Of a stretch of 64,000 nt of DNA, positions 1 to 64,000 are shown one piece after another. The notes beneath the pieces are model-generated. The model was not told where the DNA came from. It did no database searches and saw only the letters and a list, made by a program, of their open reading frames with translations. The translations under genes and the position numbers were made by a program. Numbering within the stretch: the stretch's first letter is position 1; every line of letters starts with the position of its first letter. The stretch covers positions 230,942-294,941 of the forward strand of contig NW_005434598.1 in assembly GCF_000315625.1 (NCBI RefSeq), given 5' to 3'. This DNA is from Guillardia theta CCMP2712. Taxonomy: Eukaryota; Protista; Cryptophyta.

Positions 1-793
1 CTAAAGTAGTAATGCAATTGCTGTCCTCTTCTGAAGAATAGTGATTCAATGAGGCAGGCCCGCATTGAATATGTCGGGTCAATGTGCCATGATCCTGGTT
101 ACACTTCCTCCCCATGACCCCTCTCCTCCTCCCTGCCCCTCTCCCTCTCCCTCTCCCTCTCCCTCTCCTAAGGCATCTCCATGACAGTTTCCATGGACAT
201 ATCTGCTCCTCTTTTTGGGGCCCACTCTCTTGACTCACCCCTTCCCATTCCTCTTGCCAACCTGATCAAATAACATCTCCATGAAAGGAAGAAAAATGTC
301 GAAAGACCAAGTTTGGTGAGCCCGAGACAGAAAGGAGCTACAGGGAAATGTAACGACTACGAACCATCCACAAATAACGATAATAGCAGTAAGGAATAAA
401 CTAACTAACATGGATGACAGCTGACTTGAACTAATTCAAAAAATCGAAGTAGTCAGGAAAGAACTCTCGGATAAACATCAATTCCAGTAATACAAGAGAA
501 TCGACTAATTCTACGATGATCACATCAGAGACTNNNNNNNNNNNNNNNNNNNNNNNNNNNNNNNNNNNNNNNNNNNNNNNNNNNNNNNNNNNNNNNNNNN
601 NNNNNNNNNNNNNNNNNNNNNNNNNNNNNNNNNACTTGCTGATCATCTTAGCAGTCATGCAACAGTGAGCTTGTCAGGAGGAGCACATCGGTGACTTTCT
701 CCCTGAGACAACCTGTACATTGACTGTGTTGTTGGAATCAAGCATCGGCCTCGTTGTGCCAGTATGACAGCGTGAAGATAGATGCGAGATGGA

Positions 794-837
<44 letters not shown>

Positions 838-850
838 AAGGACGAGGACA

Positions 851-891
<41 letters not shown>

Positions 892-1811
892 AAGCACAAG
901 GACGAGATGATTGGGAGCAGGAATGAAGAAGAGTTGAGGAGAAGAGTTGAGATTAAGATTGAGAATCATTGCGACGACAACGCATAGATGAATTTCATTG
1001 TGATAGGGCACTTTCAGGCACTTTCAACCTACAATCACGTTTCCAAATCCATGTGGCTGGAATACGACATCATCTTTGTATCAGGTTGTTCCTGTTGGAA
1101 TAATTGCTCCATCTTTACGTTCTGGATGCTAAAGAGACAAGCGAATCGTTGAGATCGTGCGAAGGTACAGTCTGATTTGATCCTTTCCTTGTTGATTGCT
1201 GCATGTTGCATTGTGGTATTTGATTTCATGATGCGCAGATGCAACTGTACATAGCCAGCTCGTCTTAGATGGTGTTGTTGTGGCCAACACAACAGGAACG
1301 CAAGTGAAGCATGACTTGTGAACATTTACGATTATGATTGTTGCTCTTCAAGGTCGGAATTCTTGTTGAGGGTGTTGAACTCGGACGACATTGGATGAAG
1401 ATTTTTGTTGATGAGATCGAGAATGTTAGAAACTCTCACTAGTGTCTTTCAATCTCACTCAGTGACCCGTCAGAATGTTGAGTTTTTCCTTCCGTGGCAC
1501 ATTCACTTTCGCATCGTCAGCCCACCGAGCAGAGCCTTCTTATCCTTTGAGGTACCTTTGTTGATCGGTAGAGCTATACTGATTGCAGACATAAGGATAA
1601 CGACAAGTATTTGAGTGTTTGTTTCTACATGATTCATGGATATTTACAAGAGGACGAAGTTTTCAAGGAACTTGATGGTACAACTGGTGAGAGGGACAGC
1701 AATGCTTGTCCCAGATTTGCATAACTCGATCAACAGTGGTTGTAAGCGTTGATGGAGAGAAACAAGTTGAGCTGGCTTCAGCTTCAACCTCTGCAATTCA
1801 TGTAAGTTTTG

Positions 1812-1849
<38 letters not shown>

Positions 1850-2850
1850 GGAGGAGGAGGAGGAGGAGGAGGAGGAGGAGGAGGAGGAGGAGGAGCAATG
1901 ATGATGATTTTGTGATGAGACGATGATAACGATTATGGTGTAGCCGACATGTGTAGAGCTTCCGTCAGAGAAGTTGAGGAGTGCCGGAAGACATTCGGTC
2001 ATCATGGACAACCGCACCTGCAACATCTATTTACATCATTTGTTTTGCATGTCAGGTTGTTGTCGAGCTTGTAGATCAAAGAGGTAAATTGGCTTGTTGC
2101 CTTTGATAACCTCTATGTAATGCAATCTTTACTTTTGAAAACAAATCATGAGTGGGACACGATGATAAGGGCTTCTGTATTCCCGTGTTTCTGGTGTGAT
2201 ATGATATGATATGATGTGATAATATTTGATGCGATGAGATGTATCGTGATTTGTTGGCCTGACTTTGCTACCGAGATCTTGAACTTTCCCTGACCTGATT
2301 GCTGTAGGTCAACCTCTTGGACCAATTTCTTACACACACCTCCTGGGCTCTCCTTGCAACGAGGACGTAGGTTGTAACTTGTCTCGAAGTCCTCCTGACG
2401 AGTTTCAGTGTGCAGATGGTTATCAATGGATGATGACGATGATCGATCAAGTTTCTTCTCTCCGACCAAACTGGGATTCAGAGATAGAGTTGAAAGTAAC
2501 CCTCCTCCTCCTCCTCATCATCATCCTTCTCCTTCTCTTCATACTCCTTTTTCTTCTCTTCGTACTTCTCCTCCTCCTCTTTCTCTTCATACACCTGCTC
2601 CTCCTCGTAATCCTCCATGCACTTCTCTATCTCCGGCTGCTTCTCCATCTCCTCTTTCATCTCCTCCTCGTTCTCTCGTTTCTTCTTTCTCTCAAATATT
2701 CCAGCTCTCCTCCTCCTTCAACTTATCCTTCGCCTGATCACCTCTTTCTCTGCTATTTCCTATTCTATTTCCTCTTCATCTCCTTCACACGAACCTCTTG
2801 TGCTGTTTCTTCTTGAATGTTCTCCTGCCCTCCTTATGCTTGCATCTCCA
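1..2850 (+). CDS. Probable further short exons, either upstream part of the beta-propeller gene or a separate gene
   Basis: Short AG..GT-bounded open stretches (e.g. ~1340-1430 LLFKVGILVEGVELGRHWMKIFVDEIEN; ~2056-2083 VVVELVDQR) between microsatellite-rich intron-like tracts. No recognisable motif; exon chain not resolved. Confidence 0.3.
534..633. other. Assembly gap (100 N)
   Basis: Run of N. Confidence 0.99.
795..906. repeat. (GACGAG)n microsatellite
   Basis: Direct reading; a similar tract lies at ~38818-38907. Confidence 0.95.
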
Positions 2851-2851
2851 G

Positions 2852-2935
2852 GAATGGAAATCGATGTCAGGACATGGTGTTTACATTAATCCGAGCGTTT
2901 TCATCACAAGAAAATCTGAAAATGACAACGACGGT

Positions 2936-3024
<89 letters not shown>

Positions 3025-6000
3025 GAAACCAGTTTGGCATGTGATTTTCAGGTAAACAACAGACGCAATGTTCACGAGAACCGTGTTGATGATGGCATCC
3101 TTTATCACAATTATCATGTTAAACTTGATATGAGAGCATTGTCATATTTTCCAGAAATCACAAGAAGATATTCCCCCTGAGATTTGTGATTTGTACATGT
3201 CTCATCCATGAAGGAGACTGACATGAAGATTGGTCAACGTGGATATGAAGAGTTTGTCACATTCTCTCTAGGGAACATGAATTGACAACCCCTGGCCCTC
3301 TGGGATATCAGAAGAGACTCACGCCATCAATACAGGCGAGTGAATTTTCCTCGTCCTTTTCCCTGCCTGCGCTCTTTCCTCCTTCACTATTCTTCTTCCT
3401 CCTCCTCTCCTCTGCATCTCCTCTACTCTCCCCTCTTCCTTTTCTTCCTCTCCTCTCCTCTCCTCTCCTCTCCTCTCCTTTCTACTCCCTCTCCTTTCTA
3501 CTCTTCTCATCTCCTCTCCTCTCATCTCATCTCATCTCCTCTCCTCTCCCGTCCCCTCCTCTCATCTCTTCTCATCTCCTCTCCTCTCCTCTCCTCTCCT
3601 CTCCTCTCCTCTCCTCTTCTCTCCTCTCCTCTCCTTTTGTCTTCTCATCGTTGCTCTGCTTTGCTCTTCACTGCACGTTTACTCATTCTTCTTGCTTCAT
3701 CGAATGTTTTTCCAACAGTGGCACACAGAGCTGCTGTTTGACGATCAGACAAAACAACTCACACGAGATGTCAGTCGAGCACTAACAAGGCAATGAAACA
3801 TCTTACTGACATCTCAAATGTCTTGACATCTGGTATCAGATTGAACATCTCTTACTCTTCTGTTCCATCACAAGAGGGCTCGCAAGGTCCGCAGGATGCC
3901 AGAGTCTTCTCGGTTGTGAACTTATATGACGTCTTCAATTACTTGCTCCCCTCCCCTCCTATCCCTTCCCTTCGCTTCTTCACTTCTCGTTTCATCTCCT
4001 TTCTATGTTTTGTTTTCTCCATTCCTCACCTGCACCCTCCTCTCTCGGCTCCTTTCCTCTACAGTCCTCATCCTTCCTCTTGTTTTCATCTTCCTCTTTG
4101 CTCTCTTCTTTGCTGCTTTATGCTGTTCTTTCCTCCCTTTCAACTCGTCTTGATTACTTCTTCTCAGTTGTCCAACGGCAAACAGTTTCTTTGGTTTAAC
4201 GCAAACTCAAGATGGTAACAATTCGTGGCATTGTTCCTTGCTTCCATTCCACTTGCATGCATTCCACTTGTTTTCCCCATTTCCTGATCTCATCCTTGTT
4301 TGCGTATGTTGCCAAAGGCATGATGTTTGTTCAGTTTGCTCTCCATCTCTTTTAACAAATCCTTTCAGTCTTAACTTCTTTCAGGTTGCCGTCTAGGGTC
4401 ACTCAACAGCTGGTGGCGATTAGCCTGCAAGAAATTTCAGAATCATCGAAAGAAGAAGGAGGATCGCAAACGTTTGAACGAGAATTGATGTTGTCAGATG
4501 TTGTTGAAGTCAAGCTCTCAAAGCAGGTAGTCCCTTGCATGGCCTTTGTTGTCGCAAACACAATGCTCTGTTGTTGTGTTCTTCCTGCTGCAAAGCAACC
4601 TTGAGAAATAATGTATAATCTTGCATCAGGTGTACGAGAAAAACTTTGTAAGCTTCTCAAGTATCAAAGGCATGCAGTGACTGTTGCAGGTTGCTTTCGA
4701 GCACAATCAGAGCATCTACTTCGCTTACTCCATGTATCTCCCTTCCTCTTGTCTCGTGTCTTTCTCAAATCTCTTTGCTAGAGAACCACACGAGATCTAT
4801 CATCTCGATCCTGAAAGTGGAGCAGTTGCGCATGTGAGAACAGATTGTGCCTTGTAGAAAGATGACATGTTTGTTAGGTTGCAACCAGCAGCAACCAGCT
4901 CTTACAGGAGTCCATCTCCAGAACAGATTTGTGGCTGCATGGAGGTCAATCTGAGCTTTTGCTCCTTTTTCATCCCTTCTGTGTCCTCGAACTATTTTCC
5001 TTCCCCTCTCTCTCTCTTTCTGTCTTTCTCTCTATCTCCATTTCTTCTTTCTCTCTATCTCTCTCTCTCTCTTCCTCCCTCTTTATCTTGTTCTCTATCT
5101 CCTCTCTTCCTCTTTCTCCTCTCTCTTGCCCTCTGTTCAGCCTCCTAGCAATCTTGTCTGTCCCCCTGTATTCCTTCCTCCTTGTTCACTCATCCGCTTC
5201 CTGCCGTTGCATCTCCCTCGAACCTCTTCATCTACTGACGGTGCATGGGCTAGGTTCGGCAGCGATCCAAGTGAAGAGAAGAGGAAATCTAGAATTTCTC
5301 TCCGTATGTCATGTCAAGCAACCAGACACTGAGATGTAAATTGAACAATCTCACTTCTTGTCGTTTTTCCTTTTCTTCCCTTTGTCTCTCTGCGTGTGTT
5401 CTTCTTTCTTCACATGTGTTGTGGCAATCAGACTCTGCTCGTATCTCTATCTTGCTAATTCTCCTCCCTCCTGCCTTCTCTTTCACGGTCCTCCTCCTCA
5501 TATTCTATCTCCTTATTGTTCTTTCACTCTTTCCTATTTCTGATCAGCTTTCCATGTTCTTTCATCGTTCTCACTTTCAATCGTAGGTACTTTACCTTCG
5601 CGTATACTTTCTCTTCTGCTCCTCCTTTTCAAATCTTATCATGGTAATAAGCTCCTCCTCCACCACCACCATCACAATCACCTCCTCCTCGTCCTCCTTC
5701 CTTCTTTCCACCTTTCCTTGCTTCCCAATACGCCTCAACCTCTTCCTTTCTCTTCACCCTTTCCCCGTTTGCACTGCTTTAATTGCTCCCACTTTCTTCC
5801 TGACGCCTTTCAAGGTCTCCTAAGCTTCCTCTGCTCGGACGCATTCAGATGGCGATGTCTCTTGCTGTCCTCGACGACGAGGTGTCTCCTGCTAGCTCGT
5901 CCCACACGCTCATCATCATTATTTCTCCTCTCTTTCCTCCTCCTTCTCCTCCTGGTTCTCCTCCTCCATCTCCCCTTTTTCTTCTGCATCAGCATTGTCA

Positions 6001-6309
6001 CTTTCTCCTCCTCCTTCTCCATCACCGTCATCATCATTCCACTCCTCCACCACCACCTCTCCCACCTCATCAGCCCATCGATCAGCTGACCTTCATCCTC
6101 ATCTATTTGCATGCACTCGATGCATCTGCCACAGGAGCTGATGATTTCTTACGGACGTGAGTTGGTTGTAGATTGCAAAAGAGAAGCTGACAGAAACTGC
6201 AGGAGACGATAAGGAGATGAGAGTCGTGTCTTTCAATCTTCCTGATTTCCTTCATAACATGCAGGACATCTCAGGGCTTTTATCAACATCCTCATCACTG
6301 CCATCTTGA
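2852..6309 (+). CDS. Multi-exon five-bladed beta-propeller glycoside hydrolase/glycosyltransferase-like protein (GH130/GT91 BMT-like); 5' end uncertain
   Basis: Spliced exons give ordered motifs: YINPSVF (~2880), GPQDARVF (~3885), YEKNF (~4634), YFAYS|xEPHEI (~4717-4800), LWLHG (~4930), FLSVCH (~5295), YFTFAYTFSSAPPFQIL (~5588-5640), IQMAMSL (~5843), ELMISYG|xDDKEMRV (~6135-6225). Stop TGA at 6307-6309. These match the NPS / GPEDPR / EKNW / HGG / PPF / SYG..D pattern I recall for this family. Confidence 0.7.
2936..3022 (+). repeat. (AGC)~29 trinucleotide repeat, in-frame poly-Ser within an exon
   Basis: Lies between INPSVFITRKSENDNDG and KKPVWHVIFR|GT in one open frame. Confidence 0.9.
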
Positions 6310-6434
6310 TCTTTACTGTGCTTGTCGCTATACATATGAAATTGAAGATTCGGGGAAGGAAAATATGCGTAACCACCAGACTTTCTTTAGTCATTCTTAT
6401 CTGTCTTGTTCCTTCCGAGACAATCCGGATGTGA

Positions 6435-8298
6435 TTAAGCTTTCTTTGGCTTGTCATGTGGTTTGAACCTGTCAGCCACCTGAAGACAAGAAAAGTCAGC
6501 AGAACATGATACAGGGAGCTGAAAACCCACCATCTCGATGATGATGCCTCCGAACACCATGAAGCACCCGGTCCACTGCATCTGGTTCAATCGGTTGTCT
6601 GTTACAAGAAAACTTCAGTATGTCAACACGTCAGCATCCTTGAGGTGTACCTGGGTTCCTGAAGACAGAGTAGACAGTCGAGAAGATTTTCCTGCTCTCT
6701 TGTCATCTTTGACGCTGCAACTGAGGTGAACGGAACCTTGTGGTGGTGACCGTGGAGAGGAGAAGAGGTCCAAACTCGGTGACGGTGAAGTAGATGAAAC
6801 ACTGGGAAACACGCACATCACAACTCCATCTCCCGATAGTTTGAGCAGGAGGTGTATAGTATACAGAAGAGTAAGGGAGTGAATACAGAAACTTTGACTA
6901 TCACAATCATCAACAAAATCTTACCTGTCCCACAGCCGAAGAGATGGAAAAAGCAGAGAGGGCATAGATAAACTCCTCGCTGCGCTTGCAGAAGTCGATT
7001 CCTTCCTGAAGCTGACCAGTCGCAACACAGAAAGCCAGCGCGACAACAGCTCCTGTTGTGACAACCGAGCGATTCAGAGGAAGTCACATACACAGTTCCG
7101 GCCGAACCAGCAAGGTTGGTGTACATCATTGACTCGAACATCGAGGGCTTTGCCTACAAGAGCGTCAGCCATCATGTTAGAACAAGCAGGATGGCAACCT
7201 TGGGGTTGTTGTTAAGAGTCTGTGCGGTCTTCTTCACACGATCCTGTGGTTCACAACAGCTATCAGGAGGAGACGGGGGAAGGAAGCAAGTTCACCTGCA
7301 GTCCTCCAGTGACTCCGTCGAGAACAAGAGACAGAGCAATCAACGACAAGCCATAGGCCGAGTCAGACCCGCCGCCCTTGCCTGTACTTCAACGTCAGAT
7401 GCGGCGACGAATGGCTGGCGAACAAAAACTCCATGACCTGGCTTTGCGGGAGCTCCGAAGTTGAAGATGACAACACCAGCTGTGACGGTGATAACCTGAG
7501 GAGATGAAGTCAGTCACATTCACAGCCCCGGTGATCATGACGCCATCGTCACCTGCAGGTATGTATCCCACCCGTACTTCTTCCCGCCGATGAGAATTCC
7601 CATCAAGAAGACAGGCACCATCTTGCAAGACTTCCCCAGCACCTGAGCGAGAACATGAGACACGTTGTGAGGAGGAATCGACGATCTAGCTCAACCTGAG
7701 TAGGATAGCTGACATATCGGAGGGCCTCATTCGACGCCGCCATGGCCAACATTTGCGAGGCACCACTGACGGAGATTTCCTTGATGGGGATCTGATGCAC
7801 AACAATGCTATCAGGGGAGAGAAGAAAGATATCAGCATGATCAGAGATGTATATCAACATGAGAACATGAATGCAGTTGCAAGGCATTGACGCTCACACG
7901 CACTTGTCACCTTAAGGTTCGATCCCCCAAAGATCAGCAAGAAGAAGAGAGCAACAAGCGCATTGGCTCCTACAAGACTTTAGCGTCAGCGCTCATCATG
8001 CACAACAACTCAGTGCTCTTGACCTCTCTCTGCAACCATCATGAAGAACGTTGCCTTGAACTTCTGTCCTGCATACGACTTCTTGAAAAGATCCTCCTGT
8101 GTCCGAGAGCAATTCAGCCGATCATTGCAGGCTGAGGGAAACGGACCTGAAGGACTGCAAAATATCCGAATGATCCGAAGATACCAGCAATTGCCTGCAA
8201 ACGTATTCAGTGGAAAATCGAAAATGGATAAGCCGTCGGCATACCAGTGCTACTTTCACCGATTGCATTGCTCCTTTCGATTCTGGTTTCCCAGACAT
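6435..8298 (-). CDS. Nucleotide-sugar transporter, UAA family (SLC35B1/UTr1-like), multi-exon
   Basis: Spliced: MSGKPESK..GIFGSFGYFAVLQ|EDLFKKSY..; ASNEALRYVSYPTQ|VLGKSCKMVPVFLMG; SLVLDGVTGGLQ; SAVGQ; GPLLLSTVTTTRKIFSTLYSV; QWTGCFMVFGG. C-terminal KPKKA* resembles a di-lysine ER-retrieval signal. Confidence 0.92.
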
Positions 8299-10742
8299 CT
8301 GATAGACACGTTCAGCGACAGAGCCTTTGTCGGGATCCTCTGCAAAACAATCTTTCCTAACTTGCAGAAGCTCTAACAACAGAGTGAAGTGAATGGAGGG
8401 AGGGCATGCGAACAAGCCTGTGCTGGCATCGACGAGGAGTGCTAGGGACGCAGCGGAAATTTTACGAGGAGGAGGCAGAGATGGACAAATGTCACGATTC
8501 ATTGCATTCAGCTCGTGTTGAGCAACGCTGCGAGTTCAGCATGAGGATTGGGTGAGTGTAAGGAGGACAGGAAAGGTGCCATCAAGCCATCCTGGGGCGC
8601 TATAGCTGCATTGCGCTGCCTCTGACTTGGGGTTGGTTGAAAGTTCTCCGTGGGGGTACCTACTCTATTTGATTTCGACCGGATCCTTCTCAGAAAAAAA
8701 AGTTTTGGTAATTGTTCAGTATAATTCCAAATTATTATCGGTAACTTGAAACTTAAAATTCATTTTGTCATCTCTTCGGTATTTTCTTGCTCTCCAACAA
8801 GGGGAGACGCAACAAATCGAACACTGATGGCAGATCGAAAAAAAAATAAATGACTACCCCAGCATTAGCCTGAGTATGAAGAGGTAATGTCGGGGTGGGG
8901 TTACTGCTGTGTTTAAAAAATAGTAAGGTACACGGTAAACGTCAGTACATAATATGTGGTACAAAGTCTGATAATAGATTAATAGTTTTGTATATGAATA
9001 TTTGTGACACGTTGTAATTTGATTATCTCTGTAAGATTGATAATAGGTGGTACAAAAATAAATTTATGAAATATATATTAAATGAAATATAAACTTTAAA
9101 AATGCGGTTATTGCAATCATGTTGCTCATTCAGCCCGTTCGGGGTGAGATCTCCAACGATAAGGTCGAATATTTCATATTCTCTAAGTATTTCAATATAT
9201 TATTATCACATACCTCTTCCCCTTGAGGTGACCCAGACCAAACCTACCTCCACCCATTCTTCCATAGATAATACCACCCCTTCTTTCATCAATTTCTTTT
9301 TTGTATCTCTTCCTTCTATCGATCCACAGCTTGCTACCGTGAAAGGGGCTGCGAGGCTCCAACACCCCTATCGGGAAATGGTTATGGGGAGGGGTAGATG
9401 GGAGGAATCGGGTCCTATAGTGCTGATGAAGGATAGAAGGGTATGATGTATGCTATTAAAACATATTCTCTCAATTAGAAAATATTCCACCCTGACCGGC
9501 CTCTGGTAATGTCACAAGACTTGCCCTTAAAGCCCTCCCGCTGCAATCTAGCCACCCTTGGACCCTTTGTACCCCCCTTGTTATGAACATCTACAATGCA
9601 CCCTATATTGTAGCTGAAAACGGAGGGGTATGATACCCCTTCTTGACTCACCCTACCCCCTCTGTTGATACTTGACTTCAGGATTCGATCCCGAAGGGGG
9701 CCTGCATCTTTAAAAGTGTTTTTGGTGACGTAGCGACAGAAAGCAACGTTTCGATGTGCATAGTGGATAGGATGCATGATTGGACTCTGGTCATAGGAAC
9801 GACCTAGGGGTGGTTGCACTTGGTTATCTCAACAATGGGTTATAGATAAATTTGTACAAATATTGTCTAATCGATGAGTACAAATTTATGCTATATATAC
9901 ACAAATATGTACAAAAAGATAATAGTAGGTGTATGATATGTAAAAGCAGAGGTACAAGAAAAATGGTACCATCCAATCTTTCCGTACTACTGTTGAAGGC
10001 TGGTACCGCGAGATTCGGGAGAGATCGTCACCTAGTTGACTAGCCTAGTAGTCAGTGTTTTTACGGTACTGGCAATAGTACTGTGAGTGTCACCGAGTCA
10101 TCCGATGATGCGGCCGCTGAGCCTAGTAATCTGATGATCGATGACTCATCCGAGACTCGAGTTATGATCCCGCCGTCACGGTACGGTATACTACCGTACT
10201 AGGTAACAGTGACGGTGCATTTCAGTTTCATGGCATTTTTTTGAATGGTCGGCGCACTTAAAATTTGTACCAGAAACTTCGATAATGGTTGAAAGAGTCT
10301 GTTTGAATCGGGGACCGTGTCGAGCAGTTTTAGGTTTGCAAGTAGAGATCGGCGCCGGAACCAAGCGGCCTTGAAGGGCACTGCGCACTACAAGTTAGTA
10401 CGGTATTCGGCCGTGATGGTGAGAGCTTGAGACCGTCACTTTGCAGCCGGCGGCCGCCGCTTACCCGGTTAGTGCGCCGCAGGGCCTCCGACTATCATCG
10501 AACTTCGGGGCGGGGCAACTTCCGAGCAAAATTGACTAACTTCGGATGCAGTTACTGTCAGGACGGTGACACGGTGCCACCACTTCCGAGACTCGAATCC
10601 GGGCCCTTTTAAAGGTGGACTCTCTGTCCTGATTATGTCAGTAAGAACCGATGATTTGTTCATTAATGATGGACAGAATGATCAGTGCAGCGTAGCTCAG
10701 GCTTACGATTCAGGAACTTCGGAAACATCAAATTTTATGTCA

Positions 10743-11972
10743 TCAGAACTCAGTACCCGGAGCGAGTGCCTCCTGATTGCTTTGTTTGAATTCCTGAAGC
10801 ATATCAAATCAGCGCACCAGAGCCATCGAGAGAAGGTTGTCAGAAATATGGGTCCTACCGAGTACAACGTGAATAACACATGAAGCGATTCTGTTATGTT
10901 GCTGTAGACAGGAATGTCGAGGATTGCACAAACAATACGCGCATAAGCGACAGTGTCAACGTTCAGATCTGCCGTCATATCAGGAAGATGTTAATTTCCA
11001 CAGCGACTGACCTGCAGAAGGCAGCAGGGCGCCAGCAAAAGCTTCTTCCACCTCAGGACTCCACATCTGCATCAGAGTCTCCACATCAGGCATCGGCTTG
11101 GTGTAGTGCACGTTGGGGGGAGGGTTGCTTCGGTGCAGCTCCGATATGCTCTGAATCCAATTCGTAATCTTCTGAGGATGCTGTGCTGCGTTCTCAATGT
11201 AGGGGACAGTAGTCGGCTGAAGAGAGGCTTGGGTAGAGATGGCTCTCAGCTGCAGGTCAAGGACCGTCGGATCTGTCTGTTGAGCTGCTGGTTCATCAAG
11301 CACGGTAAGGCCGAGCGTGTCCTTCTTGCCATCAGGACGAGGAATCTTGAGGAAAGGATCAATCTCTCCTATCGCTGGTATGTACTCAGGGATGAAGGGT
11401 TTCAGCTTGGTCTCCAGCTCGATCGTCTGCGGTTTGTACCTGCCGATGTACTGGAACAGCTCTCTAATCTCATCTGAGACTTGGAGGTTGGCATAGTCCA
11501 TCGGGTTGTACCCTTGCATCTTGCCGTCCTGTTCCTGCTCGTCATCATCTTCAGACGTCGTATCTGAATGTTCCTCATCGTCGTCGTCCTCTCCTGAAGC
11601 AGATCCAACCTGCATCTGCTCTTGCCTCGGCTGAGGAGCAGGGGCTTGTCGCGGCTCCACCTTCCTAGCTTCCTGCGCTTTTTGCGGATTTTGCGGAGGG
11701 GCATCTTCCTCCACAGATTCTGAGCTGCTCACATCAACAGCCTCGTCGAAGTGTTGGTTTTCAACAACCTGCGATTTCCTTTTGCTGGGACTCGAGTCAT
11801 CCCTTGATTCAAACTCGTCTCCAAACACCAGACTCTCTTCGCCTCCCTGCCCCTGTACAGGCTGCTCGTTGTCATCATCAGATGTCTGTGACTCCTCCTC
11901 GCCGTCAGGCACAGACTCGTCGTCAGAAACTTCCACCTCCTCATCATGCGGTGCATTGTCCACCTTCGACAT
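10743..11972 (-). CDS. IFT46: Intraflagellar transport protein 46 (3 exons)
   Basis: Acidic N-terminus then GYNPMDYANL..ELFQYIGRYKPQTIELETKLKPFIPEYIPAIGEIDPFLKIPRPDG..LGLTVLDEPAAQQTDPTVLDLQLR..YTKPMPDVETLMQMW. Two short GT-AG introns continue into DLNVDTVAYARIVCAILDIPVY..ESLHVLFTLYS|EFKQ..GTEF*. Confidence 0.95.
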
Positions 11973-13269
11973 GATGAAAGGAAGTTCAGATCAAGTCAAC
12001 TGAAGCGACGACACTGAAAATCTACTCCAGGTAAAAGCACAGTCACGTTATAGGCGCGCAACTTTTCTTTTCGTCAAGGAGGATTGAAACAGTTCGGTAG
12101 CTCTTGATATTCGTCGACAAGAGGCAAGAAAGGGAAGGAATGAAGAAAAAGTGAATATGAACAGGTTGTTGTTCAGTGTATGTAAGCGGAAACAGCAAAG
12201 GTAGAGGATAAGGAGCAGAATCAAGTCAGTTTCTACTGCACCATTGCACAATGGCCATAGCGCTGTTGGTGCCGCAGTAGAAGTTTTTCAGAAACGGTCA
12301 CTCTACTTTTTCTTTTGAAAATGTCTCATTTATTCATTTCTTTGATTTGAAATTATACCCTAAAGGTATGAATATTCTTTTGAATTTTGATATCACCGTG
12401 ACCCTGAAAGAATTTTGCTTGTCCTCTGATGCTCAACCGATTCAAATGATAACTGTCAAGTAACGATGGAAACGAATGTAACGAACATTTATTTAACGTA
12501 TGTAACCGCTAATACAATGAAAGGAAGTAAATATGTTTTAAACTGAGTTATGTCTTGGTACTAAAAGGAAAGTAAATACTCTTTATATAATAATGGTACA
12601 AATACACATACAAGAAAAAACGAGAAAAAGTCTTTTGGGACTCAAGGCTTCAGGGTTGACGGTTCAGGTATGAAACATTCAGGTGAACCATTCTGAACTT
12701 TCCCCGAATATTTTCAAATAGGAGAATAAAGTTTGGATACATTATTGAAATATACTTAGAATACTATTTAAAAATACTAAATGTTTTAACTTCCTGGTAT
12801 CTATTTATAAATTAAATTATATATAAGAACATGGCTCTAAAAGTCCAGAGGATCGCTGGGCATATTTCGATGGTTAACTTGAAATATTGAAATTGTTTGT
12901 GGATACATATTATTAATTCAAGTTAATGAATGAAAATTGGAGGATAATTCCCAAAATAACCTCCTTGAAAGTCGCCATGGCGTTGTGCCATGCATGGAAA
13001 CGAAGGGGCTGATAAGGAGAGGAAGGGGGGAGGAGGAGGATGCTTGAGCGAGGAGGAGTAAGAATGAAGGGTATCGAAGGGGAAGGGCAAAGACGATCAG
13101 AATGTGTGATCTCACAAGGTTTTGAATTAGAGATGGGCACAGGAAAAGGAATAGGGAGAGGATGTTGTGGTTGTGAAGTGGCTGTAAAAGGATGGTAGAC
13201 TTGTTCTTCTGAATGAGTAACATTGTTTCTATCGTTAGATCATTTTCATTGAAGTTGGAAAGTTTGTAC

Positions 13270-14007
13270 AGAGATTATTCTCTTTGTGAAAACAAATAAC
13301 ACATGTCGGCAAGTATAGCAAACGCTGTGTAGTAGACTTTCACTCGTTGCCCATTGCTGTAAGCAACTTTGAATAGCGTGGTAATTGTTCAATCTAGAAT
13401 TCCGATAATCCAATCACACATGTCAGTGTCCTGTTGCAGAATGAAACACTTAAATTTCAATCTGCAGAAGTGAAGGTTGTCAGTGCTGGATTTATGAAAA
13501 GCTCTGCACGCTTGTAGAAGAACGAGTTGAAAATCAAGGAGGCATCATGTCAGCAGATGAAAATGCTGCGATCCAGCAGGTAAACTAGATGATTCTTGCA
13601 GCCTCATGATTAAAATTGCTGTAGGAGTTGGATCAGGAAATGGAACGACTGTTCCAGCATTTTGAGCAGGTGGGCATTGGGCATTATTTTTCTTCTGACA
13701 TCTCAAGAAGCTGTGCTGTAAGATCAGATATTGACATGTGATGCTAGGACGAAGAGAGGACAGCAAGGTTAGCTGCAGCACTAGAACAGGAGTCAACAGC
13801 TGCAGCGTTGCATTTTGCGCTATTCCCTCGCAAAACACGAGATGGAGGGTTGCAGCCAACGTGCAGGTGATCTTGGTTGATACTGAAGATAGAAGCTCTG
13901 ATGGGATTATGACCATAGGGAACCTGTGGTGTCGATGATGGCGTTCGTTGTTGACATCTTCAGTCCCCATGATGGAAGGTAAGGTTACGATGATGGTGAC
14001 TATAATG

Positions 14008-14048
<41 letters not shown>

Positions 14049-14303
14049 GTTCATTGTGATGATGAGAGGATATGAGTTGTTTTACTATGATTTGTTTTCC
14101 AGCATTGATCTCAGAGTTCTTTCTGAATGTTTCGAACCGACGTGCGAGGAGGTCAGAAAATTTCGTGCATGATAATGTAATCTTACAGCGAAAGTAACGA
14201 AATTGTTGGTGACAGGGAGAAGAAGGAATTGTTGGTCTATCATATCAATACAAAGATGACACTGGGGCAACTGTCCAGTTATCCAGAGGTGATGATGAGA
14301 AGG

Positions 14304-14339
<36 letters not shown>

Positions 14340-17300
14340 AACAGGAGGAGGAAAATATTAAGGTACTGATTCTGACTCCCAGGCAAAGTGAAAGATGCAA
14401 AGAGACAGTTTGCGCATCAAGTCAGTCTTTGGTCATGATCAGTCGCGACAAGAAGGTTGATTTGACATGACAGGTCCAACTTCGCCTGTCACTCGCGTGC
14501 AACCCGAACATTTCAGTCAAGGTGGGATCCACTACACGATCTTGTTGTGTTCCCTTCAGTGCAAGAATCAAAAAACTTGGGCCTTGTGATCAGCACCTGT
14601 GTGAAGTGATCAGCATCTGTGAAACAATTTTTCATAAGAGAAGTTTGGTTCTTCACAGATCCACTCTGTCTTCATGAGATTCTCAACGCAGTTCATTTTT
14701 AGTTTTGCTTCTGTCCTACACAGACAAATTGCTGTTCACTGTTGTTCCACACACCTTCGCTCGCTCTTTTCTTTGTTGAAGTGAGAGAAACAGAGAGATA
14801 GAGACAGAGAGACAGTGTGTTGTGTTTGTGTGTGTGTATCTTTGCCGCCAAGTACTCGCAATGCGATTTCCTGCTTACAAAGTCTAAATGAATCTCTGTA
14901 GGTTTTCAAGACTGGTCGACTTCAAATTGCAGGTTGCAAGGTGAGGAAAATCTGATGCTTCTGAATCCTTTGCCTATCACGCCCGAAACCTGTCTTTGCT
15001 GATGCAACCTATTGCTAAGGGAGGAATGACTTGTTTCTTGATATCTTGACATGTCGTTCCAGGACGAGGGCACTTGCAACAAGATCGTTCGGCACGTGCT
15101 CAACTGTTTGAATTCGTGAGTGAACATGTCACAACATCTGCTCCTCATGCCATACCTGCTCTCGATGTTGTATGCTCCGCATGACTTCTAAGATCACTCG
15201 GATCGCTCAGTGTGATTACAAGAATGTATTGCTTCGATGATGTGGAAGGAAGATGATGTTGAACTAATGATTGAGATTTGTTGTTCAAAAACTTTTTGTT
15301 TTTCCTCTATCTGTTTTTTTTTGTCTTCTTTTGATTGGTTTCTACTCTTTCCTGCATCTTCTGAGCTCGTTGACAGCATTCAAGCAACACCGCAAGGGGC
15401 GCGCGTGTTTGAACGGCACGTGTGTGAGCCTTCCGGTGAGTTGGTTGCCGGAGGCGAGCAGGGGAGAAAGTTGCAGGAATAGTAGAAAAGCGTGAAGGAG
15501 GGGAGAGAGAGGGAGGGCGAAGGAGGAGGAGGGCGGGAGAGGCGAGGAGGAGTTGATAGCCAAGGAGGCTAAAAACGTGTGCAGGCCAGCATGTCGCCAT
15601 TCATGGACCCATCGACTATGATGCAGTGGTAAGAGAGGAGAGGGGAGGGGAGGAAGAGGAAGGGGAGGGATGCTGAGGTCTAATATGCGGGTGAAGGTGA
15701 CGCCGGAGACCGTGAACATCAACTGTACCTTTGACGCGGGCTACTCGTTTGTTGGCTACACGCTTGACCCCCTCGCTCTGAAGGAGGTTGGAGATGCGCA
15801 CATGACGATGTCTTGTTATATCATCCTCTCTCCCTCCAAACAAGTGCAACAACACCATGACGAGTGTTTTACATGTGTTACATGTCTGATCATTATTCCT
15901 ACGGCTACTCTGTTGACTTTGGTCTGCAGATTGTTGAGCAACAGCAGTACTCGACTTGCGTCAAATCAGTGGAATACACTCCTGAAAAGAGGTATAAGAG
16001 GAATGATCGAATTTGTGGAGAGGAAGAGGGAAAGAGGAAGAGCTTGTGATAGAGATGATGATGATGACGTTGTCGTCGTTTGCAGTAGCAGTAGCAGTAG
16101 CAGTAGCAGTAGCAGTAGCAGTAGCAGTAGCAGTAGCAGTAGCAGTAGCAGTAGCAGTAGCAGTAGCAGTAGCAGTAGCAGTAGCAGTAGCAGTAGCAGT
16201 AGCAGTAGCAGTAGCAATAGCAGTAGCAGTAGCAGTAGCAATAGCAGTAGCGGTTGCTGTTGTTGTCCTTGAGCAGGAGGGAGGAGGAGCAGGAATAGGA
16301 GCAGGGGGAAGAGGAAGATGGAGGAGCAGGAGCAGGAGTAGGAGCAGGAGCAGGAGGATGGAGATGACGTCGACGATGACGATTGTCTCTTCCAGATATG
16401 CGGGTCTGAAGATTCTGTTTGTTCCTCCGCAAGCAAGCAACTCAACGGGTGAGGACGTGAGGGGATGATCTCGATACCTGACATGAACAAGATCCCAAGA
16501 ATAAGAGAGAAGTTTTCATCGGCATCTTCCCTTCCTCCAAGACCGTCATCACTGGTTAACCTCTCCCCTTCACACTCCTCTCCTCCTCATCATCATTATC
16601 ATCATCATCAGTATCATCATCATCATTGCTTCCATCCGTCCGCCCTCTTTCTTCTTCTCCTCTCTCTCATTTTGTTTTTTTCCTCTCAGGCGCAGTCAAC
16701 TGGGCAGAGGTAGACGACGCGTACGACTTCGCCTCTCGGCTTCTTCTACAGGTGAGGGGTGGAGAAGAAAGGAGGAGGGGGAGAGGGAGAGGGAGAAGAG
16801 GAGGGCAGATGGAGGGATCGAAGACGAGCAGATGCGGGGGGGGGCAGGGAGGATAGGAGGAGAGTGTAGAGAGCAGAGCAGAGCAAAGGAAGGGTGCTTG
16901 TGTTGTCTGATTTCATTGTAGAATTTTGAAGCGATAAGAAAGCCAATGGACGATGCGTCTGCTAGGAGAGCCAGACAGGTTCCTCTTTCTCCTTTCTTCC
17001 TCCCACCTCCTCCTCCCTCCCTTGCCCCTCATTGCGCTGACTTTCTCTCCCCCCCTCTCTCCCTCTTCTCCTCCTCCAACGTAACTTTTGTGTTGCTTGT
17101 TTCTTGAATTTTTCTCTCTGTTTCCTTTCTCTGCTTCGTCTCCTACTCATCCTGACAATCTCCTTCATTTTTGCAGCAGCAAAAGTACAACTGAAGAACA
17201 AAGAAACAATCAAATTGAAAGGGAAGTATATGTCAACAAACAGGGAGGAAGTAGGACAAGAAAGCAAGAAAGAGAAGGAAGACAAAGAAAACATGCCAGG

Positions 17301-17397
17301 AGAAGTCAGCATGTTTGTCGTCTACATGCATGCTGCGGTCATGGTGTCCTACTTGAATCAGACACGATGGTATCCGATAGAATGTTGTAAATTGTAA
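13270..17397 (+). CDS. Hypothetical multi-exon protein (boundaries approximate)
   Basis: Series of AG/GT-bounded open segments: VILVDTEDRSSDG, HVAIHGPIDYDAV, VTPETVNINCTFDAGYSFVGYTLDPLALKE, IVEQQQYSTCVKSVEYTPEK, YAGLKILFVPPQ, AVNWAEVDDAYDFASRLLLQ, NFEAIRKPMDDASARRARQ. No family recognised. Confidence 0.5.
16082..16251. repeat. (GCAGTA)n hexanucleotide microsatellite, intronic
   Basis: Direct reading. Confidence 0.95.
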
Positions 17398-17653
17398 TCG
17401 AAAGCAAAATTAAAGACAAGTGTAAATATCACCAACGGGGTTGAGAACAGCAACCAGCAGACCTTTACTCTTCTCTTCTCTAACGCAATCGCTTTCGCTC
17501 CCCTGTCTCTCTCTCAACATCCCCTTGTTCTCTCTCATTGGTCCCCCCTCCTCTCCTCCACCTTCCTTCCATCTCCTACTCCCCTCTCCTCTCCTCTACC
17601 CTCTCCTCTCCTCCCTTTGCTCGCCTCCCCTCCCCCCATCCTCCTCCTCCCAC

Positions 17654-18880
17654 TCAAGACGCTGAGAAGCTTCCTGAGCATGGGATCACACAAACAATTG
17701 CATCCTTCACCCATCTCGTCGTCTCCTTCATCTCAGGGTTGAACATCATCAGCGTCTTCACTGTCGTCCTGAACTTCATTGCGAGACTTTCAACCGTCTC
17801 CTGCTCCTTCATCCTGTACGACGACCCCACTCGCACTGCCAGCTCCTCCTCCACTATCACGTTCGGATCCGAGAGGACGGGGAAGAGCCGGGCTGCGTTG
17901 GCGTTCCATATGTGCCGCCATTGCGCTTCCATACCGCTCCTCCGCGCTAGCAGGAAGAGACTTTCTCCCTCCCGCAAACACACAACGCACTTCTCCACCT
18001 CCACCTTCACGCAGCTCGACACTGACCGCGTACTGGACTTGTCCTGGGCATGCGAGCAGAGCTCGAAGACGCTCCCTTCCTGCCCCTGCTGTGGCCTCCA
18101 GGACACGCATCTCTCGCAGGGAGGAGGAGCGAAGACTGCCGTGCCGGTGCTGGCAGCGAAGAGGGGAGAGAGCGAGGAGCTGGACGGGTCGGAAAGGTCG
18201 CTGGAGCAAGTCCCGTCCTCCGTGAAGGAAAGGTTGCTGAAGGAGAAGGAAATGTCGACGGAGTAGAGGTCCTTGACATCCTTAGCTCTAAAGCAAGCAC
18301 GGTACAGGCATCCGACGTTGGCCATGGCAGTCGCAACCCCTGAAGCGACGGGAAGGAAGGAGATATCGGGAGGCTCGACAACGAGCTCGAAGCATCCGCT
18401 CTCCCTCTCGCAAGCTGCCTCCTCCTCCAGACTCGCAAGGAAGCATGTCCGGTATGTCCCCACCTGGTCGCTCCTCGGCTCCCAGCGGAACCTCCTCGTC
18501 ACGGGGTTGCAGACTCCGTCTTGCCGCAAGCATCTCTGCTCTGAGAGTGACGCGCCATTAGGAATCCCCGGCTCCTCCAGCAGCAGGATGGAAGCGTTCC
18601 TGTCCTGCAACGGAATCTCCACAGTCGCATACACGTTCACCTCCACCATGGCGCCGACAACGACCGTTAGCCTCCCGCCCGTCATAAGCACTCGCTGCGG
18701 CCCTGGAACCGGTCGGCTCGCCAGCATGCCGCTGGGATCGGTGATAGTGCCGTGGACGCCGAGCATGGCCTCGAATGATCCCAAGGACACCTTGCAGGAG
18801 GAGGCAGCACATGGAGAAAGGCGATGACTTAGGAGGAGGAAGCAACAAGTGAAGACGGAGGACGATAATAGTGATCTCAT
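17654..18880 (-). CDS. Secreted cysteine-rich protein with Ig-like repeats and two C-terminal LysM domains (intronless, 408 aa)
   Basis: Hydrophobic N-terminal signal. Two similar modules (FRWEPRSDQVGTYRTCF; VSWRPQQGQEGSVFELCS). LysM-like CLREGESLFLLARRSG..WRHIWNANA and YRMKEQETVESLAMKFRTTVKTLMMFNP..VCVIP. Confidence 0.75.
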   Translation of the reverse strand: MRSLLSSSVFTCCFLLLSHRLSPCAASSCKVSLGSFEAMLGVHGTITDPSGMLASRPVPGPQRVLMTGGRLTVVVGAMVEVNVYATVEIPLQDRNASILLLEEPGIPNGASLSEQRCLRQDGVCNPVTRRFRWEPRSDQVGTYRTCFLASLEEEAACERESGCFELVVEPPDISFLPVASGVATAMANVGCLYRACFRAKDVKDLYSVDISFSFSNLSFTEDGTCSSDLSDPSSSSLSPLFAASTGTAVFAPPPCERCVSWRPQQGQEGSVFELCSHAQDKSSTRSVSSCVKVEVEKCVVCLREGESLFLLARRSGMEAQWRHIWNANAARLFPVLSDPNVIVEEELAVRVGSSYRMKEQETVESLAMKFRTTVKTLMMFNPEMKETTRWVKDAIVCVIPCSGSFSAS

Positions 18881-20129
18881 ATTTTCTCTTGCCTTGGTAT
18901 GAACACTGTTGAAGAGAAAATGATCAAAGTTTTCTAACTGTGATTCCGTTCAAACGGTTTCAAGCTGAGCTGCTCAGCGGCGGTCCACTGTAACTGAAAG
19001 TTCCTAAGACTACTGCTCAGTTGGTCTCCTTCATCACTTAGTACTCGCCCCGCGGTAGTGTCCTAGCCTAGTAGTCTCTTTCCTAGAGAGAGGTATCCGA
19101 CTGTTCCTCAGCCTCCTTCCTCGTTGTTCTCACCGCGAACCCTCAGCAGTCACTCACTCAGTCAGTAGTAGAGCAGAGCAGTGGGTCATGTCAAACTTGT
19201 CAATTCAATGATTAGCCGCTCAACTGAAAGCACGCCCCCCCCCTCCGTTCGCCGGGCCCGATTCATCTGTGCGGCTGACTGAGTGCCGCGTGCCGCTGAG
19301 TCACGGGCCAGGATCAGTCACTGCCTCCGGCATCTCACGACTCAGAGTCCCTCCGGGCCCCCGGTGGCGGCCCAGTCACTCGGATCTGCTCCGTCGCCGG
19401 ATCCGATCGGATCGCCCGGCCCGGCCCGTCATGGTCACCACTAGTACGCCGGCAGCACTGACAGTCACTGAGTCACCCGTACGCCTCCTTCTCATCGCCC
19501 TCATATCCATCAGGTTATCCACCCTACCTTGCAGGTTCGTACCCCTAGGGAGACAAATTGCTAGAATAAATCAAATATTGTTCAAAAATGTAAGTGTAAT
19601 ATTGAAAATTAAATAGTATTTTCTGAGTATTAATTTATTTTTATGACCCCTGCCCTGAGAAAGGTTGAGCACCGCCTTGTTAGTACCCCACCCCCCTTCC
19701 CTTCCTGTACCCCTACCCCCTTTCCAAACAGTCACTACCACCGGGTTTGTGGGGGTACCTTGCTAGGCTCTTTCCTCGGGCATGGCCTAAAGGCGCTTCG
19801 AGGAGAGGAGAGGAAGAGGAGGAGAGAGGAGGAGGAGGAGGAGGAGGAGACCAAGAGGCGAGAGGAAAGAGATAGGGAAGAGGAGGAGGAGCAGATTGAG
19901 GAGAACACACGGGAGAATCCGAATCCGACGTACAAGGGACCTACGAGATCGTTTCTAGCAGCCTTTCCAATGCAATGACAGAATTTCTCTCCGATTGATC
20001 AGAAGGCAGTTGCGATTCTTTAGACTCAAGAACCCTTTCGCAAAGAACTTACTGGGCAAGTGGTCAACGGTGCTGATGTTGTGACATATGGCCGGACAAG
20101 ATTTGTTGCGTTTCTCTACAGCAAACATC

Positions 20130-22302
20130 ATGAATGAACTTTTTCTCCTTCTGCAAGTTTTGTTACTCATTGGAACTCAACTGGCAACGGTGGAGAGTTT
20201 TCTCACTGCAGCTCCTTCTCTCCACCCAGTTGCTCAACACTTCTTTCCTGCAGCGAAAGGACCATCCTCCGCTCACATGGTGTGTCGTGCGAACGTCGGG
20301 ACTCAGTTGGGCAACGGACAGTATGCTCGGGCTTTCCTTGCCTTCAAGTCTCATCGGAGTGCGATGGGACGATGGAGAATGGATGTATCGAAGTTGAAAC
20401 TGTCTGAAGGAGGAGGAGGAGGAGAGGAGGAAGACACTGACATCGACATGGAGGTCAAGATCTACACAGCGATCAGTAAGATCGATCGTTTAGAGTGGAA
20501 CAAGTGCTGCGAGGAGGCTGCAGGGAAGGGCAAGGAGAATCCCTTCCTCGCGTGGGAGTTTCTGAACGCCCTCGAGGAATCTGGATCGGCTTCAGGGGCT
20601 TCGGGCTGGGCCCCCCACCACCTTGTTGTGCATGACAAGCACAGCAGTCGCATCCTTGCTTGCGCTCCTGTGTACCTCAAGGGCCACAGCTATGGGGAGT
20701 ATGTGTTCGACCATTCCTGGGCTAGAGCATACAGGACGTTCTCCAGCGACAACTACTACCCGAAGCTGCAGTGCTGCGTGCCTTTCACTCCTGTGATGGG
20801 GCCGAGGCTGATGGCGAGGGGCGAGACGGAGGAGGAGGCAAGGAGAGCGAGGAGGGCGCTGGCTCGGGGGATGGTGGAACTGTGTAGTAAGTACGGGCTG
20901 AGCAGTGCGCATGTGACATTTCCCACCAAGGAAGACTGGGAGCTGATGGGCAGGCAAGGGTTCCTGCTGCGGACGGGGATACAGTACCACTGGAGGAACG
21001 AAGGGTACCAGAGTTTCGACGAGTTCCTGATGCGGCTGAAGCAGTCGAGGAGAAAGAGCATCAGGCAGGAGAGGAACAAGGTGGCGAAGGCGGGGGTGAG
21101 GGTGAAGGCTCTGACGGGAGAAGAGATTGAGGAGAGGCATTGGGATGCGTTCTATCAGTTCTACCTCAATACGGTAGATGAGAAATGGGGGCAGGCTTAC
21201 CTGAACCGAAAGTTCTTCACCCTGTTGGGAAGGGAAATGGCAAACAAGGTCTTGCTCGTGGTGGCGGAGGAGGAGGAGACTGGAGAGCTGGTGGCGGGAG
21301 CGCTGAACCTCATTGGAGGAGACTGCCTGTATGGCAGGAACTGGGGATGTAGCAAGAAGTACGACTCTTTGCACTTTGAGCTTTGCTACTACCAGGTTCT
21401 TCTCCTCTCCTCCTCTCCTCCTCCCCTCCTCCCCTCCTTTCCTCCTCCCCTCCTTTCCTCCTCCCCTCCTCTCCTCCTCTCCTCCTCTCCTTTGTTTCGA
21501 TTCGTCCTCAAGTTTTCTTTCCTTCCCTGCATTTCCCTTTTTCCTCTCCCCCCTTCCCCTCCCCTTCCGCCTCTCTTTCCACTCTGATCGCTACTCGTCG
21601 CCTCCTCCAGGCCATCGATGCCGCCATCCGCATGGGGCTTCAACGGGTGGAGGCAGGAGCGCAGGGGGAGCACAAGATTTCCCGCGGTTACCTCCCGACC
21701 TTCACTTACAGCGCTCACTTCATACGCGTTCCCAACTTTCGCAATGCTGTGAACCAAGCGCTGGTTCAGGTTCCTCCCTCTCCTCTCAACCCCTTCCCTC
21801 CTTCGAATCTTCCCTTCCCTTGCTCCATCTCTCCCCCCTTTTCTCAGTTGCTCCCTCCCTCCTCTCCCTCCCTCCCTTCTCCCTCCGTCCCCTCCCTCCT
21901 TCCCCTCCCCCCCTCCCTGCCTCCCTGCCTCCCTCCTTCCCATCCCTCCCTCCCTCCCTCCTTTCCGTCCTAGGACCTTATATGATCGTTTGCGGCAGGA
22001 AAGGGATCAGATCATTTATGCGTCTGCCATGCTCACACTGCAAGAGTCGCCATACAAGGTGAACCAACACCGCAGCTCATCCTCACCGTGCTGACTCTCC
22101 TTTCTCCCCTTCCTATCATCTTCTGCTGTTACTCCACCTCCACCTCCACCTCCATCCTCTGATTCTGTCCTCCTCACGCCTTGTCCTCCCCCCCTCCCTC
22201 TCACCCTTAGTTGTACTTCTACTTATCTGCTCCCTCGGATTTCAGGAAGGAGCCGAGCAGCATCTGGAGTCTCAAGGCATTCGCATTCAGAAATCTCAAT
22301 GA
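20130..22302 (+). CDS. FemAB-like / DUF482 GNAT-family protein with bipartite plastid-targeting leader (4 exons)
   Basis: NPFLAWEFLNALEESGS, YLKGHSYGEYVFDHSWA, YYPKLQCCVPFTPVMGPR, SSAHVTF, GIQYHWRN, LYGRNWG, LHFELCYYQ|AIDAAI..VEAGAQGEHKISRGYLP. Further exons at ~22001-22058 and 22246-22302. Leader MNELFLLLQVLLLIGTQLATVES-FL. Confidence 0.92.
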
Positions 22303-22477
22303 TCTTTTCATGTCGTCGTTGTATTTAAACAGCACAAAGAAATAAAGCAAATAAACAAATTACAATACATCCCCAGCAATCCTGTGTCTGCACTCCCTAC
22401 CCTTCCACCTTCTGTTTTTTCTTGTTGTCTATCGCACGCATGTCAGTCTTTCCAACCTTTCTCTCTCTTCAACTTAC

Positions 22478-25400
22478 TCATTCAACCCAGAAGGTTTCCA
22501 TGTCTCCCTTGCCTTTGATCTGCCGCACGCCTCGGCTGGTGATGCGAAACTCGCTCTCCCCTCCTTGACTCTTGAGGAGATCAGCAGAAAACTTGGAGCA
22601 GTGGATGCGGCCAGCCTATTAAAATCATCACGATCTACAGAATTGAGAGGCAACCAACACGGCAAGAAGGAGAAGGAACATACAAAGCAGGACAACGGGG
22701 ATCTTTTTGCCTACCTCGGAGTTTGACTCCATCCTAGAAGCTGTGTTCACTGTGTCTCCGAACAAGCAGTAGCGCAAGTTTCTGCTGCCTACCACGTTGG
22801 CCACGACAGGACCGGAGTGGAACCCGACACGGATCTGCACGTAGCCCTTGGAAGGATCGTCGCGGTCGATGAGGGTCTCGGACGCACACTGAACTGCGAG
22901 CTTTGCGAACTGAGCGATGCGGAGGGCGTGATCTTCCTTCTGATCCTCGACGAGGTTGGTCACTGCCATGTAGGCGTCGCCGATGGTCTCAACTTTGAAG
23001 ATCGCGTGGTCGTGTGTGATGTTATCGAATCGGGAGTAGAGACGGTCTAGCATGTCCGAGATCTTCTCAGGAGGGAGAGTCGAGCTGATGTCCGTGAAGC
23101 TGACGATGTCGGAGAAGAAGATGGTGACGCAGTCTCGGTGCTCGGGATACACCTTCTTGCCCGCCATGAGAGTGTCTGCAATGTGCTTTGGGAACACGTC
23201 GTAGAGCATCGAAGTCACTCCGTTGTTGCTGCCAAACTCAAACTTGCGGACGATCTCACAGACCTGAGCATGTTGAACCATCTCAGAAGCGTAGGGGAAG
23301 AACGGCTGCGCGCTCGCTGAGAACATGCTGCGAAGAGCCTTGCAGATCTCTTTGAACTGGATCTTCTCGTTACGGAACAAGGCACGCGAGGCTTCGTTGA
23401 AGTTGTCGGAGAGTCCGAAGTAGAAATCATCATTCAAGTACTCGGCAAAATCAAAGTCCTTCTCGATGGGAACTGGGATCACAGGCTTGCGTGTGCGGTA
23501 CGCGTGCACAATGTGCATGATGACCTGGGGGTTTGTGAGCGTGTTGTCTGTCAACAGTACAACAAAGTTCTGAGCATTCTCCATGTGGCGCAGGAGGGAA
23601 GACATCTGAGCTTCTTCCTCTTCAAAGTAGGTGAATCCACGAGCAAAAGGGATGATCTCGTCAAAGAGCAGCTTCAAGATCCTTGCTGTGGCCCTGCCGT
23701 CTCCCTGGTCGAAGACGAGGTAGTTGGAGTAGAGCGATGGAGTATCGGAGGAAGGCATGAAAGTCCTCACTGCATCAGGTGTTGAAAGCCTCAGCTTGTA
23801 CTCATTGGAGAAATCTCCGCAAGACAGCACGACATTCTTAGCCACGGCCTGCAGCTGAGACCACTGAGAAGCCTGTCGGGCGGACGGGTTGTAAACCATC
23901 CTTGGAAGCTCGAGGATCCACCTGATGACTGTCTCCACATCCTCAAAGGTCTTGTTCTGCTTGCAAGCTTGAGACACGTACACGAGTGTGTTCTCGTCGA
24001 CGTGAAGATCCAGGTACTCCCTGAGGTTCTCGTTGCTGACGTTGAAACCAGCCCCTTCAATCTCAACACTCAGAATCGGGATGTTCTTATCAATCGCTGT
24101 GAACAGCTCACACAGGATGCCAGCACGAAACAGCACAGACTCGCTGAGAAGCACAAGGACACTTTTGGACTTGGAGACGCGATCGAGAAGGCTAGACTGG
24201 CTCTCAGAGTTGTCACTCTCGAGGAAGACCCGTGGGTTGTAGAGCTTGCCCTTGTTGTCTGATTCATTCGAGACATCCTCCACTTGGACAAGTTTGTTCA
24301 GCATCAGCTTGATCAGACGAGCTGCCAGCCCAGACTCGTCCGTCCCGTGGCAAAGGAATGTCACATAAGGACAATTCGCGATCTCCTCTTGGAATTCGTT
24401 GAACAGAATACCATTGCCGGCGGATTTTACCGATTTTTCCAGAGCTAGATTCCTCTCGGCAAGCTCAGCAGCGTGGTCCATCAATCTGTTCTGAATCTGC
24501 ACGTGGATCTCATCTTGATACAGCTTGAGCTCCGTTGCAGTCTCAGGATGCAACGTCATCCACTTCCAGATCCTCTTGACTGTGCAAAGCTCGAGAAACT
24601 TTGAAGTCTTCGCTTCGTCTTCTTCTTCGCTCTCAACTTCTCGATGCGTCTTGAAACTGAGAGTAGCAACAAGATTCCTCAAGTCTGTCCACCTTCGCCA
24701 CGCGTTGTCTTCGTACTTCCTGTCTTTCTCCAAACTTGAGATCTGATCAATGACATCATCTGTTTTAGTGACTGACGCATATAGCGGAAAGATCTCTTGA
24801 CAATACTGATCTTGCTCAGCCTGCGTCCTCCCGCACGTGCAGTCCTCAAGCTGATGCACGCGGAAACCAAGCTCATGTGCAGCGCGTCCCGTGGAATCTA
24901 TGCAAACGCTCGTGACGGCTCCACAAAGAACAACATCCGTCACTCGCTCTCGCTTGAGAAGCTCCTCTAGACAAGTTCCTGCAAACGCGTTCAGCCCTCG
25001 CTTCCCCGGGATCTGGATGATTCTGTCGCCGAACTGCGTGATCTCTGGGATGGTCTCGCTGCCTTTGTCTCCCATCTTGAAGGCCTGCACGTCCTTGATG
25101 ACCTTGAGGATCCCGCTCGGCTCAAGGAGCTCGCTGTAGTCCTTGGTGAAGATGATCGGAGTCTCGATGAAGAGCACGCTTGTGTCCTTGAGGCTGTTGA
25201 TGATCTTGAGGGTGTTCCTTAGCACAGAGTCCGAGGATGCTTGGATGACCCCATGCAGCTTGCCATCCCTTCCGAAGTAATCTTTCTGGTATCCTATCAG
25301 CACAACGGCTGTGCGTGAAAACAGCGGCTGAGAACCAACCATGCTGTACGCTTTCTGCAAAAGAAGATCAGAACAAGGAATGGGGGAACATACACCCTCC

Positions 25401-26208
25401 CAGCTTCAGCCTGCAAGATTTTGGACACAATGTCATCAGTCTTAGTGACTGACGCATATAGCGGAAAGATCTCATTGCAGTAGCATTCTTGCTCAGCCTG
25501 CGTCCTCCCGCACGTGCAGTCCTCAAGCTGATGCACGCGGAAACCAAGCCCATGTGCAGCGCGTCCCGTGGAATCTATGCAAACGCTCGTGACGGCTCCA
25601 CAAAGAACAACATCCGTCACTCGCTCTCGCTTGAGAAGCTCCTCTAGACAAGTTCCTGCAAACGCGTTCAGCCCTCGCTTCCCCGGGATCTGGATGATTC
25701 TGTCGCCGAACTGCGTGATCTCTGGGATGGTCTCGCTGCCTTTGTCTCCCATCTTGAAGGCCTGCACGTCCTTGATGACCTTGAGGATCCCGCTCGGCTC
25801 AAGGAGCTCGCTGTAGTCCTTGGTGAAGATGATCGGAGTCTCGATGAAGAGCACGCTTGTGTCCTTGAGGCTGTTGATGATCTTGAGGGTGTTCCTTAGC
25901 ACAGAGTCCGAGGATGCTTGGATGACCCCATGCAGCTTGCCATCCCTTCCGAAGTAATCTTTCTGGTATCCTATCAGCACAACGGCTGTGCGTGAAAACA
26001 GCGGCTGAGAACCAACCATGCTGTACGCTTTCTGCAAAAGAAGATCAGAACAAGGAAAACTAAAGCAACCTAACACACAACTGCAGACAACAATGACTGC
26101 AACTAGTTTCACTGCATCCAAACAAATTGTTCTGCGATGGATTATTGTATCACAATGAAAAAGAAGAGTCAGACCATTGCTCTCTAAATCTGTTTTATAC
26201 TTTGCCAT
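22478..26208 (-). CDS. Fusion protein: 2x isochorismatase-like cysteine hydrolase + coiled coil + 2x TIR (TIR_2-like) + class III guanylate cyclase; start uncertain
   Basis: Hydrolase motifs TAVVLIGYQKDY, PGKRGLNAFAGT, LCGAVTSVCIDSTGRAA occur twice, joined in frame by a 41-nt GT-AG intron (25355-25395). TIR1: TFLCH..VFLESD..VLVLLSESVLFRAGILCEL..IPILSV. TIR2: FVVLLTDNTLTNPQ..KPVIPV. Cyclase: TIFFSDIVSFT, KVETIGDAYM, IRVGFHSG, RYCLFGDTVNTASRMES, last exon AGRIHCS..IKGKGDMETFWVE*. Confidence 0.88.
24755..26057. repeat. Direct tandem duplication, 677-bp period (isochorismatase exon plus its 3' splice site)
   Basis: ~24810-25380 matches ~25487-26057 with one mismatch seen. The ORF track shows identical shadow ORFs at 24891 and 25568. 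Confidence 0.95.
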
Positions 26209-27439
26209 TCATTTCTCTTCCTTGTCTATCTGTTCACCCCTCAAACCCTCTTCGACCATTCGCCTTTGCACTTCGTATGCCTTCTACTGTCTTCACTTCG
26301 TTTCCTCTCCTCTCTCCCTCTCATCTGCTATCGCTCGTCCTTTCCTTCTCTTGCTCATTAAACTCTCCTCGCTTCCTCCCTCCTCTCGATCCCCATCCCT
26401 GCTCTCCCTCCTCCTCACGGCCTACAGCAACATGGCGAGCGCCGTGAGGTTGGACTGTTTCGAAGGTTTTCACGGAAAGGTGGTACTATCCACTGGTCTT
26501 AGCTGAAACCAAAGAGTAAAATACTACAGATTTACTCTTATTGAGTAAACTTTAGTATTATATATTTTAGGTACTTGTGGATACTTTGTGGGTGTTTTCA
26601 AAACTTTTATCCCTAAATGTATATGCCCCCATGACCTGAACCTCACGCAGACGTCATTCTTTGTAGATGGCTACCAAAATCTATGCTAATTTCGGGATAC
26701 ATATCGAAATAAGTGCAATTGATTCGAAATTTCCTTTGTAAGTGGTAGTAAAATAGTTCATATTTTCAAGTTTAAGGGTCAGATCACCTGAAAAGGAAGG
26801 GGTTAATCGACAAGACTCGCCAACTTGCGTTGGAAAGCACGGGGCAGCGGAGATTCTATCTGAAAAAAAGGGATGAGGGAAAATGTGGTCTTTTCGTTTT
26901 AGGCTTGACCTTCTTGCAGACCGGGTTCCGACCCTTTCCACTACCCCTGCCAAATCATGAACCCATCAAGCATGCCCAGATGATACCCCCCCAATAGACT
27001 AATAAATCACCGGTATATCCTACACCCCACCCCAGGATGAGGAAACTTACTATACACCACCCAGCCTGTATCAGGCTTTACCTTGTAACTATGTCCCTGT
27101 AACCCTACCCCCTTTGTACCCAGACACAATGACCCTACCAACTCTTTTTGAGATGATGGTGACATACCCCCCCTTGTCCTCTTCAAAATCAGGTCGATAC
27201 AACAGGTTCACAGCACAACATCTGCACCCCCACCCCCCCTTGTTGTACAACCACCCTACTGGAAGATTACCTGTAACATGTGAGTGAAGCAGATGACGGT
27301 ACATTGTAGCATAATGTGTGCTGGGATGGTACCTTTGACAGTACTGTGATTTTAGTCATATATCTTATAATCTTATATAACGCTCTCACGGCACACCCTT
27401 TGAGTCACCACAGGAACTTGCTTGACGGTTAGACGGTTA

Positions 27440-28550
27440 TTCAAACCTCAAGCCCTCTCCAATAGAGGCAGAGTTGCGCTGGGGGTCTGGTCTGCTGGGA
27501 GGAAGCGACTCCGAGGCTCCATGCAGGCCTCTCAGGGCACACGGCCTTGCATACTCCCCCGCCTGTACCGTCTGACTCATTCACCTCAAACTTGCTCTTG
27601 TGCGACGTCGGACCATCTCCTCCCGCCCTCCCTCCTGCCTTCGCCGGCGGGCTCCTCAGCGCCTCCTCGAGCCTCCTCGCTGTCGCCGTCTGCTGTAGAG
27701 CCGATAGAGCGCTCTCCGCCATACCCTGTAACCCCGAAAGAGGATTCGCCGCTCTCGGAGTCCCGCCGGGGATGCACTCGGAGGCTCCGCCGTGACGGCC
27801 TTGCACTCGAGCTCCCAGTATCTTGCGACTCTGACCTGGTCGTCGTCGTACGAGCCTGGGCTCAAGTTGTCAGGGCCTGATTGCGGCACGAGGGCCGACG
27901 CGTCCGATCGACGCGGCCGACTCGGAGCAATGCGGCTGTTGACGGTTGAGAATCGGACTGTATTCCTTTGAGTCTCGAGGGTCTGAAAGAGCTTCATGAG
28001 ATCAGAGCTGATGTCGTCGGGGACAAAAGTCCAGCTTGTCGTTTGCTGAACACTAGCTGGTGGATCAGCCGTGGGATTGCTGATTTGTGATTTGATGTCG
28101 ATGTTGCCTCTGTCTCGTTTGATGGCCGGGTCGTAGGGCTGGAGATGCTTGACGGGCTGGGGGATCTTTGACAGGCTGCTTTCTCACCACGGCCTCAAGC
28201 TCTGAGATCCTTCTTGTCGCTTCTTCCAACCTCTGCTTGAGTAGCGAGTCATCATGACCCTCCTCGGGCTTCGGCTTCGGACGACAGAGAAGCTGGGGAA
28301 GCAACTCATATCCCTTTCTCAGCCCAGGCCCGGAGAAACCTGCTACAGGAGCTTACATCAGCCGGCTTCAGATATCCCAGGCTCTACTGGTGACCTTCGA
28401 GAGTCCGACTCACTGCACTCTGAGGCCGCGGCTCAGCGGCACACAGTGCACCCGTGTGATGATACCGTACTCTTCCTCCCTTTTGGACATGCGGGTATAG
28501 TCCAGCAACTGAGCGATAGTGCACTTAGGAGTAGAACAGATGAGGAATGA
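27440..28550 (-). pseudogene. Possible decayed coding region or mobile-element relic
   Basis: Protein-like fragments in shifting frames (LGYLKPADVSSCSRFLRAWAEKGYELLPQLLCRP..LKQRLEEATRRISELEAVV; WTFVPDDISSDLMKLFQTLE) without clear introns; no family recognised. Confidence 0.3.
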
Positions 28551-29260
28551 AGCTAGATTTGTTGATGTACAGCAGTAAGAGAACACACGTCAATGTTCGT
28601 GCAGTCCCACTCTGACGACGTGGCCAACGTCTAAGATGGGTTATATGTCGAGGTCAGGCTTAACTCGTAATACACCATGAGTAAATGAAACATGTGTATC
28701 GGTTTATACCAGCCTCATGCTTTCATCATACCATTTATACATCTCGCCAGCGTACGTAGCCTCTTGCGACTACTCGCATGATGCTGCCATGTCCGTTACC
28801 GTAGTACTGACGTAACGTCATCATGTGCAGGTGCAACATCACCTTTTTCTTATGTCTGCCGGAGAGTCTATTCCGAGGCTCAGCCTGCCACAGTGGCCCG
28901 GGTTCAAGTGATCGGATCATGATCAGACCTAGTATTCAGTGAATCATACTGACTTAAATTAGGCTCTCTCTTGCTGCACTGCCGAAGTGCCATACCTTAT
29001 GAACTTCGGAAGGCGGAGTCAGTCTCTTTCGATGATTCCGAGACCGCCGTGGCACTGACCGCAACAGTGCTCTGCTCAGCGGCTGGGCGGCCCTGGGCCA
29101 GCTAACGGTTCAACCTCGCCCATGCCGTCATGCGCCGCGCCGCCGGGCGGGGGGCTCCGCAGGCCTCCGAGTCAACAATCGGACTGTCACTGTGAACTGC
29201 AACAAGTTGCGGCAGCATCAGTGCCTGAGGAGGGCAAGAAATTCTGCCCTTTCTGCTATC

Positions 29261-29296
29261 TTTACTCAAAGTTAAGTTAAAAATCAGTAGGAGGAC
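29261..29296 (-). repeat. Conserved 36-bp intergenic junction motif, copy A
   Basis: Reverse complement reads GTCCTCCTACTGATTTTTAACTTAACTTTGAGTAAA; matches copies B and C. Confidence 0.85.
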
Positions 29297-30345
29297 GCTC
29301 CGACCTCTGCGATGATAACCCCTTCAAGTACAGTGGGGAAAAGAGGGTGGGTGATCTACCCCACCTGTCCCTGTGCCTCAAAATCACCCCCTTGGAACAC
29401 ATATCAACCCCGCCGTTGTGAGTTCTTCTTGATCACCCCATCTTTTTTCAAGGAAAACTACCGGTACTGGATTCAAATCTACCCACCCCGGCTGGTCTCT
29501 GAGTCCGCGCCGTTATCACCCCTACCACACATACGACATCTTGAGGCCTTTCACTACCCCAAGAATGATAGGGAACAGTATGGGTACTTCGAGTTTCCAT
29601 AGGTACCCCCACCCCTTCTTGTTGAAGCCGCAGACAATCAGCAATCAATGGCTGCCGACTCATTGCAGCGCTTGACGGCATGAGGGAAGTGAAGAGAGAA
29701 ATTGAGAATGTCGTCGAGAGTGCGAAACGAATACCAGAAAGACCAGGGTATGCTGAATGGTTAACTTACGTGAATGAAAGAGGATGGAACAAGAGCGGAA
29801 CTAGGCAGGAAATGAGACACGAATACTTGTCGTGGTAGTGATGCTGCTAATTAGGTGAGAAGAAACGTACAGGATAAGAGGGAGGATAGGAACACTGCAG
29901 AGCAGTTAGAAACATATTAGAGATTTAGCGAGGAGGTTTGAAATTGGCAGTGATGAAGCACTTTCATGTGGTTGCGTTTGTCGATTGGAACAAACCATCA
30001 TTTCAGATTGTTTTGGTTTGCGATGATTGTATTGGGATGAGAACCTGCTCTTGACTCAACTGTATATTATGACAAATAATGCCTTGAGGAGTCAATGCAC
30101 TACAATCATGTTTTTAAGACCTGGATGCGAAGCCCATATCCTGCACTGAATACGAGTTCATTTTTTTTTTTTGAAACCGTTGAACTGAACATTTGCAAGT
30201 CAACACTACATACTGCTACAAAACTGAGCATAACATGACGCTTGCTCACAGGATCAGCTTGTGAGTGAGGAAGAAACAGGTCGCCGGCTCAGCTCGGCGC
30301 GTATCGTCAGTCAAGCTGGATCCTTACGCTCCCGTGTCCGCGGGA

Positions 30346-30858
30346 ATGTGGACTTATCCACCTGGGTACCCTCCACCTCCTGCAGGATGGCCTTATCCAG
30401 CTCAAATGCATGGCTATCCTCCCTATCCAGTTCCTTATCCCATGATGGTTGGTGGATATCCAGCTCCCCCGCAACCAGGGCGGCCAGGGAAGATGCCTGA
30501 AGTTCCTACAAAAGGTCGTAGAAGGAGGAAAAAGATCGCGCAGGTATTGTATATCTGCTCAGTAAGTATCAGGCTCTAAGAGGTTTTTATCTAGGGTGGA
30601 CCAAAGAAACCAGCAACGTCGTTCGTCATGTTTTCTAACGCTCACAGAGAGGAGGTGAAGGCTGCCAACCCTGGCCTCTCGTTCATCGACGTGGGGAAGA
30701 AGCTTGGCGAGATGTGGAGGGAGATGGATCCCACTGTGAGGAAGGAGTGGGAGGATAGGGCCACAGCGGCCAAGGACGAGTATCTGGAAGCGAAGAAGAT
30801 CTGGCTTGCTCAACGAGCTGCTGGAATGGCTGCAGGTGCAGAGAATCTTGAAGACTAG
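30346..30858 (+). CDS. HMG-box protein (NHP6/HMGB-like box) with Pro/Tyr/Met-rich N-terminus; intron 30544-30594
   Basis: PKKPATSFVMFSNAHREEVKAANPGLSFIDVGKKLGEMWREMDPTVRKEWEDRA; GT-AG intron joins in frame; start codon inferred. Confidence 0.9.
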
Positions 30859-31092
30859 AAGGCGACTAAAGAGGATTTTGACGAAATCTCTACTGATATG
30901 TAACTCTGGAAGATTCCAAGGACTAATGTAATCGTAATTGAATACTTCAATTGATCAATTGCTTTATGATATAAAACACTAATGTGTTGTTGACTGGTTG
31001 CTTGAATCAGATAACTGATATTGCAATTTACACACAAATTTGTGATGTGAATGAATAGTTTCAAATGTACAGAAATGTATATCAGAGGCACT

Positions 31093-31642
31093 TCAGTCTC
31101 CATAAAGTCCACTCTGAACAGAACGATGCTCGAGCCAGATCTTCTTCGCTTCCAGATACTCGTCCTTGGCCGCTGTGGCCCTATCCTCCCACTCCTTCCT
31201 CACAGTGGGATCCATCTCCCTCCACATCTCGCCGAGCTTCTTCCCCACGTCGATGAACGAGAGGCCAGGGTTGGCAGCCTTCACCTCCTCTCTGTGAGCG
31301 TTAGAAAACATGACGAACGACGTTGCTGGTTTCTTTGGGGCTCCCTGGGAAAGCAACTTAGTCTCGTTTCGATGTTCAGTAGATGTGAAAAAATACCTCA
31401 GCTTTCGCTTGTTTGTTTTTCCTTCTTCTCTTTGTTTTCCCGCCTGGCATTTCTTTTCCAGCTGGCAGCATGGGAATGGGTGGAGGCATCATGGGCGCAT
31501 AATATGGGTAAGGAGCAAAATGCGGTGGCTGCATTCCTGGGTAAGCATACATCATAGCTTGAGGAGGGAGCCCCATAGGTGGTTGGTGCGGTGCACCAGG
31601 ATGTCCAGGCCAGGCCCACATGAATGGAATGTGATGAGACAA
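31093..31642 (-). CDS. HMG-box protein, convergent paralogue; intron 31345-31396
   Basis: Same HMG box, with a different Pro/Met-rich exon 1 (MSHHIPFMWAWPGH..KTKRRRKNKQAKAE). Confidence 0.9.
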
Positions 31643-32511
31643 TCAAAATAATAGAAGATTCGCTCTATTCTGCCCGGCGTTCAAACCCAGGAGGAAGCGA
31701 GAAGCGATGGGCGGAGGGCAGATATGTTGAGCTGGCAGTGGGTTCGATCAAAAGTAGGAAGTTGTCAAACAATAGCCCACGATTGGGAATAGGCTCTCGA
31801 GCTGGTAAGAGAATCTCCTACCACGCGATGTAGCTCGATTCCAATAACTCAGTTTCAAATTTCCCCAGCCACAGTTAGAGCAAACCAAGTAGGCAGATCA
31901 AGTTCCCTCGACCCAGAAAGAGGAGAAGAGAACGGGTCGGAACAGAGAGCACACGAGAACAAGTGAGTGTGGGAGGGGGGAGGAAGGGGCAGGAAGGGGG
32001 AGGCAGACAGTAGCACAGGTAGCAAGCGCACGTTCAGAGCACAAGTTTGGCACAGGGTCCGCTGGAGAAGGAAGCCAGAGGGGTACTGTTGGGAAGCGGG
32101 TGACCGACATAGGTAGGGTACTAGTTTATGACCCGTGTAAATGACATGAAACAAGGGGGTATAGATCCCAAGAGGTGTTCAGAAGTAGGGGTACTTTCTA
32201 TTCAAATGGGGTGTGGAAAGCGATAAAGTGCAGGGATATTTTTTCAAGTAGGGTACCCCTTAAAAGGGTGGTGGTGAAGAAGTACCCCTGATATACCCCT
32301 GCCCAACCCTGTTTATAAAGGGAATTCATGGGGTGATAGCAACTTGTTCGATCTGCAGAATGGGGGTAGGGGGTGGGGGTGGTATTTGGGGTACTGCAGT
32401 TCAGAAGGGAGTATTAAATTATCAGGACCGGTGGGGTGTAAGTTTCTATTTAGATCTTTTTCTTAAGGGTGGGGGTCATTACCGTACCCCAGGGAGGCAG
32501 GATGTCAGGTT

Positions 32512-32547
32512 GTCCTCGTACTGATTTTTAACTTAATTTTGAGTAAA
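32512..32547 (+). repeat. Conserved 36-bp intergenic junction motif, copy B
   Basis: GTCCTCGTACTGATTTTTAACTTAATTTTGAGTAAA. Confidence 0.85.
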
Positions 32548-33499
32548 AGTCAGGTGCCCGGGCCAGTCACGGTCAGGGCCCGGCTACCGCGGACGCGGGG
32601 TGGCCGCGGCACTGCCGCTGTGCGGCCCGGCCCGGCCCGCCGGGCACGCGGCAGCCGGCAGCGGCCCCCCCGGGGGGCCATCCCGGCGGCGGAGTCCTGG
32701 GCCAGTGCAGTGTAGCGCGGCGGCTGCGCCGCTCGCACCGGGCCGGGCTGTCACTGTGTCGGACGGTCCCGGCGATCATGTGATGCGGCCGCCGGGATCG
32801 GACTCTGAGGCCCGGCCCCCGGTCCCATCATCGGATTCCACTGAAGTCACAGTGCCGCCGCGCTGGCTCCGACGAACTTCCGGGGGGTTACTAGAATCAG
32901 GCCTCGGTGCCTCCGGGGAGCCGTCCGAGGGCCGTCAGTGACTTCAAGTTCGGGGACCGGACTTGAGGTCGCCTGAGGCTGCCGCAGGCTAGTGCCGGGG
33001 GTGCTATACGGCACTCGCGGTACCCTACCATAGCACGAGAGCGGAATACAGAGGTGGGTGGGGGGTGGGGGTGATATTATTTCGTTTCTTTTAGAGGAGC
33101 CAGGGGTAGGTCCTGTGTTACTCTAAAAGACTGAGTACCGGTCTTTTTGTATGAATCTTGGTATCAAAGGGGGTGGGGTATGTGATCCCATTCAGCGGAG
33201 GCATCCGCGGTCTAATGTTAGGGGATGGAAGGGACGAGACACAAGCCATGATGGTTGGAGGACAGAGGAGAGGAAGGGAGCTGCTTGCTTCTTGCTTGTG
33301 AGGGGAGGGGGATGGAGAAGGGGGAGAAGGATTGACGGCTGGCACTTGGAGTGAGAGAGGGGAGGAGAGCGGGGGGGAGGGGAGGGGATAGATACAGGGA
33401 GACTCAGGGAGACAAGGAGAGCTGTGCGTAAAGCGCTACAAATACTTTGATATCTGAGGTGTACTAATGACTTGTGTTGAATCCTAATCGCCTGTTTCT

Positions 33500-36400
33500 T
33501 AGAGGCATCGTGTGCGAATACTCCATGGCAACGTCTTCAAAATTTTCTCTTCATGGGAAATTTTCGCGTTCGATGGATGTATCTCCCACGCCCTCACCAG
33601 GTATTCCAGAATGAACTGTATACATTCATGTGCGGTTGACATTGGGCCTCAGTCGCAACCCCGAGGAATGGAGCATCTCCCCTTTCTCACAATCAGACGC
33701 TAGATCACGAGGTTTCGTTCCATCGGTATGTTACGTGTCTGCCTCTCGCAGCAACAAGGCTGAGGTGTTGTGCTAGCTACTTTTCCATGGGAGCGCATGG
33801 CCTCGCTAGAAGTTTTTCCAACATGTCAAAGTGAGACACGACAGGATGGTGATCCATTGGTTCATGGTGATTTGAACCTCTCAGATGGCAAGAGTCCTTC
33901 GTCTCCATGTGGCTCGCTTCACTGATCCTGCACGTCCATCCTAAGAAGCAGGTGCCAGAGCGTTGCGTGTGCTCACTGCCTGCCACTCACTTGCTCCTCC
34001 CTTGTCCTGTCTTCCTCGTGCCTTCCTCACCTCATCCTCCTCCTGCTTCCTGCTGACAGTCTGTTGTTTGTTGGCTTGTCGTGATCTCCACCTTGATCAT
34101 TCTGATCCATTTGGTTTCACAACAGCCCAGAGCCATCGGATTCCTGATTGCGCGACATGTTCGGGCTGTTGCTCATGTTGTGTTGAAAGCATTGGTTGAT
34201 AATGCAAGATATCAACGGGAGAAGAGCCATGCTCATGCAAAAGCAAAGAGACACTTTGTTCAGCAGACCAGTAATGATCCGTTGACTCACAATGATCGGC
34301 TGACTCTGTGACAAGGTGTTGTTTTCTTCGAAAACTGGATGTCCAAATACAGGACAATGCGGTGATGCGGAATCGGCTCAGGACAGCCGTTTGTCGCTGG
34401 CTTCGAGAAGAGCTGCAGACCATCTACGGAGCTTGGAAGGATCAGTGCTTGTTCACGCGGTTGGTAAACGAGCTCCTGTCTCTCCGTCTGACCTGTGCTG
34501 CCAACAGTCACTTGGCGTTGGCGTATGATCGCGTGGAGGTGAAAGCGAAGGATTCCAGCATGAGAGGCGCCATGAAGGACTGGATGAGATTTGTCGAGAT
34601 GCAGGAGATGAAGAGAAAGACCATCACAAGAATCGTGCAAAGGGGGCAGGTGAATCTCGCCAGTTCCAGCTCGACGTGCGATGACGTCATGCCGAATATC
34701 AGGAACGACGGGAACTGAAAGTGCTCAACCTCTGGTTTCAAGTGACCGGGTCATTAGCAATCCTCAACCATCTCACAAAGCAAGGAAGAAACCGACATCT
34801 CCATGCAGTCAAGAGCTGGGGATTCCAGGTGAGCACCTCACAGACCACACCCGCTGAAAGATGCGTGATGTGTTTGAACAGAGTTGGCAAGCGATTCGAC
34901 AGAAAGCTCTCAAGGCCATCGCTATGATGGACCGTTCAAACTCCAAATGGAATAGAGAGTTAGTGAGCTATGTGCTCAGAGAGTGGGCCGAGTCCATTCG
35001 GTATGCGAGTGTGTTGAGTTTGCGGTGGTCGTTTGATCGCCTTTGGCAGGTCCAAGAAACTTCGCAAGAGCCGATCGTTGTTTTTGATTCACAAGCAGGT
35101 CTCACTTGTAGTGATCTCCGACCCTCCTGACTCTCCACCAGAACTTTGCAGTCAAGAAGAAAGCGATTGTCTTCTGGAGCCAAGAATCACACGCCAAGAA
35201 AAGATTGAACATGATACACATTATCATCCGATGGAAAGCTGGAAGGACGCTTGTGAAACAGATCTTCAAGGTTTGAATCAGCTGCTTCCCAAAGCTTCGT
35301 CTGATTGGTTTGTGCGTCAGCGATTAAGAAGCAATGCTGATGAAGAAAGAGAGAGATTTTCAAGGTACAGGAAAATCGTTGCTAGACAAGTGGTACAGGA
35401 CCAGAAATCTGCCTTCAGGAATTGGCAATTGCACTACAATGACCTGAAGGTCTGCGCTTTCCTTGCAAGTGAATTTCGCTCACCTTGACATAGCATCTAA
35501 ACCTCATGCATGACCGCATCCAATCCAAAACTTCTCGCAACACCTACAAAGAATTTCTTCATCTGTGGACCTTCGTCGTCAACAAAACGTCAAAACTCAT
35601 CAAGTTGCATTCCAAATTATCTTCGAAGAACAAGTATAGGCTTTTAACTGAATTCCTTCGAGAATGGAATGCACAGGTGCGAGCACTGACGCATGTTTCG
35701 ATCAAACTGAGAGTTAGCAGGCGGTGCTGTCATCGACCAACCGCAATTTATCTCTTGCAAGCTTTCAAAAGGGGCGATTCTTTGGTTCCAAGTCACGTGA
35801 ACGAGCTTTCAACGCCTGGACAAGCTTGCTGGCATACTTGCGAAGAACCTCTTCGTACACGTGGAGAGTGCTGAGGTATCGAGTGCAGTCAAGGGCTTTC
35901 CAGCAATGGTCGCTTACGGCTAAAGTCCTTCACTTTCAAATCTTGAGCTACAACAGGATGATTCAAAGACGCAATGTAACTTCTCCCTCCCTCCCTCACT
36001 CCCTCGCTNNNNNNNNNNNNNNNNNNNNNNNNNNNNNNNNNNNNNNNNNNNNNNNNNNNNNNNNNNNNNNNNNNNNNNNNNNNNNNNNNNNNNNNNNNNN
36101 NNNNNNNNCCTCTCTCTCCTCCTTCTCTCCTCCTTCCTTCCTCCTCCTCTCCTCCTACCTACCTCCTACCTCCTCCCTCCCTCCCTCCCTCCCTCCCTCC
36201 CTCCATTCCTCCTCAACAAAGGCATCGCTTCAGACTGACACTTTGTCATAGAACGCAATGGTGAGCCAGGTGTTCGATGACTGGGTGCAGTCGCACAGTC
36301 ACAACGTGGTCCGGGCCAACAAGCTAATGGGCCTGATGAGCCGGTGGGATCAGCGAACGTTGTTCCATGCCTTCCAAGCCTGTGGCGCTTTCACAGGATG

Positions 36401-38247
36401 GAGCAAAAAGGTTCGTGATGTGATCTCAATGGGGACTGAACGCAGAAGCAACGAGCGGGGAAGACTCGCTCTCTCCCTGTGGTCGAGCTACAGCTCAAAC
36501 CAGCGACGCCTCTTCACTCATGCAAGGCAGCTGGCGGCCAGAGTGACGGCGCGAAAAACCATCAGACTGTTTGCAGTTTGGCACAAGTTTGCAAGAGAGA
36601 GCAAGAAGTTGGAGGTGTCGTTGAGCAGAGCTCAACTGCGACACGAGAAGAGAATGTTGCTTGCTTGCTTTCAGGTCTGGGTAGAAATCACTTCAGACAC
36701 CAGTGTCAAAGCGCTTGCTATCAGCAGAAAAGATGCCAAGTACTTGTACCAACTCAGCCAAAGCATGTTCCAGTATTGGTGCTTTGTGACCGAAGAGGTC
36801 AAATCAAACCTGAAAAAGAACGCAAAGGCATATTCATACTTCGAACAAAACTCTTACTTCAAGTTCTTTGAAAGATGGCTGCAATCGTACCATTGGTACA
36901 TCAAGATCAAACATTTGAAACTCCGTGTCCAATCGTCTCGCATCTTTCATGTTACGGACGATCACTTCTCAGAGTGGCTCAACATCACGCTCAGGAAAAG
37001 GGCACTTGCAATTCATCAGTCCGCCGTTGCAAAGAAGAACAAGAAGGCGCTGTTTCAAGACAGCTTTCAGACTTGGTTCGCAGAGAAATGCAGACTGCGC
37101 AAATGTCGGAATGGGTTGATTAACCTCTCTGAGAGGATGATGACGAACAGCAAGAAGTTTCACTTCGATGAATGGACACTGGACACCTCCATGATCGCAA
37201 GGCACAGCAGACTGTCTGCCATCCGCTTTGAGAAGTACTGCGAGGGAATAGTCTCCGATGTGTTCGATGAATGGAAAGCCGTGATGAGATGTATTGTGGC
37301 GCAATCCAAAGGTGTCGAGAGGATAAGTGCGAGGTACGCACACAAAGTCCTCCGTGCGTTCCTCGTCAGCTGGACGTTGTTTGTGGACGACAGTTCCTCA
37401 GACAAGTCAAAAGTCTCCAAGTGCGACAGGAAGAGGTTGTTCAGGAGCTGCAGGAACGTCCTGATCGGCTGGATGGAGCAAGCGCGATGCCTGCGCGTCA
37501 ACTGGCAGAAGTGCATAGCGATGAGCAACAGGCTGGAACGAAAGCGCCTGAGGTCCAACTTCGTCATCTGGAGCGAGTATACCCGGCAGACCATCGACCA
37601 GGTGCAGTCGATCGAGAAGTTCATCCTGCGACAGTCCAACGGCATGTTCAACTTGTACATGCAAGAATGGTTCGATGCTGTCAACACGTGGAAGCAGCTG
37701 CGCAGCAAGGTCGCGCTGTATCAGCGCCGAGCTGACGCAGGGAGGAAGCACAAGGTGCTGCTCCTGTTGTGGAGCCTCGTCGTCGACAGCCGAAATGTCC
37801 GCAAGGTGGAGGAGCGAAGGAAGAGAGGAGCCCTGTCCCTCGCCGCGTCCTCGTGGGGTCAGACGGCAAGGAGCCTCGAGCATTGTCGCAAGGGGGTAGA
37901 GAAGATGATTCTGCGCCATGAGCGACGGCTCTTCCTCTGCTGCTTCGACGGATGGTGAGAACTTGGCATGCTTCGATGTTGTCAGTGACTCGTGAGGCAG
38001 GCGCGACGAGCTGGCCTACCTGAAGAGCGCCTACAGCCGCGCACAGACGGTGCAGACGAGGACGATGACGACGAGGGCGGGGCAGGCAGTGCGGCAGCTG
38101 GTGGACCATGCGAGGAAACAGAGGCGGCACAGGAGAATGCTCGTGACCCACTCCCGTCGGTGGTACCTGATCCGCCTCAAGAACTCGTTCGAGTCCTGGC
38201 ACCACTGGCACGGCAAGAAGATGGCAGTTAAGGTGAAGTCCCTGTAA
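33500..38247 (+). CDS. Sfi1-like centrin-binding repeat protein, multi-exon, spans an assembly gap; ends approximate
   Basis: Long basic helical exons with regularly spaced F-x-x-W motifs (VFDDW, LFAVW, CFQVW, MFQYW, FFERW, HFSEW, SFQTW, HFDEW, VFDEW, CFDGW, SFESW, AFRNW, AFNAW, AFQQW). Confidence 0.75.
36009..36108. other. Assembly gap (100 N)
   Basis: Run of N. Confidence 0.99.
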
Positions 38248-38867
38248 TGCTGTGGAAGCTCAACACCCCTCCTCCTGTTCTCGTCCTCCTCTTCTTGCTC
38301 TTCCCCCGCCCCCTCCTCTTGTTTTCTTGCTGGCTACCTCGACCTGCTCTTCCTCTACCTCCTCCTGCTCTTCCTCTACCTCCTCCTGCTCTTCCTCTAC
38401 CCCTCTCGATCGTTGGATCTCTCCAGTCCTCTTACGATATTCTCCATAACTCTCCCTGGCTCCTCATCTCCTCACTCGTTTCCCAGGGCGTGCTTGACCA
38501 AGTTGTCGACATGATGTAAGCACCTCCTACCACAAACATCTCCGAATCCTCCCCATCCTCCTGCTCCTTCTCTTCCCTTTCCTCTCCCTCGTCTTAGTTC
38601 TTCCTCCTCGTCCCCCTCTTCATCGACAGTTGCCGGGCAATCAGCATTCTCTTGCTTTCAGTCATAGCTCCTACGTATATTTACATCGCTCTGCTGCATT
38701 TCTCTCGAATATTTTACACTCTCCTCCTCGCCTGCACCTTTCAAGCTCTGGCGGGCTCGAAAGTAGTCACCTGCGAAAGATCAGAAGAGGCAGAAGAAGA
38801 CGCACGGGGAGAAGGAGAGGACGAGGAGGACGAGGAAGAGGACGAGGACGAGGATGAGGACGAGGAA

Positions 38868-38908
<41 letters not shown>

Positions 38909-39272
38909 AAGCCTCACTTGGAACTGCTTCCTGTCCTCGTAGTCGTTGAGAGGAAGTCCCTGGCAGGAAGTAAGCGGAAATCGTCGGGGCAAACAACTTG
39001 TCTTACTCCATTCCAAGCATCTCGTTCCTTGTTCCAGTTGCTATCACATGCTGTCATGAACACTGCAAGCAATCTCCCCAGCTCCATTCCCATTCTGTTT
39101 CCCATTTTCTGTCCCTCCCTCCCTCCTTCCCTCCCTCCCTCCCTTCTCCTGTCTCTTCCTTGTTCTTGTGATCATCTTCGAGTTACCTGCTAGTCAAGTC
39201 CACGTCTCCTTTCGTCCTGCCATGGCACGTCAGCAACTGTTGACGATTGAGGATGAAGGAAACACGCCAGAG

Positions 39273-39372
39273 NNNNNNNNNNNNNNNNNNNNNNNNNNNN
39301 NNNNNNNNNNNNNNNNNNNNNNNNNNNNNNNNNNNNNNNNNNNNNNNNNNNNNNNNNNNNNNNNNNNNNNNN
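39273..39372. other. Assembly gap (100 N)
   Basis: Run of N. Confidence 0.99.
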
Positions 39373-39715
39373 GGTTTCGAGAGGGGGGTAGAAGGAGCAG
39401 GAGCAGAAAAAATCAGGAGGGGGAGTCATTGGGGGAGGAGGATTGAAGTGGGGAGGAGTGGGAAGGAGAAGGAGAGCGAAGGGGCCGGGGAAAATCACCA
39501 TGAGCGGAAGCGAACGAAGTACGGGAGTGCACTGCGAACCTTGAGATCGGAGTCAGAGGCGGAGAGAAAGAGATTGACGAGAAACATGGGCAAATCACAG
39601 CTGATAGACAAGATAGAGATTCAACGACATGATCACACCATCGGACAGCTGAGACAAGATACTTCAGGTTGGCATCGACCCAGTTACATCAAGCTTGACA
39701 CCGTCACGTCAATCG

Positions 39716-42700
39716 CTCGCCTGACTCACCACGTCAAAGTCCGGGTCGAGCTGGCGGATCAGACTCTCGGAGATCGCCATGGTCATCAGCGTGACCTGCA
39801 GGAGATCAGCTGGGAAAGATCAACGCACTAAGAGCTACCGCCACGTCACCCCGGAGGACAAGCCCGTGACCCTGAGAGGAGAGAGCGAGGGAAAGTAAGC
39901 AGAAGCAGCAGGAGGAAGAGGAAGGGGAAGAGGAACAGGAACAGGAAGAGGAGGGAGAGAGGAGGAGGAGGAAGAGGATGGACAATAAGGGATATGTATT
40001 TTGTTTTTGAATCAAGAGACAGGGAGCTCTGGAGACAAGGGGATGAAGTTGAAAGAGTTCTCAGCGAGAACAACGAATTCAAAGAAGTTGAGGGTGGTGA
40101 GATCAGACGAAGACAAGAGGACATGGACGAAGAAGACTGAAGAGACAAGAATATGGGCGATGAAGATGAAAAAGCAACCAAGAGCAGGATAGAAAGCTTC
40201 TCTGTTCTACCTGCATGCAGCGGAGGATCGAACCGATAAGACCTCCCATGTCGATAGGCCCTGAAGGGAGGAAAACGTCAGGACGAGGGCAGGGGACGAG
40301 AAAGATAGTTCTGACCTCCCTCAGGAGAGTGCATCGAGTCGTGGCCAACATATTGTTTCTGTTAATCGACGGAGGTAAGGAGTTGAACAGCACTGTGAAG
40401 GATGTAGAGCAGCAAGGTGGAAGATGAATAGAAGGATTTTTTGCTCATGCAGTTGAGGAGAAGGAGCAGCAGCAGCAGCAGCAGCATGAGCAGGGGCAGC
40501 ATGAGCAGGGGCAGGGGCAGGGGCAGGGGCAGGGGCAGGGGCAGGGGCAGGGGCAGGGGCAGGGGCAGGGGCAGGGGCAGGAGATGAGGATGATGAATAT
40601 GATCATGGTGGTAGCAGGGACAGGCACTCGTCCAAAGCTCATCAATCTTGAGACAACGCACCATGACATCACTGAGGTCATTGTTGAAAGCTTCCGTGTC
40701 AATCTGATAGAAACTCGATGAGAGTCAAGACCAATGCGTTCTGTCGCATACCTTCTCCTTCGGGATCGTGTTGAATGTGATTAACTTCTCAGAAACCTTG
40801 TTGACACGTCAAACTCCGCCTGCTCTCATTGTGCCTTCACCTTGTCGGATCTGCCAGTGCAGATAGAGTGGAGGAAGTAGCCGAAGGGCTTCGCAGGGAA
40901 GTCAGTCAGTCGTCGACGTGTTGACGTGTGTCAAAGTTGGACCTGAGCGATGTCTTCGTTCAAAGCGGTTGTGAGACCAGCATCGAAGACCTACTGAAAG
41001 GTGACAACGAGGAAGAGGGAGAGACGGGAGGGAGAGACGGGAGGGAGAGACGGGAGGGAGGAGGGAGCGAGAGCAGGGAAGAGGGGGCAAGAGGAAGGAT
41101 AAGGGGGCGAGTAAGGAGGGGAAGGTGAGCAAGCAGAGACAATTATAGATAGAGGGGAATAGAGGCAGAAAAGGTGTGTAGCAAGGAAGCGGGGGAGTGG
41201 GAGAGGAGGAGTGGGAAAAGAGGAGAAAGTTGATGAGGAGAAGGCAGGTAACGAGCTGATGAGGAGGAGGCAGGTAGCAGAGAGAGAAGAGCAGAAGACC
41301 GCGAGAGTGCCGTCATGAGCAGCCATGAGGTTTCCACCATGCAGATCGCCTGACACACAAGAATCATCCAAGCATCCCTCCATCCATCGACTTGAAACAA
41401 GTTTGATCAGAGTCGTCACTCACCATGGATGTAGTTGTCACGAAGAAACATCTTCATGTTCATGTCAAAGATGGCCTGATCAAACAATTGTCAAGCAGCA
41501 AACACACGATCGACTGCTCGTCAACTTGTGCCATCTTCTTCTTGGTCGCGTGAACTTCATCGCTGCAGCAACAACCCTTGAGCAAGATCAAGAACAAGCC
41601 TGTCATGTCATGCCTGAAACGTTGATACGTTGCCTTTGCCTTGTCCCCAACCTGATATTTCCGATCAGTCTCGACAAAAAAGATGTCAAATGCGGAGGGT
41701 CAACACCTCGCTGAAGATGTCTTGCACGATTGTTCCGTTTACCCATGTTTCGGTCAAGACGCTGAGAAGCGACAGGATGAGAGCGAGTGAGAGGAGGAAG
41801 AGGAAAAGAAGAGGAGGAGGAGTTGAAGAGGAGGAGGAAGAGGAGGAGGAGGAGGAGTTGAAGAGGAGGAGGAAGAGGAGGAGGAGGAGGAGTTGAAGAG
41901 GAGGACAAGTCGAAGGCGTTGGGGAGGTAGGCAACATCATTGAGGAGAATTTCAAGAGCGAAGCCAGAGGGACAGTGGGGGAGGAAGGTAAGGGGGACGT
42001 AGGAGACCTCGGAGAGACAAGATGAGGAAAAACTTGAGGGAATTTGATGATCTCCTCTCCCTGTGATTTCATCCATAAGAATCGACGCGCAGAAATTTGA
42101 CAAGGTAACGACCTGGAAGTTCCAGTTGAACAGCTGAAGGTTGTAAGCCTCCCAGGTGAGATCCACCTGAAACAGAACTTTGACTAGCTGAACGTCTCAA
42201 GTCATAAAGAAACAGTTCCCACTTGTCTTCTAAGAGCAAGATTGAAAGCATCCTATGCGATCAAGTCACCCTGGTTGTCAAAGGACTGACAAAGGATTTG
42301 AAAGGAACCTTGTCAAAAGGCTGGGAAGTCTGAAGGAGAGTCTTGCCGACCTTGTTCAACCAAGTCAGGCACAAAAGAGACGCAGGAGACTCAAACCCAG
42401 TCTAGAACGTCAAACAGCAGTCTTGTGTCGTAGTATGTCTCGTGAACGACCTGAGGGTGTCTGACCTGTTGCATTCTGGCATCAAACCACTCTGAGTGCT
42501 AAGAACAACATAACAATCACCTTCACTGCAACCTCGCGCTGTCCTCCTTCAAGTGCAAACTCGGGTTTCAACACTCCTTTGTGAACCTTCTCTCTCAAGT
42601 CAGACCACAAGGACAACAAGGTTGCATGTTGGACTCATGTTGTACCTGCGCAATAGTGCCGCTTGCAACAGGAACTTTATCGAACTCATCGAAAAGTTCC

Positions 42701-44750
42701 TGTAGACAATCATAAGGAGGAGAAATTACAAAGAAAAACATGTCATCAACCTCAATCGTCCTGCCGAACGATTCTTCAATCGCCTTCCTCGTGTACTCGA
42801 AATCGTGCGAAGGGGCTGAGAGATGAAACATCAGATACAGGACCATCTCTCCTCGTCATCTTGCCGTCATTTCTCAGACGAGACAAGGCCTGCAAACATT
42901 GTCATTATCATCAACGTCATGATCATCACCCTGACGAAGAATAAAAAAACTCACTCTGATAACATCAGGTGGAAACAAGTCCGGACGCATTGACAGCCAC
43001 TGATCAATCAAGATCAAGAACAGTCAATTCGATCAATACAGAACAAAATATTGATCGAAAAAGATTGTTGGGATGATGTGGAAGAAGAGGATTCTAGAAG
43101 ACAGCAAGACCTGCCCAAATTTCATGAAGCTGCATCCGGCCTTTTCGAGAGTCTTGACCTGCAAGATGCAAGATGAGCATGGATAACATTACAACTCAAA
43201 ACTTCACAGCTCTAACTGCAATCATCATCATGCACATCAATCATAATACAAAACATCGGACACAACTGACTTAGTCGAAGTCTCACACTCTACGAGAACA
43301 AACATGGTTTACATCTTTACCATCATCTCCAACCAATACTCTCGGAGCCAGGGATCATTCGGGTTCAAAGTCTGCAATGGCAATAAGTCAGAGGGGTTCG
43401 ACCATTCAACTTGTAACATCGATCATCTTGAGTAAATAGAAACACTTTCACGCATCTCAATCGTACAACCTGAACAAGTGAGACGGCGGTGAAAGGTGCG
43501 AACACGATGACAAGGTAGACTGCACGACGAGCAACGATGTAGAGCTGTAGAGATCAAACTTCAGAGTTCCAGAGAAAAAGCAAGCATCTAATGAGTCACC
43601 CGATACCACCATGGCAACCGCTCGAAAGGATGCACATTCCCTTCCTCGCTGGAAATCACAGATGAGTGCAGGATGACAAGATGAGAAATGACAGGAAAGA
43701 ACAAAGTGAGATGGAGTGTCAGAACATGGTGAGATGGAAGTTTACACATGGTGAAGAGATAACATGATGAACTAAGCCTCAAGCTGATAGCGAGAGCGAG
43801 GTAAACGATGGTGACAACAATGGTGGTGACCACAATCCACACCTAGGAGGACGAGGGATAGGCAAATCAGCCGTTGTCGGCTCCTTCTTCTTATACCCGA
43901 AGATCTGAGAATGCAACATGAGCAAGCCGATCAAAGGAGAACAAGAGAGAGAGGAGGCGCAAGAGGAGGGGCAAGAGGAGGAGAAAGGGAACTGATTGGA
44001 CTAACAATCTCTGAAAGCGGGATGTTCTTGTTTGCCACCCAGAGGGCAGCCGCTCCACATGACACGCCGGCACCGAGGAGAATGTATCTTCGATGAGCAT
44101 GAGCCTGATAGTAATCCCGACAAGAGAAGTGTTAGACCAACTCGTTCCATGCATCATGACATCTCCATACTTGGCTGCTGAAACTGCGGGAGGCCGGCTT
44201 GGCTCTGCTAACCATTCCTCTTGCTTTCGCCATCTGTTCATGATGACGAGCTTGTGATGACAAGAAGGAGAAGGCAATGAAGATCGAGCAGCAGTTCTTA
44301 CCTTGGATGCTGCCTCCTTCAGCAGTTTGACTCGTGCGTTGGGAGTGTTGCAAAGCACCTGCCACACGTCAGCTCCAGGTGTTTACGCTGAGTCAGTGCC
44401 ACCTGCAACACTCCTCTAGTGTGCATGAAGATCGCCATGAGGATAGTGTCGAATAGTTTGTGATCTCAGAGCTTCAATGTCAAAGCACTGTCGTGCTCCC
44501 TGATGGAAACAACCAAATGTCACTGCTAGCCGAGAACATCAGGAGCAGAAGCCGGTGCTTTGGCCCGGATATGCAGAGGGGAAGGAAGAACGATGATTCT
44601 TGAGAGTACAAAGAAAGTATCCATCACGAACGTTGACCTAACTCATCATGATGATATGAACATTGCAAACGCATCACTGGCCCTCTTGCCGCACCGTCCC
44701 GGATATCAGTTCGTGAATCCATTGCTCTTTCACAAACAAAGAGTTTTCAT
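39716..44750 (-). CDS. ABC1/UbiB (AarF, ADCK2-like) atypical kinase, many exons; both ends approximate
   Basis: Spliced motifs: FMKFGQ|WLSMRPDLFPPDVI, APSHDFEYTRKAIEESFG, LFDEFDKVPVASGTIAQ|VHKGVL..REVAVK, VDLTWEAYNLQLF, IKFPQVFP, VLTETWVNG, GDLHGGNL, FDAGLT, TMAISESLIRQLDPDFDVV. Confidence 0.88.
40506..40580. repeat. (CAGGGG)n microsatellite, intronic
   Basis: Direct reading. Confidence 0.9.
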
Positions 44751-46589
44751 CTGACAGTTCAAATCCTCCATTCTATACTGCGATCCTTGCGCACTTGAGC
44801 TCTATTTGCTTTCCTCTCACGTCTCCTCTTCATCTCTCCCTCCTCAATCCCGTCTGTTCCTCACTCAGCCCGACTGACTTGTTCGGCTCTACCTCACCAT
44901 TCCTTCTACATCCCTCTATACCGACACTTCTCCTCGCTTCCATGGTTCCATTGACGCATACCATTGCTTCCTCTTCCATCTCGCATCCCATTCTCCCCTC
45001 CTCCTTCCCTCCCTTGGCTCCCGCGCTCTCCCTCTTCCCTTGCATGTGAGGCCTGCTATAGGACCTTGCATATTATACCAAATCTCCCTCGAAATATCCA
45101 CCTTTAATTTCAAATACTAAGATAATATCTCAGCAGGTGGCATAATCTGTATGAAATCTTATCATGAATTTCAAGATGCCCGGTGGAATTTTAGCACTTA
45201 TCCCTCAAAATGTAAAACTTTTTAAGTTTCCCAGCCTTCCCAGAGTTGAACTTTTTCCAAATAAATTCCAGATAACAATTTCAAATTTATCAAAACCAAT
45301 TAGACAGAAAATTTGAAAGAGTCATCTTTCTGCCTACGCTCCGGTAGGCAATGGACTGGACGTATCTACAGTCGTCAAATTACTGAAGAAAATTTGAAAT
45401 ATTTCAAAAAGCTTGCGACCATTTCGAAAATGGTGTACCCCATGGGAATATTATCACTTACACATGCTTACGACTACCCCTGCCCCTATTTTACCAACAA
45501 GTACCCCCCATTTTCTACTCAAAAGAGTCTGTCGAGGTAGGGTACATACATTTGTGTACCCCTATGTTTTGCGTCCACATCCGACTACTCCCAGTGCACG
45601 ATCTAAACTACCCCTACCCTACCATTCCACATCAAAAAGAGGTATTGATATACCCCTCCTTTGTGCACACCAGATGGGGGTGTACACACTGACCCCCGGT
45701 TAGTCGCATACCCATGAAATCATTTAGTCTTGAGGGGGTACTCAGATAGTACCGGTACTGAGAATGCTACCCAACAATCTGGGGTACTATAGAACTATGA
45801 AGTACCGGTGCGTTTTCCTAAATACTAACACTCTGACATAGCGTCATCACCCCTACCACTTCAAAATCATATAAGATATGGGGTAGTCTTTGAATTATTG
45901 AAGTACCCACAAATCATAGGAACTTTGATATGTAAAAATTAGGGTAGGGTACAGTACCCTCACCTATCTGGAGGAAGGCCTAAGTAGGGGTATACAAAAG
46001 AAATGGAAGAGGCCATGCTACGCTGTGGGCGCATCCCAAGGACTGGTTCTTTGCGATGCTGAACTACCGAACACAGCGTGTCCTGCCGCTATCCATGATG
46101 CTGCTGATGCTGCCGCTGATGATCCACTACCTCCTCATCCTCATCTTCTCCTCACTGTGCTCCTTCAATGTGTGTCCCTGCATGGATATCCACTACAGGC
46201 CCAGGATCCGGCTACTCCCATGCTCCTGATAGTCTGCACCCCTTGTGCTCTCTCGACTGCTCTACCGACACTCTCTTGGTCGGTGTTTTCGCTCAAGTCC
46301 TCACATTCTTTGCTTCATAATCAAATGCAGTGGGCTGGTAGAGCCTTGAGCGTCTTTCCTCCCCAGGATCCGGACATACCTTTCTGTGTTAGTGTGTATT
46401 TTCTATCCACACGCTGTTGCGATAGAGATTTTCTTGGCTATCAGCAGCGGAGGCTGAGGCAGAGATACAGGCAGAGTCAGGCAGAGAAAGGGACAGAGGA
46501 AAGGACCGAGGCACAGGAAGAGGCATAGGAAGAATCGATAAAACGATTCTCCGTGCATGCTGTGCGAATATCTATATATGATCTGCAGG

Positions 46590-49500
46590 ATGATTGTAGT
46601 TTCCAAACCTCCTTTAAACAATTATGTCAGCATGCTTCTTATTATGAAAAGAGACGATCATGACATTAGGGATGGTTCAAGTCTTGTTTCATCACAGCCT
46701 TAGCTACCTTGTTGTGTGTAGATTGACTGAAACTTTTGTTCACTGTGTTTGTCTTCATAGAGCTGGCGAGGAGGATGAAGCAATCGTGCGATGGGCCTGA
46801 TGACTGGTCCCTGAGCTTTCCCAAGGAAAATTGATTGTTTCAGGTGTGTTGTCAGTGACTGAGGGCGTCGAAGATTCTAACAATATCCCATGTAGCCTCA
46901 CTGTCTCAATGTTCTCCCTTCAGTCTTCCAACAAGACACCACACAACATGTCATGAAGAACGCAAGTACAATGTTTCACTCCAGATTCCTGTTGTTGGTG
47001 AGGAATTTTTGAGCTTCCAACCGATGCTCGACTGATCGCTGCATTCAAGATTTTCTTCTTCCTCCTTCTTTCAAACTTCTGTTCTGCTCATTTTCTCGAT
47101 AGCAAGTTAGTCGGTGAGGACTTGTTGTCACTACCTCTTGTCCGTGTTCAACTCACCTACTACCAACAAGACACACGCTCACCGCAATTGTGGAAGAACG
47201 TGTTCTTGTGCGGAACAGAGCTGGAGCAGTTGGAGGAGGTGAACATGACCTGCTGCTTCATCTGAGGATGTGAAGACGTGATTGTCAGATCTACAAGATA
47301 CAATGGGACTTCTCCCACCTAGACAAGGAGTTGCAGGTTGACAATGCCCCGTCCACTCCTCCACCCCGCCGCCCCCTTTCCTCCCTCCCTCCCTTCAGCA
47401 CTTCCTCCCTCCCTCTCGCTCCCAACCGCCCGCCCTCACTCACTCACTCACTCACTCACTCACTCACTCACTCACTCACTCACTCACTCACTCACTCACT
47501 CCATCGCTTCCCCCTCCTTCACTACTTGGTTTGGTGAAGATCACTTTGTTGGGAAAGGTCGGAAAGATTTGCTGCCAAGAGCTTCAGCCGTCACATATGG
47601 TAAGAGGAAGTTTGAACATGATGAGGCGTCAAAAACAACTCGTTTACTCATACTCAGCTCATAATTGACTTGTCATACAAGGTCTATCTCTTTGGAAGCA
47701 CAGAACCGCAAATGTTTCCGATTTCACCGAATCAAACGACGGTGATGACGATAGTAGTAGTGGTGATGATGATGGTGTGAAGAGAGGAGGAGGAGGAGGA
47801 GGAGGAGGAGGAGGAGGAGATTCAAGGGGAGCGCGAGAATGATGGCAGCAGTATAAGAAGAATCTCTTTGCTCTTTTTGACCTCCATGATCACCCGTCTG
47901 AAATGTTGATAAGGTGATTCATATTCCCGTGATCATCGCAGTGAAGACGGCAGGTAAATATGCCTCCCCCTCCCCCACTCCTTCTCTTTCTTCTTTCTCC
48001 TCCTCCTCCTCCTCCTCCTTCTCTTTCTCCTCCTTCTCTTTCTCCTCCTCTTCCTTCTCTTTCTCCTCCTCCCCCACTCTTTCTCCTCCTCCTCCTCCTC
48101 CTCCTCCTCCTCCTCCTCCTTCTCCTCCTCCTCCTCCTCCTCCTTCTCTTCTTTTCTCAACATCTTGCAGTTTCTCTTCCGGAGAAAGTTGGGTTGAACA
48201 GCGTTCAGATGGTTGAAGAGAAGGTGATTTTCCATATCAAGCATCTCTAACAAAACACACTCTCAACATCCGTATGCAGAGGCGGAGCATCTCTCACTAT
48301 GATCGTGACATTCTTGTTGCTGAATGTGTTTTAAACTTTCTAGATCGTTCCCATGTCGGAGTACAAGATGAGTTGGGCACCCTTGGCTGTGAGATTAAAA
48401 AACTTCACAACACACACTGAAAAATCCTATCAGGTTCCTCCACTCAAACAACATCCGCAAGCTGAGACTCCTGAACGCAAGAAGCAGTATGTTGCTTCAC
48501 TTTCAGACTTGAGCATCTTACGCAGTTTTTCCTAGGAGGAGGGTTGTGAATCCGAAGAAAAACAACATCTGGTGTCTGAGCTGCTCACAGCGGAAAGCAA
48601 GGTGAATGCTACATGGATGAGAAGTTGAAGATGAGAAAGTTGTTGGAGATGATGGGTGCATAATGCTCGATTGCAGGGGAGTTTTGAAGAACCTGAAAGA
48701 AGAAAGAACAAGAGCATTTGATTATTGCATGCCGTATATCTTCCTCCCCCACAAGGTAAACAATGTTGAACAGGACGAGAAGGAAGAGGGGGACGAAGGG
48801 AGAGGGCGAGGAGGAAAGACGAGGACGAGGCGTCATGTTCAAGTTTCGCTATTAACTCATCATTGCAGCAAGAGGCGTACACGGAAGAAACATGTGTTGA
48901 CATCATTTGCGAACTCCCAGGGAGAAAGGTGAAAGACTGAAATTGCTGGGAGGTGAAAATCAACACATGATTCACAGAACCCTCTTGTATTCGACTTTGA
49001 CTGGGAGATGGATGAAGTGGAGGAGGTGAAACGCTGTTTTGCTCCTTTTGGGGTGTTTGTGATGCATGCTTGACAGGTTGTGAAGGAGAAGAAAGAAGAA
49101 GAGTCGCTGAAGTATGATAAAGATGCTTTCATGTTCACCTGTATCAGTCTAGCTCATTCTGACATGCACTTTCGTTTGCAAACATTTCAGCGCTGCACAA
49201 GCAAAGAATCTCACACAAACTATAAAGTCCTTGACTTGTCGATTTGTCTTCATCCAGTAACAAGTGCGCAGAAATGCGGTGGCAGCAGCGAAAAAGAAGA
49301 TCAAAGATCAGAAAGAGGTCATTTATATTACACTCACATCGCAACTCGCTCTCCTATGACTTACACTTGTCCTCATCTCACATGCGAACAATCGCTTCCC
49401 ATCAAACTGATTCTGAGCAAACTGCGTCAAGATGTCTCGGTGACAAATCACTTTGCCACGACAGGCTCTGCGATCAAGGATTGAAGAAATTCCTGACAAC

Positions 49501-49715
49501 GTTCGAAACGCTCTCAAAGAGATCAAGTTGTACAAGTTCTATCCCCTCAGTAAGCCTTTCGTATTTCGTGATTGTTTCTTTGTTGACCATGTTTGCAGAT
49601 GAATTGTGTCAGCCGATGAAGTCGAAGTGAGATGATTTAATCTTTGACTGCGTGATAGTAATCAGCAAACAGGTACATTAATCGCTACTACGGGCAAGCA
49701 GACGAAGTACTATGA
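46590..49715 (+). CDS. HIT4: HEAT INTOLERANT 4 (HIT4) family protein, multi-exon; start uncertain (conserved part begins ~47185)
   Basis: Spliced: LWKNVFLCGTELEQ, IYKIQWDFSHL, VYLFGSTEPQM, VIHIPVIIAV, LPEKVGLNSVQMVEE, IVPMSEYKMSWAP, LKNLKEERTRAFDYCMPY, PLVFDFDWEMDE, KLYKFYP, YINRYYGQADEVL*. Collinear with plant HIT4 as recalled (GTEW, GCTEPQL, TSVQ, EYCLPY, EFDWEFDE, FYKFYP, INRYYGKAHEVL). Confidence 0.85.
47435..47500. repeat. (CACT)n microsatellite, intronic
   Basis: Direct reading. Confidence 0.9.
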
Positions 49716-49954
49716 AAGAGATTTGGGCAGTATCAAGAATTTTTCTGCTCTCTCAATCAGAAGATTGATTGAGACATCTCACGAATTTCTCACTGCCGCC
49801 GGGGCAAATGCGAAAACACTTTCATACCTTTTCATGCAAGACAAGAAAACAAATTCACAGCAAACTTATATTTCAACATGACATCAAATTCACAACAATG
49901 TCAGAAAGCTCCACAAGTCGTGAGATTGTAAACAAACAAATAAACAAGTTTCTC

Positions 49955-51838
49955 CTACTTCCTTGTATAGCCTAGCAACTCGAAATCGTCCTTGTAACCG
50001 TGATAGATCTCTTCCTCTACACGCCCTGTGATCGTCTCAAAGTCTTTCTGTTTCTCCTTGATATCCGGTGAAGCGTTCTGCACAACAAAATTTCCCTCAA
50101 GGAAGAACTGAGTGAGATTGTGATTGTTGATCCGATGGAGAATCGTCATGACGTCTTGATGAAAGTTTTCAAGTCTCCCGATGAAATCAACGACGGGGCA
50201 GAGATTCTTGGTGAAGAGAAAGTGAGTTTGGGGCAACCAATGCATTTTCATCACCCTCGTTGACAACGCACTCTTATTCAAGACCCACTCAGCGAACGAT
50301 ACCTGTTTGCCTGTTAGGAAGGCTGGAGAGACAGCCATCTGGTACATGCTGACTGCTCTGCGATATGGATCTCTGACGAAAGAGAAGCGAAAGTGATCAG
50401 GAAAGTCAAGAAACGCTCTTTTGCACGGCAGGAGAACGAACTTGGTCTTATCGCATTCTTTCCTGTCTCTTCCACAGTAGAATCGGTTGATGAAGGAGTC
50501 CCAAGAAGACCCTCCTGACTTCAACACGTGCATGTAGATGAAGTTGTCGAGGAGTGACACGATGCACTGAAGAACAAGGCAACCGTCACAAAGCAGCAAG
50601 AGAGGAGGGGAGAGAGGATGAAAGAGAGGAATTGAGATGTAGGGGAGGGAGAGGAGAGGAATGGAGATGGAGAGACGAAGACAGATAAGTTGGGAAAGGG
50701 AAGGAGGAGGAGTAGGAGGAGGAGGAGGGGAAGGAGGGGGAGGGGAAGGGAGTCTCAAGATAACCTGCGCGTTGAAATTGAAACGAGGATAATGAGATCG
50801 GCTGTACCCAAAAGGATGTCGGATATTTCCGTAAGCAAAGCTTTGATCGCGGTAGACCCGAGGTTCACAGGGCCTAATTTCACATACTTCATGTCCTACA
50901 GAGAAACAAGTTTCATTTCTGTCTATTGTGTTCATGGACAAGTTTGCAAACTGGTCGGGCTTGTAGCCAAACGTGACAAAGTCTTCCTTGAAAATGTCGT
51001 TGAACCAGGTCATGGTATCCATGTCAACTTGATTTCCCTGCACCAGGTTGACAGCGGAAATGTAGGATTGCTGAAACCTGTTCATGATGAATGCTTTGTG
51101 AAACTCAAAAAACTTGACGAGATGCCAGCTATCAATGTACTGCAAGACGCTCTTGAAGTCAAGATCAAAGTTTTCTGCCCTGATGATGAAGTTCACTGTT
51201 GAACAACCATCTTGGTCCAAGATTTGATAGTGCTGGGCCTGCAAACTAACTGTGGACCTCCTCTCCTTCAGATGATCTTTCCGCTTGTAAACATCGAGCA
51301 ACGTGTAATGAGGATGACTCAGGATTGCAAACCTGAAGAATTGAGGGTACTTCAACGCTTGTTCCAGGCAATCGGTCACTTGAAATTCAGAATCCTTACA
51401 CTCTGATCCTTGACAGAAAGCACTCCGAAGAAAGTTCAAGATAAGCTGAGAGAACGAGCCATCGGTGATCTTGAAGATAAAACGCCTGCGAACTGAAACT
51501 GCACACTTGTCCCTTTGCCTCCTTCCTCCTTCCAACGTGTCGTTCAGCATGCTGCTTGTGATATGCCCTAAGGGAAGCGCAAGTGCAAGAGAAGTGTTAA
51601 AGCGACATGAACCCGCAGCAGCGATCGAGAAATTTCTTTGTGCCAAGGATGAATTTTTCATCTCCCTCACCTTTGAGCAGCCTGACTGCAACGATCTTCG
51701 CACTTGCAATGCTCGCATCTGTACGATTCGGAGTTTCCTCCTCACGTTCAACGAGTCCACCACGACGAAATGGGAGATGTAGATGACCAAACAACTCAAG
51801 AAGACAGCACAAAGAGCTCCATACTTCCAGTGCACCAT
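49955..51838 (-). CDS. Type II membrane sulfotransferase (Sulfotransfer_2) with two tandem domains; probable 198-nt in-frame intron 50567-50764
   Basis: N-terminal TM helix. Domain 2 has FIYMHVLKSGGSS, FSFVRDPYRRAVSMY, HWLPQ, DFIGRLENF, YKDDFELLGY. Domain 1 retains QAQH..NFIIRAENFDLDF and FKEDFVTFGY. Confidence 0.88.
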   Translation of the reverse strand: MVHWKYGALCAVFLSCLVIYISHFVVVDSLNVRRKLRIVQMRALQVRRSLQSGCSKVREMKNSSLAQRNFSIAAAGSCRFNTSLALALPLGHITSSMLNDTLEGGRRQRDKCAVSVRRRFIFKITDGSFSQLILNFLRSAFCQGSECKDSEFQVTDCLEQALKYPQFFRFAILSHPHYTLLDVYKRKDHLKERRSTVSLQAQHYQILDQDGCSTVNFIIRAENFDLDFKSVLQYIDSWHLVKFFEFHKAFIMNRFQQSYISAVNLVQGNQVDMDTMTWFNDIFKEDFVTFGYKPDQFANLSMNTIDRNETCFSVGHEVCEIRPCEPRVYRDQSFAYGNIRHPFGYSRSHYPRFNFNAQVILRLPSPPPPSPPPPPTPPPSLSQLICLRLSISIPLLSLPYISIPLFHPLSPPLLLLCDGCLVLQCIVSLLDNFIYMHVLKSGGSSWDSFINRFYCGRDRKECDKTKFVLLPCKRAFLDFPDHFRFSFVRDPYRRAVSMYQMAVSPAFLTGKQVSFAEWVLNKSALSTRVMKMHWLPQTHFLFTKNLCPVVDFIGRLENFHQDVMTILHRINNHNLTQFFLEGNFVVQNASPDIKEKQKDFETITGRVEEEIYHGYKDDFELLGYTRK

Positions 51839-52476
51839 ACTGAACAGCTCGTGGCTCGACTAGACTCTTAGAACAGGATCATTACATGCAACTTTTACCA
51901 TCTTCACAGGATTTTCACAGTGGAGTAATATAGTGAACAGAGGAATGAAAGAAAAGATAGGGCACAGGGAAGCAAGGGATCAGATGAGGTCAGGATCTTC
52001 TCCTCCTCTTCATGTCTTCATGCATGTGCGAAGAGGACCAGCAAGTCTCTGCATCGCTCGCTCTCAACCTGGGGAGGCTGCATGGATGCACAAGGCGGTG
52101 CACGCTTGTCAACTATCCAATAAAATTGAAAATCTAAATTTGGAAAATATGATGAAGATTATGTAATCAATTTGAAGTTTACCTGATAGTAATTCCAGTG
52201 TGAAACTTGGGCTCAAAAATCGACTTGAAAATAAAAAGGTAATAAGGTCGCCGCCCAACAAGTGAGGGGGTGGGTGGTTCTGAGGCTCAAGTGAACTGGT
52301 ATGCTTCATTTTCATAGGTCTCCAAGAGGGTTTCGAGCAGGGTTGATGGGGTCCCAGGGTTTCAGGATTCACAGAGGTCTGTCCGAGGACTCTACCTTAG
52401 TCAGGCAGGGGGTGGGTACTGGGCCATTACCGCACTGAGACTTCACCCGCTTCAAGACTCTTGTGAGCCCTCACTA

Positions 52477-52511
52477 GTCCTCGTACTGATTTTAACTTAA
52501 CTTTGAGTAAA
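52477..52511 (+). repeat. Conserved intergenic junction motif, copy C (35 bp)
   Basis: GTCCTCGTACTGATTTTAACTTAACTTTGAGTAAA. Confidence 0.85.
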
Positions 52512-53642
52512 GAGACAGTCAAACTGACTCGTGAGTGTCGGTGTGAAGGGTCCCCGACACCGTACCGTACGGAGTACGGTCTGACTCGGACTGCCCGGCC
52601 CGGGCCGCCCGGCCCGGTCACCTCAGTACTCCGAGGCTCAGAGCGTGAGCGAGGGGGACTCCGAGTGGCAGGGAGTCACTGGGACGCCCGGCACGGTGAC
52701 CGCCGGGGGGGGGGGGGGGGGCCGGCGGGGCCCGGGGAATCATTGAATGCCGTCCGCCGAGTCCGGCGCCGGGCGGCGTGACTCGCCGAGACTCGGTGAC
52801 TCGAGTCAGCGGCTTAGTACCGGCTCAGGGCCCCGGTGACGGACCGGGAGCCTCGGAGGCTGTCACAGTGAATGTCACCCGACCCGGTGACCCGGCGGTT
52901 CTGGCCCTGCCGGCGTGATCGGCCCCCGACCGTCCGGCCCAGGGACTCTCACGCCGGGCCGCCCCGCCGCCCGGGCCGGCTGAGTGATCCTGACTCAGTC
53001 ACCCGACTAACCGCCGTTAACTTAGTAACCGTTCCGACAGGTGTGCCAACTTGGCAACGGTTGAGTAATAATAAAGCCTTGAAAGAGCCTTGAGTGTGCT
53101 CAACCGTCGGTCTTATTAGCCAGTCGCTGACCCTGCAGATCCGCTGCCCGGTCACCATCTAGTGCCGAAACCGTTGAGAAATGACGTGAGGGTTGAAGGC
53201 TGGTCACGTCACGGTGATCAACGAGCAGAGGCAGCACTGAATGTTATAGTGAAGATATCACTGCCTTGATGGGAGAGTAGGACCAAAAGTGAGGCGGGCT
53301 GGATGATTTGGTGGTCAGAGAGTCAAAACAGATCTCGGACGCCAGTGGAGGAATGAGGGAGGGGAGACGGGGAACAGCCCCCTGATGTGGGGGAAGACTC
53401 TCCTCCCCCGTACCCGTTATCTTGAACATCCTCTCATCATCCTCTCATCATCTTCCCACCCTCCTCCCACCCTCCTCCTCCTCCTCCCACCCTCCTTGCT
53501 CCGAGCACCCTTACTCACTCCTGACATAGCACATCTCTTTCCTGGCATCTAATTGAGCACAAGCCATGGGGTGTGCATATTGCGCATATTGTGGCACTCC
53601 CTTCACTCCCGTAAGCTCTCTCAATGTATCCTCCCCTCTTCC

Positions 53643-53926
53643 TCCCTCTCCTACCCCCAAGCTCCTCTTCGACCTCTTCTTCGGATCCTCCCCGACCCCC
53701 TGCATCGTCTCCGATACCTCCAACCTCCTCCTCGACTTCACCGCCCTCCCCGACCCCTCCAGCGGGGGCGAGTGGGTGGACGACTTCGAGGGCCTGGGCT
53801 TCATGCGAGCGCGGTCCTCGCGTACGACAACGGGGCACTACATCGAGGCGAGGACAGACGATGAGGACGAGCAGGGCGTGGGAGCGATGGATCGAGCTGA
53901 TCACAAGGCGAGGAGCCGACGAGGCA
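53643..53926 (+). repeat. Dispersed orphan-exon repeat, copy 1
   Basis: Encodes LLFDLFFGSSPTPCIVSDTSNLLLDFTALPDPSSGGEWVDDFEGLGFMRARSSRTTTGHYIE. Confidence 0.9.
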
Positions 53927-54638
53927 GAGGATGAGGGTAATTGCATGAGGAGTAGGGAGTGGTGGAGGGATGTAGAATGGATATGATATGTTAGTGGTAT
54001 TATACACACGAATAAACACTTGAAAGATTGTGGAAACATCATTACACAACTCAACACACTCTTTTGGCTGGATCACACTATATTGTATGCTTGTGATGCT
54101 GGGCAAGCGTTCAATACTACATGAATCTCCTTTCTGTAAAGGTTCTGCTCCTAATCCTACGAGCCTGCTTTGCTAGGGCTTTTACAACCGTGTACATAAT
54201 GGTATCATGTTTGCTACAGCTGAGAGAAAAGCAGACGCTGCCATGGTGTAGATGCTGTACGAGCAAGCCCGTTGCACTCGTGCAATCTGTCGCTTCATCT
54301 CAAAAAAAGTCATGATCATGAACCTTTGATATGATCCAAGGATGACGAGGATAACGATGATAAAACAATCAAGATTACAATACAGCAACCTCGTGGAAGA
54401 GAAGACAGGATCCGAGTATGTTTGAGATGGTAAAGGGCTTTCTCATTTCCCTCATCTATTCAATCACATCTCATAGAAATCTGTGGCACCAACCAACGTA
54501 CTTGTTTTCTCGTCAGATAAGCTTCTTATCTCCTACAGGCTGCCCCTGCCTGTTCTCGTCAACCTTCTTTCCCATCTCAGATCCTTCAAGGTCTTCACTT
54601 GCTTGCCGTGCAGGGCCCCATGAGTTTCTACAGATAAC

Positions 54639-54850
54639 CCTCGCCTCGATGTAGTGCCCCGTTGTCGTACGCGAGGACCGCGCTCGCATGAAGCCCAGGC
54701 CCTCGAAGTCGTCCACCCACTCGCCCCCGCTGGAGGGGTCGGGGAGGGCGGTGAAGTCGAGGAGGAGGTTGGAGGTATCGGAGACGATGCAGGGGGTCGG
54801 GGAGGATCCGAAGAAGAGGTCGAAGAGGAGCTTGGGGGTAGGAGAGGGGG
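54639..54850 (-). repeat. Dispersed orphan-exon repeat, copy 2 (inverted)
   Basis: Reverse complement of the copy 1 core. Confidence 0.9.
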
Positions 54851-55540
54851 GGGAGAGAGGGAGAAGTTGAGTATACCATCAAAGCAGAGTAGAGATGAAG
54901 ATAAGGGAAAGAATGTGTGAGTGAACGAAGACTTTGTCCGGGCTAGTGTGGGCGAGGAATGAATAGAGCAGGAGGAGAGATTCGACTGAGGATTGGGGAA
55001 TGATGGGTAGATGGGAGGAAAATACAATCTCGAGGATGAGAGTAATTCCTGCAGGAGATCGGGGCAAGTAATGTAGATCAACATGTACGGATTACAGCGG
55101 TAGTAAAGTAGCTATTATTCCTTTATGTGTGGAGATTGCTGACGGCCTCTGGTGGCGTCCGGGATCTCCCAGCCGCAGTTTTGTCTTCTTCGCAGTGTTG
55201 CTCCTGCGAGTTCGCCTCGGGGAGATTCTTAGGGCAGCAAAGAGAACTTAGCCCTGGAGCCCAATACTTCAACCCTTAGACCCCGGGCAGTGGGTGACAG
55301 TTGGATTGTGACGTGATCACTTGCAGGGCTACCGCAGGGTCAGCCGATTGTCTCAGTCGTCTTATTACAATTACACCTACACCTCCTCCCTCCTCCTCCG
55401 TTTCTGCCTTAACTCATCTCTAAGCCTCCTCCTCCGCTCTCCATCTCCCTCGCCTCCTGCCCTCGCTCTCAATTTCAATCTTTCTTCCACTCTCCATGCG
55501 CACGAAATTGACTTGCAAGAAATCCCGTTCTTCCCCCCTC

Positions 55541-55826
55541 CCTCCCTCTCCTACCCCCAAGCTCCTCTTCGACCTCTTCTTCGGATCCTCCCCGACCCCC
55601 TGCATCGTCTCCGATACCTCCAACCTCCTCCTCGACTTCACCGCCCTCCCCGACCCCTCCAGCGGGGGCGAGTGGGTGGACGACTTCGAGGGCCTGGGCT
55701 TCATGCGTGCGCTGTCCTCGTGTACGGCAACGGGGCACTACATCGAGGCGAGGACGGACGACGAAGACGAGCAGGGCGCGGGAGCGATGGATCGAGCTGA
55801 TCACAAGGCGAGGAGCCGACGAGGCG
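55541..55826 (+). repeat. Dispersed orphan-exon repeat, copy 3
   Basis: Same core, RALSSCTAT variant. Confidence 0.9.
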
Positions 55827-56413
55827 GGCAGGCATGAATGATTGATATTTTGCCATTGACTGTTGGTTTAGACACTTGATTCCTGCAAAGCTTTCCCGAT
55901 ATCCTGCCCACCGTCGTGCCTAGTTCCGCCGTAGCGCAGCGACTTGCTGCTTCTGTTGAAGAAGAAGACTGTCTAGAAAACAAGGATGTTAATCCGCAAG
56001 ACCGAGGACTGCGGGTGCCTCCGGTCGGTTTAGGAGCTAGTAGTAGAGCGACAAGAAACCAACAAGAAAGTGGCTGGCCTGCCTCCAAGGAAGCGCACTA
56101 GTTATTGCTGCGGAATGATTGCAGAACCAAGTTCTTCCTAGGGTCAGCCCTCGGACCGTCCGTGCCCGTATCAAAGACGGTCACTACTGTCACTCTCAGT
56201 AGTACCAAAGGTTCAGGCCGGACTGCCTTTCACAACAGTTTCCTCGGAACTTCGGAATCGACCACGGCACGGTACCCAGGCGGCAACTCCCGGACGGAGC
56301 TGGCACCTGGCAGTGAGCCGGGGACGGAGGCCCTGAGGGTCACCAGTGATCAACACGATAGCCAGTGCAAGCCTTACATGCCTTGAAGAGCGGGCAAGCC
56401 CCGGGTCTGTGAC

Positions 56414-56500
56414 TGTGAAGTATCCCTTTTACTCAAACTTGTGTGAAGTATCCCTTTTACTCAAACTTGTGTGAAGTATCCCTTTTACTCAAACTTGTGT
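56414..56500. repeat. 28-bp tandem repeat x3 (TGTGAAGTATCCCTTTTACTCAAACTTG)
   Basis: Units start at 56414, 56442 and 56470; no spacers. Confidence 0.95.
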
Positions 56501-56687
56501 TAAATCGGAACGCCGGAATACAATCAGACTCAACTGAGAAGAGTCGAGGGGGCTTGACCCTGGGACTTCTCGGAGAAAAGACAGGACTGAAAGTATCAAA
56601 GTAGCTCCTCTTTCATAATCAATAAAGTGGACTAAACTTCAAAGAAGTTGATACTGAGATTGAGAGAGTCATCAAGACATGCCAACT

Positions 56688-56738
56688 GGAGTATCCGAGG
56701 CTTTATTGTATCCGAGCCAATAAAGCCTCGGATACTCC
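56688..56738. repeat. Perfect 21-bp inverted repeat, 9-nt loop
   Basis: GGAGTATCCGAGGCTTTATTG-tatccgagc-CAATAAAGCCTCGGATACTCC. Confidence 0.95.
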
Positions 56739-57409
56739 TCGGATAGTTCCGAGCTCCGGTCACTTTCAAAGTTTAGTCAACATTAAGTCTTCGTCGGGTC
56801 AAGCCGCCGCCACTCGAGATTGAATCTTAAATGTGTTATAGCGCCGGCACGGAGTCGTGAAATGGAGTCTTTTCGTAGACTCACATACCACCCCTAGCTC
56901 CCATGCCCCACTCAGGCTACCATCCCGGCCTCCGGCCTCCGGCTCTGACTGTCACGAAAATCTCGAGATTTGACTGGTAGCCCGGACACATAAAGAATCC
57001 CTGCGATCTCCCGAAGAAGTGTTAAAGGATACCGATAGTTAAGACCGCCCTCACTCTACAACTCGTCCCATCCCCTCGCAGACTCTTCAAGTATTGCTCG
57101 TGTCCCACCCTCCTCTTGCTCCTGCCCCACCGCCCTCCTCTTGCTCCTCCTCTTGCTCCTCCTCGTCTTTGTCTACCTCGTAATACATTTCCCACTCTCC
57201 CCTCCTGTTACTGATCATCTCCGCGTCTGCCTTCTAACTCGCTGCCTCTCTTCTTGAAAGCAACTTTCTTGATCATCAATCTTCTTCATACAATTTCAAC
57301 TTGCTTCGCTTCTCTATTCATCACCCGCAAGACTGGGATACTCCACAATATCCGAGCAATCATGTCATTCTTACAAGCCTCCTCGCCAAGCTGCCTCCAT
57401 TCCTCCTCT

Positions 57410-57635
57410 CCTCCCTCTCCTACCCCCAAGCTCCTCTTCGACCTCTTCTTCGGATCCTCCCCGACCCCCTGCATCGTCTCCGATACCTCCAACCTCCTCC
57501 TCGACTTCACCGCCCTCCCCGACCCCTCCAGCGGGGGCGAGTGGGTGGACGACTTCGAGGGCCTGGGCTTCATGCGTGCGCTGTCCTCGTGTACGGCAAC
57601 GGGGCACTACATCGAGACGAGGACAGACGACGAGG
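57410..57635 (+). repeat. Dispersed orphan-exon repeat, copy 4
   Basis: Same core, RALSSCTAT variant. Confidence 0.9.
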
Positions 57636-59085
57636 AAAGGTCTTGGGTTTCTGAAGGCGAGCAATGCGAGGCCGGGGTGCAGCTGGAGCGAACGAATCAT
57701 AAAGGGAGGAGACTGTTAGAGGAAGCATTGCCAATGCGCAAGGAGAAACGGGGAGGGCGGGTGTGACTGAGTAGCCGCTGAGAGGATTCATGCGTTTGGA
57801 ATTAAAATCGTTAGCACTGTTGCTGGAAGTGAACTTACTTGAAGTCTGAGAGCTCATGAAGAACGATGCAACTTGTCCGATCACCTCGCACTGCTAATGG
57901 CATGGCCTCGCATTCTACTGCCATCATGATGCCGCCGATTAAATACCCGACGGCGAGGCACCGACCTGTCAGTTGCCAAGGCTCGCTGGGCGATCAACTT
58001 AGTTGACTTGAAGTTCCGAAGTTCTCGCCGCGCGATGAGGTGCCCCCGCCCGGCCGCGTTATCACTGAGTCATGCCCGGGGGGGGAAGCGTCACCGTGCT
58101 AGCGGCAGTACTACCCGTAGGCTAGCTCATGTCCGATCCGGGCCGGAGTCCGATCAAAAAGCGTTGTCACCCGGGCCGATCCGCCGGTGACTGGCATCAT
58201 ACGGTAGTACTACACTGCCAGTGAGTCACCGTGACACAGTGATTTCGCAAGGATTCGCTGTCCGATCGGGCCGGGCGGTCGCCGGCTGACCGGCCGGGCC
58301 CCAGAATCGTGGCATCGAGTCCGGCGTTCTGCCACGGCGTCACGTAGTAGTAGTATGCCGGCCCGGACTCACTGAGTCAGTGATCCAGGCTCTGCCGTAC
58401 TACTAGTGAAGGTATCAGTTAAGTTTGGGGGACAGCAGTTGGCAGGAATAGGTTTGGAGTGCGACAGTTGTCAGGGTCAAGCCTCCTAACTTTGAGTAAA
58501 CATGTGACGACAGCCACTGAGTCACGGTGATGTCCGATCCGTGGGGCCGGGCCCCGGCCGCGCCCGGCGCCCCGGCCGGGGCCGGCCCGCGAGCCTTACT
58601 AGTCACACGCGGCAGCCGCTGAGTCACAGCCCGGTGGCCCGTGGCAGTGGCACCCCATCTGACTCACAGAGTCAAAACCGGGCACACCCGCCAAGCCCGG
58701 CCCGGGACTCAGCGCCGCGGCGGGTCTAGGCTGCCGCACGCGGCCCGGGCCGGCCCGAGCACTGAGTCACAGTGGGTGAGTCAAACCGGGTGGGGAAATC
58801 TGTTCTGAGGCGGCTTGGAGCATTGTGGATGGCGATGGCAAGGAGAAAGGTGGCGATGGCGTCGCCTCGCACCACCACCACCTCCTCCTCCTCTTCCTCC
58901 CCCTCCCCCTCCCCCTCCCCCTCCCCCTCCTCCTCCCCCTCCTCCTCCTCCTCCTCCTCCTCCTCCTCCTCCTCCTCCTCTTGATGATGACGACGACAAC
59001 GACGACGACGATGACGGCAATAAGAACAACAAGAAACTATTCTGGGGGGGCGGATAAAGACTGATTGATGGAATGAATCGTAGAA

Positions 59086-62047
59086 ATGCTGGATGAATCG
59101 GAAACGAAGGACTCGTCTCTGCTGAACTCAGCGGAAGAAGAAGCTCTGAGAAAGATCCTTGGTGAATTGAAGGGCGGAGAGGAAGTAGAGAGCCTGGAAC
59201 AGGAGCCGTTGGTGGAGGAGAACGAGGAGGAAAGAAACGAGACGAGCGAAGAGGAGGAGCAACAGAAGAGAAGACATGAGAGACAGGTTGGGGTAAAGGA
59301 GGAGGACGAGATCCTTGTGCATCAGTCTCATGCAGAAGTTATCACGTCTGTGTCAGAGAAGCGCACGATTGCGCTGACAGTACATGGAGAGGACGAAGGA
59401 GTTAGCTGTGGGTTGATAGAATGGCTCAGCACACACCTGCCGCCGACGTCCAAGGCACAGTGCAGCTGCTTGCATGCTAGCGGGCGATACCTGGTGATCG
59501 GGCTGTCAACAGGACTGTGCAAGGTGTTCGAGTACCAGGAGGAGAACTTATTCGGTCTGTTGGTGCATGAAGCGTCGAACAACGATAGGGTCACGTGTGT
59601 AAGAATTTCACCTCAGGAAACTTTCGTGGTAGTTGGGCATGAAAGTGGTCGGATTGTTGTCTGGGATGTCAAGAGATGTCAGATGCTGAAGAGCTTGACG
59701 GATGTGCAGAACAGTCCGATAACGCGGATTGATTTCATCGAGAATAGGAAGTTCCTGTGTGTGGGAAGCTCAAACCTTGTATTGCTGATGACAATCTCGC
59801 AAGTTTTGATGATGAATGTCGTTCAGAGTGATGTCATGCTGAGAGGAGATGAGTGCGATATTGACAACATCACTTCTCTCTCTGTCGCGCCATCTTCGCA
59901 GGCTGCGGCTGAAAGCGCCCAGGAATCCTCGTCGTTGATTGCTTTCGGTGGTAGCGAGATGGTTTTCCTGACTTCTCTGCAGCCGAAAGCAAAAATCTTG
60001 ATGGCGATCAAACGGCCGAAGCTTGCTCCTGCGTTCGCGATCCCTCAGTTTGGTTGGGCTCCTTGGCAACTTCGGCAGACAGTGAAAGGAGGGTTGGCGG
60101 GTGTGAAGAGCAAGGAGTTGTCAGGTTTTAGTTCGTGCTTGCCTCTGGCGATAGGATGGGGATTCATGTTTCGAGTTGTGAACGTTGAGTTTGCTTTCTT
60201 CGAGTCAGGAGCAACCAATCAATATTGGAATCTGGCAAAGACATCGGGCAACTCGCGATACAAGTTCCATGATGCTTCACAGCACAGGCTGTCTGAATGT
60301 ATCGGAGCGGTTGTTTGGGTGAATGCAAGGACGATCTTTGTCTCGAAGACAGATGGAGCTTTGCTACTCTATGATTGTAAGATGCCTGTGTTGATATCAT
60401 ACCTTTGATATCTTTGTTGACGATGATGTTTGGATGCAACTCTTCAGGAAATTAGTTTTTGACATTGAATTCAACAGATTCTCGTCTACAGTTCTTAACT
60501 TCTTACCGTATTCAAATCTTGGACAACATGATCCTGTCGACAACGTTGGCAAATCAGTTTGTTGACTTCTCACAATCGATCACATGCATCAGGGAGAAAA
60601 CTTTGATTCTTACAAGGAAAGGAGTTTTTTCTCTGCTGCTCACTTCATGGAGTAACTATTTTGACAAGGTTAAGATACTGGTCAGAGTGAGAGAATCTTG
60701 CTGAGTGAAGTTGCAGTTGATGGGCTGTGGCAAGTATGAAGAAGCGTTTGAGATGATGAAGAACCTGCATTCGTCGGGTGTCAGTGAATTCTCTGGAGTA
60801 CCCGTCGAAGACAATAAAAGAAAATATGAAGTTGTGAAAGAGATGAAAAGAACTGTGATGAGTTTGTTGGAAGGTTGCTTTCTTGACTTGAAAGTTACAA
60901 TGATGTAATGATTGTTGTTTTTGGTAACCAGTCAATGGAAATGAAGATGAGTCGGGACAAGTTTTGAGGTAATATTTTTTGTATATGCCTTGTTGCAAGA
61001 GCTCTAGTAAATCTATCTACACAGGCTGTGTTTGAGTGCTCTCTTTGACATGAGGCAAGAGGACTTTGTCTTTGTCGATGTAAGGAACATGTTAGGTAAG
61101 TTTTCTTCCTGCATACCTTGATTGAAGTTGTTAACAATACTTTTCAGTTGAACAATCTAGATTGTTCATATTTCTAGACATCATGGAGGAGATGGTGAAA
61201 ACATCTCTTCACATCCTGTATGTTATTTGCCTCTAACATTATATTTGCAGCTTCTCTCACAGAAAATTACACGGCTGCCCCCGGACGTCATGCAGGTCGT
61301 TTGATCCTTTTTGCCTCGGCACCGATGAGATTGTTATTTCTCATTCTTGTTTCTCAACAGCAACTTCTGGAGAAGTTGAAGATGGAGAAGAATTTTCTCA
61401 GAGCTGAAGATTGTATCTTGCGAACCGAGTTTTCTTGCCTCGATTTCCATCAGGTTGTCTCGTTGTGGATCTGATGATGGAGAAAATGGTTGAGATAATG
61501 ATGGTTGATGTGATGATTTGGATTATAATGATGGAGATGACAATGAAATCATACGAGAAGTAATTATCGCATTTGCAGGTTTCAAAGATCTGCGAAGAAG
61601 AACATCTTGGCAGGGCGATAGTGCACCTGCACACGTATGGCATAAATGATTTCATCACACCTTTCAACATCTTTATCTCACACTTGTCGAACGAAAGAAG
61701 TCAGGTTGTCTTCACGTGATCTCCATTCTTGCTGTATGCTGATACCAAACTCCCAGCATACCACAAACCTGTTGCAAACCTTCTTTGAGTTCCTTCAGAG
61801 AGCTTGTTGTGGTCTGTTCCAAGACGATTTCTCTCCTCTCCGCTTGAAATCCTCAACCACCTCCTCCTCTCCTCTACTCTTCCTTCCTCGTGACTGGGGC
61901 ATCCCGCGAGAGGGAGAAGAGGAGGAGGTGAGGGATCAGATGCTCTGTATGCTGTTTCATGGGAAGAGATCGCAAGATGTTGAAGATCGGAGAAGTTTGA
62001 GGAAAGAACAGATGGGAAGTGAAGACATCAACAATGTGACCCATGTA

Positions 62048-62080
<33 letters not shown>

Positions 62081-62248
62081 GACAACGTGACCTATTTGTT
62101 CCTTATCGATCTTACATCTCATACTTTGCTCCAGAGCTCTTCCTCCCGAGCCATCCGCCTCCTCCTCCTCCTGGATGTTCGCTCCTCTGTCTGCCTACTT
62201 GATCTCGTCCTCAGCTGCATGGCCTCTACCGACGGAGATGGAGAGGAG

Positions 62249-62281
<33 letters not shown>

Positions 62282-63649
62282 CGAAGGATGAAGATGATAC
62301 GACAAGACATTGCGTGCGCTCTCCTGCGTATCCTACGGGAAGACGTATGCTTCCTCTTCAGAGACAAGTCAAGGAAGGAGGAGGAGGAGGAGGAGGAGGA
62401 GGAGGAGAGGCGAACATGGAACATCACTCGCACGCTCCTCCTGCAGCTCCTCCTTCAGCAGCTCCTCCTCGGTGCTGTCTCATTCGACTCTCTGAGTTCC
62501 TGGAATTTCTCCTTCCTTCTCCTGCGCCTCGTTAGTTCCCTCAATGAGCGAAGAGAGGAGGAGGAAGAGCAGGAGGAGGGAGAGGAGGGAGAGAGGGGGA
62601 GGACGAGAGAGGAGAGGGAAAGAAAGGGGGACGGGAAGAGCAGGCGCGTCAAGTGGAGCAGGGAAGATCAGGACGCTTGTGAACAGCTTCTAGTGTCGTT
62701 TGTGAACAGCAAAAGTGGAAGAGCTGGAGCTGGAGCTGGAGCTGGAGCTGGAAGAGGAGGAGATCGTCAACAAGAGGATTTTCATTCACAGATGCTGTGG
62801 AAGATGCTCGAATACTCGAAGGTGAGGAGCTAGTCTGAGGATGAGGACGAGGAGGAAGTCCCAGATGATGATGATGATGAGGAGGAGGAGGAGGAGGAGG
62901 AGGAGGAAGTGAAAGGAGGAGGGCTACACGAGAGACGAGAACAACCGACGACGAGGAACTTAGAGGAGGGAGAGGGGCAGATGAGGAGGAGGAGGAGGAG
63001 GAGGAGGAGGAGGAGGAGGAGTTGATGACAAGTGGATAGGAGGCGAAGATGAAACGATTGTGCCTGTCAATCTTGAGAAACCTTGGGGATATAAGGTGAA
63101 GAATTTCTTGTTGCCTATGAAAAATGATGACGATGATGGAGATGGAGATGGTGATGGTGATGGTTGGGAAGAAGAAGATGATGATGATGGTGATGATGAT
63201 GATGTTCAGAACTCAGTATCATGCAGGGAACTCATCTCGACATCGTTGGCGATGAATGTCAGAGTAGAAGAGATCTTTTCTTTGCTCCGAAGTCTCATCA
63301 GCAACCCATCATCAACAACAGCCAAGAACCTGGTACTTTCAACTTGATTGCAATGTTTCCACCCGCTGAAACCTCCCTCAAGATCGTTGATGTGTTAATG
63401 GAGAATTTCTCCAAGTTGTCAGAACTGGATGCAAAGAAATGTGCGAAGCTGATGGTCATTGGGAACACAAGTCAATGTGCAATGATAGCAAAGAGTTTGA
63501 AAGATCCACGTGTACAGGTGAATCCTTGCCAGCACTTGCATGACTTGGTACTAATGAGAGCTTCTGTAGTTTTGTTATCTGAAAGAAATTTTTCGGATCA
63601 GAGGAGGAGGAGGAGGAGGAGGAGGAGGAGGACTGAAGGAGGCGAATAG
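59086..63649 (+). CDS. VPS8: Vacuolar protein sorting 8 (CORVET subunit), multi-exon; 3' end uncertain
   Basis: WD40 region (YLVIGLSTG, RVTCVRISPQETFVVVGHESGRIVVWDV, LAIGWG), then Vps8 core ITRLPPDVMQ|QLLEKL..AEDCILRTEFSCLDFHQ|VSKICEEEHLGRAIVHLHTYGINDFITPF. Confidence 0.85.
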
Positions 63650-64000
63650 TCCGGAGGTTGAACGGACGCCTGATCTCTTCGGGCGGCCTAACCTCGGGCA
63701 GCGGATCGTGTCACTCGGCCCGCGTCATGTCATCTGGCTGATAAGGGACGTGACCCGGATGATGGGCTCACATGACGGGTCACGTGACACAACACTGAAC
63801 CAAGAAAAAGACATTTTTGTTTCACAAATCCAAGAACCCCAGTCGAGGTTTCTCCCCGGGCGAAGAAAAACTCCCTTTGACCCGCTGTTTCTCGAACGAA
63901 CCTGCCGGCTGGGTCTGGCAGAAGACGACAGCTTCCTTAAGCCAGTCCTCGACCCAATGGAGGACGACTCGCGCTAAAAGTCCGAAATGCCCGGGGCATG

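What the first reader, a model, noticed from the sequence alone, without database searches (positions are those of the whole stretch)
22478..26208. Unusual signalling fusion: tandem cysteine-hydrolase folds + tandem TIR domains + guanylate cyclase
Seen: one spliced minus-strand gene with two isochorismatase-like domains, a short coiled coil (IHVQIQNRLMDHAAELAERNLALEK), TIR1 (~24370-24045), TIR2 (~23730-23450) and a class III cyclase (~23130-22478). No signal peptide or TM helix is evident in the main exons. Established: Glu in VETIGD and Cys in RYCLFGD are the guanine-specificity residues; many TIRs are oligomerisation-dependent NADases releasing nicotinamide; nicotinamidase PncA belongs to the isochorismatase superfamily. 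Inference: a soluble sensor-cyclase in which hydrolase-fold ligand binding and/or TIR assembly controls cGMP output, possibly linking NAD+/nicotinamide or immune-like signalling to cGMP. I do not know this architecture from any characterised protein.
Basis: partly seen in the sequence, partly recalled or inferred. Interest (0 to 1): 0.9.

Follow-up and report, generated by a model that had tools for sequence, protein, structure and literature searches.

The report
Hydrolase-like sensor, tandem TIR, guanylate cyclase fusion
A transcribed gene of a diatom-like alga joins a bacterial-type, probably non-catalytic isochorismatase-like sensor domain (present twice in the DNA), two TIR domains and a complete guanylate cyclase, a combination found in no other protein searched, which suggests a new way of switching on cGMP signalling.

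Summary
One uninterrupted 910-codon frame (25360-22628, minus strand) carries an isochorismatase-like domain, a long helix, two TIR folds and a class III cyclase. The cyclase has every guanylate cyclase catalytic residue. Spliced RNA contigs and raw RNA reads confirm the 99-nt intron, the last exon and the stop.

Three corrections:
- The two isochorismatase copies are a 570-nt near-identical tract (one mismatch), present at double DNA depth. In this assembly they are out of frame by one base at a C5 run (25385-25381). It is unresolved whether both lie in one protein.
- These domains carry Gly at the catalytic acid position. The same holds in all relatives, including N-terminal domains of bacterial hybrid histidine kinases and a GGDEF-EAL protein. 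They look like sensor domains, not nicotinamidases.
- TIR1 keeps the SARM1-type Glu, but TIR2 has His there, and this protein is the most diverged member of its family.

Environmental relatives carry 2x Iso plus 2x TIR and end without a cyclase. No protein combining the three domain types was found among 5.8 billion.

Verdict: a real, expressed and so far unique architecture. The mechanism is inferred. The scan's other notes cover this same stretch only.

The parts
26057..26208 (-). Upstream in-frame leader of ORF1. It starts at ATG 26208 and includes a hydrophobic stretch. It is probably not part of the abundant mRNA.
   Evidence: RNA contigs here have depth 3-4, against 232-610 in the gene body. 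Hydropathy maximum 2.55.
25487..26056 (-). Identity tract, copy 1. It covers a leader/linker-like segment, a possible start ATG at 26019-26017, and the body of isochorismatase-like domain 1 (Pfam domain about 25989-25432).
   Evidence: One mismatch in 570 nt against 25379-24810. Pfam Isochorismatase E 5.9e-30.
25380..25486 (-). Diverged tail of copy 1, ending in AEAGRVYVPP. Relatives have GKTYSPP, GRSYTPP or GKFYSPV at the end of their first domain.
25381..25385 (-). C5 homopolymer where the reading frames of copy 1 and copy 2 part by one base.
   Evidence: In the copy 1 frame VYVPP is followed by a stop 27 codons later (stop at 25299-25297). One base further on, the frame reads IPCSDLLLQKAYSMVGSQPLF, which aligns with the inter-domain linker of the relatives.
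25355..25395 (-). Candidate 41-nt intron (GTGTAT...TTTTGCAG) that would restore the frame. Unverified.
   Evidence: One search gives an open 1133-codon CDS if it is removed. Word shares of RNA runs are compatible with this but not decisive.
24810..25379 (-). Identity tract, copy 2. It covers the linker, a second in-frame ATG at 25342-25340, and the body of isochorismatase-like domain 2 (Pfam domain 25312-24755).
   Evidence: The DNA contig of run X2 over 24765-25312 has depth 128, against 63-68 in the flanks.
24401..24754 (-). Family-specific helical inter-domain region with a long helix (ORF2 residues about 272-316, containing IHVQIQNRLMDHAAELAERNLALEK).
   Evidence: AlphaFold2 pLDDT 84-95 over this helix. 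W63, E80, Q84, I85, L89, D91, A93 and A94 are invariant in 8 relatives.
23810..24376 (-). TIR domain 1. It keeps the SARM1-type catalytic Glu (E418 of ORF2, in LCEL). The family motif RPW is RAG here.
   Evidence: VIA Z 13.6 to the RPS4 TIR over 159 residues. The family profile matches C. elegans TIR-1/SARM1 at E 2.8e-5, with Glu aligned to Glu. Alignment.
23222..23740 (-). TIR domain 2. The Glu position is His (H616, in VIMHIV).
   Evidence: VIA Z 15.8 to the RUN1 TIR and 15.7 to the SARM1 TIR (rmsd 2.1 A over 127 residues). Pfam TIR_2 24.9 bits, below the cut-off of 28. Alignment.
22715..23152 (-). Class III cyclase catalytic domain, first part. It lies in the same exon as the TIR domains.
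   Evidence: Pfam Guanylate_cyc E 2.6e-43. Best solved relative is the GC-A/NPR1 catalytic domain, E 4e-37, with FSDIV, VETIGDAYM and RYCLFGDTVNTASRMES aligned.
22616..22714 (-). 99-nt GT..AG intron inside the cyclase domain.
   Evidence: Joint seen in RNA contigs of runs X4 and X6 and in 14 raw reads of X24.
22478..22615 (-). Last coding exon: the end of the cyclase domain (AGRIHCS...KGKGDMETFWVE) and the TGA stop at 22480-22478.
22429..22477 (-). 49-nt intron in the 3' UTR, starting directly after the stop codon.
   Evidence: Joint seen in RNA contigs of X4 and X6 and in 73 raw reads of X24.

Best explanation
This is a real, strongly transcribed nuclear gene of a diatom-like alga. It encodes a soluble multidomain guanylate cyclase.

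Shown:
- One continuous exon encodes an isochorismatase-like domain, a long helix, two TIR folds and a class III cyclase.
- The cyclase carries all residues of a homodimeric guanylate cyclase.
- A second, nearly identical isochorismatase-like domain lies directly upstream.

Inferred:
- The isochorismatase-like domain is not a hydrolase but a small-molecule sensor. It has Gly at the catalytic acid position, and the same subfamily forms the N-terminal input domain of bacterial histidine kinases and of a c-di-GMP enzyme.
- Ligand binding is passed through the helix and the tandem TIR module, which acts mainly as an assembly or transducer unit. This sets whether two cyclase domains pair into the active dimer, so that cGMP reports the ligand.
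- The core cassette (two sensor domains, helix, two TIR domains) is older and occurs without a cyclase in other eukaryotic plankton. The cyclase is a lineage-specific addition, after which the TIR motifs of this protein diverged.
- The two sensor domains were homogenised by recent gene conversion.
For: - Architecture in a single open frame.
- Splicing and expression: spliced RNA contigs at depth 232 and 610, plus 73 and 14 junction reads.
- Cyclase residues D751, E791, D795, R863, C865, N872 and R876 align with GC-A.
- TIR folds at Z 13.6-15.8 with pTM 0.84 for the pair, and a profile match to TIR-1/SARM1.
- Gly23 is invariant in 11 sequences, among them 8 bacterial signalling proteins at 39-54% identity. 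Their architecture is Iso, PAS, HisKA, HATPase_c, REC, or Iso, GGDEF, EAL, REC.
- In two of these the Lys is lost, and in one the Cys is lost.
- Relatives P0001 and P0002 are complete ORFs with 2x Iso and 2x TIR and no cyclase.
- No protein with all three domain types ranked above single-module hits.
- This protein deviates at 16 of 68 conserved columns of the TIR module, the most of 11 members.
- The identity tract has 1 mismatch in 570 nt, while the tails keep first-domain and second-domain character.
- DNA depth is doubled over the repeat.
Against: - No ligand, activity or oligomeric state was measured.
- The sensor reading rests on the residue pattern and on domain context in bacteria, not on experiment. 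Cys153 and Lys120 are retained, so a modified catalysis is possible.
- TIR1 keeps the catalytic Glu, so an enzymatic role for TIR is not excluded.
- The assembly puts the two sensor domains out of frame.
- RNA runs hold only 4-6 of 13 sampled words around the junction, so the abundant protein may contain only one sensor domain.
- A homodimer prediction of the helix gave no answer.
Confidence: 0.5

Rival explanations
1. NAD-linked enzyme cascade. TIR1 cleaves NAD+ when the protein assembles. The isochorismatase-like domains bind or deamidate the released nicotinamide, which relieves product inhibition. The cyclase is switched on by the same assembly, coupling NAD+ breakdown to cGMP.
For: - The TIR1 Glu aligns with the catalytic Glu of TIR-1/SARM1 and is invariant in the family.
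- Nicotinamide is used as an inhibitor of TIR enzymatic activity (PMC10242710, abstract).
- Nicotinamidases belong to the isochorismatase superfamily (established knowledge).
- A source names the relatives 'nicotinamidase-related amidase'. This is a generic label.
Against: - The catalytic acid of the hydrolase fold is Gly in every member.
- The nearest solved relatives are 3kl2 and amidases of the biuret hydrolase type, not PncA.
- The same subfamily serves as an input domain on bacterial kinases that have no TIR.
- In this protein TIR2 has His for Glu, and TIR1 has lost Pro-Trp beside the Glu.
Confidence: 0.2
2. The first isochorismatase copy is not part of the working protein. A real one-base frameshift cut it off, and the abundant mRNA starts within the second copy of the leader. 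The product is a 921-residue protein with one sensor domain, TIR, TIR and cyclase. Copy 1 is a short separate product or a decaying remnant.
For: - The frames differ by one base in the assembly.
- An in-frame ATG at 25342 gives an open 921-codon CDS.
- RNA depth upstream of copy 1 is only 3-4.
- RNA runs hold 0.31-0.46 of the words of 25300-25450, while the 2011 runs of unrecorded kind (taken here as DNA) hold 0.69.
- Overall RNA word shares of 0.79-0.85 fit this slightly better than a full unspliced transcript (own arithmetic).
Against: - All full-length relatives have two domains in one frame.
- The tail of copy 1 still reads as conserved coding sequence.
- The break sits in a C5 homopolymer, a classic place for an assembly error.
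- A 41-nt GT..AG intron would also fit the RNA word shares, and a 49-nt intron is proven in this gene.
Confidence: 0.4
3. The tandem repeat is an assembly artefact, and the true gene has a single isochorismatase-like domain.
For: - 99.8% identity over 570 nt is unusual for old domain duplicates.
- Contig ends of DNA run X2 (25312 and 25960) do not match the repeat boundary of the window (26056/25379).
Against: - The repeat body has twice the word depth of both flanks in run X2 (128 against 63-68).
- The two copies have different tails that match the first-domain and second-domain tails of relatives.
- Relatives have two domains.
- RNA contig X4 ends at 26027, as expected for a branch at 26056.
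Confidence: 0.05

Closest known systems
Homodimeric receptor-type guanylate cyclases (GC-A/NPR1; diatom kinase-homology guanylate cyclases such as P0006-P0008)
   Same: The catalytic domain is 46-77% identical to eukaryotic cyclases and best matches solved GC-A (E 4e-37). All metal, specificity (Glu, Cys) and transition-state residues are present in one chain, as a homodimer needs.
   Different: There is no ligand-binding ectodomain, no membrane span and no kinase-homology domain. The cyclase follows directly on the last helix of a TIR domain. The nearest paralogues in its own genome are only 64-68% identical.
Uncharacterised environmental eukaryotic proteins with 2x isochorismatase-like and 2x TIR domains (P0001, P0002, P0004, P0005; partial P0003)
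   Same: 40-45% identity (P0001, P0002, P0004, P0005), covering 71-77% of the query, with the same domain order, helix and motifs. P0003, a 503-residue partial with two Iso domains only, is 67% identical over 29% of the query.
   Different: They end about 30-50 residues after TIR2 with a stop and no cyclase. They start with an MG..C motif. Their two isochorismatase-like domains are 77-80% identical to each other, against 96% here.
SARM1 / C. elegans TIR-1 and plant TIR NADases (RUN1, RPS4, L6)
   Same: TIR fold at Z 13.6-15.8. The family motif W..CE aligns with WVHKE of TIR-1, which includes the catalytic Glu.
   Different: The arrangement is a tandem TIR pair in one chain. In this protein TIR2 lacks the Glu and TIR1 lacks the Trp. 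There are no ARM, SAM or NB-ARC domains. Pfam TIR_2 scores below its cut-off.
Bacterial hybrid histidine kinases and a GGDEF-EAL protein with an N-terminal isochorismatase-like domain (P0270-P0279, e.g. Desulfogranum mediterraneum)
   Same: The isochorismatase-like domain is 39-54% identical. It has the same Gly at the catalytic acid position and the same place at the N-terminus of a signalling enzyme.
   Different: The output is a kinase or a c-di-GMP enzyme reached through PAS domains. There is a single copy of the domain and no TIR. These proteins are bacterial.
Pycsar anti-phage systems (cyclase plus a cyclic-nucleotide-activated TIR effector; PMC11224242)
   Same: A class III-type cyclase and a TIR domain work in one pathway. 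The cyclase hits PADLOC PycC at E 8e-14 through general fold homology.
   Different: Pycsar has two separate proteins. Its cyclase makes cCMP or cUMP, and its TIR lies downstream of the nucleotide. Here the two are fused, the TIR is N-terminal to the cyclase, and the specificity residues are those for GTP.
3kl2, putative isochorismatase of Streptomyces (solved structure, function unknown)
   Same: It is the best solved relative of the hydrolase-like domain (E 6e-32 over 191 residues).
   Different: 3kl2 has Glu where this family has Gly. It is a stand-alone protein.

Membership tests
Class III nucleotidyl cyclase, guanylate cyclase type | Match to the catalytic domain model above the curated threshold | tested here: met
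   PF00211 scores 148.2 bits against a cut-off of 21.9.
Class III nucleotidyl cyclase, guanylate cyclase type | Two metal-binding Asp, plus the transition-state Asn and Arg, in the same chain (needed for a homodimer) | tested here: met
   D751 (FSDIV), D795 (IGDAY), and N872 and R876 (VNTASRMES) align with GC-A.
Class III nucleotidyl cyclase, guanylate cyclase type | Glu and Cys at the base-specifying positions (Lys and Asp in adenylate cyclases) | tested here: met
   E791 in VETIGD and C865 in RYCLFGD.
Class III nucleotidyl cyclase, guanylate cyclase type | Dimerisation and conversion of GTP to cGMP | not testable with these tools
   Needs a recombinant enzyme assay.
TIR domain (NADase type, SARM1-like) | TIR fold | tested here: met
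   Both domains match. TIR1 scores Z 13.6 over 159 aligned residues. TIR2 scores Z 15.8 over 159 aligned residues, and has rmsd 2.1 A over 127 residues to SARM1.
TIR domain (NADase type, SARM1-like) | Pfam TIR model above the gathering score | tested here: not met
   TIR_2 scores 24.9 bits against a cut-off of 28. ThsB_TIR scores 23.8 against 21.2, but no single stretch passes. Relatives P0002 and P0004 do pass.
TIR domain (NADase type, SARM1-like) | Catalytic Glu on the alpha-C helix | tested here: inconclusive
   TIR1 has Glu (E418), aligned with the Glu of TIR-1/SARM1. TIR2 has His (H616). The neighbouring Trp is lost in both.
TIR domain (NADase type, SARM1-like) | NAD+ cleavage | not testable with these tools
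   Needs an assay.
Isochorismatase-like cysteine hydrolases | Match to the domain model above threshold | tested here: met
   PF00857 scores 106 and 105 bits against a cut-off of 27.
Isochorismatase-like cysteine hydrolases | Catalytic triad Asp(/Glu)-Lys-Cys | tested here: not met
   The acid position is Gly23 in both copies and in all 10 aligned relatives. It aligns with Asp of 6azs and with Glu of 3kl2. Lys120 and Cys153 are present.
Nicotinamidase (PncA) | Closest similarity to PncA-type enzymes over the whole domain | tested here: not met
   Nicotinamidase structures match only residues 117-189, at E 2.6e-7 to 1e-4. 3kl2 matches the whole domain at 6e-32. NCBIfam gives only sub-threshold biuret hydrolase, RutB and PRK11440 hits.
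2x Iso - helix - 2x TIR family of planktonic eukaryotes (unnamed) | Same domain order with collinear similarity over Iso, helix and both TIR domains | tested here: met
   40-45% identity over 71-77% of the query to P0001, P0002, P0004 and P0005.
2x Iso - helix - 2x TIR family of planktonic eukaryotes (unnamed) | Both Iso domains in one reading frame | tested here: inconclusive
   They are out of frame by one base in the assembly. Reads over the junction could not be obtained.

The most novel reading that the evidence does not exclude
The Gly-type isochorismatase-like fold is a previously unrecognised class of small-molecule receptor domain shared by bacterial two-component and c-di-GMP proteins and by eukaryotic plankton. 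In this alga it drives a guanylate cyclase through a tandem TIR pair. That would be the first direct wiring of a TIR assembly (or TIR NAD+ chemistry) to cGMP synthesis in one polypeptide.
Probability: 0.25. Interest if true: 0.8.

Novelty: new variant of a known kind. Interest (0 to 1): 0.62.

Why it matters
Diatoms have very many guanylate cyclases, about 70 cyclase-domain matches in this genome alone, and almost none has a known input signal. This gene offers a soluble cyclase with a defined, separable candidate sensor, so it is a tractable case for finding a ligand.

It also ties together three observations that may be of wider use:
- A subfamily of isochorismatase-like domains has lost the catalytic acid and sits at the input end of bacterial kinases and c-di-GMP enzymes.
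- A tandem TIR cassette moves between different proteins in protists: this family, a receptor-like Atlas cluster, cyclic-nucleotide-gated channels and an ammonium transporter.
- A lineage-specific fusion puts that cassette in front of a cGMP-producing enzyme.

If the TIR pair works as an assembly switch for a cyclase, that would be a new output for TIR signalling outside immunity.

Tried and rejected
- Homologue search restricted to residues 225-735 returned nothing, although P0001 and P0002 match that region. I take this as a word-sampling failure, not as evidence.
- An exact-pattern scan of metagenome contigs for the junction, allowing 4-7 C, gave no match.
- The search for related loci on metagenome contigs gave only 3 loci and none with a cyclase. 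One is an ammonium transporter with a C-terminal TIR-like domain.
No contig of any run was laid on 25313-25959, so the base count of the C run and the 41-nt intron could not be read. The raw RNA run is 3'-biased and does not reach the 5' part of the gene.
- The second run search on 25300-25450 gave word shares of 0.31-0.46 for RNA runs and 0.69 for the 2011 runs of unrecorded kind. These exclude an unspliced, identical transcript across the junction, but cannot separate 'intron spliced' from 'transcript starts at copy 2'.
- Own-genome searches for a second copy, an allele, or channel-type TIR relatives found only this locus.
- Homodimer prediction of the helix (ORF2 residues 254-320, two copies) returned 'no answer' (score 0.01). 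This is not evidence either way.
- The contig of P0125, which looks closer to this protein in the helix region, is only 1657 nt long and says nothing about its C-terminus.
- Literature searches for this architecture found nothing describing it.
- I considered and rejected a separate cyclase gene, because the frame is single and the RNA contigs are continuous. I also rejected contamination or a bacterial origin of the locus, because of the GT..AG introns and the expression in several RNA studies of the same organism labels.
Full report
**Anatomy**

On the minus strand there are two long frames.
- ORF2 (25360-22628, 910 codons) contains, by Pfam:
  - Isochorismatase, residues 17-202, E 3e-30.
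  - A sub-threshold TIR_2 match, residues 587-655, 24.9 bits against a cut-off of 28.
  - Guanylate_cyc, residues 737-885, E 2.6e-43.
- ORF1 (26208-25297, 303 codons) contains a second Isochorismatase domain (E 5.9e-30).
- Everything from the second isochorismatase-like domain to most of the cyclase lies in one exon, so this part of the fusion does not depend on a gene model.
- The organism is a eukaryote with short GT..AG introns. The best named cyclase hits are diatoms such as Corethron, Chaetoceros, Thalassiosira, Seminavis and Nitzschia.
- The assembly has 87 Mb in 669 contigs.

**Transcription and splicing**

- Contigs of two runs, X4 and X6, cover 22300-24794 continuously. They come from different studies and have depths of 232 and 610.
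- Two segments are removed in these contigs:
  - 22714-22616 (99 nt, GT..AG). This joins ...MESNSE to AGRIHCS...KGKGDMETFWVE and completes the cyclase domain.
  - 22477-22429 (49 nt). This begins directly after the TGA at 22480-22478 and is therefore a 3' UTR intron.
- Raw RNA reads of a third study (X24) show the same joints, with 14 and 73 reads.
- Because these contigs are spliced, they are RNA, whatever the run records say.
- The RNA contigs stop at 24794, where the repeat begins.
- Upstream of copy 1 (26027-26363) only contigs of depth 3-4 were found. The ATG at 26208 and the hydrophobic leader behind it are therefore probably not part of the abundant mRNA.

**The two isochorismatase-like copies**

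- The copies are identical from 26056 to 25487 and from 25379 to 24810, apart from one mismatch in 570 nt. After that they diverge and then become unrelated.
- The diverged tails are informative.
  - Copy 1 ends in AEAGRVYVPP, like the first domain of the relatives (GKTYSPP, GRSYTPP, GKFYSPV).
  - Copy 2 continues into the family's helical region, like their second domain.
- In relatives the two domains are 77-80% identical to each other.
- I therefore read the tract as recent gene conversion between two old domains, not as a new duplication.
- In DNA run X2 the repeat body has word depth 128, against 63-68 in both flanks. This argues against an assembly artefact.
- The start-to-start period is 677 nt, which is not a multiple of three.
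  - After VYVPP the copy 1 frame runs into a stop at 25299-25297.
  - One base further on, the frame reads IPCSDLLLQKAYSMVGSQPLF. This matches the relatives' inter-domain linker in length and pattern (P0003: SLDDLHIRKSITSVDVSGKGEFF).
  - The switch point is a C5 run at 25385-25381.
- Three readings remain:
  - A homopolymer error in the assembly.
  - A real frameshift.
  - Rescue by a 41-nt GT..AG intron at 25395-25355, which gives an open 1133-codon CDS from ATG 26019. This intron would remove the conserved VYVPP.
- I could not read the junction. No contig of any run was laid there.
- The word shares are 0.31-0.46 for RNA runs and 0.69 for the 2011 runs of unrecorded kind, which I take to be DNA. 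These only exclude an unspliced transcript identical to the assembly.
- My odds are about 55:45 that both domains are in one protein. The alternative is a 921-residue product starting at ATG 25342.

**Nature of the isochorismatase-like domain**

- The best solved relative is 3kl2 (E 6e-32). PncA-type nicotinamidases match only part of the domain, and weakly.
- NCBIfam gives only sub-threshold hits to hydrolases of the biuret hydrolase, RutB and PRK11440 types.
- The catalytic acid of the family is Gly here, in the motif LIGYQKDYF. It aligns with Asp in 6azs and with Glu in 3kl2.
- The Gly is present in both copies and in every relative.
- A search restricted to this domain found its nearest kin outside the eukaryotic family, at 44-56% identity.
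  - They are the N-terminal domains of bacterial hybrid histidine kinases (Iso, PAS, HisKA, HATPase_c, REC). Examples come from Desulfogranum mediterraneum and from Cellvibrionaceae genomes.
  - One further protein has the architecture Iso, GGDEF, EAL, REC.
- All of these share the Gly. Two have lost the Lys and one has lost the Cys.
- A hydrolase fold without its acid, sitting at the input end of signalling enzymes in two domains of life, is best read as a ligand-binding sensor. That step is inference.

**TIR domains**

- A profile of 11 family members matches the TIR domain of C. elegans TIR-1/SARM1 (E 2.8e-5). Both halves match, and the family motif W..CE aligns with WVHKE.
- AlphaFold2 on ORF2 residues 320-735 gave mean pLDDT 83.5 and pTM 0.84.
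- Foldseek and VIA-align place both halves in the TIR fold:
  - TIR2: Z 15.8 to RUN1 and 15.7 to SARM1 (rmsd 2.1 A over 127 residues).
  - TIR1: Z 13.6 to RPS4.
- The TIR1 Glu is invariant in the family and is present here (E418).
- The TIR2 Glu is present in 6 of 11 members and is His here.
- This protein deviates at 16 of 68 highly conserved columns of the module, the most of all members. The deviations include Pro-Trp to Ala-Gly next to the TIR1 Glu.
- This suggests changed constraint after the cyclase was added. The sample is small.

**Helical inter-domain region**

- The region between the sensor and TIR1 is helical.
- Pairing of that helix was not shown (one search gave no answer).

**Cyclase**

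- The best solved match is the GC-A/NPR1 catalytic domain (E 4e-37).
- The aligned residues are the two metal Asp, the Glu and Cys that specify guanine, and the Asn and Arg of the transition state.
- This is the residue set of a cyclase that works as a homodimer. That rule is established knowledge for class III cyclases.
- The genome has about 70 cyclase-domain matches. The nearest are 64-68% identical, so the fusion is not a very recent copy of a paralogue.

**Distribution**

- The closest proteins among 5.8 billion are P0001 and P0002 (984 and 999 residues, 44-45% identity), P0004 and P0005 (41% each), and the partial P0003 (67% over 29% of the query), all from environmental assemblies.
- P0001 and P0002 are complete frames with untranslated flanks. 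They start with an MG..C motif, carry two isochorismatase-like and two TIR domains, and stop 30-50 residues after TIR2 without a cyclase.
- No hit combined PF00857 or a TIR family with PF00211. Such a protein would have outscored the pure cyclases.
- A full scan of 1.84 billion cluster representatives with the TIR region found 310 relatives, 8 of them with both TIR domains.
- Single TIR-like domains of this family sit at the C-terminus of channels with Ion_trans and/or cNMP_binding domains, in 13 of 13 tested. One sits on an ammonium transporter.
- The whole tandem pair recurs on a 927-residue receptor-like Atlas cluster (TM 0.69 over 342 residues).
- This genome has only the one locus.
- By sequence features, the nearest Atlas cluster is a bacterial group carrying Guanylate_cyc, of which 29% also carry DUF4062 (score 0.78, a lead only).
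- DUF4062 has recently been described as a TIR-like NADase (preprint 10.64898/2026.05.01.722283). A TIR-like domain next to a cyclase may therefore not be unique in the widest sense.

**Mechanism**

- Shown: the domains, their order, the catalytic residue patterns, expression and splicing.
- Inferred: the sensor domains bind a small molecule. The helix and the tandem TIR pair transmit or convert this into a change of assembly. That change sets the pairing of two cyclase domains and hence cGMP output.
It is weakened by the missing acid in the hydrolase fold, by the lack of specific similarity to PncA, and by the drift of the TIR motifs in this very protein.

**Novelty**

- All four domain families are known.
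- The eukaryotic 2x Iso plus 2x TIR family is uncharacterised, and the addition of a guanylate cyclase to it was found nowhere else.
- I rate it a new variant of a known kind: a class III guanylate cyclase with an unprecedented regulatory module.
- There are two side leads: the Gly-type isochorismatase-like sensor domain, and the mobile tandem TIR cassette.

Noticed in passing
P0270-P0279 (bacterial proteins): A subfamily of isochorismatase-like domains with Gly at the catalytic acid position forms the N-terminal domain of bacterial hybrid histidine kinases (with PAS, HisKA, HATPase_c and REC) and of one GGDEF-EAL-REC protein. The Lys or Cys is also lost in some. It looks like an undescribed sensor domain class. 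No paper on it was found.
   Followed up: partly
P0132, P0136, P0137, P0139, P0151-P0153, P0159, P0161-P0163, P0181, P0192; L019:22-2505: TIR-like domains related to TIR2 of this gene sit at the C-terminus of channels of the cyclic-nucleotide-gated type (Ion_trans and/or cNMP_binding) and of an ammonium transporter, in unnamed environmental eukaryote sequences. None occurs in this genome.
   Followed up: partly
window 25312 / 25960 against 26056 / 25379: Contigs of DNA run X2 end as if the two copies stop being identical upstream of 25989/25312. The assembly has them identical up to 26056/25379, and an RNA contig end at 26027 fits the assembly. This may be a strain difference, heterozygosity, or a local assembly problem in 25313-25379.
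   Followed up: no
window 22429-22477: A 49-nt intron starts at the base right after the stop codon TGA. It is confirmed by 73 raw reads and two RNA contigs.
   Followed up: yes
window 20088-22300: The RNA contigs that carry this gene run on for 1.5-1.8 kb below 22300, towards the convergent plus-strand gene at 20088-21587. That gene is followed by a low-complexity Ser/Pro/Leu-rich stretch at about 21400-22000. The 3' ends of the two genes may overlap.
   Followed up: no
G000:C76:200865-201359: One of the three closest paralogous cyclase domains (64% identity) lies on the same contig, about 52 kb from this gene and outside the window.
   Followed up: no
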